In this document: piece after piece, positions 1 to 64,000 of the stretch | Layout of the letters: every line of letters begins with the position of its first letter | Numbering within the stretch: position 1 is the stretch's first letter | DNA from: Octopus sinensis | Lineage: Eukaryota | DNA: 64,000 nt | Reading direction: 5' to 3' | NCBI RefSeq assembly: GCF_006345805.1 | Contig: NC_043005.1 | Coordinates: 107,446,001 to 107,510,000, forward strand | Position numbers and translations under genes: made by a program | The notes under the pieces: model-generated | The model's database searches: none | The model's input: the letters and a program-made list of their open reading frames with translations, nothing else | What the model was told of the DNA's origin: nothing

Positions 1-43
1 AATACAGATATCGAAGATAAATTATATTTAATTTGAGGTAAAT

Positions 44-272
44 CGGCGATCTGGTAGAATCGTTAGCACGCCGGGCGAAATGCGTAGCCGTATTTCGTCT
101 GCCGTTACATGCTGAATTCAAATTCCGCCGAGGCCGACTTTGCCTTGCTTCCTTTCGGGGTCGATAAATAAAGTACCAGTTACGCACTGGGGTCGATGTA
201 ATCGACTTAATCCCTTTGTCTTTCTTTGTTTGTCCCCTCTATGTTTAGCCCCTTGTGGTTAATAAAGAAATA
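44..272 (+). mobile_element. SINE family A, near full-length copy with 17-bp TSD
   Basis: tRNA-like head with box A/box B-like motifs (TGGTAGAATCG; GAATTCAAATT), body ...TTCCTTTCGGGGTCGATAAA..., tail GCCCCTTGTGG..AAAGAAAT. Flanked by TATATTTAATTTGAGGT at 23-39 and 273-289. More than 10 homologous copies in the window. Confidence 0.9.
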
Positions 273-323
273 TATATTTAATTTGAGGTGATGACCTGAG
301 CCCAATATGTGTGCGTGTATATA

Positions 324-1118
324 CAGGGTGCAGTAAATGAATTGCCGTAGAAATTACGCAAAATGAAAAATAATACTGACATCTCATTTTAATAGAGATA
401 TTTACCAAAATTACATAAGAATATCTTGAAATACTAAAAAGTAAATGTATTCAATATAATTGCCATTGACATCAACAACGGCCTCCAAACGACTGCGGGA
501 TCTTTTGCAACTCTTCTGGACGGTCTCCTTGTTTAAGTTGGTGAATGTTGCCATAATCCGTGCCTTCGGTTTTCTTTGGTGTTACAAGGAATTTTGTTGG
601 TCTTCCGCTCAACTTTGCCCTACATATAATAATCAAAGGGGATGCAGTTTGCAGAGTTAGGTGGCCAGAAGTTGTCTGACAGCCGTGACTGTGTTCTCCC
701 TATATCTGTTGCCAGACATAAGGTCTTCCAGTAGCCACCCTCTTGACCCAGAGCAGCACTACCTCCTCCAAGCAGTTGATGTAATCCTCCGTGTTGAATC
801 TAAGACCATGTGAGAAGATGAATGGAGGCATAACTTTGCCAGCACTAGTAATCGCTCCAAACACCATGATGTTGACTAGATGTTTGATTTTATCACTCTT
901 AGTACATGTCCTCATATTGCACTGTCCTCAGATAGACACTCTAACACTACAGTATATTGTTTCCAAATTTCTGGCAGATTGAATTGCGTCATGGTGCTGT
1001 TTTTATGTCATGTGGTGCCCAACTAACCCTACTATACAGTGTTATCGACAAAGTCAAAAACTAACAATGCGCGAAATTAAAAATATAAAATGGCAAACTT
1101 TCGCCCATCGCACCCCTG
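324..1118 (-). mobile_element. Deleted Tc1/mariner-superfamily DNA transposon (DD37D/maT-like), transposase pseudogene
   Basis: TA|CAGGGTGC ... GCACCCCTG|TA termini. Minus-strand translation gives MVFGAITSAGKVMPPFIF..NTEDYINCLEEVVL..GRPYVWQQ, then after frameshifts WPPNSANCIPFDY and RSRLEAVVDVNGNYIE (catalytic and C-terminal motifs). Confidence 0.85.
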
Positions 1119-1139
1119 TATGTATATATGATATGTGTT

Positions 1140-1290
<151 letters not shown>

Positions 1291-1520
1291 TACAAACGTA
1301 CGTGTACACATACACATATATTCATGTAACTATATATATGTGTCCCCGTGGTAATGACTGCGAAGTTGTATTATTTAGCATTGGATTAAATACATTTGTA
1401 CATAATAAATACCAGGCTAAATTTAAACTTAGTACTCTCTATATCATGGACTAAACGAAACTTGAACAGGTGCCCCCTATAGTATCAATCCCGTTATTGA
1501 AACCACAAAATACCAGTTCA

Positions 1521-1568
<48 letters not shown>

Positions 1569-1721
1569 TGTGTGTGTGTGTGTGTGTTTGAAATATCCGC
1601 ATACTCTTGTAATACATAATAGTTGTTAATAAGAGAGAGAGAGAGAGATAGAGAGAGGGGGAGAAAGAGGGAAAGATTTACCAGTGTATTGGAACGTAAC
1701 ACCTTTCTGGTAGATCCCGAC

Positions 1722-1820
1722 CCCCCGATGAAATAGCCAGTTAACCAGTTTGAATATGAACATTTTTAATTAATTTAATTTCTCTAATTGAATTCATTGG
1801 CTATGGAAACGGCTGTAGGG
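1722..1820 (+). ncRNA. Hammerhead-ribozyme-like motif (type I, long stem II, U4C variant)
   Basis: CCC-CCGATGA-A-ATAGCCAGT...ATTGGCTAT-G-GAAAC-GGCT-GTA-GGG. 9-bp stem II; ACGGCTGT is self-complementary with G-U pairs; 3-bp stem I. Followed by a ~90-bp pyrimidine-rich tail that ends at (CA)n. Confidence 0.6.
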
Positions 1821-4376
1821 ATAAGAATTTCATATCATATTAATTGAATATCTTTGAATAAATGTCAATATGTCAATATTTCAATTTCTCCATTTTCTTC
1901 TTTTTCTCATTCACACACACACAATCATACACACAGAGAAAAACACAAGCACACACATATATATTTATACAAATATATATGCATATATTTATATATATAT
2001 TCACACATACATACACACAAATGTATATATGCACGAACTCAAAGACATAAGCACACACACACAAACACGCAAACACACACACATATACATATAAAGAGAA
2101 AGAAAATGTGAGCATGAAATTATACTGAGTGGAAAAAGTATACTGACTGGGTGAATATATGTAAAATAGGGAGTTAGGGTTATAACCATCGGTCATGTGG
2201 TATTATCTAAGCAATTAGTAGACGAGAACTCGTTCGAGAAGTGTTTAGCACCTAAAACAACCAGAAGTCATGATTGCAAAACGTTGGGTAGATGGAGATT
2301 TTTGAACAACAATTCTCTGTGACACGTTGAACGTTGTGTCAGGGAAAGTTTAGTCAAAATTGATCAGAAGACTACTGCAACCGCCTCGGTAAATTATTGA
2401 ACACATACACAATTTCAGAATTAACCAATTGGCAAAATTGAAATAGGTGAATGAAAAATAAATAGCAGTATTTAAATGAATAGAAAGAAATGAAACAAAG
2501 AGCATAATACGAATCGATTTCTACATGTGTAAACTATTCTGTATATTTAAAATGTAATTCAAGGAGTTGCACGTAAACATAACAAGTGCACGCTTACATG
2601 CGCCCACACATATAAATCCAATCCAATCATGCAAACACAAGAACACGTGCATGCATGTGTGCAAACATACATACATTTGCCCTATCTGTTTAACTATTCT
2701 GATATTGTTTTGCGCTGTGAAACATGGATAACAGATTAAAAGAATTATTTGTGTGCATATTACCTAAGTGTGCCACTCAGGCCATGCACAACAAAAGCCT
2801 TCAGCCATATGGACCAAACACACAACATGAGCAAAAAATAGCTATTTTCTTTCTCCTTTCTCCAAACACTCTCAGTAGTTAATCTGCTCCAGTTTATAAG
2901 GCTTTCAAAGCAGAAATCGGCTATGGTTAGTCTCACGGATCATTAAGCTAAAACCTCATCTCAAATGTTTTGCTACTCTCACAGACTCAAGGTCATGAAT
3001 TTCTCATTTCAAAAATAAGGCCACGCATATAAAACTTTAAATTATCATGATTTTAATCTTCATTCCACCATTGGCATTTCTCAGCAACAACTGACTGCAT
3101 TCTGACCAGTGGTTTTATTAATTTATCTAGTTGTTTTATTTATTTATTTCTACTTTCATTCAGTTGCTATTGATTGTTAGGATCTGCTGGAGCGAAGGAA
3201 CTCATCCATGCCTGTTGGTATTTTCGAAGGATTAAGAAGAAGGCCGAAAAACCAGTAAATCCAACGGTGGTTGTGTCTGTTGTTTGTTACAATACTTCTC
3301 ACGCTGATGATACTGATGATGGTAGTAGTTTGTATGTGTTTGAACTGCGAAAGGCGCATGTAGTAAGGTGTATAGTGGCGAGGGGAGAGTAAAAAACTCT
3401 TATGCCTCGTTTAAGTTACGAGTTAGTTCCTGCCATTCTGCTGAAAGAACTCAGCCTTAACATCACTTCTCTCCTACCAAACGCCACCCTGACCAACAAC
3501 ACCATCTAAATACTTTGTTTTGTAGCCAATTGCGCCAAAGCGATAGATATAGATTCGCAGATAATCTGAATGAGGACGAAAATAAATAACGCCAAATAAT
3601 AATACTACGAATAATAAATGATAAAGAAGAGTAAAAGAAAAGAATACACAGAAAATAGATAGATGTATAGGTGGAAGGAGAGGGAGAGGTAAATAGATAA
3701 AATAATGGTTTGGCGGATATTTTGTAGTTATTTTACAGTTGGGAAGCTGAACAAATAGATTTTCTCGACAGGCCCTATTATAATAATTCATCATGTTGAG
3801 CGTGGCTTGATCAACTGAAGAGTGCTGTTGTGTTGCCTCAATATGACCAATCGGTAAATATACTTTGGCTCAAAGAGGAAGTAGAATCTAATAAGATATA
3901 TAACAGGAAGTTGATGCCGACTGGTAAGTACGGCAGAATCTGAGAACTCTGCAGACAAATTGTTCATTCGCAATGAAATATTACAGATTTATCAAACTGG
4001 AAACTAATGGTTCTTCTTTCATACAACTATATCTACATATCAGTTGTGATATATGCCTAAGGGATGAACATATGTTTGAGCATATAAAAATATGATATTG
4101 AGTGTGTGTGTGTGTCAGTGTTGCGATATATGTTTATGTGGGTGATAGTGTATATACGCAGCACAAGTGTAGATTACAGTGAGTATATGATAGATAAATA
4201 CATATATGTGTGCAAAACAGTGTTTTACATTCTGAGGAAAACATAAATGTGAGGATTCTGTCTGTTCATTATGTGTCCGTAGCACTATAATAGATCAATT
4301 TTGTACACAACATAATTTATACATATATTTTTGTGTATGTACATGCGTCTGTGTATACACAGACATACGTATTTGT

Positions 4377-4381
4377 ATGTA

Positions 4382-4475
<94 letters not shown>

Positions 4476-4545
4476 TGTGTATATATGTGTATATAGATAT
4501 ATAAATGTTTATATATCTCTATAAATCTATATGTATATATCTATA

Positions 4546-4605
<60 letters not shown>

Positions 4606-4617
4606 GAGAGAGAGAGA

Positions 4618-4648
<31 letters not shown>

Positions 4649-4694
4649 CGTGATAGAGACCGACAGACAAATGCATATATATCTAATATATATA

Positions 4695-4746
<52 letters not shown>

Positions 4747-4907
4747 CATAATGTGCGCATTTATAGGCTGTCGTATGTTTGCAGGCCTGGTTACCATAAA
4801 CAACGTAAAAGTTAGATAAGAAACTTGATTTCTTGATTTCATAACCGAACTTACAGTACATAAACAAATGTACATATAGATGTACATATATACATGCCTA
4901 ATTATAA

Positions 4908-4948
<41 letters not shown>

Positions 4949-4970
4949 GAGAGAGAGAGAGAGAGATACA
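4377..4970. repeat. Compound (TA)n/(GA)n/(GT)n microsatellite block
   Basis: Read directly from the sequence. Confidence 0.95.
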
Positions 4971-5394
4971 TACACGCACACATATATGAATGGATCCGTG
5001 TATATATGTGTATGTGTGTGTGTATGGGGTCGTAGAAAGTCCGTATTGCTGGGGTTGTAATATCGATTATAGACCATTTTTTCAATACAGATTACTTAGT
5101 AATACCAATAATAACCGACTGTAGGAAATTAACTCGACTCTATATTATTAAGTGGAGTCTACTTTGTGCCCTGATTTCTCCACCACCACCACCACCACCA
5201 CCACCACATATACATACGCGCACGTAGACATACACTCACACGTATTCTCATAATTATTCCTCTTTCCTACTGATTTCATATATTTGTTCGTTACTTACTA
5301 TTAGGTATGAACTAATTATTCATTGTCCAAACTAAAGTACATAAAGAATGTTCGAATCCAGTTAGTACTTCACTTTCTCGTATTTATAGTTAAA

Positions 5395-5880
5395 GGACCT
5401 GGTTTAACGGTTAGGGTAATGAGCTCGGAATCCTTAGGTCGTTGGTTCGACTCTTGAGCAAACTGACGCGTTGTGTATTTCATTAAAGCATTTATTTCAT
5501 GGAATCTACTAAAATTTAGTTGAAAAGAGTATCTATTTCTTTACTACCCACAAGGGGCTAAACACAGAGAGGACAAACAAGGATAGACAAACGGATTAAG
5601 TCGATTATATTGACCCCAGTGCGTAACTGGTACTTATTTAATCGACCCCGAAAGGATGAAAGGCAAAGTCGACCTCGGCGGAATTTGAACTCAGAACACA
5701 ACGGCAGACGAAATACGGCTACGCATTTCGTATCAGTGACATCTAGAGATTAACTCTGGGATGTTGCAGGGATCTCATGTGCGTCCCGCTGGAGGGCTTT
5801 CATGTGCTCTGCGAAATTCCGGATAAGTTCCTGCCTCGGAGGCTGTAGTAACTATTAGGTAACGTATCCTATTTATGAAT
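5395..5880 (+). mobile_element. Old tRNA-headed SINE interrupted by a younger family A SINE
   Basis: GGTTTAACGGTTAGGG...GGTTCGACTC head (box A/B-like), similar to the heads at 7855 and 25965. The 3' boundary is approximate. Confidence 0.5.
5534..5730 (-). mobile_element. SINE family A, 5'-truncated
   Basis: Reverse complement of the family A body and tail. Short GTATC repeat at both junctions. Confidence 0.9.
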
Positions 5881-5944
5881 AAGATTTTGTCCGCCACCGA
5901 TATGTATATTTATATTTAATTTAAAAGCAAAACTTGAACCATAA

Positions 5945-6320
5945 TTGTTTCAAAATTTGGCACAATTTTAGTTGCTAGGATTAGTCGATTATATCTTCCC
6001 AAGATCTGGTATTTTCTTTTATTGACACGAAAAGGATGGGAAAATAAGCTGACTTCAGAGGGATCAGAATTCAGAACGTTCAGACCTAGAAAATTTGCTG
6101 CTGAGCATTTTGTCCGGCACAACTCAAGATATAATTATAAGCAGAAAAACTGAAATTTAGTGGGAGTGGGGGTTGGCTAGTCAATTACATCGAGCCCAGT
6201 GTTGAGCCGTTACTTATTTTATTGTCTCAAGGGGAAGAAAGCGAAGTTGATCTCGATGGGATTTGAACTCAGAAGATTCAGAGACAGAAGAAATACCGTT
6301 GTGCATTTTGTTCCACGCAC
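5945..6320 (-). mobile_element. Two degenerate older family A-related SINE copies
   Basis: Diverged TAGTCGATTATATC..., GATTTGAACTCAGAA... and GCATTTTGTCCGGCAC motifs, present twice. Confidence 0.7.
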
Positions 6321-6482
6321 GTTGCAATGCCATCAATCCTTGCTAGTATCCTTACTAGGCTGATAACATTGTGCATAACTCAATATGAATATGATTTAGA
6401 ACGAAGCGCTAGTCGAGCATAGAGTTGAAATAAGAAAATGAGATGACAAAAAAAATAATCGATTATGTTATGAATATCATTA

Positions 6483-6561
6483 GCTTACAGCTGTTTCTGC
6501 TAAAAGATGCAGTGGACTCAGAGCTCAGTGCCTGAGATATACCTTATAGCCTCACCGGAGC
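6483..6561 (-). ncRNA. Degenerate hammerhead-like motif (long stem II)
   Basis: Minus strand reads GCT-CCGGTGA-G-GCTATAAG...CTTTTAGC-A-GAAAC-AGCT-GTA-AGC. ACAGCTGT is palindromic. The core has two deviations from CTGANGA. Confidence 0.5.
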
Positions 6562-6589
6562 ATTGAATATGAAGGTACTTCATATTCGA

Positions 6590-6815
6590 GGCGAGCTGGC
6601 AGAATCGTTATCACGCCTGGCGAAATGCGTAGCCGTATTTCGTCTGCCGTTACGTTCTGAGTTCAAATTCCGCCGATGTCGACTTTGCCTTTAATCCTTT
6701 CGGGGTCGATAAATTAAGTACCAGTTACGCACTGGGGTCGATGTAATCGACTTAATCCATGTGTCTGCTTTGTTTGTCCCCTCTGTGTTTAGCCCCTTGT
6801 GGGTAGTAAAGAAAT
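6590..6815 (+). mobile_element. SINE family A, full-length, 20-bp TSD
   Basis: AGGTACTTCATATTCGAGGC at 6573-6592 (its last bases overlap the SINE head) and 6816-6835. Confidence 0.92.
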
Positions 6816-7854
6816 AGGTACTTCATATTCGAGGCTCCAATGAAGCTATAAGCTATACGCTATAATTTAGTATATGATATTTTGCGTGTGATATGTTCTA
6901 CTTTCCCTGTTTTAGGGCGAAATTATATAATTTAAATTCGTTGCTGTGATTTTGCTGTAGAGAAGATTAGTGGGAGCATGTGAGTATGTGATGTCATATG
7001 CGATTTCGGATGGATGTTTAGTTTATGAATGTGTATTAAAGCTATGTACGTATAGCTTTAAAATGTGGATAAAAAGTTGGGCCTATGTGACATCCCACAA
7101 CAAAAATTGTAGCCTACTGTATGGTTTATAGGCTTGGTAGCCTATCAAAGATCAGCCAATGCTTTCTGTTGTTTCTTAAAGTAGTGCGCTCAGTAGTTTT
7201 TTCTTGACTTAACTGCAGTAAAATAAGTTAAAGGTTTTGCTGATATCAATGATATTTCGAATGATACCTTTAAGCGAATTTTTGTTGTTGCTGAAATCAT
7301 CAATTATCTTATATGTTGAATTCTTTTAATACTGTGAAAATAATGTTTTGCATATATGGTTGTAAATTGTTATCGTGGAAGTGTTTAACGAGCAAGGATG
7401 GAAAATAGCATTAGATGAGTGATAGATTGTGGTGGCAGATGGTGAAAGCAATTGTTTGCGCAAGGGAATGTTAGAAATTGTGGATAGAAGCTGCTCTTAA
7501 GGATTTTTCTGGAAGATATAGTTAACGGGTTAAAATATTTGGTGGTTATATGGGCTGATAAAAGAAGGTCAGTTATGCAATTTGATTGCAAAAAGAGAAT
7601 CGCAATATAGAACTACAGTGTCGCTGGTGATTATTCAAATGTGCCACTGATTCGTCCTCTGCATTTATTACAACAGTTCAAGTGACAAGGGAATATTTCA
7701 TTAGATGTAGAACAAATGTTTCTTGGGAACTCAATAGAAAAGCATATTTTCTTTCGACACGTATGGTGCGCACAGTGGAAACGGTCCTAGAAATCAAAGC
7801 TGTTACAACACAACTAGACAGATGGCCATTTGTGAAATAACATTATTTGACATG

Positions 7855-8120
7855 AAAGTGAGTGGTTTAGTGGTTAAGGTATTATGCTTACAAATGTATG
7901 ATTGTGGGATCGGTTCCCGAACTGGGCCGCGTATTGCGTATATGTGCTATGTACTTTATTTTAAGCCACCCCTGCACTGACAGCTAAAGATGAGCAACAA
8001 ACAGGTGGTTGATTAAAGGTGCAACCAACGGGTGTCGCGTCCAGGTGAACTGATATATTCTCTGTTGCTTAAACATCTCGAATCGCCGGTTAGATCTGAC
8101 TTATGATTCCTGTGGTTAGA
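7855..8120 (+). mobile_element. Degenerate tRNA-headed SINE
   Basis: GTGGTTTAGTGGTTAAGG...GGATCGGTTCCC head, similar to the head at 25965. Confidence 0.5.
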
Positions 8121-8549
8121 CATATATAATTTTGTTTATAGTGTGTAATATTAATTTTCTTTGATCTAATGTATATTTTTTTTTGTATGGAAAATACAGT
8201 CACTGAATACTGCATGTTTGATATATATCATATATGAAATTTATCAAATGCTTGATGCCTTTGCGTAATAGTTAAACATAAATCACTTCATATTTAGAAA
8301 GTCATCAGCTGATCAGATTTGATAACTTTCCTAAGTTTTCTGAGAGAATTTAGATTTGGAATATTATGGAACACTTAGTCGACATAGAATATATTCAAAA
8401 TATAATTTTAATATTTAATTAATTCCTCTGATTTTCTTGCTCATAAATTCATGGAAAATTTGTAAGCATCTGAATGATGAATTCGTGGATAATAATTTGA
8501 TGAAGATTGCATGTATTAAACTCGAAATATGTTTTGTGTTCAAGAAATA

Positions 8550-8755
8550 TTGGTTTCAAATTTTGGCACAACCCAGCAATTTCGAAGTAAAGGGCTAGTT
8601 GATTATATCGATCCCACTACTGAACTGGTGTTTACCTGATCGAGACAAACAGGGTGGCAGGCAAGTTCGACGTCGATCGAATTTGATGGTCAAATAGATA
8701 AAATACGGTAAGTATTTTACCCGGGTTGCTAACAACTCTGCCATGTTATCGCCTT
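8550..8755 (-). mobile_element. Degenerate family A-related SINE (older tail type)
   Basis: TTTTGGCACAA..AATTTCG..CTAGTTGATTATATCGATCCCA..CTGCCATGTTATCGCC, diverged from family A. Confidence 0.65.
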
Positions 8756-8801
8756 TCACGTTAAATACATATTATCAACTTAAGAAAAATTCACTAGACA
8801 C

Positions 8802-9175
8802 GGGGGTGGCAGTGTGGTAAGTAGTTTGCTTACCAACCACATGATTCCGTGTTCAGTCCCACTGCATGGCACATTGGGCAAGTGTCTTCTACTATAGCCT
8901 TGTGAGTGGATTTGGTAGACAGAAACTGAGAGAAGTCCGTCGTATTTGTATGTATATATGTATGTGTGTATGGCTGTGTGTCTTTGTTTGTCTCCCTAGC
9001 ATTGCTTGACAAGCGATGCTGGTGTGTTTATGTCCCCGACATTTAGCGGTTCGGCAAAAGGGACCGATAGAATAAGTACTGGGCTTACAAAGAATAAGTC
9101 CCGGGGTCGATTTGCTCGACTAAAGGCGGTGCTCCAGCATGGCTGCAGTCAAATGACAAAAACAAGTAAAAGAGA
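8802..9175 (+). mobile_element. SINE family B (tRNA-like head, internal microsatellite)
   Basis: GTGGCAGTGTGGTAAGTAG..GTTCAGTCCCACTGC head and ...GCGGTTCGGCAAAAG..GGGGTCGATTTGCTCGACTAAAGGCGGTGCTCCAGCATGG..AAACAAGTAAAAGAG tail. Homologous to 26700-27110 and 46648-47066. Confidence 0.9.
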
Positions 9176-9875
9176 GAAAAAGAGAGAGAGAGAGAGAGAG
9201 GGAAAGAGAGAGGCAGAGAGAGACAATATCAACAATAACAGATTATTGACTCAACTCCACCTTGAGGTGTGGAAGAAACAAATTGTTATAATATAAAGTA
9301 CTTTTACTACTTTTCATGAGAAATTATTTATACCGATTTAGATCCTTAATGCTCATTCAAGTAATATTTGTTGAAACGCAAATTCGATAACAATGGATGA
9401 AGTACTTGTTGCTGGGCCGTACCTGCTGGATATAATTTGATGATATCTTAGTGGAAACTATTTGCCTTCTTGCGAAATCTAGCAAAATTCCTAATATTAA
9501 CATCTGGAACGATATATTTTAATGTTATATGTCCTATGATATTTTTTTGATCGTCTTTCTATTTTCTTGCGTCACAGATAAAGGTTTTATGTAGCAGCAA
9601 TTGAAAAGGTTCCTGAGTGAGGACAACAGCTTCAAAACCATGAAATTGAAGAATATATTAATTTCTGAAGATATCAAAACACCAGTATATCTCTACGCCA
9701 TAAGAATAAAAATGGTATTTAAAAAAGTATTAGAATAAACGTTTGTGCATATGCATATATACAAGCAAACGTATGTGCATGCATATATATACATGCATAA
9801 ATACATACATACAAACATACATATATTTATGTATATCTATATCAATATATATCTATATGTACCTATCTCTCTCTT

Positions 9876-9920
<45 letters not shown>

Positions 9921-9923
<3 letters not shown>

Positions 9924-10376
9924 CAAAATAAGCAACAAGGACATCCAAATGTAGTGCTGTACAATTGTTTCATGCTACTTCATTTAATTAAACAATGTAA
10001 GTATTACATCAGTTTTAAAATGTAGAGCAATCTTCAGTCACATATGGAATTTTTTAATTAAATTGACAATATCCATTTTTACACTTATTCCATTTTCCAA
10101 CATTACAAAGAGGGTAGGTATATAGACAGAGAGGTGAATCTCATTAACAGAAACATGGTAGTAAATGATCTTTACTCACGGGTAGATTTCTTATCACGAT
10201 AATTACATTGTTTAATTAAATGAAAAAGCATGAAACAATTGTACTGCACTAACTTTGGATATCCTTGTCGCTTAATTTGATTATAATCAACCCATTCGAT
10301 TTATATGGATAATACCATACAAAATTCTGGTTTCTTTAACTTAATATTCATCTGAATCTAAAATTTTTACTGAACT
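9921..10376. mobile_element. Fold-back module in (TA)n with hammerhead-like motif (Penelope-derived, non-coding)
   Basis: Inverted arms 9922-10000 and 10203-10281 (~80 bp), then a tail to 10376, with (TA)n on both sides. Minus strand 10041-9954 reads CTGAAGA-T-TGCT...AGCA-T-GAAAC-AATT-GTA. Confidence 0.7.
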
Positions 10377-10440
10377 TATATATATATATAAAGCAAATGC
10401 ATAAAATGAAAATATTTAAATTGAAAATGAAGATGCAAAA

Positions 10441-10450
10441 AATAATAATA

Positions 10451-10544
<94 letters not shown>

Positions 10545-10887
10545 AAGAAGAAGATTATGGACGGTGGTAGAAAGGTAAGGAGTGGCAATATAAAATGTCT
10601 GGACAGCGAAGTGTAGTCAAGGCACCACCAGACGGCGAATTTCAGAGGCAAAAAACAGCAAATCTGACATGTATTGGCAGTAAATCTAAAATTTCACAGC
10701 AATCATTTTACTTTCTGTCTGCTACTTATGTCTACGAGAAAAAAATCTTGTAAACTTGCATTTTGCAACTCTGTTATTATTATTTGTATTTCAGTGTGTG
10801 GGAGATTGCTGTTGTTGGTGTTTTTGCTGTTGTAGTTGTTATTGTTATTGATATTATTATTATTATATTATTATTATTATTATTATA

Positions 10888-10952
<65 letters not shown>

Positions 10953-11103
10953 ACCCTTTCTGTCTACTTTGATTTCTGCTTGAGACGCCGTTCAAATATT
11001 GCAGTCCATTATGTAATCCTCAGTGAAATTGAATTTATCAATTTAGATAAAAGGTCGGAAAATGAATAAAATAATAATAATAATAATAATGATGATAATA
11101 ATA

Positions 11104-11135
<32 letters not shown>

Positions 11136-11165
11136 TAATAATAATAATAATAACGACAACAACAA
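10441..11165. repeat. (TAA)n/(GAA)n/(ATT)n trinucleotide microsatellites
   Basis: Runs at ~10441-10555, 10850-10950 and 11070-11165, read directly. Confidence 0.95.
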
Positions 11166-11323
11166 TAATATATTTTTCCAACAAGCATGAATATAAGAGA
11201 AAAAATAGCGAACATAAAATCGCAGTGGTTAGTGTGTGAGTGGGCAAATGTATATACTTATGTATATAAAATATATGTGCGTATATAAGTATATATATTT
11301 GAGGTTATCTAGCTACATAGCTG

Positions 11324-11354
<31 letters not shown>

Positions 11355-11970
11355 TATATATAATATATATATATATTGATTGATAGATAGACAGATAGAT
11401 ATATACATACAGATATACATATATATGTGTATATACATGTGCTTATATACGTAAGTGCGTACATACATACATACATACATGCATACATACATATACACAA
11501 CTTAAGGGATGAAAATATATAATGAATGTATAAAAATTGTAAAAACTTTCTTTACAATGTTACCCACATCAAGTTTCTACCGGCCAACGTTTTCAAATGC
11601 AGCTGTTGTTGTTGTGTTGTCAATGCATTTGTTCTTATTACTTATTTGTTTTCATTGGTTTATCATTTGATTGACATTTTTAGTTCTATATTCTGTTCAC
11701 TTTTCTTTCTTGTCAGTTGTTTTTCCTTCCTGAAACAGTAATTTTTTCTTTTTCCATATTTTTACTTCGCTTCCAGATTATTTTTTAGTTTCATTTTCTA
11801 CTCCACCAACGACCTCCTAATCACTCTAACCACTGTTCTGTTTCCCTTGTTCTCTTTCGTTCTCTCCACTTCTCTCTGAATGAATGTAACGTAATAAGTG
11901 TACGTTCGTATGTATGCATTTATGTATACATACATACGTGTATTCTAAATGTCTAATATATGATATACTT

Positions 11971-12001
<31 letters not shown>

Positions 12002-12603
12002 ATACATGGGATATATATGCATATATATATATATATATACACACACATATATATATATATGTATCAATGTGTGTGTATGAGCGTGTGTGTGTATTTGTGT
12101 GAGTGTTTATGTATGTATGTAAGTATATTTGTATAGATGTATAGTTAAAACTCCTCCCCCATCCTCTTACCAATTCCAACTTTTTTCCATTCACCAGCTC
12201 GTGCCATCCTTCATATTTAACATATATGTTAAAATTAAATTGAAACGGGGGACAGATGAAAGTGGTCTATTTCAATTTCAATTTAACCGCTATTGCTCAT
12301 GGTAACCAATCCTAATTTCCATAATCCAACGTCTTCATTTGCAAGCGTCATAACATTTATTAAAATTTATTTATTTTTACTGTACCCGCTTCAATATACC
12401 ATACATCTCCCACACACTTATATGTAAGGTTTTCAGCTACCCTTACCGCATGCATAGCATTAATTCTCCATACGCAGTTTCTTCATTCTTTTACTTAGGA
12501 ATTAGATTTAGACTATATTTTATTTGATGAAAATTAACTCTTTGTATAAATTTGTGTGTGTTCGTGCACACATATATAGAAAATATATGCATGCATACAT
12601 ACA

Positions 12604-12637
<34 letters not shown>

Positions 12638-12883
12638 CATACATAGATAATATATATATATATATTATAATATTTGGGAATAAATTAAACTTACAGGGAA
12701 AAATGAGATTTAGGATTAAATCCAATTTTATAGTATAAATATATTATATTATATTATATTAACTTAGAGATAAAACCACTATTAGGCAAATCAAACAGTG
12801 AAAAATATAAGCCAATACATAAAATTAATTTTAAAATAAATTTTTTTAAAATAATTTAAACTTATAAATTTTATATATATTAT

Positions 12884-12924
<41 letters not shown>

Positions 12925-14668
12925 ATGTATATTTTTAAAAGTTTAATAAAAGATAAAAGTAAAACACTACGATCATATATATATACATACGCACATCCAC
13001 ATACAAATCCACACACATATATGATATAATGTAATATAATTCAAAAATATTCATGTGCAAAAGTTTTGTACAAAAATATCTAAAAAGGTTTTAAAGATGT
13101 TAAACCACTGCTTTTTTTGTGACTGAAAGTTTTAACCAGATGTGAATGCAAAGCATTTTTGTAATATTTTTTCATCTTGCAAAATAAGTAATATTGCCCT
13201 TATATACCACACAGAGAAGTAAAATATCCTTTTCTTTTTGTGACCCACCACAAGAAATTTTAACAGATTGTAACTTATATATCAAACATAAACTAAAACG
13301 TACGAATTGTGCTTACACAAGTTTGGTTCCTATGCGTTTATCTGCGGTGTGGTGTAATATTAAAAAAAAATATATACTAATGGTTTAGGTATGTAATTTT
13401 AAAATAATACCATCTTTTCTTAGCCAGAGAAATGAGAAGTAAATGTGCATTAGTGTTAAGCAGTTATGAGGACTATGACCTTAATTGTTCTGTTTATGAA
13501 GAATGAGAAAAGATTCTGTTTTTGTACGCATACATTTGCCTGGTTTAATTTGCTGTTCAACGTACGAATCTCATTTTTCGCAAACACCCAAATCATTACA
13601 GTTAATTCTCTTGCTGATCAATTCAGTATTCAAACATCATGATAGAAAGGATATCTGGAAAATATCCTGATATTATAATATTTGAATATTACTGCCCATT
13701 ATGGTTTCTCTACATATAAGATAAAGGAACATGGTAATTGTAGCAACCAAGAGATTGGTCACCAGAATATTGATCTGGCAGGTCTTGGCTATTGGAACGC
13801 TTTACAAACCCCGAACATTATTCACACCAACACCACCATGAGTACTACAGTATTTGTACAAAGTAGAAAATATTCCATCACAGTAACCAAAGATGCTCTT
13901 TTGAAGTTCATAAGCCATCAAAGGCTTGGTTCTTTATTTGGATGAAATCTTCCAAAAGTGCCAAACTTCAGGTACCGGGTTATATTGTTATATTTTGTAT
14001 TTAGGCAAACAACAACTGCCTATTTTAGCGGGCTATAATGTCCTGAAGCATGACGAAGAGTGTACTTCAGGTGGTTCTATTAAGTTACACATAGACTGGG
14101 ACAAAGCCTAAGTACATCAAATTTTGTTTGAATAATCTGACTCACTGTTATATCTGGTTAAAAGTGTTACAGAAAGATACACAATCGAGCACAGCCTCAC
14201 GTACGCGCCACCGTCAAATTCATATAGATATGAGAATTCTTTTACAATCCTACCGAACTCCCGACCACATAGATTGAACTCCTGTATAACATGTCAGCTC
14301 AGATGGAAATATGTACAACCTGAATTTATTCAAGCCTAAATCCCCAACTTCTGTTTTATCATTTACAATAGTAAAAAGTTTGATTCTCCTAAAGACAAAG
14401 TATTTGAGAAGGAGAGACAGAAACATTTTGTTTCTGGAATTTCTAATAGCGGTGTAATAATGAGAAGTGCGCACTCACACATACTTACATAGACATGCAC
14501 ATACAGGTATAAATACACATTTATATGCATGTACGTATGAATGTGTGTATGTTGCACACGTTCGATGATATTTATACATATATATGTGCGTATATATAAA
14601 TATATATATATATTATATATATATATATATATACAAATACACAAATTACACAAATATATATATACGTG

Positions 14669-14700
<32 letters not shown>

Positions 14701-14864
14701 AGCGCCTGTTTGATGAAGTCTAAACCTGTCCGGCCATCAACTATATGATTAAACTAATGTTTTTCACAGACATGTAAAATATAGTTGCATATGTTTATAT
14801 GCAATTATAAATGGATATAGCAACTCAACCCTACCGAACGTGCGTAAGCGAGTGATTCTGTATG

Positions 14865-14920
<56 letters not shown>

Positions 14921-15067
14921 GTGTGTGTGGTTGTGTGTGTGTGCGTATATTTAAACCTATGTGGACATTTTGTATTAGTTTTTCTCGAGACAAAGATATA
15001 CGAGTCAGATACTATCTCCGTGTCCTTCTTGTGCATGTATATATGTATACATATACATACAAACATA

Positions 15068-15099
<32 letters not shown>

Positions 15100-16475
15100 T
15101 ATATATATAATATATATATTAGTGTTTGAATGTGTGTGTACGTATTATGTCTTCGCAAGTGTACAGGTAATCCATCTAAGATTTTGTCTTTCAATTGAAA
15201 CCTTTAATTAAACACGATTAGATGCTTGACCATGTACAAATGCACAAAGAGACGGAAAGGAACAAGCATATGTATCCATATACAAGTATATATGAAAGAC
15301 GTTGTCACATGATCATAATGACACATATGCATAAACGCATATATATTGTATACGTGTGTGTATCTGTGCACGCATACACACACACACATACACACGAAAC
15401 GTATGTATATATCTATATTCTTTTATCTATTTAGCAATCTATCCGTATGTTAGTATATATATATATATATATTATATATTATATATATATATATATGTAT
15501 GTATTATGTATAATATATATATATATAATATATAGATATATATATATATATAATATATATATACACTTGCACATAGCGGGACAATCCGATGTACATGTAA
15601 GTATACATAAACCCTTAAATCGTCATAGACAGACTTAGAAGCATATTGGCGTATTATATATTCAATTATTTTTTCGTTAAAATAATTATTAATAATGAGA
15701 AATCTTGTATGAAAAGAAATTTAGTAAAACGTGAAGAGAATATTCATGAAAACCATAATAAACGCAGTGGACATTGGAGAGTAAGATAGAAAATCAGTGG
15801 ACAGGGATATATTGATATGTAATAGTGAGGTGAAGAGAAAGTAATAGAATTTTTCTGCGTGGGAATGTGATATAGAAAAGAGGGGAATATCTCAGCACGG
15901 CAAGAAATACTTAAATACTGGACCATACTGAGGTAAATTGAAGTATAATCCAACAATTAGCTGACACAGATGAAAAGATTGATATCAATATATAGCAGAA
16001 TGTGCTGATGCTTAAATGTCACTATGATAAAAACACTGACTCAGTGGACTGGGTCTGTCACAAGAGCCATATTTCTTTATTCTTATTTTTATCAGAAACT
16101 TCATGGGTAGAACAGCAAAAGGAAAAAAAAAGCGAAAGAGAGAAGCATAGAAAGAGAGAGGCAGAGAATCATCATAAAGTAAATTACTTGATTTGTGATA
16201 ACTTTTATTGAATTAGCGGATATCATTATCAAATAGTATTTTGGTGGTGCTAATGCAGAATTGGTTAAGTTTCATGTTATTGTTATTTATCTTTTAAAAC
16301 ATATCAGTAAGAGTGTCTCTATATGATCTTTAACTTGACTGGCACTAGCAGCCGAGTACCCTTAAATCACCCTGATATCATAAAACTGTGAGAATACATT
16401 GTAGCCGTATAGATAATGAGATGTTCGGAACTGGAACGCGTTTGATGATATGGGTGTTCAAGCAGCAGTGATATG

Positions 16476-16835
16476 CACGGGCATATGGCGTAGCGGTAAA
16501 GAGCGCGGGCTGATAACACCAAGATTCCGAGTTCGATTCCAGGCAGTGACATGAATAATAATATATAAATGATATATATAATAATAATATATAATGATAT
16601 AATAATAATAATAATATATAATAAATAATCATATAATAATAATGTAATAACATAACAACAGCAACAACATCGAAAATACCTTAGGAGAGAGAACCAAAGT
16701 TCAAAATTTCACCGAAGTGAACCTGGAGGTGAGGTATATCAGCCGAAACGCTGTGCTAACAACCATGAAGATGAGGACAAATATCCTCCGTCAATATGTA
16801 ATAATTACATTTCCTCTCATCTCTTAAATATAGAA
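16476..16835 (+). mobile_element. tRNA-headed SINE-like element with an internal (TAA)-rich tract and a Penelope-like tail
   Basis: GGGCATATGGCGTAGCGGTAAAGAGCGCGGGCTGATAACACCAAGATTCCGAGTTCGATTCC head. Downstream CAGCCGAAACGCTGTG resembles the 3' half of a hammerhead. Confidence 0.55.
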
Positions 16836-17989
16836 CTACTACTACTACTACTACTACTACTAACACTACTACTACTACTACTACTAACACTACTACCTCC
16901 ACCACCACCACCACCACCACCACCACCACCACTACCACCACCATTACTAGTTGTTGTCTTTGTTGTTGTTGTTGTAGTTAGTCGTAAGTTTATAAGATTA
17001 GACCAAGGCCAGACTCCAACTGAGCGAACTCGTGATCAAATTCTTTCCAACCTTAACTATCATGTATTTTATTTCAGACATCATATTCATAAAGACTTCA
17101 CTGTCCAATGTCTTCACCTTTTTAAGTACATCCTATATGCCATGTTGTGCAAAGTGAAGAAGCATAATACAGTTTGAATGAGCTCTATTTTGTTTCTGCA
17201 ATCTAGAATCCTCAACCGAGTTTAGTTTCCTAATAAGCATTGTTGGGAATATATCAACGCATCAATGATTTTATGAGTAAGAAATTCCTTCTGCAGACTC
17301 GCAGTCCCAGCCTCCGTTCAGCTGTTAGGTATTGCAAGAAAAGGCTTCCTTTCCTCATATCCTTGATTCGATCCAAAGCTCTCAGTGTGAAAATTGGTAA
17401 ATGGTGAAATTTAGTTAAATGAAACTGTGAGAAAATACGTGTAGCGTCTGTACATGTTCCTGGATTATAAACATTGACACCAAGCTTAAATCCATCGCTT
17501 CACCAATGTGTGAATTTTAGCGGAGCTTATTTTGTTGCAAACATTCAGTCAGGTTTCTGGTCTTTATAACGCCTTATAATGCATTTAGAAAGTTCTACAC
17601 CGACATTGATGTGTTCAATGAGACCAGTAGCATTATAGTTCTATTAATGATCATTGACATGTTTTCATTGACGGTTATTAATAATAGGCATTGACATAAT
17701 TTCATTCATAAGCAATGTTTCATGAAGTGCTGAGGATTTTCGACTGAGAAATATGGATTTGTTAAACTGAAGTCTAGTGACACGTATTTAGTGACGAGTA
17801 ATTACATATTTCCATTGACAGATAATGACTGGTATTGGCATGTTTCTACTGACAAAAATGTGACTTATTATATTCTCTTATATCATAAAATAGAGTACTA
17901 ATGAATAGACGATACGCTTGAAATAATCCTAATCGTATTTTAAACAACATGAAACAGTAAAATTACTGTTTTAAGAGGCCACTGAGTCT

Positions 17990-18420
17990 CTATCCGGCTG
18001 CGTTAGTTTCCGGCTGTTACGCCAAGTGTACTTGCAAGTAATTCGCGCTCTTCACATTTTTGTTCTTACCAAACGCATCGGACAAAGATATTTCATCAAG
18101 TATTGCAAAATGCCTGGCAATACTCAAGCTCAAACTATCCAGAAGATTCAGCAAGCATTTGGAAGTGATGCCATGCGTGAAACTCAGATCTCGCGTGGAA
18201 CAATCACTTCAAATATGGTCTCACCACAAGCCGAAACAAGGATTTGATTGAGAATGTTCGGCAAATAGTTATGGAAGACCCTCGCTTAACAGTCCAGGAA
18301 CATGCTCACGAAGTAGGAATAAGTACAACATGAGGGCATATCATTGCTACGGAGGATTTGTGCGTGCGAGGAGTGTCGGCGATATTCATTCCCAAAATGC
18401 TGTCGCAGACTTCACTGTTT
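17990..18420 (+). pseudogene. mariner transposase N-terminal (HTH) remnant
   Basis: QRYFIKYCKMPGNTQAQTIQKIQQAFGSDAM, then in another frame LIENVRQIVMEDPRLTVQEHAHEVGIST and EDLCVRGVSAIFIPKMLS (WVPHEL-equivalent linker). Frameshifted. Confidence 0.8.
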
Positions 18421-18463
18421 TATATTAAACGCAACTCGTACGCAAACGTTATATATATATATA

Positions 18464-18694
18464 TATTTCTTTATTTCCCACAAGGTGCTAAACATAGAGG
18501 GGACAAACAAAGACAGACAAAGGGATTAAATCGATTACATCGACCCCAGTGCGAAACTGGTGCTTTATTTATCGACCCTGAAAGGATGAAAGGCAAATCG
18601 GCCTCGGTGGAATTTGAACTCAGAACGTAACGACAGACGAAATACTGCTAAGTATTTCACCCGTTGCGCTAAAGTGTCTGCCCGCTCGCCACCT
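18464..18694 (-). mobile_element. SINE family A inserted in a (TA)n tract
   Basis: Full reverse-complement copy flanked by TA-rich sequence. Confidence 0.9.
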
Positions 18695-18699
18695 AAATA

Positions 18700-18728
18700 T
18701 TTATATATATATATATATATATATAATA

Positions 18729-18776
<48 letters not shown>

Positions 18777-18814
18777 ATTTATATACATTTATATATATAT
18801 ATATTTATATATTT

Positions 18815-18850
<36 letters not shown>

Positions 18851-18893
18851 CATTTTATATATATATATATTTATATATTTATCATTTATATAT

Positions 18894-18935
<42 letters not shown>

Positions 18936-18944
18936 TATATATAA

Positions 18945-18987
<43 letters not shown>
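18700..18987. repeat. Long imperfect (TA)n microsatellite
   Basis: Read directly from the sequence. Confidence 0.95.
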
Positions 18988-18990
<3 letters not shown>

Positions 18991-19949
18991 ACGTGCTTTC
19001 CTACATACATACAATTAAAACTTACCTCAAAGGACACTCGGTTCATTTAAGCAGAGCGCGCCATTTATATCTTCCAAGAAAATGCTAACAATGGCCTTGA
19101 ATCATTTCAGTGCAGAAACCTAGATGTCGCTGTCGACCATACATTCACTGTGAGCATATCTGTAAATGTGTGTGTCAGTGTATCCGTGTATGCTTGCTTG
19201 TGTGTATTTAAATAAGAAGGAAACATTCTTTAATGTATTTCATGTCAGAAGAAAACAAATACATGCAAGAATGAATGGTCATGGATGGAGCGCCTTTGAT
19301 CAGATATATGTTTACTCAGGAATTACCGCGGGCTAAACGCAAGATCTACAAAGACTTCATATCCAATATACCACAATATATCAACTCTTCCTTAATAACT
19401 ATAAACTTGATGAAAATCCTATTTCATTGGTTTACCTCCGTTTTATTTCATTATCGCTGATACCTTTTTTAAAAATATTTTCACATTTTATTGAGTCTTG
19501 TTAACTTTATGTATAATGTTCTTCTTCCTATCTTTATCATCATGTTCATAATTTTTATTCCACGATATTTTATATCTATTTTATGTATTTAATTGTATTT
19601 CTTATTTGCGAGATATATTTACTTTTCATACATGCGTGTGTCTGTGTGCTCCTGCGTATGCGTTTGCATCAGCAGGCATAATTTTTTTTCGATCTTCAGT
19701 TTCTTTTATATTTCTTATGAAATGGCATTAGGAGAGTTCTTTCATGGGATTATATGATATTGTGGCCTCCAGACTTTCATGGAGCAAGGACAGGAGAGAA
19801 AATATTGGAAACAGATACACAGGCGCGCGCGCACACCCACAGACACTCTCTCTCACACACACACACAAATCATTCTCAACCGCACATGTGCGTACATATA
19901 ATAAGTACAACACAACGCATGAATATACACACATGCCACAACGTTTCTA

Positions 19950-20048
19950 TGATATATATACATACATTAATACATATATTATATATCACATATAGATATA
20001 AATATCATATATATATATATATATATATTATATATACATATAATAATA

Positions 20049-20081
<33 letters not shown>

Positions 20082-20107
20082 GTATTATATACATACATAT
20101 ATATGTG

Positions 20108-20150
<43 letters not shown>

Positions 20151-20571
20151 GTACATGCATACACACAAATATATATAGAAGTATATACATATGTGTGTAT
20201 ATATATAAGTATATATGTGTAGATATATGTATGGATACGTGTGTGTGTGTGTGGATATAAGTAAGTATGTGCCTTCGCGCATTTATTTGTGTTATTGTTG
20301 TTACTATAGCAATTAGTGGTGGTGGTGGTGGAAGTAGAAATATAGTTCAAGCCGTAGATGATTATTATAAGATGTTGTGATGAGTTAGTGGTGTGTTAAA
20401 AAGAATGATGTGGAGAATGGGAAGGAATCAGAAGTAATTTTCTGTGTATTAATACAGAGAAAATCGCTAGAAAAAGTAAAGCCTATATATTTTTCATCGT
20501 CATCAAATATATATGACTAGGATTATATATACATAAACACATATACATACATGTACACATATATACATATA

Positions 20572-20606
<35 letters not shown>

Positions 20607-20611
20607 ATATA

Positions 20612-20685
<74 letters not shown>

Positions 20686-20998
20686 GTATATATATGTATA
20701 TATATGCGCATATGCGTGTGTGTGCTTGTGAGTGTGTGTTTTTTGTAAATATATATTGAAAGTGAAGTGGTAAGTAAGGAAAGAGGGGTACACAGATGAT
20801 TTCTCTTAATTTAGCACTTACGTACTGATTGCAGATTTTGGTCACCTCCCCCTCCCCAACCTCACAACCATGCAAACTACTACACACACATATGTATACA
20901 TACATACACATACGTATCTATACAATTGCATAAAAACATACACACATATAGCAACATATATACACTTACATACCGACATACGTGCATACATACATGCA

Positions 20999-21065
<67 letters not shown>

Positions 21066-21118
21066 GTATGTATTTATATATGTATGTATATAAGTATGTA
21101 TATATATATATATATATG

Positions 21119-21167
<49 letters not shown>

Positions 21168-21668
21168 ATATATATATATATATGTATGTATATATATATA
21201 TGTATGTATATATGAGCGTACATCCACTCACACAATTGCTATAACTTTCTCTGATATTATTTATATTCACTTAATGATTTTTGCTTTCTAAACTGCACTT
21301 TACATTTTCTTCTGTTCTGTGAGACTTCCTGGGGTGATTTATTCAAGTCTCTGTTCTCAGGAACCATGGAAATAGACATACAGATACAAGCACATATATG
21401 CACACTGAAACACACACACACAGATAGACACACGCGTACATGAGCCATACGCAACCTCATAGATACATTAAACACACACCAAGCAATCTTTTGTTTTCTT
21501 AAATACACGCACATTCTCACACATGCATACACACACACACACACACACATACACGTATATATAATCGTTAATAACTCATACACGCCATTCACCTTTCTAT
21601 GTGCCTATATACTACCGTTTCCCCACACGCGCAACGTTACTATATATATATATATATATATATAAATA

Positions 21669-21712
<44 letters not shown>

Positions 21713-21816
21713 TTATGTGTGTTGTGTAGTGTGTTACATATATATATATATATCTATATATACTCACACACGCATATATATACATGTATATATATATATA
21801 TATATATACATGCGCG

Positions 21817-21900
<84 letters not shown>
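19950..21900. repeat. Series of (TA)n/(TACA)n/(CA)n microsatellite blocks
   Basis: Read directly. These blocks account for the many YIYI/HTHT ORFs. Confidence 0.9.
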
Positions 21901-21905
<5 letters not shown>

Positions 21906-23380
21906 AAGTATGTGTGTATGTATAAGGTGAAATTGAGCGATTTCACTGCTATATTCTGTAAATTCTGTTTGACTAACATTTATGCCTCATTATAACTTCT
22001 CCATTTGTAAAGTATGGAATAATTCGTTCAACTTTCTTTTACCAGCATATTATTGTTATTATTGTTGCCATCGCTCAGCCCCAGGTCATCCTAGGTTTTC
22101 CGGACGTGACATGTCCCGGATTTTGTCTTTAGAGCTTTGCAAATTTTACTTATTTCCGTGTTCTTCCGTTTTGGGAGACTTGCTATTATTTGAAGGTGAT
22201 CATACAACTGAGAAGTATCTCTCTGTCACAGGTAAAGATATTTTCAAAGTTAAATGTATTTACTCCTAGTTGGAACTTTAAAATCTATGCTATTCCATTC
22301 TCTTCCGTTTGATTGTCATAACATTCTGAAGGCCGTACAGTGTTGTGGCAGGAGTCTAGAGCTCAGCATAAACCTTCTTACATGAAATAATCGATTTGTA
22401 ATCTTTACCATATCTAAAAATGAGAGGATAAGCATTACGGTATAGATACCTTCATAGCTTTGAGTCGGGGGCTTAAGAAGAGTGCTATCCCTTGCAAAAT
22501 ACTAGGGCTTTCATCGCTTCAATTTTTGTATTTGTCGTCCACAAGATAATGTTCTGTCACTGTAGCCTCCTAAGATGCATGCACACAAGTTCTGTGTACT
22601 AATAGCATTTTCAAAATATTGCAGGTTTTGCCGTCTGACGTAATTGCCAGACGGCAAAACTTTTCGTTACACCCCTAAGACCTCTAAGACTGAATATTCC
22701 GTCTGAGTGGACAGCCAATTGATTCTCAACGCTTGTCTGAAGCACATAAACTCCCTCAGTTGCTTGCTGGCAGCTGTTTTTAGTACCCATACTCATAGTA
22801 CTTATACTCATAAAGCACTACTAGAAGATTTAGCTTCTTGTCAAGGGCACACATTTCTTCCTATTTTTTAACCTCAGAGCTGATCCTAGCTACATACTAA
22901 TTAAGTACGATTATAATACATCGATGTTATTCAGTTTGCAGCGACCAGAAGATGTTTCTGAAACGGTAATTTAATCACTGTTCTCAGGAATGCTCCTGGG
23001 TATTAATTACCGAGCAATGTTTGTGAATATATAAAATATGCTATAAGTGCATTTCCTTTTCATGAGTGATTGACTGTCATCATCGTTCTCATCGTCTTCG
23101 TTGTTGTTATATTCGTCAATTTCATTGACTAAGATCATTCCCCCCAAAACATGTTATTAATTATGAGCTGATACTTTAAAAACAAAAACAAACGGATGCC
23201 CCCTACGTTATACATCTATCTAAAATAAAATAAAAACTACAATGACGATGATAAGCTTTGGATCGCACATCCTTAAGATACTAATGGCCAACCAAATTTC
23301 TGTTAGTGTCTATTACAAATTCTGCAGTTTAATAAAATCTATACCTTTCATGTACGCACACAATATATATATATATAATA

Positions 23381-23638
23381 TATCTGTAAAAGTAATATGT
23401 GACAATTATTCGGTAGCCCTGATAATACTCCGAGTTTCGGATGCCGAGGTGGAAATCCACGCCGCCATCCCTTCGGTTATCTGGTCATCGGAAAAATGTT
23501 ATGAAAAATGGCCGTTATACACAGGGAAATTATCATGGCTACCGAATAATTGTCACATATTTATTTTATAGATAAATTCCTCTATTTATATAAATTCGAG
23601 GTCTCTTTCATTCTTTTGTTGTCTTACCATTTTTATCA
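23381..23638. mobile_element. Fold-back module 1 of the chain (46-bp arms, hammerhead-like motif)
   Basis: Arms 23381-23426 and 23529-23574. Minus strand 23481-23421 reads GATAA-CCGAAG-GGATG...CATCC-GAAAC-TCGGA-GTA-TTATC (5-bp stem I; core lacks A9). (TA)n on both sides. Confidence 0.7.
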
Positions 23639-23650
23639 ATATATATATAT

Positions 23651-24270
23651 CGCAAAGTAAGGAATGCTACTTTTTTTAGCCCCAAGAAACATCATCTCCA
23701 GCTGGCTATACGACACACTGTGTCCTTATATTTTCGAACAGGACTTTAGCAGTGCATCTGTGCCGAGGAAGGGAAATAACCAAGAAACTACGGTCCACAG
23801 ATATTTGTTTCTTTATCACCCACAAGGAGCTAAACATAGAGGGGGCAAACAAGGACAGACAAACGGATTAAGTCGATTACATCGACCCCAGTGCGTAACT
23901 GGTACTTAATTTATCGACCCCGAAAGGATGAAAGGCAAAGTCGACCTCGGCGGAATTTGAACTCAGAACGTAACAGCAGACGAAATACGGCTACGCATTT
24001 CGCCCGGCGTGCTAACGGTTCTGCCAGCTCGCCGCCTTAGTCCACAGATATTGCTTTGTACTGAGTGTGGATGCTGAACTACCGTGTTCAAAAATATAAG
24101 GATACAGATAGTGTGTCGTATAGCCAGCTGGAGACGATGTTTCCTGGGGCGAAATAACAGTAACATTCGTCCTAACCGGGTCTTCCATATTTTGTTGGCA
24201 AATAATCTTTACCTTAGAGGACTATTACTGAATGTCGTTGAGAGATATAGAAATAATAATGCTTATAAAT
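23651..24270. mobile_element. Fold-back module 2 of the chain (~80-bp arms), interrupted by a SINE
   Basis: Arms 23662-23740 and 24085-24168, then a tail ending CGTTGAGAGATATAGAAATAATAATG before (TA)n. The same tail end recurs at ~25054-25080. Confidence 0.7.
23806..24039 (-). mobile_element. SINE family A, full-length, 13-bp TSD
   Basis: GTCCACAGATATT at 23793-23805 and 24040-24052. Confidence 0.92.
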
Positions 24271-24354
24271 ATTTATATATATATATATATATGTACGTAT
24301 GTATGTAATATATATATATAATATAATATATATATATATATATATGATATATAT

Positions 24355-24381
<27 letters not shown>

Positions 24382-24385
<4 letters not shown>

Positions 24386-24935
24386 AGCGAGAAAGAAACA
24401 ACAAGAATGGATAGGATTTTAGTACAATCTTTCATACAAGGACAGGCTTTATTAAATGTTGCAAAAATTACAGCATATAAACGTGTCCCGTACTCATCAG
24501 CTAAATACATGTGAGTTCTCTAGACATCCTAGTGGTTGAGGCTATACTCATGAAGTAATGTAGATAATTAAGTAACATAAACAGATTTCCAAAGTTCATT
24601 AAAGTTCTTTAAAGATGATGTACAGTCTTATCACAGAATTTTAAAAATTACTTCATGAGTATAGCCTCAAGCACTAGGATGTCTAGAGAACTCACATGTA
24701 TTTTAGCTGATGAGTACGGGACACGTTTATATGCTGTAATTTTTGCAACATTTAATAAAACCTGTCCTTGTATGAAACGATTGTACTAAAAACCTATCCA
24801 TTCTTGTTGCTTCTTTCTCGCTTATAATCACCCCACATTACTGTATTGTTAAAACAGTATAGTTTTTTTTTTGGTGCATCTAAGTTCCGTACCATATTCA
24901 AGTAAATTTATTTAAATTAACTTGAATCTTTATTG
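24382..24935. mobile_element. Fold-back module 3 of the chain (~178-bp arms with two hammerhead motifs)
   Basis: Arms 24382-24559 and 24647-24826 are nearly identical in inverted orientation, with an 87-bp spacer and a ~110-bp tail. (TA)n on both sides. Confidence 0.85.
24701..24791 (+). ncRNA. Type I hammerhead ribozyme, canonical core
   Basis: TTTTAG-CTGATGA-GTACGGGACA...TGTCCTTGTAT-GAAAC-GATT-GTA-CTAAAA. 6-bp stem I and extended stem II; ACGATTGT is self-complementary with G-U pairs. Predicted cut after A24785. The mirror copy on the minus strand at 24417-24505 lacks one C. Confidence 0.8.
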
Positions 24936-25154
24936 CTTTATATATATATATATATATATATTTATACATATAAATGTACGTATGTATGTATGCATATATA
25001 AATATATATATGTATATATATGTATGTATGTATGTATATATGTATGTATCTCTCGTTGAGAGGTATAGAAATAATAATGTTTTATATATATATATATGTG
25101 TGTGTGAGTGTGTGTATACGTGTGTGAGTGTATATGTGTTTGTGTGTGTGCGTG

Positions 25155-25187
<33 letters not shown>

Positions 25188-25536
25188 ATGCGTTAAATGC
25201 CCTTTCAATATGTTTGGAATGTTACCCGCTTTGTGTTGATGAATATCTTGTTGAAGAAAGAGTTAAGATTTTCCTTTGGGTCAGATGTATTCTTTTGGGT
25301 GTCTCCACCTTTGGCCATGTCTGTGGTCACCAGCTCGTGTATGTGTGTCAGTTTGTGCGTGGTGCGGGTGTGTTTGTATGAGTGAGTTTTCGGCGATGTT
25401 TTCTTTTGTGTGCCTGCATGTGTGTGTGAGCGTGCTTGCTTCTGTGTACAGACGCGTGTGTGTGTGTGTGCGTTTTCACGATGTTTTATATCTTGCGTAT
25501 GTGCGTGTGTATATGTGCGTTTTTGTGTGCTTGTGC

Positions 25537-25571
<35 letters not shown>

Positions 25572-25581
25572 GCAGGCATAT

Positions 25582-25612
<31 letters not shown>

Positions 25613-25964
25613 CACATACTAGAAAAAGATTACAGGAATGATGGGAAATATTTTCCAAAACAATAATAGGTTTAAAATTGTCAATTCACTGTCTGAATCT
25701 TAAGTTATAAACTGTATACAGCCTTTCATAATCTATCCCTACAGGATCATTGTGATAGTGACAATATCATGAAAGTCAAGTGAGTCTTTGAGAGGAAAGA
25801 ATTTTGTGCACTCACGAAGTATTTTCATGCGAATAATGGAAATACGATGGAAAAGACGATATTTGTTTACAGTCTAACCAGAATACAAGTAAACATTTGA
25901 TTTTCTTTCACATTAGCAGTTGTTTGATACGCATCGACATACAAATGGTTCGCAGACTAAAATA

Positions 25965-26310
25965 GTGAAAGCGCATGGCTCAGTGATTAGAGCATCGGGT
26001 TCACAATCCGAGGTAGCGAGTTCGATTCCCGGACGGGTAGTGTGCTGTTTTCTTGAGCACGACACTTCATTTCACGTTTGCTCCAGTTCATTCAGCTGTA
26101 GAAATGAGTTGCGATGTCACATGTGCCAAGCTGTATTGGCCCCTTTGCCTTTCCTTTGGATAACGCTGGTGACGTTGAGATTGAAGGATTGTATGCAAGG
26201 GCGACTACTGGTCTTTTATAAACAACTTTGTCTGGACTTGTCCTTCGGAGGGCAACTTTCTCGGTGCAATTCCATGGGGATTCATGATCGAAATGGTTCT
26301 TTACCATTTT
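25965..26310 (+). mobile_element. tRNA-headed SINE (separate body type)
   Basis: GCGCATGGCTCAGTGATTAGAGCATCGGGTTCACAATCCGAGGTAGCGAGTTCGATTCCCGG head followed by TTCTTGAGCACGACACTTCATTTCAC core-like sequence. Confidence 0.7.
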
Positions 26311-26699
26311 ACAGAATATAATCGTAGGAAATCTAGCTACATCCTGTCATGGAGCTAAATGCAAGATGTGCTTCTGTTATCACTGACACAAGATGCTGTT
26401 GAGGGTAAAAATGTTGGAAGACAATTTCTCTCTCTTGCTGTTGTATTTGGGGTGAACAGGTATATTAATTTTTGTGTGCATTAATTTTCGTGCGCAGGTA
26501 TATAATCTTAAGTTGCACAATAAGGCAAAACAGTTAATCTGATAAGGCACAACAAGAAAGTGTACATTTCAAGACACAATCGCCCACATAACACATACTC
26601 CTTTGTGAATGACCCGAAAGAGTATACTTCAAACATGAATGTATTAATAGGAACATTCTCATGTTTACACTATTCTCAAAGAAGAAAGATATAGAGTTT

Positions 26700-26915
26700 A
26701 CTCTTTTACTTGTTTCAGTCATTTGACTGCGGCCATGCTGGGGCACCGCCTTTTAGTCGAGCAAATCGACCCCAGGACTTATATTTTTGTAAGGCTAGTA
26801 CTTATTCTATCGGTCTCTTTTGCCGAACCGCTAGGTAACGGGGACGTAAACACACCAGCATCGGTTGTCAAGCGATGTTGGTGGTGGTGTGGGGAACACA
26901 GACACACACACAAAA

Positions 26916-26953
<38 letters not shown>

Positions 26954-27110
26954 GACGGGCTTCTTTCCAGTTTCCGTCTACCGAATCCACTCACAAGGCT
27001 TTGGTCGGCCCGAGGCTATAGTAGAAGACACTTGCCCAAGTTGCCACGCAGTGGGACTGAACCCGGAACCATGTGGTTGGTAAGCAGGTTATTTATCACA
27101 CACCCACGAG
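26700..27110 (-). mobile_element. SINE family B
   Basis: Reverse complement of 8802-9175 with an internal (TA)n/(CA)n tract. Confidence 0.9.
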
Positions 27111-28659
27111 CACGATAAATATTTCCCGCTTGATTATAAACAGGAGAGAAAGCTACTAATTTCTAGAAATGACCCGTATTTTTCGATAATGCCTGAGAAG
27201 AGTTTGCAGAAGGTACAGCAAGATAGATGGTAAAATAACCCATAAATATTTGGGTGGGATAAGGAATAGTTGGCGGTATAAGGGCCGGATGGAAGATACA
27301 ATCCCTTAATAGCAAAAGTCAAGGTCACGCAATGTCTTTTCTGTACTAGTCTTCATATCAGTTTTTGAATTGTTCGATTAGATTCTACTTGGCATACGGG
27401 GCAGGTTAACCTCCAAACTTTTCGTTACCGCCAGAAATGTCTACATTTGTACTTGTGTTAATCTCTCAAATTACACCGAAACGGAGGTTTGATGCAAATC
27501 AATCTCTCTTTTAAGATACCTCATATCGTTTTGAAACCAGATATAAACCACTAAATGTCGAGGAGGATTTATGGATAATTTTTGAGTGCCAGCAGCAAAC
27601 AGCTTCAAAAGATTAGGAAAGGACCTCCTCGAGATTATTTTACATGAATGATGGTCAAAGTAATATCTGAAGCCGTACCACAAGAAAAGAAGAAAGCAGA
27701 AAGAGGAAAAGCTTTCTTCCTAATAGAGTAGAAAATGTCTGGCCTAGTTGTCATAATTCTACATTGTTTCAGAAGCAAATATAACCAAAAGTTGGTTTAC
27801 CAACATTTATTTTGAGGGATACGCTTCTAAAATGTTCCAATGGGAAAAATCAACTATATGCGTGATAACAAAACAGAAAGGTAGATAAGCATGCAGGGAA
27901 AACAGCTATAGTAGTTGCAATTATTTCCGAAAAATTGACCGACATCGTTAGCAACTCTCTGAAATGATATCAGGCTATATTATTACTTCGTAGCATATTA
28001 GAGGGGTCACAACACAACGATGCAATTCTTAGCTAGGTTTGACCTGTTATAAAAAATTACAGTGACGTTGACGACAATACTCACCAACATTTTGGAAAAG
28101 ATCATGTAAAGTTTTCCTGAAAAACCCTCTAAAAATTAGGTATGGACAGATCTATGAAAATTTTCTTTCGTTGTGAAAATGGGATAAAAACGTTTATACT
28201 GAAATATAAAAGAGCCTGCAGACACTTCTGAACGATAATTGTAGCGCTATACTTGTGATTAGCGGGGTAATTTTATATGTAGGTAATCGCATCAAAACTA
28301 GTTTTGAGATGTTGGTTTCTTTACTAAAAATGATAGGCTTATTAAGAGATTACAATAACCAGACTTAGGTTTTAATGGGAATATATTTGATATCCATATA
28401 TATATATACATGCATTTATACACGTAAGTGGTTATAAGGAAAAAGACAGGCACACACAATAATGTACCCGTATACTCATATTAGCATACATGCCTGTATG
28501 CGTATGCATATGCATGGATTCGATACCTTCAAATTCCCTATAATAGTTGTGTTTCGGAGCTGTAAATCATCTCTTAGTCTATTGATAAGAGCCTTTATAT
28601 ATAATAAAAAATAAATTATACATAAATAAATAATATAATATATTACTATGTATATATAT

Positions 28660-28773
<114 letters not shown>

Positions 28774-28784
28774 TATATAAATTA

Positions 28785-29109
28785 ACAATTGAGGATAAAA
28801 TCTTTAAAAGAAATTATCAGTAGTCAGCGTGAAAAACCTCGTAAGAGAAAAAATCCGTAAATCTTCCTCTTTGAAAATATTCATTATATTATATTGAGGG
28901 TACTACTATTCGTAGATACCTGATGAACATAAAATGCATATTCTGCATTTAAATGCGAAATCACATGTGATATGAACTGAATTCTTTTTTAAAATGATGT
29001 GTGTTTTGAAGTTTTGCATTCGGTAAATTTTATTATTTTTAGTAGTTTTGACCGCATTGGTCCCTCTTAGCGTGTTGGTATCTACGAATAGTAGTACCCT
29101 CAATATAAT

Positions 29110-29112
<3 letters not shown>
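28785..29112. mobile_element. Fold-back module in (TA)n (36-bp perfect arms) with hammerhead-like motifs
   Basis: Arms 28885-28920 and 29077-29112. Plus strand 28920-28972 reads CTGATGA-ACAT..ATGC-GAA-ATCACATGTGAT-A (perfect 12-nt palindrome as stem III; stem I not evident). Minus strand ~29070-29043 has a degenerate core with a GACC/GGTC stem. Confidence 0.6.
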
Positions 29113-29152
<40 letters not shown>

Positions 29153-29328
29153 ATATATAAAAATACAAAATGGGACAAGAACGCAAAACATTCAAATAGA
29201 CGACACAAAAAACGGACGGGTCATTCGAAGCCTCTAATCTTCAGTCAAGAACCGGATCATCCTCGCAATTTCGGCTTATATATATAACACACACACACAC
29301 ATATATATAACAATAAATATATATACAT

Positions 29329-29393
<65 letters not shown>

Positions 29394-29998
29394 TACACAT
29401 GTATATACATATATGCACATATACATGGAAGCACATACATGCAGGCACAAAAACATACAGAGGCCTATAGACATTCACTACTTTGACAAAATAATGAAGA
29501 AAATTTCACAATGTGAATGTTGGGTGTCTTCAGAAAGGAAATGGATATTCTCCAATCCACGATATTTGATGACACAAATATGAAGTAAGCGCTAGGGCAG
29601 CAGTATCATATTCCCTCATGCACGAAATGGGTAAAGGCCCAGAGGAAACACGAATGCAATGATGATGATGTGTAATCCCAATACAAAGAAGAAACCAAAT
29701 AAGGAAGAGGACTTTGAAAAGGGTACTAATTCACAGGGTACTCCAACATGGTCGTAGTTGCATAGATGAAACACATAAAAGAATAAAGGAACATGTACAT
29801 ATGTATGTATATATGTATACGTGCATGTACTTATACATATATATACATATATGTATTTATATGCTTGTGTATATGTATATATCTGTGTGCACATATATGT
29901 TTATATGTATATATATAAATATATATATGTATATATATATGTATGTGCACATATATGTTTATACATATATATATATATCTGTGTGTGTGCATATATGT

Positions 29999-30036
<38 letters not shown>

Positions 30037-31289
30037 ATACATTCACGTATATACGTATATTTACATTTATATATATATATATACACACATGTAGAAGCAC
30101 TTACATAAAGACATATCCACATACGTAGATACATGTCTATCCTTATCCGTAATAAATCTTTTTATTCTTCACTTTTCACAAATCATTTTACTCCCATCTA
30201 CTCTGTGAAATTGTCCCAAATAAATTGTGATAGCGGCATCAATTTTTGCAACATTACCAGACAATTGTATATCATCAAAAATTTATTACAAAGACATTAT
30301 TCCATTGCAATGTTTAATGGGCTTCCCTATGATGATGTTGATTTTTTGCTGCAATTTTGTCATTTGTTTATTTTGTTTTAGTTTATATTTTTTATTTTTT
30401 ATTCTTCCCTTCTACCACCCATCATACGCTTCCTTCCTGCAGCAAATTTTGCTTGTATTAGAATTTCTTTCAGGTTAATGTGTACATATATTTTTTTAAT
30501 TGATGATGTTCTATAACTATTGATTTTTCCGATTCCAAATTGACTTTGTTATCATTATTGTTATTGTTGCTGTTGCTGGCGTTTTAACTTTAGATTTGTC
30601 ATTTTTTCCGTCCAATTGCATGTTTATAATACGTTTCATGTTTTCTTTTAAAATTTTATTATATTACTTCTTTCGTTTCTTATTTTATACAATTTATTCA
30701 CTCCATGTGTGTCAGTTTAGCTGTATGCTTCAAACTGCGTATCTGACTGTATCTCTTTGTCTTTCTCTATCTCCCTCTTTCATTCTCTCTCTCTCTCTCT
30801 CCCTTCCTCATATTCCTATGTGCTCATCCATTCTACATTAAACTATCTATCCATTTATCAAGCCGTTTACTTAGCTATCCATAATTACACACACACGCGG
30901 ACACACACACGCACAAACATACATACATGCATGCACATACATATACATGCATAAATACATGCAATTTATGGGACATATATCTATGTATTTAAATATACGT
31001 ATTCATCTGTACTCATATATACATATAAGCATACATATACATACATACATGCATATATATATGTGTGTGTGTGTGTGTATGATGTGATATTAACAATGTG
31101 TCTGTATCAGTCTTAAATAACACCGATCTGTTCCCGACCTTTTGTTATCCATGCCTCTCAATTGCTCTATATCATAACATTTATCTTTTGTTTACCATTG
31201 TTTGTCAATATATAGCATTTGACTTCCCTCATCTTAGAGGTTATAATCATTCAGTTTAATCTTATAAATAATATTGTGTCTTGCTTTTC

Positions 31290-31395
31290 GCACTTTCGGG
31301 GTCGATAAAATAAGCCCCAATGGAACACTGGTGTCGATGTAATCGTCTCATCTCCTTCCCCAAAATTGCTAGCCTTGTGGAAAAATTTGAAACCC
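31290..31395 (+). mobile_element. Family A-related SINE 3' fragment (older tail)
   Basis: CTTTCGGGGTCGATAAAATAAG...CCCCAAAATTGCTAGCCTTGTGG. Confidence 0.7.
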
Positions 31396-31399
31396 AGAT

Positions 31400-32110
31400 G
31401 GACTTGTTTGAGTTGCACGTATAGTAACGAAACCGTTCTGTGCGTCCTTATTTAGTGTCTGAGCATTGCTGACTTGAGGGGTTATGTAGAACAGATGTTG
31501 TCATGTTTGGGATGGATCCGTCTGTCGGTCGAGTCTGTAGCGATGATTGCACCGCCGCCCTCCGAGCAGGCAAGGAAGTTCTCCTTTGCCTGCTGGCTGT
31601 GGCGAAAGAGGTTGTTTGGTGGACAAGGCTGAAAGGCAAGAGGACAGATTCATTCCTCTTTAGTAGAGCTCTCATTAACTTTTTCAATTTCCTTGAAAAG
31701 GAAATTGAGAGTGGAAAGGGAAGAGCTGTCCTCGTTTTAGTTTATTGAAAGGTGGGTGAAAGTTGCAAAAATGGCAAGTGTGGAAGATACCTTTCTAATT
31801 GTAGACATGTGAGTCGGAGAGACGGAATTGGAGACGGCACTTACTCCTAGGGTTTTAGAGAAATCTCGGATAGTGGGATTCTTCGATTATCCCTAGAGGC
31901 TTCCCTGTATCAGGAGGGCCACATCTCTATCATCCTCCCCCTTTTTTATCATTGTATGCTAATCATACATCCCTTCTTTTTCAGTCTATATACCGTGAAT
32001 ACTTTAATTTTGTTTTTATCATTTCATTATCATATGTAAACTGCCACACTTTGTGTCTATCTCTGTATTGTGTCCCTCATCCTTCGCCCTTGTGGCAAAC
32101 AAATGAAATC
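31400..32110 (+). mobile_element. Tx1/L1-like non-LTR retrotransposon 3' end
   Basis: ETVLCVLI*CLSIADL (zinc-knuckle remnant), CLLAVAKEVVWWTRLKG, ERWVKVAKMA. The 3' UTR ends TGTCCCTCATCCTTCGCCCTTGTGGCAAACAAATGAAATC. Confidence 0.65.
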
Positions 32111-32693
32111 CTTATTATTATCATCATCATCCTCATCATCATCGACAACAAAGCAACAACAACAACAATAACATTATTATTGCTAATACTGTCAGAGCAG
32201 GCTGGATTGCTAGAATAGTTATATTGTTGGACAAGGCTATTTAGTTACGGCCCTTTAAATTCTTATTTCTGTAGAAATCCTGCCGAAGTGAACTTTGTAT
32301 GTCAACCGTGCAGTGTTAATAAATTAAAATATTAATTAGTTTGATCGATATGACCGATTTTTATCTTACCATTAAAACATGTGTCTAAGAGCATCTCTTA
32401 GATATCAATATAGTTAACGTGGAAGTCTTTTGACAGATTGCTTAGCGCATCGGACTAAATACCCACAGGTATTTAATGAAAGTCCCTAACGTTTTGTTAC
32501 CAATTTTTGCCATAGTCATTCTTGATACTTATATTATTACTAATTAGGAAAATAAAGTATTAATCAAGTACTATGATTGATTTAAAAGTTGATGTCCTCT
32601 CCTCAAAATATGCAGTGAATTTTGATATAAGAATTTAATATTATTACATATAAGATGACCGGTTGGTGGGGTCGTTAGACGGCAGATAGAATA

Positions 32694-32920
32694 AGGCGGT
32701 TAGTTGGCAGAAACGTTAGCACGCCGGGCGAAATGCTTAGCGGTATTTCGTTTGCCGCTACGTTCTGAGTTCAAATTTCGTCGACTTTGCCTTTCATCCT
32801 TTCGGGGTCGATTAAATAAGTACCAGTTACACACTGGGGTCGATATAATCGACTTAATCCGTTTGTCTGTCCTTGTTTATCCACTCTATGTTTAGCTCCT
32901 TGTGGGCAGTAAAGAAATAA
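32694..32920 (+). mobile_element. SINE family A (preceded by degenerate copies at 32200-32600)
   Basis: Clear homology to the other family A copies. Confidence 0.88.
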
Positions 32921-33160
32921 TAATATTTTGAAGATTCGTTCCATCTCTCTGTGATTTATCTTGGAATTACATCGGAGGTAAACGATTATCTCCATTGTTT
33001 TTGCAAAACTTAAATACTGTGTTCAATATTTTTCGTCTGTTTCTCGTTTTCTGAGGACTAGGTATATTATGCATCGCATCTAGAAGGCCGTGTAAGACAC
33101 AATCAAAATGTATGGCTTTCAGAAAGGAAGAGTGACACAACAGATATAATGTCAGAGAAA

Positions 33161-33391
33161 AGGCGTCGAGCTAGCAGAAGCATTAGCACGCCGGGCGAAA
33201 TACTTAGCAGTATTTCGTCTGCCGCTACGTTCTGAGTTCAAATTCGGCCGAGGTCGACTTTGCCTTTCATCATTTCGGGGTCGATTAAATAAGTACCAGT
33301 TACGTACTGGGGTCGATATAATCGACTTAATCCGTTTGTCTGTCCTTGTTTGTCTTCTCTGTGTTTAGCCCCTTGTGGGTAGTAAAGGAAT
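33161..33391 (+). mobile_element. SINE family A, 16-bp TSD
   Basis: AGATATAATGTCAGAG at 33142-33157 and 33392-33407. Confidence 0.92.
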
Positions 33392-36055
33392 AGATATAAT
33401 GTCAGAGTCTCCAGAGAACTAAGAAAAGTTCCTCGCTCCCAAAGATTTGGTTGCCAAAGAGAGAGGATGCTACCTGTATGACACATGCGATCTAATAATG
33501 TATGATCAGAAATGTTCTGATTGTATGAGATGACACCAATACTCATTGTATGAAACAGCAAACATTCTGTATAAGAATTGGCTCCAACACAGTATATTAT
33601 AATTGTAAAATATATGTGAACCTGCTCAAGGAAGGAAATGTATGTTCGTGGAAATAAATGTACACATTGAGTGCGCTATACTCAGGTGATAGTACATATA
33701 TGGCATTAGGTGCGTTTGTATATATATATACATATGTGTGTTTATGTGTGTGTGTATGTATGTGTGTGCATGTATGTATGCGTCTCTATCTTTGTCTCTA
33801 CATATATATAATGAGAGAGAGTGAGTAAAAGAAATTTGTGTGTGTGTGTGTGTGTGCGTGTGTGTGCGTATGTATCTACGTGCGTGTTTGTAATTTTTTT
33901 GTAATATGTCATTTGAGAGTGCTACTTACAAATAACTCTTTGCAACCTAATGTACAGTTGGACCGCCGCTGATTAACTGGATAGTAAGTTAAGGTTACGT
34001 TATTCTGAGCACCATGAACGATGAGAAACAAGTTCTGATAAAAAGCAGACGATTATAGGGGTGTAGGTTGCAAGCTATTAATGTGCACATGTACACACTA
34101 AATAGTGGTATACAAGCTTAATAGCATGTTTTCATGTTGTTGTTTTCTATTAATGGGGCTGGCTATGAAATGTTTAACCTTTCTACAGGTTCAAAATTGG
34201 TAACAGTAAGTCGTACAAAAGAATGGGACCGGTTGCAACATGCTGTTATCTTTGGTTAGAAACATGATGCGGGACTAAAGTTGGAGATATGCTTATGACC
34301 TAGAAACACACTAAGTTAGATGATGTTTTAAGATTAGCAGATCTCCTTCACTACTATAGTAGCGTCCTGTTTTCTCCTTCAAGGGCAATAGCCTTGCAAC
34401 AACTGTACCTGCAAGTCTAGTTGTCTTGGTACACCTGAATTATGTCACAGAGCATTTGTGTGAAGAAGGAAAAGTGTCTCTGATGTGCGTACAGTTTTTT
34501 CCCACTTAAAAACAAGCATTGCATTGCCAACCTTTTGTACAAATGACAAAAATCTAGGTAATACATGATGCACAACATCAAGCTACAAGTCTAATAGTTT
34601 CGTTCTGGTACTTGACGTAGTTCTGCAGCAACGAAAAATCTTCAATTTTGTCTTATCAGGGAGTACAGTAGTGGTTATCTGTCGCACACCCCATATTGAA
34701 ATTCTACATAGTCGTTTAGGGTCTTCATTGACGGTTGAATGTTTTTTTTTTCTCGCTGCAGACTGTAAACATGGTGGTAGAGGTGGTACCACGGATTTGC
34801 GTCAATGAAATACCACCACTACTGTCACTTCAAACACTAGGAATGTGTTGTGTAGACGGGTGCAATGGAGATACTCCGGGCTTCTGCATAGCTGTATCTC
34901 CTAATGAGGAGCCGTACTTTTAAAGGCATTGTCTTCATTGATCACCAGTTGACTATATAAATGTATGCACATTCATCTCCATTTTCCCGCTTTAATTCTT
35001 AATCTCTTGCTAGTTTTATTTGTCATTTTATATACTTATCGGCAGTTACTTTATCATATCAAATCTGAGGGTTTAACTATCATCAATTAAAAAATAGATC
35101 GAACTTCATCGGTTACGTAGATGAATATTCCATAGATACTTGTACTCGTAATGCAATGCAAAGAACAGAACGTCAAATTGGGTACATTGCACGAAATCCA
35201 ACTGACATCCATATCTTTTGTCCCTTTAATTTCTTTCCCAAACCAAAGGTCATAAAATAAACGTTCCCAAGGAAGCCATCCTATAGGATTGAACCGAAGG
35301 TGTCATAATTGCAAAAAGAACTTAATCTCATGGCAATAAGAACACATTCTACATACAAACATCTACATATACCCACACAAAGACACACATATATATATGC
35401 GTGTGTGTGAGGGCGTGCAATGGAATGTATACCGAGACGTATACAAACATAACTAAATACAAGCTTGTGAATAATGACCCAGTAATAAAGCGTATAGATT
35501 TAATGACTTTGAAGAATCACCCGGACAATGGTTGACAAATGGTAAATGAGAGAATATATTAGAAATCCGACTGGAATACAAAACGGTAAATAATATGAAA
35601 GCGACAAAGCGAGAAAGTACTGAAAGTGGAAGACTGTAAATTTTAAATAATGGTTATTGGAAGAGCAAGACAGTGTCAAATAAAGCAGAACAGGAAGAAG
35701 CAACGAATGGCGTTTGATGTTAAATAGAAAGAGAAATCAAACTATTAGTAAATATATGAATAAAATTAAGAGACTGACAGACTGAAAAATGTGTAAATGT
35801 TGATGTGTACATTGAGTTAAAGGAAAAAAACCACACACATAGTTATATACATACATACATACATACATACATACATACAAACACACACGCACGCACACAC
35901 ATATATATGTTTATATGTGTATATTCGTACATACATATGTGTGAATGAATGTATGTACATATATGGATATATACATATCTGATATATAATATATATATAT
36001 ACATGCGCATATGTATTTATTTATATATATGTATATATATATATATATATGTATG

Positions 36056-36113
<58 letters not shown>

Positions 36114-36149
36114 TGTATGTATGTATGTATGTGTGTGTGTGTATGTGTG

Positions 36150-36350
36150 TATAATATGTGATCGCGTGTGTATCGTTGGCGGTTTTTTCCTCCATCTTCC
36201 CTTCCTTGGATCTTTCCTTTTTCTATGTTTCTGACGAAGAGCTCCGCTCGAAACGTTATGTCCTCCTTCTTTCTTTTCTTTCCTGAGTATCCAATAACAC
36301 TATACTTGTTCCACGTCCTCGTGTTGTGTTTTCTCTTTGCGTTTTCAATA
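36150..36350 (+). mobile_element. Penelope-like terminal-repeat fragment with a minimal hammerhead (36227-36261)
   Basis: Homologous to 54735-54945. Contains GTTT-CTGACGA-A-GAGC-TCC-GCTC-GAAAC-GTT. Confidence 0.7.
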
Positions 36351-36623
36351 ACAGGTATGTCAGGTACATCGCTTAAGATGATGAAAAATGTATAACCAAC
36401 AGTATAAATAAAGAAAATGCAATTTAAACTATATTATACGGGATTATCTCATCAGGACGAAGCATACAGGAGCGTACTGTGCCGTAACGAAGAAGCATAA
36501 TGCATAATGAGCAATTTAAGTGTAATATCTGCACGGCAATTATATTGAAAAGTAAATAGGGAAGCATAATTTCAAGAGACATGAACCATGCTACAAACGT
36601 ACTAACATGCCTCTGTACACAAT

Positions 36624-37010
36624 GGATGGAAGCACTCCGTCGGGTACGACGACGAGGGTTCCGATTGATCCGAATCAACGGAACAGCCTGCTCGTGAAAT
36701 TAACGTGTAAGTGGTTGAGCACTCCACAGACACGTGTACCCTTAACGTAGTTCTCGGGGATATTCAGCGTGACACAGAGAGTGACAAGGCCGGCCCTTTG
36801 AAATACAGGTACAACAGAAACAGGAAGTAAGAGTGAGATAAAGTTGTGGTGAAAGAGTACAGCAGGGATCACCACCATCCCCTGCCGGAGCCTCGTGGAG
36901 CTTTAGGTGTTTTCGCTCAATAAATACTCACAACGCCCGGTCTGGGAAACGAAACCGCGATCCTATGACCGCGAGTCCGGTGCCTTAACCACTGGGCCAT
37001 TGCACCTCCA
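36624..37010 (-). mobile_element. SINE family C (tRNA-like head), 13-bp TSD
   Basis: Minus-strand head GGAGGTGCAATGGCCCAGTGGTTAAGGCACCGGACTCGCGGTCATAGGATCGCGGTTTCG. TSD CTCTGTACACAAT at 36611-36623 and 37011-37023. Confidence 0.9.
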
Positions 37011-37280
37011 CTCTGTACACAATACATTCTCTACGAATGCATTTGTCAGCTTTGTTTCTTTGTCCATCAAACAGTGATAGTGTGTTTGTATTGATATTGT
37101 TTCAATTTTAGGTTCACCTAAAGTTAGATAAGAAAAGGAAATGCTCATGCATCATACTGGTTTCTCTCTATTCCTACTTAAGCATCCTCATACACGGTAT
37201 ATCTAATATAATAAATGCGTAAACAAATTTCTGTCAGTGTGTCACACTTAGTCCTCCCTCTCTTTTTTTGCCTTCCTTAA

Positions 37281-37311
<31 letters not shown>

Positions 37312-37344
37312 TTACACTATCTTTCCTCTTGGCACCTTAAGGTG

Positions 37345-37500
37345 CATCCACCTAGTACGTAATTGGTACTAATTTATCGATCCCGAAAGGATGAAACACA
37401 AAGTCGACCTCAGTGTGATTCGAACTGAAAGATTAATGGCGGACGAAATACTACAAAGCATTTTGCCCGGCGCACTAATGATTCAGCCAGCTCGACGCTT
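37345..37500 (-). mobile_element. Family A SINE fragment
   Basis: GGTACTAATTTATCGATCCCGAAAGGATGAAA...CAGCCAGCTCGACGC. Confidence 0.8.
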
Positions 37501-37639
37501 GAAAAATATTGGGCAAGTTTAATAAAATTTAATATACACTCAATGCATGAAGTGTCATTGTTGGGACTAAGGCCCAATGAAGAGCCCTCCATAGAAGCTA
37601 CCCTGAAGGCCGGCCGATAGGGTGGCTTTTCAGCTAGTA

Positions 37640-37820
37640 GATTGATCGCTAGCCATAAAATCATTTTTTTTTATTATTCTCTCTCTGTTTATTACTGTGT
37701 TCCTTTCTGTTGAAGAGCGTAGGCTCGAAACGTAAAAGACTCTCATTTCCCGAACGTTAAACTAATACATCTGGTTGTTGGTTACACACCCATCTTCGTC
37801 TTTTGTAAATTTCAACTATA
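37640..37820 (+). mobile_element. Penelope-like terminal fragment with a hammerhead-like motif (37703-37738), ending at a microsatellite
   Basis: CTTT-CTGTTGA-A-GAGC-GTAG-GCTC-GAAAC-GTA-AAAG. Homologous to 51205-51395 and 50495-50705. Confidence 0.65.
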
Positions 37821-37821
37821 T

Positions 37822-37853
<32 letters not shown>

Positions 37854-37919
37854 CACACACACATACACACATACACACACACACACACACACCACACCAC
37901 ACACACACACACATATATA

Positions 37920-37962
<43 letters not shown>

Positions 37963-37974
37963 TATATATAATTA

Positions 37975-38270
37975 AAGTTGTTTGTCCCTCTTCGAGCCAT
38001 GCCTGGCTCATAAGGTCCGTTTTCCGATTTCATTGGCGTATAGGTTCCTGGATGGAACGCCGGTCCGCCCCAGAGCTGCTAGATGCAGGAGGAAAGAACC
38101 AGCGAAAGTTCTGGCAAAAAGGTCAGCAGAAGTTCGCTGTAACCTTCAGCAGGAGCCGCGTGGATTTTAGCTGTTTCGCTCACAAACACTCACATCAGCC
38201 GATCTAAGATTCGAATCGATCCCACGACCGTAAGTCCGCTGCTCTAACCACTAGGCCATGTACCTCCACA
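37975..38270 (-). mobile_element. SINE related to family C
   Basis: Shares the head and GGAGCCGCGTGGA..TTTCGCTCA segment with 36624-37010. Confidence 0.75.
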
Positions 38271-38597
38271 CACACACATGTATAGATATGTGCGTCTGTG
38301 TCTGTATGTTTATTTTTATATTCTCATTCCCATTCCTATAAATATAAATATACAATTCAAAAACTAGCAGACAGACAAATATGGAGTAGTGAGGGCATGT
38401 CGTTGATGAAGTTGCGAGAAGCGACTAAAGGACACTGACGTGCATAGTTGATTGATTGACCGAAAGATTAATCAACAAATCGATTAGTTAATTGGTTAAA
38501 TGGTGAGCTAGTTGACTAATGAGAATGAAAATATGAAACAGAAACCCTGCGTGTGCTTCTTGTTGGCATTATGCCGCCTCTGAAACTACAGCAGGGT

Positions 38598-38741
<144 letters not shown>

Positions 38742-39054
38742 TCTTCCACAACCTAACCATTCTGGCATTCCAACAATTATTGATTTCTAACAAATAATGT
38801 TGAATGATAATTACAATGTTGATGAAAATAATTATGATGATGATAATAATGTTTTAACATTAGCAAAAGGAAATATTAATATTTTGTGGGAATCGATTTA
38901 TCGAAACAGTAGTTAAGTATGAGTTTATTGCTCTTGCAAGGGAAATACACTCACTAGTCTCCGGCGGGATTAACAATATCACGAAGAATACTATCACTCA
39001 GTAATAATAATTATAATAGTGGTTGCTTTTCTTTTCTTTTTCATTTCCAAACAG

Positions 39055-39140
39055 ATATATGCATATTATAAGAGAGCACGCCATGACATCGTATGAAATC
39101 AGACATGAAAAAACAAAAGAAGAGTTTTATTTACAGCTGG
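39055..39140 (+). CDS. Candidate host exon encoding the N-terminus of a NATD1-like GNAT acetyltransferase
   Basis: Polypyrimidine tract plus CAG acceptor (39052-39054), GCCATG at 39083, MTSYEIRHEKTKEEFYLQL-G, and a phase-1 donor G|GTAAC. The peptide resembles, from memory, the NATD1 segment IRVEHDRRRRQFTVRLNG. No downstream exon was recognised in the window. Confidence 0.5.
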
Positions 39141-39149
39141 GTAACATCC

Positions 39150-39510
39150 ATCAGTCCCATTTCAGAAGATCTCTTCGTCATATCATTCAATACCTGGACT
39201 ATCAAGGGAGAGCTCCTTATCCTCATTGTGGTCTCCGACCTATTCTTATATGCTTATATCCTGATATTTGCTCTATCATCACTCTCTTCCATGTTCTTTT
39301 TCAAATTTACTGAAGAGCAATGGTCTCGTCTCTGCAAAAAACGTTCTCCTCAAGTCCTACTTAAAGACTTGTTTAAGGTTTGGTCCAAGTGTAAAATTCT
39401 CCTATTCAAACCTCGAAATATTGTCACCTTGTTTTGCCATATTCTCCAGAGAGTGAAAAATGATTCTCCTACACTGTCAAAGAAGACCACTTTCGCAATG
39501 ATATTGTGGT
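39150..39510 (-). mobile_element. Degenerate RTE/L2-like LINE C-terminal fragment
   Basis: Weak minus-strand similarity only (LRRTFFAETRPLLFS-type segment), with many stops and frameshifts. Confidence 0.3.
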
Positions 39511-39565
39511 AACTGTTTGTGCTGTGTACATACAAAATAATACTAAAGGTAGTTGGAATGCTGTA

Positions 39566-39626
<61 letters not shown>

Positions 39627-39899
39627 GAAACGATCACTTGGAATGATCAATAAAGGAAGTGAAAATTATTTGAGAGAATGAAAGTGATAATAATAATAAT
39701 ATAATTACCGGAACCCATAACAAAACCAAGCAAAAGGACGGCGGACGGATAATCATAAATACTATAAAATAGTTGATTTAGGAATTAGACACACACACTT
39801 ACACACATTAGTATGCAACACACGTCCAAAAACATATAAGGATAAACTCATAGAAGGCCCATACCCGACAAAAGAACACAACCTACGCTACACAATCAA

Positions 39900-41280
39900 C
39901 GCAAAAGATAAAACTAATACAACAGAAGTCTCAAATAAAATCCCATAACAAAACGTTCCGATACAATGCAATATCCCACCTCCCGCGCCAAAACAAAAAC
40001 AGCACAAACAATCCCACCAGCACATTGGTGCGACAAATGAGGCAATAGAAACATTCAGATGTCGAAAAGTAATAGTTGTGATAACGATGGTGACGAAGGT
40101 TACCATACATCACTTTATGGGAGACAGGAAATTGCAAAAACATCTGGTTGTAACAGTGAAAATGAAGCTGGACCTTTAAGGGAAGGGGTCTTGTTCGAGA
40201 GTGGATCAGTAAAGATGCAGACTGTCTACCGCTGTCATCCCAATACAGCATCAGTAGATAATACAACAAGGAGAAGAAGTGGGCTACCAGGAAAGCGGGA
40301 TATTGATACAGTGCTACTTAGAAGGTGAACCTAAAAGAAGGGGGCTATAGCAAACGGATGTTAACAACTTTGGTTAGAGAAGAGTATGCTTAAAGTGACT
40401 GAGCAGAGATTAGTTGATCAAGCTAATGCTGTTAGGAGAAGAAAGTGGATGACAGAATAGGAGGTAGAAGAGATCACAAGAGAACTGGGAAAGGAAGACC
40501 TTTGTAGTGGGAAAGACAAATAAGAATATAAGAGATACATTTCAAAGCAAAAGAGAACCTAAAGAAAAAAATATAATATAGCGCTACCAATAAGGAAGGG
40601 ACAACTGGTATCAACAACTTAAGTGATTTAAATGAGGAAGATCAGAAGATTTTAGATGAGGTGCAGGAAGTAATGAATAAAGAAATAAGAAAAAAGATTG
40701 CCAGCATTAAAAGACATCAACAGAAGGAAGCTACAAGAAATTACTAGGAAAGTAGATTCTGGTATCAGAAGGATAGATACTAAAACTATAGAAGACACTA
40801 ACTTGTTGATCTATGCAGGAGCAGTAGTAGTCACCAGAAGATTAGATGTCTCACAGGGAAAGATTAAAAAACAGCAAACGTGGAAAAGGAAACTACAAAA
40901 TAAAGTGGAGACTATAAGACAAGATCTGAGTGGAATAGAAACTTGGAAAACAAACAAGTTGGGAAACACAAGATACGAATCTTGCCTCGAGGAAAATACT
41001 CTGTCAAAGAGAAAGGAGTTGGGAAATAATACAAGAGTTAAAACAGTGTATCATTGTAGTAGCAGGCAAGATCTCCAGATATCAGAAAAAAGATCAATGA
41101 CAACAGAATAGATTATTTGAGACATACCAAAAAATATATAGTGGAGAACGAAGTACTGAAGATTAGAAACCTAATGCAGAGAAAGCTAGAAAGTTTTGGA
41201 GTAATATTTAGGATACAACTGTCAACCATATGGAGATGCAGAATAGTTAAAGAATGTGAGGTGTTGACATTCAGTTATTA
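39900..41280 (+). mobile_element. R4/Dong-clade non-LTR retrotransposon, N-terminal ORF remnant
   Basis: EPKRRGYSKRML, VTEQRLVDQANAVRRRKWMTE.EVEEI, LPALKDINRRKL, EDTNLLIYAGAVVV, WKRKLQNKVETIRQDLS. Contains stops and frameshifts. A (TAA)n-like tract lies upstream. Confidence 0.75.
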
Positions 41281-41695
41281 CATCGACGGCTCTAGTCAAC
41301 TGGTAGAACATTCCCAATGTCAAGGCCTAAGATGAGCTTCACCAAGATACGAACACAGAAGATAAAGAGACAAAATTAAATACAGTAAACCATTTTTTGT
41401 CTAATGTTTTATTAATACAGGCATTTTCACAACTAGTCGGAAACCATTTGAAAGAAGTCGATATAGCATAAGACTTTTCTTACCTACAGGCAGTAACGAA
41501 TATTTTGTAAGGCAGTGCGTTTAGATGAAAATAAACACACCATTTGTTATAGCTTTAAACTAACGATTTCTTTATAATAATGAGATATTTAATTCCTTCT
41601 ATAGTCCGTTGACAATATATATTATCGTATCGTCTTGCTTATATTTCCATTGAACACTGATGATGAAACTGTTATTGTTGCTGTGATTGTTGTTG

Positions 41696-41734
<39 letters not shown>

Positions 41735-41784
41735 TATTATTATATTATTATTATTATCATCATCATCATCATCATCATCATCAT

Positions 41785-42340
41785 TTTTGAGTAGTCTTAT
41801 TTTTATCACGTGCTTTAGCTGCTCTACTAAGCGCAGCTCTGTGTGCCTTGGGTATGTGTTGTGGTTTGTTGTGATGCTCTTTGAGTGAGAGAGCAGCGCA
41901 TGCCATCAAAGTGACACTGGGGTAAAATGTACAAAGCCCAATATACCCATCATCACTACTCGCCTGATAAGGGTACACCAAGCACATGCATCACAACCAT
42001 TTGTGCATGACATGGTGATCTTATATCAAGATAAACAGCACATCAACTTGCAACTGGGGTCCAGTTACACTTTTCTTGTGGTCCAGTAAGTTATACCGCT
42101 CAAAAGGTCCTTGAATAAAGGTTGTTTAAGGATGCTGAATGAAACAGCCATGTTTCCAGAGGTAAATTATTCAAACTCCAAAGATTTCCTCTCAGCAAAT
42201 GGATATGATGCTCCCGCACTACTTCTGCTCATGATGAGAGATGTTCATATTGTCAGACACTAAGGGACATGCTCAACTGGTTAAGGTAAAAAAACTGACG
42301 AGCAAATCTGTGGTATTGAGCAGAATATTTGCTGTAGCTA
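41785..42340. repeat. Unclassified interspersed repeat(s) embedded between (CAT/ATT)n and (CTT/ATT)n tracts
   Basis: Complex sequence sharply bounded by trinucleotide microsatellites. The left part reads like a LINE 3' end on the minus strand, running into (TGA/TAA)n. Repeat status is not provable within the window. Confidence 0.4.
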
Positions 42341-42352
42341 ATTCTTCTTCTT

Positions 42353-42383
<31 letters not shown>

Positions 42384-42395
42384 TTATTATTATTA

Positions 42396-42448
<53 letters not shown>

Positions 42449-42509
42449 TTTTTCTTCTTCTTCTTCTTCTTATTATTATTATTATTATCATTATTATCAT
42501 TATTATTCA

Positions 42510-43200
42510 TTTTGTAATCTCGGGTTGTGACGGAACTCCTAGTGTCTTGTGTGCGTAATGGGTTTACTACCTGCATCTTACGTTACCATGGTATCTGTTC
42601 TGTTCAGCTATCTGTAATTTCCTGATGATTCCGACCGCGGCAAGGAGGCAAAGATTTTGTAACAATTCTACCAGGCACTCTATTCCGATTTCCTTTATAT
42701 CCCTCTTCATGTCTTCTTACAATGTCTCCAAGGACCAAACAATAATTGGAACAATCTTCACTCTCTTCATTTTCTATTGTCGGCCTCTCTAGTAGATTGT
42801 ATATGCATAATTTTTCGCCTTCCTTCTTGACTAAATGTGGGTCATAGATACACGTAACATTTATATAGCACGTGTCTCACCTTGTCCACCACCACTAAGT
42901 CCGCTTCATGTGCTCAAGCATTTAATCTGTTTGCAGGACTTGGATTCTGCCACCCTGTGTGGCTTGTATGCATACCACGTCTTGCCTCTCTCTAGACACA
43001 TGTTACACCGTTTCCAATGTAGTCCTCATCGTGTCGCCACAACTAATGGTTTGGGGGTAACTCGAAGGTATTCATTCATGACATGGACAATAGTTTCGTC
43101 AACACTATTACAGATTCGGCACAATGGAGGCACTTGCTTATTCCTTAGGTTGACCTTAAATTGGTGGACAAAACGTCGTTTTACGCTGTTAGTAAGGTGC
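42510..43200 (-). mobile_element. R4/Dong-clade 3' end (CCHC zinc knuckle plus restriction-like endonuclease)
   Basis: PLCRICNSVDETIVHV and KMKRVKIVPIIVWSLG. The 3' end abuts a (TAA)n tract on the minus strand, consistent with Dong/R4 (TAA)n targeting. Confidence 0.75.
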
Positions 43201-43379
43201 TCTCGGTCTCTTTTCACCGATATTCTCTCAAAATAACACCTGTGGCAACAAGCTGCTGTCCGCTCTTACAGAATCAATCAGAACAAACAATCCGAGCCTT
43301 TTAACAACAACAACATCAATGAAAACAACAACAACAACAATTATGTTTATTATCATTGCTATTTTTACAACGCTATTAC

Positions 43380-44530
43380 ATGCTACTTTAATTATGCTTT
43401 GGGCTTTTGTAACAAGCTACCTCAGTTCATTTGAATCTTCCTTAGGATTCTTTGAGAGAAGCGGTTGACTCTTTCCTGCAGGTCTGTCAATTGCAATATC
43501 CATCAGCCTCTTAAATAAAAGACTCGGTTTTTTCCTGAGTTTACAAATTTCGACCGTTCTCACACACATTAGAGCACATTAATTTCAACACATCAATACT
43601 TTTAGGTAATGCATTCTTCCAGATCTTATTTTACGCATGATGTGAAGTTTCAATTTACCACATATGGACTTATGGTTCATACAACATTCTACACCCCAGA
43701 TGACTCGAACACCGCAGAAATCCGGAAGATGTTGTTTTCTGGCGCAAATGTTATCAAGCTTATGTGCATGTTCGAATCTTGGGTGTATCGAAGCATCGTT
43801 ATGAACATCCTTCTAACGAAAACAGTATTGCAAACGACAAGTTTAAATACAGTGCAAAACTGAAAGTGCAAACCACTACCGTTCATGTTGCCGCGACCAT
43901 ATTTACTTAATGCATCCCAGGTGACGCGATCAAATTGGAGACGGTGTTGAAAGGAGGAGGATCTTTTGGAATTAATGTTATAACATATCTAAGATCTTGA
44001 TAAAAAGATATGGTAGATTCAATGCTACTGTCAAGAGTGGTAACATAAATCGAAAGGTTAGTCATAAAGCGGTTGCTTCGTAAAGCAAGTAGGGCGGCGA
44101 GCTGGCGAAACGTTAGCATGCCGGTCGAAATGCTTTGCGGTATTTCGTCTGCCGCGACGCTCTGAGTTCAAATTCCGCCGAGGTCAACTTTACCTTTCAT
44201 CCTTTTGGGGTCAATTAAATAAGTACCAGTTACACGCTAGGGTCGATATAATCGACTTAATTCGTTTGTCTGTCCTTGTTTGTCCCCTCTATGTTTAGCC
44301 CCTTGTGGGTAGTAAAGAAATAGGTTCCTTCGTAAAGCAAGTTGGGGGCGCATGATTCTATCACAGAAACCATGAGATTCTTCTTTGTTGTAGGTCATCT
44401 CTGTAGAAATGGCAACCCACGTCTCGTTTTCCACCCTTTGGCTTGTTTCTGCCAATGGATCTTCATCACTCAACCAGGATTCTGAGAGAGCAGCAGTGTC
44501 AATATTGAGCCAAATCATTTCCTGCACATA
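43380..44530 (-). mobile_element. RTE (BovB-like) LINE remnant, endonuclease and RT pieces
   Basis: NIDTAALSESWL, DRIMRPQLALRSNRFMTNLSIYVTTLDSS..FYQDLRYVITLIPKD (AP endonuclease), and DLQERVNRFSQ (RT). Split by a SINE. Confidence 0.75.
44091..44322 (+). mobile_element. SINE family A, 20-bp TSD (1 mismatch)
   Basis: GGTTGCTTCGTAAAGCAAGT at 44071-44090 and GGTTCCTTCGTAAAGCAAGT at 44323-44342. Confidence 0.92.
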
Positions 44531-45497
44531 TCACTACTATTCATACATACATGCATGTATACATGCATACATGCATACATACATGCATGTATACATATAT
44601 ACATGCATGTATACATATGAGTCTGTATATACGTTTATGGGAGTGTGTTTGTGTTTTATCTGAGCCAGCGTGTATGCAGTATAGACTCTAAAAATTACAC
44701 TATTACACATTTGTCATCAAAATATTTGTCAGTTAACAGCAAAAGAATTTTCTTTTTTTTTTGTTTTTTAAAATCTTCGAACTTGCCTAAACACTCAATA
44801 ATCCTTTCCTTTATACATGGAGCTATTTAAAATTGATGCTCGGAGCTGATGAAAAGTGATGTATTATTTAAAAATTATGAACAAGTATAAATATTTAATG
44901 TAAGGTGGAATGTAAATATGAGGTTGCTGTAGTGATGATGGTGATGAAATCTGTTCTAAGTTTTGGAGTATATTACTTTCTGTTTTGTTTACAAATTTTA
45001 TTTCATCGTATTAGGGAGATGGGGTCATGGTAAAAGGGGATGGAGGTCTTAATGTGAGAGAAAAGAACATAGTGAGTGAAACGGAAGTAAAAGAAGATAA
45101 TGAATGAAAATTTGAGGTGGCAGAGATGAGGAGAGAGAAGAAGTAAATGCAAGGGATTACATTGGGAATCGAAGAGAAAATAAGATGAAATATTCGTGAG
45201 GGAAACAGAAATACAGAAAAGAAGAGACAGAGACAAGGACGCGTTAGAATAATGGGAGCAAATATTTTCTTAACTATTTCGAACCAACCCCACCACCACC
45301 ACCACTATCATTATCATCATCATCATCGTCGTCGTCATCGTCGTCGTTGTCGTCATCATCACCATCATCATCATCATCATCATCATCAACGACAACCAAA
45401 ATCCAGCCACAAACACGTATAAACGTACATTTGCTTACTAGTACATCGGTATCGACGTTTAAATATACATGTATACGTCCATAATTACATACATATA

Positions 45498-46330
45498 CGA
45501 GGTCTGCTCAATAAAAATCCAGACTGTTTGCCATAGTAACGATGCTAAAGCATGTAGAGTGAAGCCGCTTGGCAAAGACCTTACGCTATGATGTGCATAC
45601 GCACTAAGTTTTAACGTTCTAGCTCACTTCCACTGTTTACAGCAATGCTTGGAAGGAAAGTGCGTAGTGTGTGATCGTTGCAGTGCTCATGGCAGAGAAA
45701 GTTGTCATGGCAATACTTACTTAAAGGCCTACACAAAGTTGCAGAAAATTATGGAGAGGAGTATATGAGCCGCACACAAGTGTACGAGTGGTTCAAATAT
45801 TTCCAAGATGGCCGAAAAAGTGTGGATATTGAAAAACTTCCGAGAGACCCGCCATCAGTAGAACTTATAAAAGCGTCGCAGGTGTGCGTGTAGATGTGAA
45901 GGGAGGTCGTCGAATCATCATCCGTGAGTTTTCAGAGGATGTGCAGATTAGTTACAGTTTAGTTCAAGCCATTATCACTGACGATTTCGGTATGAGACGC
46001 ATGTTTGCCAAGTTTGTGCAAAAACTGCCTACAACTGACCAAAATAACACTCGGGTTTCAGTTGTGCAAGATCTCCTTGGTTGTGGCGAGAACGATGAAA
46101 ACTTTCTGAAAACTTTGCGTAGCCCTCTGAGCAGGTATTGCCAAGCTTTTGGCAAAATTTGATGCGTATTATTCTCTCTCTGTCATGAATGCAATGATCA
46201 CACGCTACACACTTTCCTTCCAAGCACTGCGCATGTACGGCGGACTGAAAGTCAATCTTTGCTAAGTGGTTTTACAATGCATGGATTAGCTTCGTTATTA
46301 TGGCAACAGTCCGGAAACGTTTCATAGATT
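45498..46330 (+). mobile_element. mariner-derived element made of two inverted 5' ends
   Basis: TA|CGAGGTCTG start and ~200-bp imperfect inverted arms. Plus strand: YGEEYMSRTQVYEWFKYFQDGRKSV...RRIIIREFSEDVQIS..MRRMFAKFVQKLPTTDQNNTRV. The right arm encodes the transposase start on the minus strand (RIKFCQKLGNTCSEGYAK). Confidence 0.85.
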
Positions 46331-46647
46331 GGAATTTAAATCCTAATTTCTTCAGAAATTTATTGTTTCAACAAAAAATTGAATTTAAATTACTTTTAAT
46401 TTTTACGATTATACATTACAACATGGGCAGTAATTTCTGAGACCGAGTCAGGCGCGTGTCAACGATGTCGTGAGAACATCTGCTACGAATAATATTTTTT
46501 GACACTAGCATGTCGGCCAGACGATGAACGAAAATAAATGAACTGCGACTAGATTCAATAAAAGGAGCTGCAAGTACATACATGAAGTCAGTGTTGGCAG
46601 AAATTAAATCAGCTTGCAAATATACAGCCCGGGTGTCGGAGTCGTCA

Positions 46648-46811
46648 CAGGAGTGGCAGTGTGATAAGTAGCTTACTTACTAACCACATGGTTCCGTGTT
46701 CAGTCTCACTGCGGGGCATCTTGAGTAAGTGACTTCTACCATAGCCTCGGGCCGACCAAAGCCTCGTGTGTGGATTTGGTTGACGGAAACTGAAAGAAGC
46801 CCGTCGTATAA

Positions 46812-46855
<44 letters not shown>

Positions 46856-47066
46856 CTGCTTGTGTGTCTGTTTGTGTGTTTGTCCCCCCAACACCGCTTT
46901 ACAACCGATGCTGGTGTGTTTACGTCCCCGCCAATTAGCGGTTCGGCAAAAGGAACCGATAGAATAAGTACTAGGCTTACAAAGAATAAGTCCTGGGGTC
47001 GATTTGCACGACTAAAGGCCGTGCTCCACCATGGCCACAGTGAAATGACTGAAACAAGTAAGGAGT
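46648..47066 (+). mobile_element. SINE family B
   Basis: Homologous to 8802-9175, with an internal (TA)n(GT)n tract. Confidence 0.9.
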
Positions 47067-47083
47067 AAACAGTAAATATATAT

Positions 47084-47125
<42 letters not shown>

Positions 47126-47180
47126 GGTTTATGCTGGTATCCAAGCATAAATACATTACGTGCATACATATATGCATACA

Positions 47181-47345
47181 TATTTCTTTACTCCCCACAA
47201 GGGGCTAAACACAAAAGGGACAAACAAGGACAGACAAACGGATTAACTCGATTATATCGACCCCAGTGCGTAACTGGTACTTATTTAATCGACCCCGAAA
47301 GGATGAAAGGCTAAGTCGACCTCAGCGGAACTTGAACTCAGAATG
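47181..47345 (-). mobile_element. SINE family A, 5'-truncated
   Basis: Reverse complement of the family A tail and body. Confidence 0.88.
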
Positions 47346-48414
47346 CATGAATACATAAGTATATACAGAGATACTTATATATGTCGACATACTTCGAAAT
47401 ACTTGAAGTTTCTTTGAATACATACTTGCTTTTACAAATTATAATTCCTAATCTCGTTCGTTTGCGTCACTGTAGCAATGGCCCCGATGGCCATATTAAA
47501 CTAAAGAACAAAAGAAATAGGTTAGAAATCATTCCAATAAATGGAAACGTACATACATGCATAAGAAGTATAAACATATAAATATTCACTCTCCAATGTA
47601 TGTACAAATTTATATATTTTATACATATACATACATGCATACAAGCATATCTATCTATCTATCTATCTCTCTATCTATCTATATATCTATCTACCTCTCT
47701 CTATATATATACATAATTGTGTGTATGTGTCTGTATAGAAAGGGAGAGGGGCAGAGAGTGAGATAATAGACGAGTGTACCTATATGTGAACGTTAATCCC
47801 CGTGTCTCTATGGGTAAGTGCGTGCATGTGTACGTGTCTATTAGTAACAATATATAATGTAATGTGTCTAAATTTATGAATATTTAGATTACATAGATAA
47901 TAAAACTTCAAAAAAATACATTTTACATTTCCTTTTAAATCTAGATGAAGGAACAAATAAATAACACACACACCAATAAAACAATAAAAACAACGGAAAC
48001 TAAAATAATGGACAAAGCTACAACAGTTAAACAACATCGAATGGGAATTAGCTTTTAACAAAGTAAAAGACAGCGCGCTGGTACAAATATTATAATTATT
48101 TAAATATGAAATTTTAATATGTTAAGATAGGAAACACCAAACATCCCATTAAGAGCGAACAACGCCAGAACAAAAATAAAATCGGTATCAAAGAACATAA
48201 TAAAAAGATACAATTTTAAAAATGTTTGATATACTTTACGCTTTGCCATAATTTTCCTGTCGTCTTGAAGTCTCTTACTGTTCCATATTTAGAAAATGTT
48301 TTGCAAAATTCTTTAGAATTTCACTCTTTCGGTATCAAAATTCGGAGGCAGATTGTTAAATAGCAAAGGATTAACGTATATATTCTGTATGAAAGTATGT
48401 ATGATGTGTGTTCG

Positions 48415-48578
48415 TACATACATACAAACATACATACATACATACATACATACATACATACATACACACACATACATACATACATACATACAAACAAACA
48501 AACATACATACATACATACATACATACATACATACATACATACATACATACATACATACACACACATACATACACACG
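48415..48578. repeat. (TACA)n microsatellite
   Basis: Read directly from the sequence. Confidence 0.95.
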
Positions 48579-48849
48579 TTTCAAACAAGTATAGAAGTTC
48601 ACAGCTTCTTAATGGTGGAGCATAAAGAAGCAGTTTCGAATATAAAAGATGAAATAATAATGAAAGTTTTAAAATAATAAACACGGCTTACTGAGTATGT
48701 TAAACATGATTAACCAAAAGAAAAGCGCTGGAAATAACATTTTAGCGTTGACAAATGCATGCCAGAGAATGCGTTTGATAAATAAAGGGCAGCAAGTTAT
48801 GTAGACTCCCAGCTAGGTCATAAATATATATGTGAGTACGTATGCGTTC

Positions 48850-50705
48850 ACTTCCCTGCCTCGGTTACCACCTTACCCTTCCAGCGCACCAGTTTCATTC
48901 GAGACAATCTGACACATCTTCCTCAACTTACACCCCCTCCTCCTAACGCGCCCTACGTGACCTTCTGGTCGGTAACTTCTTCCCCACTCCTGGCACCCAA
49001 CAAGGCTTCTTTCCTTGCCCTCACTTATGTTACCGCATGTACCCCATCCTTTCCAACACCGCTGTCCTCACCGGAACCCACAACCATTCCTACCACATCA
49101 CCGATTTATTCTCCAGCAATATAATCTACTGTAACCTCTGCTCTCTCTCTCTCTCTCTCTCAATCATTCCCTTTACATTGAAGAAAGCGCCCAGCGTTTA
49201 GCTGATCGATTTATCGAAGATCCCCGGGACATAATATTCAGTAATGAGACCATGTTCTCGCGCCACTTCCGCACGACAGATCATTTGCTACTACATCCTC
49301 ATGTGTTCGAACAGGACTTGTGCAGAGGCCACTCGGACTCCTGCCTCCGCCAGAGCAGAAACTTATTTTCTCTCTTCAGTCCTCAGTCCCCGTATGATCT
49401 CAAGTCCTCAACTCCACACACATTTACGCACACCACACACCTCCCACTTTCCACTACCCAACCACCTCAATCCCACACATCTACAATGTTATACCCTATG
49501 TCAAGACTACTCACTCCCATATGCCCCCTACAACATGCACATACAATCGCGAATACGTGCATGTACACGTACACACATTCTTTCCCACTTTTCACACATT
49601 GTCACTTACCTCCCCCCACGTAGCATGCATATAGTCACGCATCAACGCCTCCCAACTCCAGTCTCCTTTGACCCTTATCCTGCTTTGCACCTCCACTCAG
49701 GTTGACCTATATCTACCCCTTACAATACACATAGGTCAGATAGCCCGAACACACGCAAGTGCCCTTATACACACATATATATATACGCACAAACAGAATA
49801 TATGCACACATATCAACTCCATACGCACAAGCTTTATCTAACAGCCCAATGTATATACTACTGATTACAGGAACACGTACACTCGTTCACAAACATACAC
49901 ACGCATAAACACGTGCAATACGCGCGCACACAGCACTGTCAAACACACACTTTATGTACAAGCACACACATGCATATATATGAGAGACTGCTTTTTACAT
50001 ATACACACACATACACAGGTAAAAGAGATACAAGACACAATCACACACGCTACTTGTACAAAGTATGCACAAGTATGAACGCACACATTAGCAGATATAC
50101 ACATGCGTTTGCACACACACACACACACGCACACACACATGCGTTAGGCAGCATTACACCCTCTCACATATAAGGATACGTCAACACACATACATAAATA
50201 CACAGAGCACAGGCACACATCGTTCCACACGCGTACATGCTTACTCACACAGGCTCACATATACACTCATACACACGCACGGGCTTGTACATGAACCTAC
50301 ACACATTCGCAAAAATCTACATTCCCACATGCTTGTCAAAACGCACATACAGTCGTGCTCGCCCATACACACATATATATACACATGCACACATTATCCT
50401 CACACAGACACTCATACATTATCCAGGGGAATGTTGCCGTCCTTCTCTACCCCCCCGGCTCAAACTACTTCCACCGTCTGCTAAATTTCTGACGGGTAAC
50501 CGTTAATAGAGAAACGTTCTTTTTCTCTCAACTTCTTTTCCTCTCTCCATCTATTTTCTCTCTTCATTCTTTCTGCTGAAGTACATAGGCTCGAAACTTC
50601 AAAGATTCTTCCATTTTTTCTTAGTGTCAATACACATTGTTTGTTGTTTCCTTACCTGTCTCAGTCTCTTAGTTTTCGTGTCCTTTGTACAATTTTGAAC
50701 TATAT
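48850..50705 (+). mobile_element. Penelope-like element 3' portion: Cys-linker, GIY-YIG endonuclease pseudogene, CA-rich 3' UTR, hammerhead-like tail
   Basis: LRDLLV..QQGFFPCPHLC..LTGTHNHSYHITDLFSSNIIYCNLC..LYIEESAQRLADRFIEDPRDI..SRHFRTTDH..EQKLIFSL..PYDL (48953-49400), a Neptune-like layout. Degenerate hammerhead TCTTT-CTGCTGA..GCTC-GAAAC-TTC-AAAGA at 50568-50605. Ends AACTATATA. Confidence 0.85.
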
Positions 50706-50934
50706 ATAACAAAGGACCACTGATGCGGTCGCAGGAGTGTGAAGAAAGAACTCTGGCCGAAATAACATTAAGATTAATGTAAAAAATAAATAACTCTGAA
50801 GCAAAGTAACAGCAAATATATAGTGCGTGTGTTTATATTGGCTAAACTGGCAAAATGACCATTCCGAAATACAACAATATATGTTTCAACACACGACTTT
50901 ACATAAAAAATCTTGCACAACAAATATATAAACG

Positions 50935-50990
<56 letters not shown>

Positions 50991-51204
50991 CAATGTACGT
51001 TTAAACACATAAGGAATCCACTCGTGGTATTCAACACGCTAGAAAGAAAGGCTAGGTTCTATAACTACAAAATTAGGAATAAAATTCGACAGGAACGAAA
51101 TGAAAGAATAAAAAAAATTATCATTCAGTTTCTTGGACCAATTGGTTTCTGATTTGAGTTTAGCAAATAAATAATATTCGCTAGGTGAATATATATATAG
51201 ACGC

Positions 51205-51393
51205 CAAGACAGATCGTTAGCCACTACACTCATTTTTGTCTCTCCTTGTTTCTCTCCTTGTTTTTTCTATGTACCTTTCCGTAGAAGAGCCTAGGCTCGA
51301 AACTTAAAAGACTTTTTCTATTCCTGAGCGTTATACTAATACATCTGTTTGTTTTGTACACCCCCTGTCTCCGTATTTTGTTTTTCTCGTAAA

Positions 51394-51395
<2 letters not shown>
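51205..51395 (+). mobile_element. Penelope-like terminal fragment with a degenerate hammerhead (51275-51310)
   Basis: CTTT-CCGTAGA-A-GAGC-CTAG-GCTC-GAAAC-TTA-AAAG. Runs into (CT)n(TA)n. Confidence 0.6.
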
Positions 51396-51462
<67 letters not shown>

Positions 51463-51525
51463 AATAAAAAGTAAATGGAGATTGGGAAGTTGGTAATTGC
51501 CTATTATTAACAGCAAATTAATCAT

Positions 51526-51610
51526 CTCTTACAGCTGTTTCAATTAATACTCAGTAAATATTAAGTAAGTATTAAATTTAAATGACTTGAGAATAACATC
51601 TTCAGAGGAG
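51526..51610 (-). ncRNA. Hammerhead-like motif (long AT-rich stem II)
   Basis: Minus strand reads CTCCT-CTGAAGA-T-GTTATTCTCA...TGAGTATTAAT-T-GAAAC-AGCT-GTA-AGAG. A ~65-bp tail then ends in (TA)n. Confidence 0.6.
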
Positions 51611-52484
51611 AAAAAAGCACCCTTCGATGTTTTATATGTTTATGTATTCATTATTGCAGACTGAATGTTTATAATTTCTATTGTTATATGTTCAGGTGAG
51701 GAGTTTGCAGGTTGATTGGAGGTGAGCTAGAGTAGGTAAATAGAATTAGAACAATAACTGGATAGATTAAATAGAGATGATAGAGGAAATTTGAATATAA
51801 ATAAGGTAAGTTTATAGTTAATAAAATAAGGGAATGTTTGTTTATAAGATATAAATAAAGTTAGGAAAATCCGTATATATGCAAGTGCGCACGCATACAT
51901 ATAATATACACACATACATATATATAACCGTATGTATATATATGAACACAGAGACAAATGCATATACTCACACACGTACACCCATATCCGCGCATATACG
52001 TATGTACGCATATATAAACATACATGTATATGCTTAAATTTCCACAAACTTTTCCAGAAAACTCTTACCGAGTTGCAACATAACCATCCCAGTGGTGAGG
52101 GTTTGGTACAAGAGACGTAACTCTTAACCAGTTTCGTTTCATCATCATTTTCACAGCAACCACAAACCAGGTGTCTCTCTTCACATTTCACAATAAAGAG
52201 CAGTCACCATTTTTTTTTTCATAACGTCTACCTTTGATGAGCGCAGGGTTGCATAATCATGTATTTACTTAACGCTCCGTTGAATCCCGAGCGCGAAATT
52301 GATTGGTAAGACCGGTAGTAATGGATATATAATACAATACTCTACATTTCGAATAATATATCCACTTTTTTGACAGATATGCAAATGCATTTTTACCTGA
52401 CTTACGGATTCTTAGATGACTTACACACACATGTGTGTGTGTATGTTAATATTTATGTACATACGTACGTACATACCTATATAT

Positions 52485-52528
<44 letters not shown>

Positions 52529-54734
52529 TATATATATATATATTTCATGTATATATATGTATATTATACAGATGCTTAAAAACACACACGTACATACATT
52601 TCCTGGCCTATGTGCATACTTGCGAAAAGTTCAGACATCAGTGACACACGAATGTGGAAATTGGTGGACTTTCCAACCCGTTTTATATGCTTTCTTCATT
52701 TTCACTACCATCACGTGTGAAACTGTTAATACTCAATTAAAAATTTACAACAAATAATGCAGCCTCCCCGCCTTTCTTTTCGGTATTAAAAGTAACTAAC
52801 ACTTACCAATAGTTTGTTATTTTGTTATACATTTACCCCAGGTTAATCGTGTTCAAGTAGAAATATTAAAACCTTTCCAGTCGTGACCACCCAATATATT
52901 CTACTTTTCTATAGATAGCAAATATTTCCTTCGGTATTATGATGGTGACATTTGACAGACAGAAATTTCCTGATGTTTTTAATGGACTGAGTGACTCTAT
53001 CACGTTTCACTTTCCTTGGACTGGCTATACAGACTAATCTTCCTTAAATAATACTTTATTATTTCATAAAATACATGTTTTCATCATCATACATAAGAAA
53101 ATTGGATGGAATTTCTAACTGTTACCATTTCTAGGAAGCTTATGAATTAATATCAACCAGAGAAATAATGATAATATTCACAATTAAAATTTGCATTTAA
53201 TCATTGAAGCAGTGACTGAAATCTATATCTAAGGTTTTGTTCGGTATAGATTCTTCAAATTCTACTATGTATGACCTCTGTTCCGTTTAGCACAGATTCG
53301 TAATGTAAAAAACAATTATGTTTTTATAGGAATGTATTGACAATGAGAGTAAAAGTTATAAACTATCTCATTTGAATGATATTCAACTTTTGAGACAATA
53401 ACTTTAAAGTAATAATTCTACAGACTTTAGCACGGAAAAACGTATGCAAGTGTGTGGAGCGAGCTTGGAGTAATTGATACATGAATCTACTGCTTGATTT
53501 GCTCAAGCCAGCAGGATGAAACGAAAGTTTCTCCCCATAGGGTTTGAACGTATAACTTACAGGAGACGAAACTAATCTGATTATGCACTTAGCCCGTTGG
53601 CGAATTACGTCTTTCTCCTTCATCAAATACATAGGAATTTATAATATTCTTTAGATGGAAATTGTTTCTAATCTGATATATTTCTTGTACTTACTCGCGA
53701 AAAAAAGACAACAACAATTACAACTTCCGAAATAACAAGAGTAGAGAGCAATATCTTCTTCATTTAGAGAATTTCTCGGAGAATCTTTGATCAAAGGTGA
53801 TTGATTTTAATTAGATGATTTCGGCCAATTTAATTCTAGAAATGTTTTGCAATGTAAGTCTTGCAAGAAGTAAAGGTTTTACTGTGTCATCGTTTTCTCG
53901 TCAGAAACAACATTTCATCTCAACGGTCAACCGGTATTTCACACACCATTTAAAGATTTTTCAGATTTTAGCTAGAATCTAAGACACAGAAACCTATTCC
54001 ACTTTACCGCTCGGCTGACACACGAGGAATCCAGCCACTTGAAACAATGTTGATATGCTTCAATGGCAATATCTCCTCTTCTTTTACACTTTACACTTTG
54101 AATAATTATTGCCTTTCTCTTGACCACATATTTCCCAAGTGGTGTCCAAATTGTTCGAACTTTTCAAGCAAAAACGGTCTTGCAATATTAGGTTGAAGAA
54201 CCAATATTTCTAGCGATTATATTGGTGTCGAAAATCACTTTCTTTTTTCCCCTTATTACATTCTTTTTCACAGCATTAGTGATTTGGAGGCTTCCATGAA
54301 GGGACACGATTTTCATTTAATTAAATTCGTTTTGAAACCCCCGTGTTGTATTCTTATTCACTCCCTACTTTTCAATTTTATTTTATTTCATTTTTAAAGA
54401 ATCTCATCTGCTGGTCCGATGCGTATGGTATAAAGTGACCAAAGAAAAACCAGTTCGTATCCCGTCAAAAGCTGTTGTTGTGCTGGGATGTATTATTAAT
54501 TGCTATTACTGCTAACATAAATCGGAATTAGTCAACTAGGTTGTATATAATTATGTCAAATGTAGATATGCTTAGCTGCTGCTGAAAGAGGAGAAAACGA
54601 TTAATAGATAATTATGAGCACTGTCTTCCTGGACAAGAAACGAAGCTACAGGTTCAAACTCACCTAGAAGTGATATATTGTATATTATTCAATAATTCAT
54701 GAAAACTTTTTATGTCTTTGTATGATATACATAT

Positions 54735-54941
54735 TGACGTGATCGCATGTGTAACGCTGGCGATTTTTTACCTCCGTCCTCTCTTCTTTAGATCTTTACT
54801 TTTCCTATGTTTCTGACGAAGAGCTCCGCTCGAAACGTTAAACGCTCCTTCTTTCCTTCGTTCATGAGCGTCCAATAACACTATACTTGTTCCACGTCCA
54901 CACGTTGTGTTTTCTCTTTGTGTTTTCATGTTTGGATTAAC

Positions 54942-54945
<4 letters not shown>
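54735..54945 (+). mobile_element. Penelope-like terminal fragment ending at (TA)n
   Basis: Homologous to 36150-36350. Ends GGATTAAC-TATATA. Confidence 0.75.
54809..54843 (+). ncRNA. Minimal type I hammerhead ribozyme (35 nt)
   Basis: GTTT-CTGACGA-A-GAGC-TCC-GCTC-GAAAC-GTT-AAAC. Intact core, an extra A after A9, and palindromic AACGTT with no loop 3, so stem III could only form as a dimer. Confidence 0.7.
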
Positions 54946-54980
<35 letters not shown>

Positions 54981-55083
54981 TGTGTGTATGTGTGTTTGTG
55001 TGTTTATATGCGTATATATATGTATGTATACATACGCATGTATGTTTATATATATGTATATATATATATATATATGCATGCAT

Positions 55084-55131
<48 letters not shown>

Positions 55132-55824
55132 TTACGCAAACATACATACGTATGCATATATGAGTGAGTTATGTGTGTGCGTTTGCCCAGTCCTTACAAC
55201 ATGCAAGTAGATGATCTTACCAATACCGAATCTTTTATCCAAAAGTGTGACTTGGAAGTATATTAACGAAAGACCAATACAAGTAGAAATGCTCACAAAT
55301 GGTGTCCCTCAACGTAACGGCATCGATACTTAAGAAAAATAAGGAAAATAGAAACGGGCAACCCTTTTCGCTTGATTTTTTCGTGTCATGATTTGTGTTT
55401 AAGTTAACGAAGCACAACGAAAGTAATTTGGGCTTAGTATTTAGTAACTAGTTTTGAACGACCCATAATATTTCAACTGAAAATGATTGTAATCTTGTAC
55501 TACAATACAGGGGAATATAGTCATACTGTGCAACGTTCAAATTTTCGCAGATTAAACTACAATGTACAGATTTCACAACGGGTGTCTTTACAATGGAAAT
55601 GAAACAAAGATCAATTATTGATACCTATCCATTGCTGATTGCCACGCATGCCTTTTCTGAAATTGAAATAATTTTGTAGATAATTGTGGGTATAGGATAA
55701 CATAAAGTACATCCTAACACAAGTCGGGGGAAATGTCAACAGATTTCATAGTGTGCGAAGAGAGTGAAGACACAGACTGTCATTAGGGAAAAATCAAGAG
55801 ATTATATTAAAAGTTTCGAAATAT

Positions 55825-56465
55825 TATTTTCTATTCGAGTACAAGGTCAGAAATTCTGGGGAGGGGCTCTAGTCGATGCCAGTACGCAACTGGTACTTAA
55901 TTTATCGACCCCGAAAGGATGAAAGGCAAAGTCGACCTCGGCGGAATTTGAACTCAGAACGTAAAGGCAGACGAAATTACCTATTTCTTTACTACCCACA
56001 AGGAGCTAAACACAGAGGGGACAAACAAGGACAGACAAACGGATTAAGTCGATTACATCGACCCCAGTGCGTTACTGGTACTTAATTTATTGACCCCGAA
56101 AGGATGAAAGGCAAAGTCGACCTCGGCGGAATTTGAACTCAGAACGTAACGGCAGACGAAATACGGCTACGCATTTCGCCCTGCTTGCTAATGCTTCTGC
56201 CCGCTCGCCGCCATGGAAAGTCTAAAATATCAATATCATAGATGAAACAAGTCGGTGAGCTGGCAGAAACGTCAGCACGCCAAACGAAACGCTTAGCAGT
56301 GAGTTCGTCTCTCTTTACGTTCTGAGTTCAAATTTCGCCGAGGTCGACTTTGCCTTTCATCTTTACAGGGAACGAAAAATTAAGTACTAGTTGCGTACTG
56401 AGGTTGATCTAATCGACTGGACCCTCCCCCCAAAATGTCAGGCCTTGTTCCTAGAGTAGAAAATA
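55825..56465. mobile_element. Cluster of three family A SINEs (minus partial, minus full-length, plus)
   Basis: 55825-55980 (-, older tail, no head), 55982-56212 (-, young tail) and 56252-56465 (+, older tail). Confidence 0.9.
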
Positions 56466-58631
56466 ATATAGATGAAACTTGGTTTGTCAAAACTCAGTAA
56501 AACCAAAATCCAATCTTCTTACGTTCTATGCAATTTATGCATTTCAGAGATGATTTAGTGAAATAAAGAATAAGGAAAACTGAGACAACAATTGTATCAG
56601 TCAACTCTGGAAAAGACGATGTAAACTCTGGAAAAGACGATGTAAATAAACTTGCATATGTAAGGACATGCATATACAAACTTATATGTTACTATTTATT
56701 ATCTACCTCTGCACAAATTTCTCTCGCCTGTCCATACCCATCTTATCCCTACCACAGATTAATCACCATTTTCTTCAGAACTTTGACACTCTGTTTTAAA
56801 AGGCAATGAAAACTCTTTCAAATCTCTCGCTGCCTTCGTAAAAGAAGCCAGAATGTGTTAGATATAATGTTGTCGTAGACAAACTATATCAACAAACTGG
56901 TCACAACTGGACTGTTTTTCATGCTTACTCATAGTTGAGAACAGCAACAGCAATGACACTGTTAACACCTTCGCCAACATCAACACCAAAATCAAAAGGA
57001 ACAGCATCAATTGCGAATAAACCTGAGAGATTAAAATTTATAAGATATTCCGTGAGCGAAAAAGTTTCCATTACATAATCTGAAATTGGTTTGGGAATAA
57101 CAAAATATAGGTCCGTATAGTTTAACTGATTATTAACAAAATGACGCAATTAGAAACAGATTCATCCGAAAAATGTCTGTACTGCAGTGAATAACACAGT
57201 ACAGATAGTTTGATACGGCAATGCAGGTTTAGAGGTTGTTTTTCGTTTGAGAAAAATAAACCTTAATTTTTCCGGTTCTTAGATACGTAATCGCTCGACA
57301 AGTTGCAAATAGCAACGTAACCTTCTTTAAAAGTTTGAAACTAAAAGTATGCACTGGAAAGTATTGTCATTTTACAAACCGCACACATCGGCGGGCTGGA
57401 TGAAATATTTAAAATGATAGTTAGTTCCAGTAATAGAATTTAAAGAAAGCATTGGATTCAGTTGTTAGCTGTCATACACGGCAGCCGAAATCGTCTTTGA
57501 AATTCCTGAGGGAGATCTAGACATGTATCATCCTTTGGATAGAAGGACTTTCAGAACGAAGAACTTGTCAACAATGTAGTTATGTTTCCATGCAACTCAA
57601 TCATTTATCGTCTTCTAAAATGTATCTCAACAATTTCAAATATTTGGAAATACGGAGACAAAGAGAAAGCTATCAGCATCACATGAACCGAGTTGTTTAA
57701 GGGTTAGCCAATTAAAAATGAGTAAATATACTTTGGACCTTGGTTTTATCTAGATCATTTGCTTCACTAATCCCCTAAAAAGCCGCAAGAATTCTGACGG
57801 GTCGACACTGGTCAGATTTCTTTCTGGGAAATTTCAGAAAATAACACAATTATGTATGGCAAATGACTATCGACGCTGACGTCACATGCACATCATACAC
57901 AACTAACAGTAAATCTTGATATCTCTTTCCAAGTCACTGACATACCGATTGAAAGAAACCGTGGGCCGAGTTTGTAATTTCTATTCATTTTGAGCATATA
58001 TAAGTATATATCAACCTCTACACACTTCTAAGGTTGTATAGAAAAAATTTACGATCATCTGCCATAAAACATCTAAAATATAGATATACAGATAGATAAA
58101 CAGCTAGACAGACAGACAGACTGACAGACAAACAGACAGATGGATAGATAGACAGGTATATAGATATATACACACATACAGAGATAGATACGTTGATAGA
58201 CAAAGATAGAGATATATACGTGGAGAGAAAGTGTGTTTCGAAGGCTGATTGGGTGTTGGGAGAGATAATAAAACTGCTAGAATGGAGGATTAGATGGCTA
58301 AAGTGTTCTCTTGATAGAAATACCAAACATACGTTAATAATTCAAACCAATTCGAATTAATCTATCCTATTAACTGATATAAAATAAAAGTACAGTCCTG
58401 TAATTAAATAACAACAATAACAGTTCTCAGAAACCACACTCACAAGGCGTGTAACAAAAATTCATACGTACTGCCCTTTCCACTACTGTCTAAAGGATAA
58501 TATAAAGTTCCTAACAAAATGTCTATATTCAGCTAGTTTCTGTGTTCGGTCAGAGGTCAGGTTTCACCCATATATGATTTGCAGGAAGTATCGAAAGTTA
58601 TCCTGTCTTAATCTGATGTACATTGCAAAGT

Positions 58632-59224
58632 AACATTAAATATTATGAATAAATTATGAGCTAACAGTTAAGATTTTGATATAAAATGATATTAAAAGTT
58701 AGACTACTGTAAACACCATACATAGCACTCACACACACGCACACAAACACACACATATATGTATATGCTCATGTACTTACGAGTATACTTATATTTAGAA
58801 AGAGTGCTATAATTCGGTTATTAAACAAGTTGTATTGAACATTGTTTCATAAAATATATATAATTTGTTTAAATATCGTTATATATGGTGTTTATAACCC
58901 TGTAGGAAATTAGAAACAGAGAAATATATCTCATCTTAATCAGATATAGAAATGAGAATTAACATCAAAGAATATTAATAAATTATGAACTAGCAGTAAA
59001 GATTTTGATGTAAAAAATACGAAATGTTAAACATTTGTAAATATCAAATAGATACACGTATACATTCACATGTATACTTATAAGCACAGCTATATTGAAC
59101 GCATGCATGTATATAAAGAGTGCTATAATTTAGTTATTAAAAAGGGTGTACTGAACATTGTTTCATAAAATATATATCATTTGTTTAAATTTCATTACAT
59201 ATGATGTTTATAACCCGTGTAGAA
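58632..59224. repeat. Diverged tandem duplication, unit ~315-330 bp
   Basis: AATAAATTATGA.CTA.CAGT.AAGATTTTGAT and AAGAGTGCTATAATT..GTTATTAAA..TGAACATTGTTTCATAAAATATATAT.ATTTGTTTAAAT each occur twice, in the same order. Confidence 0.85.
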
Positions 59225-59665
59225 GAGACTGACGACATGGTAAGGAGGTTGAAGTACGTCTTGAATATGTACAACTCCTCAATTTCATCATTGTTCACTC
59301 TACACCAACTCGTTTCACACATCCAATTTATGAGATTAAATATCGATGGTATAAAACAATATCAGCTGAAACAAATGATGAAAAAAAAAAAATACTCGGT
59401 TTGCATTACACATATTTAGAATCATATATTGAATTATGTTTCTTCAAAAAGTTTTCAACTATCTCTGCAGCAAGAAGATGTAACAATGAACTAAAAAAAT
59501 AATAAAATAAAACAAAATAAAAAAAAAACTAAACTAAAATGAAATAAAGAAATATAAAAAAGCGAAGCTGAAACATATAAAGAATTAAAAAAAAAACTGA
59601 CGCAAATGTTACCAAAAAAATATTCACACGGAGATAATACACATTCATGAACATATATTCACGGC

Positions 59666-59721
<56 letters not shown>

Positions 59722-59731
59722 CATAATCATG

Positions 59732-59772
<41 letters not shown>

Positions 59773-59901
59773 CACACAAGATCTAAAGAATTATTAAATA
59801 TCAATGGTAATTTATGTTATTTTTTTTAACTGTCATTATTTTAATATATTTTGTTAAAGAATCTCAGTTATGTTTTGTTCTTTTGCTTATAACGTTTTCC
59901 A

Positions 59902-59965
<64 letters not shown>

Positions 59966-59989
59966 TAATAATAATAATAATAATAATAA

Positions 59990-60020
<31 letters not shown>
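59902..60020. repeat. (TAA)n(GAA)n microsatellite
   Basis: Read directly from the sequence. Confidence 0.95.
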
Positions 60021-60317
60021 AATATTATTCAATCGAAAAACATAAATGGAGGAAATATACTAGAATTTTATTTTATCTATATTTTATTTAGTTGTTTGGT
60101 GTTACTTTTGCGTTTATCTCAGCATGACAGGTGTCTTTCACTTCTTTGTGAGCATATTTTTTCCACCCCTGCATCCATGTATTTCTTATTTAATTTTTTT
60201 CTATAGTGTTGATTTTGAAATTGTAAATACATATATTCACACACATTCACAAACACACATATGCATACATATGTATACTCATAAATATATATGTATATAT
60301 ATATATATATTATATAT

Positions 60318-60370
<53 letters not shown>

Positions 60371-60708
60371 ATATACGTATGTATGTATTTATATGTATAT
60401 ATATATGCATGTATATAAATGTATGTTGTTATATATGTGTGTTCCTCTGCGAGTGTGCATGCGCATGTCGATCGATTGTTTTATGTTGTATTTCGATAGA
60501 TAATAGAATAGGTGTTACAATTTTTAAACAACACGAGCAAAAAATACAACACATCAGTCTGAACACTCACCACAAATACACACATACACAGATATATACA
60601 TATATACATGTATAAACATATACATGTATACATGGATATATACATATGCATAAGTATATATAAGTGCATATATATATATACGTATATATATATATATGTA
60701 CTTATATA

Positions 60709-60789
<81 letters not shown>

Positions 60790-62031
60790 ATTCAAAGACA
60801 CTTTTACACTCACGTTCACACATTAATCGCGCCCACATTAACAGAGACACAGATATATAAGCACTCAAAACGATATTGAAGTAAAAACAATAATGATATA
60901 AGCCTAATAAAAAAATCGTATATAAAATACAAAAATGAAAGTGAAAGTAAAATTGCGAAATCATGCCTCATATATTTAAGTTCAAAATAGCTGCTACCTA
61001 GCAGATAAGCGAAATAGGAAACATGGCTTCCTCCAATAAACTACCCGCACCCACCATTGCTTCTCTTTACCTATCTACGTTAAAGTATCTTCTGATATCT
61101 GTAAGAGAGAGGTTTCAATATTGAATGTTACCAACATAAATCTTAACCGATCGAGCGATGGAGCAACGGGTTTATCATCAACATTGTTTTTGCCTTCAAT
61201 GTTCACCATCGTTTGCTTATTTCTTCACCTGTTTGTATTTTATAGTTTTCGTTATCGACAATAACAAGAAGGAAATAAGAATCAGAAAGCAACAACAGTT
61301 CTTCTATATTGGTCACAAGGCTTACTTTATGATACAAAATATGTCATACGGAAAGGTTACACGACATGCGCTGGTTTACACATCCAACAGATTTAGAAGT
61401 GTAATGCAACAGGAAAATAAGTTAACGTTTGATATGTATCCCGTAAATATTAAACAAAGTAATTTTCTAGAAAGGGATAGAGTCTCACCATTGAAACAAA
61501 TCATCGTACTTAACACATTTTTCACATTCTCTCCTTAAGAAATTCGTTGTTCTCTTCAGACTAAGACATGCAGGTAGACTATAATATTCAGAGTTTTCTT
61601 GAGCACCATGTTACATCCATCTTGCATCATATTTTCCCCAGAACAGTAACATTCTTTTTCCTTCGCTTCTTAGCTCCTAGGGATACAGAAAACAAGTTAA
61701 TGAAGGATTGGTTGGAGAACGTAAGGCTCAAAGTTTGACCTCAAGTCTTTTAAACTGCATCATTCAAGCGAATTCTACTCCCCTGGTAACCATTTAGAGC
61801 AAAACTGGCTGCTCCTCCTCCTTGATAAGAAATGAATGGTGTGTGATTATTTTACAGTGGATTCAGCCAACATCCATGTCAGTCTTAAACGTGAGAACAT
61901 GTAGGTGACTTAAATCTACATATCCGCAACCCCCACCCCAAAAAAACTTAAGCGGAGAGAAAAATATAGTCTATGCTACTTACCTATCCCGTATGCTAAA
62001 TTTCTGGCTCTTTCTTCTCCGTTTTCGTTAT

Positions 62032-62791
62032 CTGGACAAGAAATGGAAGGGCTTTACGAACAGGGCAGTTAACTCCACCCCTGACATGCACTGAATTAAA
62101 TATTTACAAAATCCTGTTGCATTACACTTTTTCTTCCTTTTAAATTTTCGGCACTTTCTTCACTTTCTTCCTGGTTAGAAACGTCAATGATTCCTGGAAG
62201 TAATTTATAAGCCCTGGTCCAGCACTCTACAAAACAAAGTAATAAGTTGCTCTGTTTACTTGTACAGTGTCTTGTATGCCATCTACAAACCTACTGCAAA
62301 TGTAGACACTACATCCAAACTGCATTCTCTTACTAATAAGTAATTCGTCAGCCATATAATACCCTAAATCCCAGAACTCCAATCTTGCTCTTCACCTACT
62401 TAAATTGTTTCAGATCTAAAAAGATAAAAAATGCACCTGAAAATCGACAACCGCGCCACCTCACTGTCCAGAAATCTCCATTAGTGTTGCAGTTTCTGTG
62501 CTAGATAGCACATTACCAGTCGTAGCAGATGTTATTGGCAGGAGATGTTAGTAGAAGATGAAACTTCATACGTTCTACTCCCTCCTAGAAAAATCGTGAG
62601 AGTAAACTATTCAATGGAGAGAGAAAAAAATAACAAATAAAAAGTAACACTAGTAAATGATTACACGTACTAGAGTTGCTGGATACTATATTTTTGCCTA
62701 CTCTGCTCGACCTTTTGTGTATATTTAATTCAGTGCATGTTGGGATGAAGTTAACTGCCCTGTTCGCAATGTCCTTTCATTTCTTATCCAG
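62032..62791. repeat. ~80-bp imperfect inverted repeat enclosing ~600 bp
   Basis: 62032-62111 (..GAACAGGGCAGTTAACT..GACATGCACTGAATTAAATAT..) pairs with 62713-62791 (..ATATTTAATTCAGTGCATGTT..AGTTAACTGCCCTGTTC..). Confidence 0.85.
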
Positions 62792-63348
62792 TTTGATAAA
62801 AAGGTAACTTTAAAGAATTGCTAAAGCAGAGACCCATGAACCTATGAGGTGTGGATTGACATGAATTTTCTGGATCCCATCGTTAAGCTTCAGTTATATA
62901 CTGACCTTGCCACTACGCTAAATTTCGATATTTAATATATTCCTGTTACAAATTTTCAAAGACAGTAATATTTCTCGGGCAGTAATTTTTTTTCTTTTTC
63001 CTTATGTATTGAACTCTTTCGTTTGTTGCAAATGTCTAAAAATCAGCAATAATGAATTCGGTTTACTGTTTTGAGAGGGTTCATATTTCTTGTAAAATAT
63101 ATGCTATCTAAATATTTTCATTGAAACATCGGAATGTTTTATGAAAAGAAAGAGATGAATGGTACATATTTCATTAACAATTTTCTTCTAGAATGCATGG
63201 AAGTAAGTTGAAATTTTGAATGAAAAAAAATGTCCTATGCACGATGAAGTTTGGAAGCCATTTGATATGTAATAATGGATCAAATCTGAGAAAACGTATC
63301 ACAACTTTCGAAACTTATTAGGTAAGAAATTAAGATCACTAGTGAGTC

Positions 63349-63640
63349 TCACGAATAATCATGTGTTATCTGCGACAACAAAATATCTTTATCGACTGGC
63401 ACAAACACATATTTACTATCATCATATAACAATACCAGCATTTTCAAATATATAATTGTACACCAAAATCGGTGTACAATTTGTGAAGAGTTCTTCATTG
63501 ATCCGACTATGGAATTGGTCGATAAACTCATAAAAGCTAAAGTAGTTGAAGGTACTAATTCTGTGTTTATAGTAAATTTTTCCATTTTGTTCATGCCACA
63601 ACATATATTTATGCATATTTCGGGATGCAACGAATGCGAT
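63349..63640 (-). mobile_element. Possible Penelope-like RT N-terminal remnant
   Basis: KYVFVPVDK resembles the VxxPADK motif upstream of Penelope-type RTs. Single motif only. Confidence 0.3.
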
Positions 63641-63643
63641 ATA

Positions 63644-63743
63644 NNNNNNNNNNNNNNNNNNNNNNNNNNNNNNNNNNNNNNNNNNNNNNNNNNNNNNNNN
63701 NNNNNNNNNNNNNNNNNNNNNNNNNNNNNNNNNNNNNNNNNNN
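63644..63743. other. Assembly gap (100 N)
   Basis: Run of exactly 100 N, typical of a scaffolding placeholder. Confidence 0.98.
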
Positions 63744-63942
63744 TAAAGAGATTGACACGAGAATAGTATATTGTTATTTTATGTATGCATATATTTCATA
63801 TCATAAAATAGGTAGTATGTTCTGTGAACAGAAGTAAATCAGAAACTTAGAAAAAAACCTATATATTGATAAACAGGCAAACACACACATGTATATGAAT
63901 ATTATATACATACATATATACATATATATATCTATATATCTA

Positions 63943-64000
<58 letters not shown>

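Follow-up and report, generated by a model that had tools for sequence, protein, structure and literature searches.

Three fold-backs lying side by side in a 64,000-nucleotide stretch of the Octopus sinensis genome (hereafter the window) are in all likelihood insertions of two kinds: units 1 and 3 come from Hydra-type Penelope-like elements (PLEs), of which they preserve the truncated 3' ends, and unit 2 represents, in truncated form, a non-coding 356-bp hammerhead repeat that was likely moved by an enzyme of the same kind; the three likely landed independently in neighbouring (TA)n DNA. In each insertion a truncated copy in inverted orientation abuts a second, direct one that is likewise truncated and bears the tail, and the three inverted-repeat units are separated by TA runs, with the tail always on the right side (Table 1). 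In units 1 and 3, the direct arm ends at the tail end (site A) and the inverted arm starts upstream of it (site B). The initial annotation had described three unrelated fold-backs at this place; its arm coordinates agree with ours, and the similarity among the units does not go past 10-nt words. Its arm-spacer-arm design was mistaken, in that 234 bp of the unit 2 spacer is an inserted SINE and the spacers of units 1 and 3 are the surplus length of the longer arm rather than distinct parts. Published reports are cited below for the accessible parts of their text.

Table 1. Features of the three fold-back units, in window coordinates (negative numbers count back from the tail end)
Feature	Position	Strand	Remarks
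Unit 1, arms	23364-23426 / 23529-23592		including flanking TA; ~46 bp without TA
Unit 1, inverted arm	23381..23528	-	antisense 5'-truncated copy of Hydra family 1 terminal repeat, site B (-67 from tail end) to ~-217
Unit 1, type-I hammerhead	23421..23481	-	core U4C, A9G; stem III near-palindromic
Unit 1, direct arm	23529..23640	+	67-nt tail, ends at start site A
Unit 2, arms	23662-23751 / 24072-24168
Unit 2, inverted arm	23651..23751	-	starts near monomer position 290; ~40-bp internal deletion (by eye)
Unit 2, direct arm, 5' part	23748..23805	+	contains type-I hammerhead 23758-23800, U4C
SINE inserted in unit 2	23806..24039	-	234 bp; high-copy
Unit 2, direct arm, 3' part and tail	24040..24265	+	356-bp monomer; ends near monomer position 350
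(TA)n tract separating units 2 and 3	24264..24385	.
Unit 3, arms	24382-24559 / 24647-24826
Unit 3, inverted arm	24382..24646	-	antisense copy of Hydra family 3 3' end, site B (-115) to -382
Unit 3, second hammerhead copy, in inverted arm	24505-24417	-	deletion in stem III
Unit 3, direct arm	24647..24939	+	-294 to tail end (site A); 115-nt tail
Unit 3, type-I hammerhead	24701..24791	+	core intact, stem II long, stem III palindromic
Extra unit 2 tail fragment, beyond unit 3	25049..25085	+	~35 bp

Palindromes within repeat-rich DNA are prone to assembly artefacts, here fold-back chimeras of long reads, and among the pieces listed no independent contig spans the turn of unit 1 or of unit 3, unit 3 lying outside the compared stretch. 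Short-read contigs from other runs nevertheless bridge the junction between the flank and unit 1 (X2, X5) as well as the inversion and SINE junctions of unit 2, including its turn (X5; 23707-23834, 0 differences), and the fold-backs are therefore real. The two arms of each unit also differ in sequence, and 933 exact junctions between TA and site B of the unit 3 family occur across the genome, leaving an artefact with next to no probability.

DNA searches of the source genome (2.72 Gb; 40 candidates scored per search) returned 2,321 first-look candidates for unit 1, 2,438 for unit 2 and 2,038 for unit 3, all of them lower bounds, which established the multi-copy status that the initial reading presupposed. 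Exact tail patterns were present at no fewer than 433, 21 and 1,009 places in the same order, and their reversed controls at 0. As BLAST-ranked copies overstate the uniformity of the units, counts were taken from pattern-anchored loci where possible: for unit 3, 67 of the first 72 tail matches listed (leaving out four in the tandem loci L151/L152 and one that is L024, already included); for unit 1, 29 tail-anchored loci, a 30th being the reference; and for unit 2, 48 loci, of which 29 were BLAST-ranked by score and 19 pattern-anchored. TA runs were compared with a background rate of 5-7%.

The initial annotation had taken the units to form a class of their own, made up of small non-autonomous fold-back retroelements that are fixed, ribozyme-processed modules. 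The best BLAST matches do cover whole units, all three units contain a hammerhead, and unit 2 does lack coding capacity. Such full coverage results from ranking, however, since unit 3 copies chosen by their tail alone extend upstream by anything between 41 bp and over 2,300 bp, reaching RT and endonuclease frames, and the turn points vary from copy to copy. Parent reading frames refute a fixed module for units 1 and 3, which are truncated ends, of freely varying length, of long protein-coding Hydra PLEs, so that the description as non-coding survives for unit 2 only; for the set as a whole we consider such a class very unlikely.

Longer copies of the unit 1 family continue into a 3' UTR and then into RT and endonuclease pieces, and in a younger subfamily the 717-codon frame is intact and contains every Hydra motif (locus L290); behind this frame, at a distance of 150-370 bp, lies the repeat that unit 1 matches (87% and 79%). 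Unit 3 maps to a 4.6-kb parent with RT plus C-terminal GIY-YIG endonuclease, whose protein is preserved as broken pieces in the same order, RT then endonuclease (loci L152/L153). Reading from motifs and an alignment with homologues, we found in both families a single ORF with RT and C-terminal GIY-YIG endonuclease, together with the CxCx5C linker and the CxxC and CxH motifs around conserved E and N; the N-terminal RWK and DKT (a modified DKG) were present in the L290 and L153 pieces, and CCHH was absent from both parent families in the same alignment, judged by eye. The proteins of the two parents are 23-43% identical over matched pieces. RWK, DKT, CxCx5C, CxxC and CxH define the Hydra clade, in which nearly every family inserts in (TA)n (PMC8557442). 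By these diagnostic motifs, we assign units 1 and 3 to 5'-truncated 3' ends of two protein-coding Hydra-clade PLEs, which bears out the Penelope link drawn initially. Pfam returned 0 significant matches for three unit 3 protein pieces.

Other PLE clades were considered and set aside: Neptune and Nematis require a CX2-5CxxC linker and CCHH, where we found CxCx5C, and Naiad has an N-terminal endonuclease and no canonical hammerhead, where units 1 and 3 have hammerheads and their parents' endonuclease is C-terminal. A MITE or foldback DNA transposon, with terminal inverted repeats and a TA target duplication, would likewise account for the inverted arms and the TA flanks. Here the inverted repeat is not terminal, a tail lying on one side, arm length differs from copy to copy, and the parents code for RT and GIY-YIG, their frames refuting this reading and making such an origin exceedingly improbable. 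Fold-backs of this kind are easily mislabelled in annotation as MITEs or miRNA-like hairpins.

The source genome contains 30,288 first-look candidates for Hydra-like protein, and another young Hydra family has many intact frames of ~727 codons in ~98% identical copies, with its own minimal hammerhead (e.g. C1:2700676-2702685; L252). One protein query is 82% identical, over a quarter of its length, to a database entry listed under an Octopus species. In one locus, a second PLE of another type, with a CX4CxxC linker, lies ~3 kb from a unit 1 family copy (L212:163-1911); we take it to be Neptune-like.

Hammerheads were called with our own type-I descriptor and family alignments; in the region, Rfam gave no hammerhead family at its gathering score, nor at E<=10, and its sub-threshold miRNA hairpin matches were rejected as generic fold-back. 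The hammerheads with palindromic stem III noted earlier in units 1 and 3 were recovered, while their restriction to these two units was not, as unit 2 has one too. The unit 3 hammerhead is the only match of the strict type-I descriptor within the window, and its core is canonical in 144 of 144 callable family copies (161 in total). For the unit 1 family, the canonical core was found in 48 copies and is the commonest form among 103 aligned; the U4C change of the window copy recurs in the terminal repeat of the intact-ORF subfamily (L256/L290), and may thus be a subfamily variant rather than decay. In 40 copies of the unit 2 family, the core columns are 85-97% conserved, positions 4 and 7 excepted, two members (L066 and L081) have a two-sided stem III change that preserves the palindrome, and many single copies have a decayed hammerhead. 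The ribozyme belongs to the parent's terminal repeat and is predicted to need dimerisation. For one PLE studied in vitro, hammerhead cleavage was not needed for insertion (PMC11167929).

The unit 3 family allowed the arrangement of the arms to be counted. An adjacent inverted arm was present at 50 of its 67 loci and lacking at 9, with 8 running off the locus; in the 47 cases with a complete inverted arm, its start lies at -115 in 42 and at the tail end in 0. TA runs adjoin the 3' end in 61/67 cases and the 5' end in 46/47, against 5-7% in the background, which upholds the earlier claim of (TA)n landing sites. The inner ends of the arms are at most 20 nt apart in 25/47 (permutation mean 2.8; maximum 10 in 10,000), and the asymmetric turns divide evenly, the direct arm being longer in 11/47 and the inverted arm, by up to 3.4 kb, in another 11/47. 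Two subfamilies are about equal in abundance, and both arms belonged to the same one in all 41 callable pairs (of 51). Anchoring on site B instead (n=24) gave 13 loci that resolve as fold-backs, each of which has its other end at site A, 3 with a solo copy ending at B and 8 that run off, a check that is barely independent, as 11 of the 13 are also members of the A-anchored set. Given the fixed start sites, the same-subfamily arms and the B-anchored fold-backs ending at A, each unit 3 fold-back pairs one A end with one B end, both likely made from one template.

A PLE protein was found in vitro to cut and extend both strands, using a pair of internal start sites as the limits of the tail; it is predicted to act as a dimer (PMC11167929). 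Combined with the one-A-one-B rule, this two-strand, two-site priming leads us to favour, on balance, a mechanism of two primings on one RNA followed by end-joining. In this model, the GIY-YIG endonuclease would cut both strands within the (TA)n tract and each freed 3' end would serve as a primer for reverse-transcribing one and the same element RNA, from the tail end (site A) in one case and from 60-115 nt upstream (site B) in the other; each of these sites has a short TA-like stretch that could pair with the target. Both cDNAs would halt early, often at one shared broken RNA end, and would be linked by end-joining, with resection on either side, to yield, between two stretches of (TA)n, the inverted arm followed by the direct arm and its tail.

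The symmetric turns (25/47) and the invariable single subfamily of both arms are equally compatible with the snap-back of a single cDNA, in which the site-A cDNA would fold back and copy itself, with the endonuclease cutting the new duplex at site B, or in which self-priming would occur on an antisense template. The one-A-one-B rule and the TA-richness that site B shares with the target fit this route as well, and both self-priming, for rotifer Penelope, and resolution by the endonuclease have been proposed in print (PMC3846280; PMC8557442). It would require later deletions where the inverted arm is the longer, a class as frequent as its reverse, and both the solo copies ending at B (3/24) and the direct use of both start sites in vitro (PMC11167929) argue against it, so that we regard snap-back as a real possibility short of a probable one. 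Against the two-priming model, in turn, stands the unit 1 family, where symmetric turns are not in excess (4/17; permutation mean 3.4, P 0.46).

At the junctions of L234, L219 and L113, short templated duplications were seen at several symmetric turns, which suggests microhomology-mediated end-joining. The arms of unit 1 in the window, read by eye, overlap by TTA. Of the 29 tail-anchored loci of its family, 17 include an inverted arm, whose start falls between -67 and -75 in 12, and 24 show a 3' TA run, again versus 5-7% in the background. One segment of 1.4 kb with a unit 1 fold-back is tandemly duplicated (L154:5518-8353).

Unit 2 derives from a head-to-tail monomer of ~356 bp (period mostly 329-369), which falls in the retrozyme size class (170-400 nt, non-coding head-to-tail); the family's copies, at 81-88% identity to that of the window, are partial monomers, dimers or trimers. 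The inverted arm of unit 2 turns at an inverted repeat native to the monomer. The circular fold of one natural monomer scored z = -2.7 against 60 shuffles. No linked sense-strand frame was found among the 48 loci, and RT similarity occurred at two of them, in antisense and, by eye, derived from the unit 1 family. We classify unit 2 as a new, non-coding retrozyme-like family.

The copies of this family have the footprint of a PLE. An inverted copy stands at the start of 27/48 loci, beginning at monomer position 284-301 in 16 of the 27, and the direct copy ends at 338-356 in 34/48, with more than one monomer in 19/48. TA flanks were found at 16/48 and 12/27 ends (33-44%, versus 5-7% background), an enrichment weaker than that of unit 3 in a sample with 29 of 48 loci picked by BLAST score. 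A protein-coding parent was not found, 0 of 14 sampled Hydra 3' ends (a small sample of the first-look candidates) matching unit 2, and its driver is therefore deduced from the footprint: unit 2 is probably a passenger of Hydra PLE machinery. Naiad PLEs, which also target (TA)n in Octopus, could be the driver instead.

The age of the copies and their dimers and trimers in tandem would also suit a terminal repeat orphaned from an old autonomous PLE and multiplied on the spot, like a satellite, by unequal crossover rather than re-inserted as a passenger, a route discussed in bioRxiv 2026.07.22.740005. The copies are, on the other hand, scattered among numerous chromosomes and have, in each case, fixed ends and an inverted 5' arm, the start of the monomer is preceded by the end of a previous monomer, and RT similarity is confined to the two antisense cases; we therefore think an orphan repeat unlikely. 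Taking the passenger reading of unit 2 together with the unit 3 rule, we tentatively propose, at slightly less than an even chance for the whole, that the unit 2 family is a retrozyme moved in trans by a Penelope-like enzyme with (TA)n as its target, which left its footprint on hundreds to thousands of insertions, and that PLE inversions arise by two-ended priming on a single RNA.

The SINE in unit 2 is bounded by an identical 13-bp target duplication (23793-23805 and 24040-24052) and has 12 further matches within the window; it is presumably a tRNA-derived octopus SINE, and ARAGORN found no tRNA in it. Its insertion is later than unit 2. The duplication starts precisely at the cleavage triplet of the unit 2 hammerhead, which is probably a coincidence.

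To place the chain in context, we considered 231 loci with 654 kb of flank, where a second family lies nearby at 7 loci (within 54 bp at 3) and all three families at 0. About one neighbour would be expected if candidate counts equalled copy numbers, so that the families may be moderately clustered, but true copy numbers are higher and any excess is tentative; the tandem accumulation claimed initially thus received weak backing. With all three families together at none of the 231 loci, the chain as one mobile unit was rejected, and it is best read as independent insertions at a common target. Judged by divergence, the unit 2 family is the oldest and the unit 3 family the youngest.

Hydra-clade PLEs as described in PMC8557442, including Hydra-1_Obim of Octopus bimaculoides, share with our families the C-terminal GIY-YIG, RWK, DKT, CxCx5C and CxxC/CxH, as well as a terminal-repeat hammerhead, a (TA)n target and an inverted truncated 5' copy with a tail; the published layout runs from an inverted 5' copy through a terminal repeat, the ORF and a second terminal repeat to the tail. 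Novelty in cephalopods, which the initial annotation had entertained, falls away with the listing there of Hydra PLEs with hammerheads and (TA)n preference for O. bimaculoides, and units 1 and 3 represent families that are new within a known clade, one already reported for octopus. The hammerhead of Hydra-1_oBim is unlike those of all three units, indicating different families, and a comparison of five unit motifs with the accessible supplement of PMC8557442 gave no octopus match and one match, to a coral element. Our tails of 67 and 115 nt (60-115) are longer than the published 30-40 bp, and the unit 3 parent, at 4.6 kb with a long 3' UTR, exceeds the published <3 kb (PMC8557442), two points that tell against the assignment. 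Part of this length is a long in-frame asparagine-rich insert separating RT from endonuclease (L152:3215-4495, minus strand), which resembles those described for Adineta Penelope (PMC3846280).

Poseidon PAc of Anolis, studied in vitro (PMC11167929), likewise has two internal RT start sites bounding the tail and AT-rich two-strand cleavage; it belongs to another clade, and its start sites are non-homologous to the target, whereas both sites here have a short TA-like stretch. Opposite-strand hammerhead pairs 100-700 bp apart, from truncated PLEs, were reported for Schistosoma (PMC4209133) and are similar to ours, and Schistosoma PLEs and Adineta Penelope (PMC3846280) share with our families the palindromic stem III, an extra base before stem II and palindromes at inverted junctions. 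Unlike the present analysis, the accessible text of these two reports tallied neither symmetric junctions nor the way in which end sites are paired. In the portion of a study of Octopus vulgaris that was accessible, active Penelope-like families are counted and ribozymes are not mentioned (PMC13282606).

Metazoan non-LTR retrozymes have in common with the unit 2 family a non-coding tandem monomer (~356 bp, against 350-390 bp in mussel; PMC7229834), one type-I hammerhead per monomer and coexistence with PLEs (PMC7229834; bioRxiv 2026.07.22.740005). Mobilisation of retrozymes by PLEs has been proposed from co-occurrence and terminal-repeat homology in the same two reports, in whose accessible parts we did not find the PLE-type footprint of the unit 2 copies, with its inverted 5' copy, two end sites and TA flanks. 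An integration footprint would be more direct than co-occurrence or homology, and trans-mobilisation, if true, would constitute direct genomic evidence of a retrozyme-PLE partnership. In the literature outside Repbase, Dfam, subscription journals and bioRxiv supplements, we found neither a PLE footprint on a retrozyme nor counted junction rules, and nothing on Penelope twin priming with inversion and GIY-YIG; the unit families may already be catalogued, and the footprint and the junction rules are possibly new. How PLEs form inverted repeats and why they prefer microsatellites are listed as open questions in PMC8557442. A young family with ~1,000 exact-match ends provides countable constraints on the inversion mechanism, and the intact Hydra frames of the source genome make it testable in vitro.

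Finally, the ~35-bp copy of the unit 2 tail beyond unit 3 has a base variant of the window's own unit 2 that is absent in 41 of 41 family copies counted, which suggests that this fragment is a local duplication rather than a new insertion.

Follow-up and report, generated by a model that had tools for sequence, protein, structure and literature searches.

Penelope-like elements (PLEs) leave insertions of a characteristic form. According to the accessible part of Craig et al. 2021 (PMC8557442), these are truncated at the 5' end, often with an inverted truncated copy at that end, carry a tail at one end, and are biased towards (TA)n. The accessible supplement of the same paper lists hammerheads on both strands of Penelope-13_HM, and among its 24 Hydra-clade consensuses the distance from the hammerhead to the end of the element is 25-45 nt in 10, 80-150 nt in 11 and 25-150 nt in 23 of the 24. 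In Schistosoma, dual hammerheads occur on opposite strands 100-700 bp apart, and PLE hammerheads with a short palindromic helix III are described as inactive as monomers and weakly active as dimers (Cervera and De la Pena 2014, PMC4209133, in its accessible sections). For PAc, a Poseidon element of Anolis, the tail corresponds to the stretch between two internal starts of reverse transcription in an AC-rich stem loop, and the hammerhead is dispensable for insertion in vitro (Frangieh et al. 2024, PMC11167929, in its accessible sections). At the RNA level, the accessible parts of the relevant papers report that Penelope is massively edited in lizard, that octopus has the highest hyper-editing listed and that G is under-represented just before edited sites (Porath et al. 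2017, PMC5625713; Albertin et al. 2022, PMC9068888), and that in Drosophila the inverted stretches of Penelope copies are matched by siRNAs (PMC3681739). Dual opposite-strand hammerheads, editing of PLEs and siRNAs from inverted Penelope copies are already in print; what is newly described here is a family of elements, its 112-nt structured tail and a sharp step in depth on its 5' side, a modest novelty.

We analysed a 64,000-nucleotide stretch of the Octopus sinensis genome (the window), in which the interval 24382-24938 is, with high probability, one insertion of a hammerhead-bearing Penelope-like retroelement in a (TA)n tract. Self-alignment within the window places a left arm of 178 bp at 24382-24559 on the minus strand and a right arm of 180 bp at 24647-24826 on the plus strand, with the inversion junction near 24647. 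Between them lies a spacer of about 87 bp (24560-24646, minus strand), the single-copy upstream part of the colinear copy. The near-perfect reverse-complement arms of the 178-bp inverted repeat described in the original prediction are real: 174 of 180 alignment columns are identical, the remainder being four mismatches and two gaps, and the whole inverted repeat has a folding energy of -299 kcal/mol (z -37) that none of 100 shuffles equalled in stability. The unit had been taken to end at 24826, but contig evidence carries it to near 24938, through a 3' extension, or tail, of 112 bp (24827-24938, plus strand) that is attached to the right arm only and is family sequence by contig depth. No further copy of the element was found within the window by blastn.

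The insertion is bordered by (TA)n-rich target tracts at 24268-24381 and 24939-25049, delimited from the sequence. Both tracts hold a 16-nt motif that occurs within the window only at 24292-24307 and 24975-24990, and a second motif occurs exactly twice in the window, at 24235-24264 and 25053-25082; both motif pairs flank the insertion in direct orientation and mirrored order. They may derive from a target duplication that has degenerated, or from an older tandem in the microsatellite. The window as a whole is eukaryotic DNA rich in AT and microsatellites, and a 230-bp SINE-like repeat, which we take to be an octopus SINE, recurs in it many times (for example at 23808-24036). That copy is itself surrounded by 84-bp inverted arms (23662-23740 and 24085-24168, 86% alike), a nested insertion in a terminal-inverted-repeat (TIR) element, and another TIR element with 64-bp arms (86% alike), MITE-like and beside (TA)n, lies at 23364-23592. 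Further away, SINE-like copies stand in tandem and inverted at 55821-56469 with a 370-bp imperfect palindrome at 56047-56418, a 400-bp repeat is present in three copies that are 77-83% alike (8799-9174, 26696-27107 and 46646-47070), and 60-bp inverted arms at 45642-46230 enclose a frame with a weak match to the Mos1 transposase HTH (E 0.004, below the cut-off), a likely mariner remnant.

Words of the element occur in 20 of 24 listed public runs, from 11 studies and five organism codes, none of the 20 being recorded as RNA, and contigs from four of the 24 (X1, X6, X9 and X13) were aligned to 24550-24945, an interval that leaves most of the left arm outside. As many as 3160 contigs of X1 align to the element, and it is present even in X6 and X13, whose complete runs amount to just 4.3 and 5.1 million letters; together these observations point to a high family copy number, although summed contig depth is not itself a copy number. 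In all four runs 24550 is joined to 24657 on opposite strands, contigs read the spacer on the minus strand followed by arm sequence, and past 24647 the spacer goes into sequence absent from the window (10, 1, 1 and 2 contigs). The loose end at 24647 in X13 is 255 letters long, record 12 of X6 extends to 24936, and among the 22 pieces listed, with 3208 more beyond the list, none bridges 24647. The native order of the family, on the minus strand, is upstream body, spacer, hammerhead arm and 112-nt extension, and the palindrome looks like the product of this insertion, not the amplified unit.

Summed depth in X1 is 1.0-1.45 M on the arm, drops to 0.60-0.85 M across 24830-24927 and falls away beyond 24941, and loose ends run into (TA)n at 24826 (20 contigs) and at 24943 (one contig). 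This profile and these loose ends together indicate two 3' ends in the family, 35 and 147 nt past stem I of the hammerhead; the left copy in the window ends at the short one and the right copy at the long one. Two stem-loops are predicted for 24815-24940 (z -5.0, a stability equalled by 0 of 200 shuffles), and an AC-rich internal loop adjoins the short end. On the 5' side, X1 depth drops roughly 7-fold, from 0.83 M at 24578-24591 to 0.11 M at 24634-24647, mainly within 24605-24620. The step lies about 105 nt upstream of the left hammerhead and may be a discrete 5' edge shared by most copies. The contigs also contain a 9-nt deletion variant, which maps to 24556-24624, and a diverged relative in X1 and X9 (loose ends at 24745, 24747 and 24796) has a shorter loop II, C at position 11.1 and an altered 3' strand of stem I. 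Two patterns of the element gave no match in metagenome contigs, viral contigs gave none, and the sole match in a prokaryote genome (L001, 22 nt, with no extension) was taken as chance. Among the papers listed on hammerheads with Penelope-like elements or octopus none describes the family, those listed on hammerheads, ADAR and retrotransposons do not contain the term 'hammerhead ribozyme', the main text of a 2026 Octopus vulgaris repeat paper uses neither 'hammerhead' nor 'ribozyme', and repeat databases may already catalogue the family.

In the window, then, a colinear copy cut at 24647 and ending 35 nt past its hammerhead stands head-to-head with an inverted copy ending 147 nt past, and the inverted copy, on the right, is the more strongly 5'-truncated of the two. 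An inverted, 5'-truncated copy joined at the 5' end is what the joint, the loose ends and the pieces show in all four runs, and a (TA)n target, as in the Hydra and Neptune types of PLE, is found in both flanks and at both family ends. The tail is one-sided and the family has two ends, but the tail measures 112 bp against a published 30-40. Two further observations count against a PLE: the sharp 5' step in depth at about 24605-24620 is not predicted by random truncation, and Rfam does not recognise the hammerhead motif. The upstream continuation of the family is visible for 30 letters only, and an ORF for reverse transcriptase (RT) and GIY-YIG endonuclease is absent from the window; a Pfam search of 123 window frames (at least 70 aa, entropy-filtered, free of N) returned no PLE domain and three weak matches below the cut-off. 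A 12-codon minus-strand frame ending at 24609 was considered as the end of such an ORF and rejected, four of its short peptide motifs being absent from the accessible PMC8557442 supplement. Because no RT or endonuclease ORF was seen, we infer the PLE parent from the way the insertion behaves, which is that of a PLE.

We propose a model in which the GIY-YIG endonuclease of the element would have cut an AT-rich target, reverse transcription of a single RNA would have been initiated from each target strand at its own internal site, the two sites lying 112 nt apart, and both cDNAs would have stopped early and been joined at their 5'-truncated ends. A common template is indicated by position 24750, where both arms carry A and 97% of X1 depth carries T. 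Five of the left-arm differences (all except 24760) are absent from the lists of variants at 5% or more in all four runs and are private changes or assembly errors; two of the five are single-base losses at or beside homopolymers. With six differences in 180 columns and a single template by the 24750 allele, a recent insertion, as originally suggested, is plausible. The hairpin is, most probably, the kind of fold-back scar that a common Penelope-like element usually leaves.

A less probable, though credible, origin is that the family consists mainly of a short non-coding unit of about 345 bp, retrozyme- or SINE-like, with a fixed 5' boundary near 24610 and mobilised in trans by a PLE, the window copy being a fold-back product. 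It differs from the PLE reading only in the template RNA, and it would account for the roughly 7-fold drop in X1 depth from 24578-24605 to 24620-24647; the size lies within the range of animal retrozymes in the accessible parts of the sources (PMC7229834; bioRxiv 10.64898/2026.07.22.740005), and the window is without a coding remnant. However, the longer form is present in all four runs, the left copy in the window passes the boundary near 24610 and continues to 24647, and no head-to-tail joint from the 3' ends to about 24610 is found among the joints listed for the four runs. The hammerheads of the window form a single inverted pair, and no head-to-tail hammerhead tandem is listed for those runs, whose contigs show presence and not absence. 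Since the native order is on the minus strand and the palindrome is an apparent insertion product, a MITE or foldback DNA transposon is disfavoured, and we consider it very unlikely that 180-bp terminal inverted repeats with a captured hammerhead inserted at TA. The long near-perfect terminal arms ending in TATA, the TA-rich flanks and the other TIR elements nearby would suit such an element, but in all four runs the spacer runs at 24647 into foreign sequence rather than a second arm, one end is longer than the other by 112 bp that belong to the family, and the junction is bridged by none of the pieces listed; a fixed palindrome with equal ends common to the copies was not found. The same missing bridge at 24647 among the contigs listed, together with the five left-arm differences that are unlisted in the family (two of them the homopolymer losses), could be read as an assembly artefact, either a fold-back chimeric read or a mis-join. 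We give this very little credence: the arms differ at six sites and end at two different natural 3' ends of the family, and a fold-back chimera would mirror the flank, whereas the flanks share motifs in direct orientation.

The insertion carries one hammerhead with an intact core. A descriptor and pair check place a type I hammerhead at 24701-24791 on the plus strand, with six of six pairs in stem I (24701-24706 with 24786-24791), CTGATGA at 24707-24713 and GAAA at 24774-24777 as its core, four of four pairs plus an extension in stem II, two pairs in stem III with a 4-nt loop, and the triplet GUA with a predicted cut at 24785/24786. In coordinates, stems, core and triplet this agrees with the motif originally proposed, cut site included. 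The descriptor matches once on the two strands of the window, against a mean of 0.01 in 100 Markov-resampled windows with stem I of at least four pairs and 0.00 with stem I of six. 'Canonical', the term first applied to it, does not fit, as pair 10.1-11.1 is G-U rather than G-C and stem III is too short for stability alone. An intact hammerhead had been claimed for the left arm as well, but that copy (about 24417-24505, minus strand) has lost C15.2, in a deletion facing 24778, and also a T of stem I, facing 24701; it lacks the pair 15.2-16.2, the descriptor does not match it, and its loop III has a self-duplex energy of 0.0 kcal/mol. The Rfam search suggested in the original prediction gave no hammerhead match at the gathering score in the whole window, nor among 21 matches at E up to 10 in 24200-25000, a miss that the long loop II may explain. 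The MIR-type matches in that interval fall below their gathering scores and were set aside as generic long-hairpin matches, and a tRNA scan returned nothing.

Variation among family copies bears on how the ribozyme might work. The segment 24777-24784 is self-complementary, a wobble palindrome with eight of eight pairs in a self-duplex of -5.8 kcal/mol. The core, stem I, the 4-bp stem II and stem III are free of X1 variants at 5% or above, and 24774-24791 contains only two, both in loop III: T24782C at 65% and G24779A at 17%. Each completes the loop III palindrome on the window background, by per-site frequencies that carry no linkage; the two could co-occur and break a pair, and both could arise as CpG transitions. 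Three other CpG sites in the arm show no such variant, and the A-form palindrome is seen in one loose end of X9. The short stem III and the palindromic loop are kept across copies, and the pattern fits a family ribozyme under constraint, as judged from two sites in linkage-free data. By analogy, it also fits hammerheads that cleave as dimers (PMC4209133, PMC6765202, in their accessible parts). In the parent RNA, cleavage by the hammerhead would accordingly be expected only when two sense copies dimerise by pairing of their palindromic loops III.

A signature of A-to-I editing was sought in X9, a run that we guess to be RNA, which shares its organism code with X1 and comes from a different individual, with no matched DNA. 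X9 has 29 listed entries that differ from the window; after seven that exceed 2% in X1 were set aside as DNA variants, 20 of the remaining 22 changes are A>G or T>C (binomial p = 6e-5, null one half), one of them counted against the family allele at 24750. G is upstream of none of the 20 edited-type sites, compared with 19 of 117 arm sites, and U is upstream of 11 of the 19 edited-type sites in the arm (p = 0.012), a neighbour bias that agrees with the ADAR preference given in the accessible part of PMC5625713. Edited-type sites are concentrated in the arm (19 of 117 A/T positions, against 1 of 82 in the extension; p = 2e-4), where 13 are antisense and six sense (p = 0.31). The sense sites include 24705, 24716 and 24791 in stems I and II of the hammerhead, and none lies in the core. 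These statistics come from one low-depth run with sites that are not independent, and the 5% listing threshold may hide minor variants in the spacer. The cluster of A-to-G changes that had been anticipated is thus present at the family level, and the data, from contigs that are not assignable to 24382-24938, support the original proposal of an ADAR substrate for transcripts of the family. A duplex of the kind that this locus would form is probably edited by ADAR, to judge from the family-level signature in one probable RNA run.

The original prediction had gone further, to cleavage that competes with long-hairpin formation as a self-silencing switch. In such a reading the transcript would alternate between self-cleavage and the hairpin and be silenced in a regulated way, possibly with release by ADAR editing of the antisense arm. 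The intact core on the plus arm and an editing signature on both arm strands (13 antisense and six sense sites, with the catalytic core free of them) are in its favour, but we judge such a switch highly unlikely. Because the arms point tail-out, the antisense arm is the earlier one in read-through RNA of either strand. When growing prefixes are folded from 24382 onwards, pairing already covers 53 of 54 right-arm bases at 24700, ahead of stem I, and 141 of 145 at 24791. In the whole element the active fold is about 114 kcal/mol less stable than the ensemble, and even in smaller contexts it is uphill, by 3.6 kcal/mol alone and 7.5 in the right unit. Replacing 12, 55 or 66 left-arm adenosines with G leaves it 107, 89 or 87 kcal/mol uphill, which gives no support to release of the ribozyme by editing; the G-for-I proxy overstates the gap, G-U being more stable than I-U, yet the margin is still large. 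The strand bias of the editing is not significant, and the ribozyme copy on the left, minus-strand arm is broken. A transcript initiated in the spacer would escape the hairpin, yet it would carry one copy that needs a sense partner. With a stem III this short, a second sense copy is expected to be needed, going by the accessible part of PMC4209133, and an inverted copy cannot provide one. We therefore reject the switch, on the antisense-first order, the large energy gap and the want of a sense partner for spacer-started RNA. The ribozyme in 24382-24938 is better regarded as a passenger of the insertion: read-through RNA would bury it in a duplex of about 175 bp, and in these folding models the intact hammerhead would be locked inside double-stranded RNA. 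A more elaborate idea is that ADAR editing of stems I and II, sparing the core, sets the self-cleavage rate of family RNAs, with most copies short and sharing a fixed 5' edge, the 112-nt tail marking two RT starts and fold-back copies serving as the antisense partner. It is speculative and we think it improbable, but if true it would amount to direct editing control on a retroelement ribozyme.

Taken together, we are confident that the feature is real and was in part misdescribed: it is a fold-back insertion whose family is probably a PLE, its one intact hammerhead is of the dimer type and buried, and the editing signature belongs to the family. As a single locus, a dead fold-back insertion, it matters little. 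The family is of wider use. Its two 3' ends, set 112 nt from each other within a stem-loop that folds well, could show whether the two-start model of PLE reverse transcription holds beyond the lizard element, and the natural variants that keep the loop III palindrome could serve to test dimer cleavage. The diverged relative with a shorter loop II would, given assembled copies, be a source of covariation, and the family is a candidate for the origin of the long duplexes that underlie repeat-directed A-to-I editing in cephalopods.

Compared with described systems, the element shares several traits with non-LTR retrozymes, which, in the accessible parts of PMC7229834 and bioRxiv 10.64898/2026.07.22.740005, are likewise short and non-coding, have a type I hammerhead and derive from PLE terminal repeats. 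They are defined by head-to-tail tandems and circular RNA, whereas the copy in the window is inverted and the joints listed include no tandem one. The papers on hyper-edited repeats (PMC5625713, PMC3681739 and PMC9068888), in their accessible parts, do not treat editing of the ribozyme itself. PAc, as far as the accessible text of PMC11167929 describes it, resembles the element in having two 3' ends downstream of the hammerhead, an AT-rich target and an AC-rich stem loop beside an end. Its RT starts are close together, in contrast to the 112 nt that would separate those of the element, and its ORF starts inside the hammerhead; an ORF of that kind was sought here and rejected, as all three plus-strand frames from 24700 are closed. 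The PLE hammerheads in the accessible part of PMC4209133 are also type I, with a short stem III, a palindromic loop and dual motifs on opposite strands. The element departs from them in a G-U where G10.1-C11.1 is highly conserved, in a loop II of about 35 nt within an extended stem, and in host and sequence. Canonical endonuclease-positive PLEs, as presented in the accessible part of PMC8557442, differ in a tail of 30-40 nt as against 112, in the element's very short unit and in the protein, which was not seen here; they match 24382-24938 in the inverted 5'-truncated copy, the tail at one end, the (TA)n target and the hammerhead near the 3' end. Neptune PLEs are also linked to microsatellite targets in that source, and the clade of an element is a matter of its protein, which in the Hydra clade is marked by a DKT motif and an endonuclease without CCHH. 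Identity with the octopus member of the Hydra clade, Hydra-1_Obim, was rejected, since the hammerhead sequence differs and two 12-nt motifs of the element are absent from the accessible supplement of PMC8557442. The Hydra clade as set out there nevertheless offers a close likeness: its PLEs have a (TA)n target, several have U at position 11.1, a member exists in octopus, and the distances of 35 and 147 nt from hammerhead to end in the element match the range of the clade consensuses.
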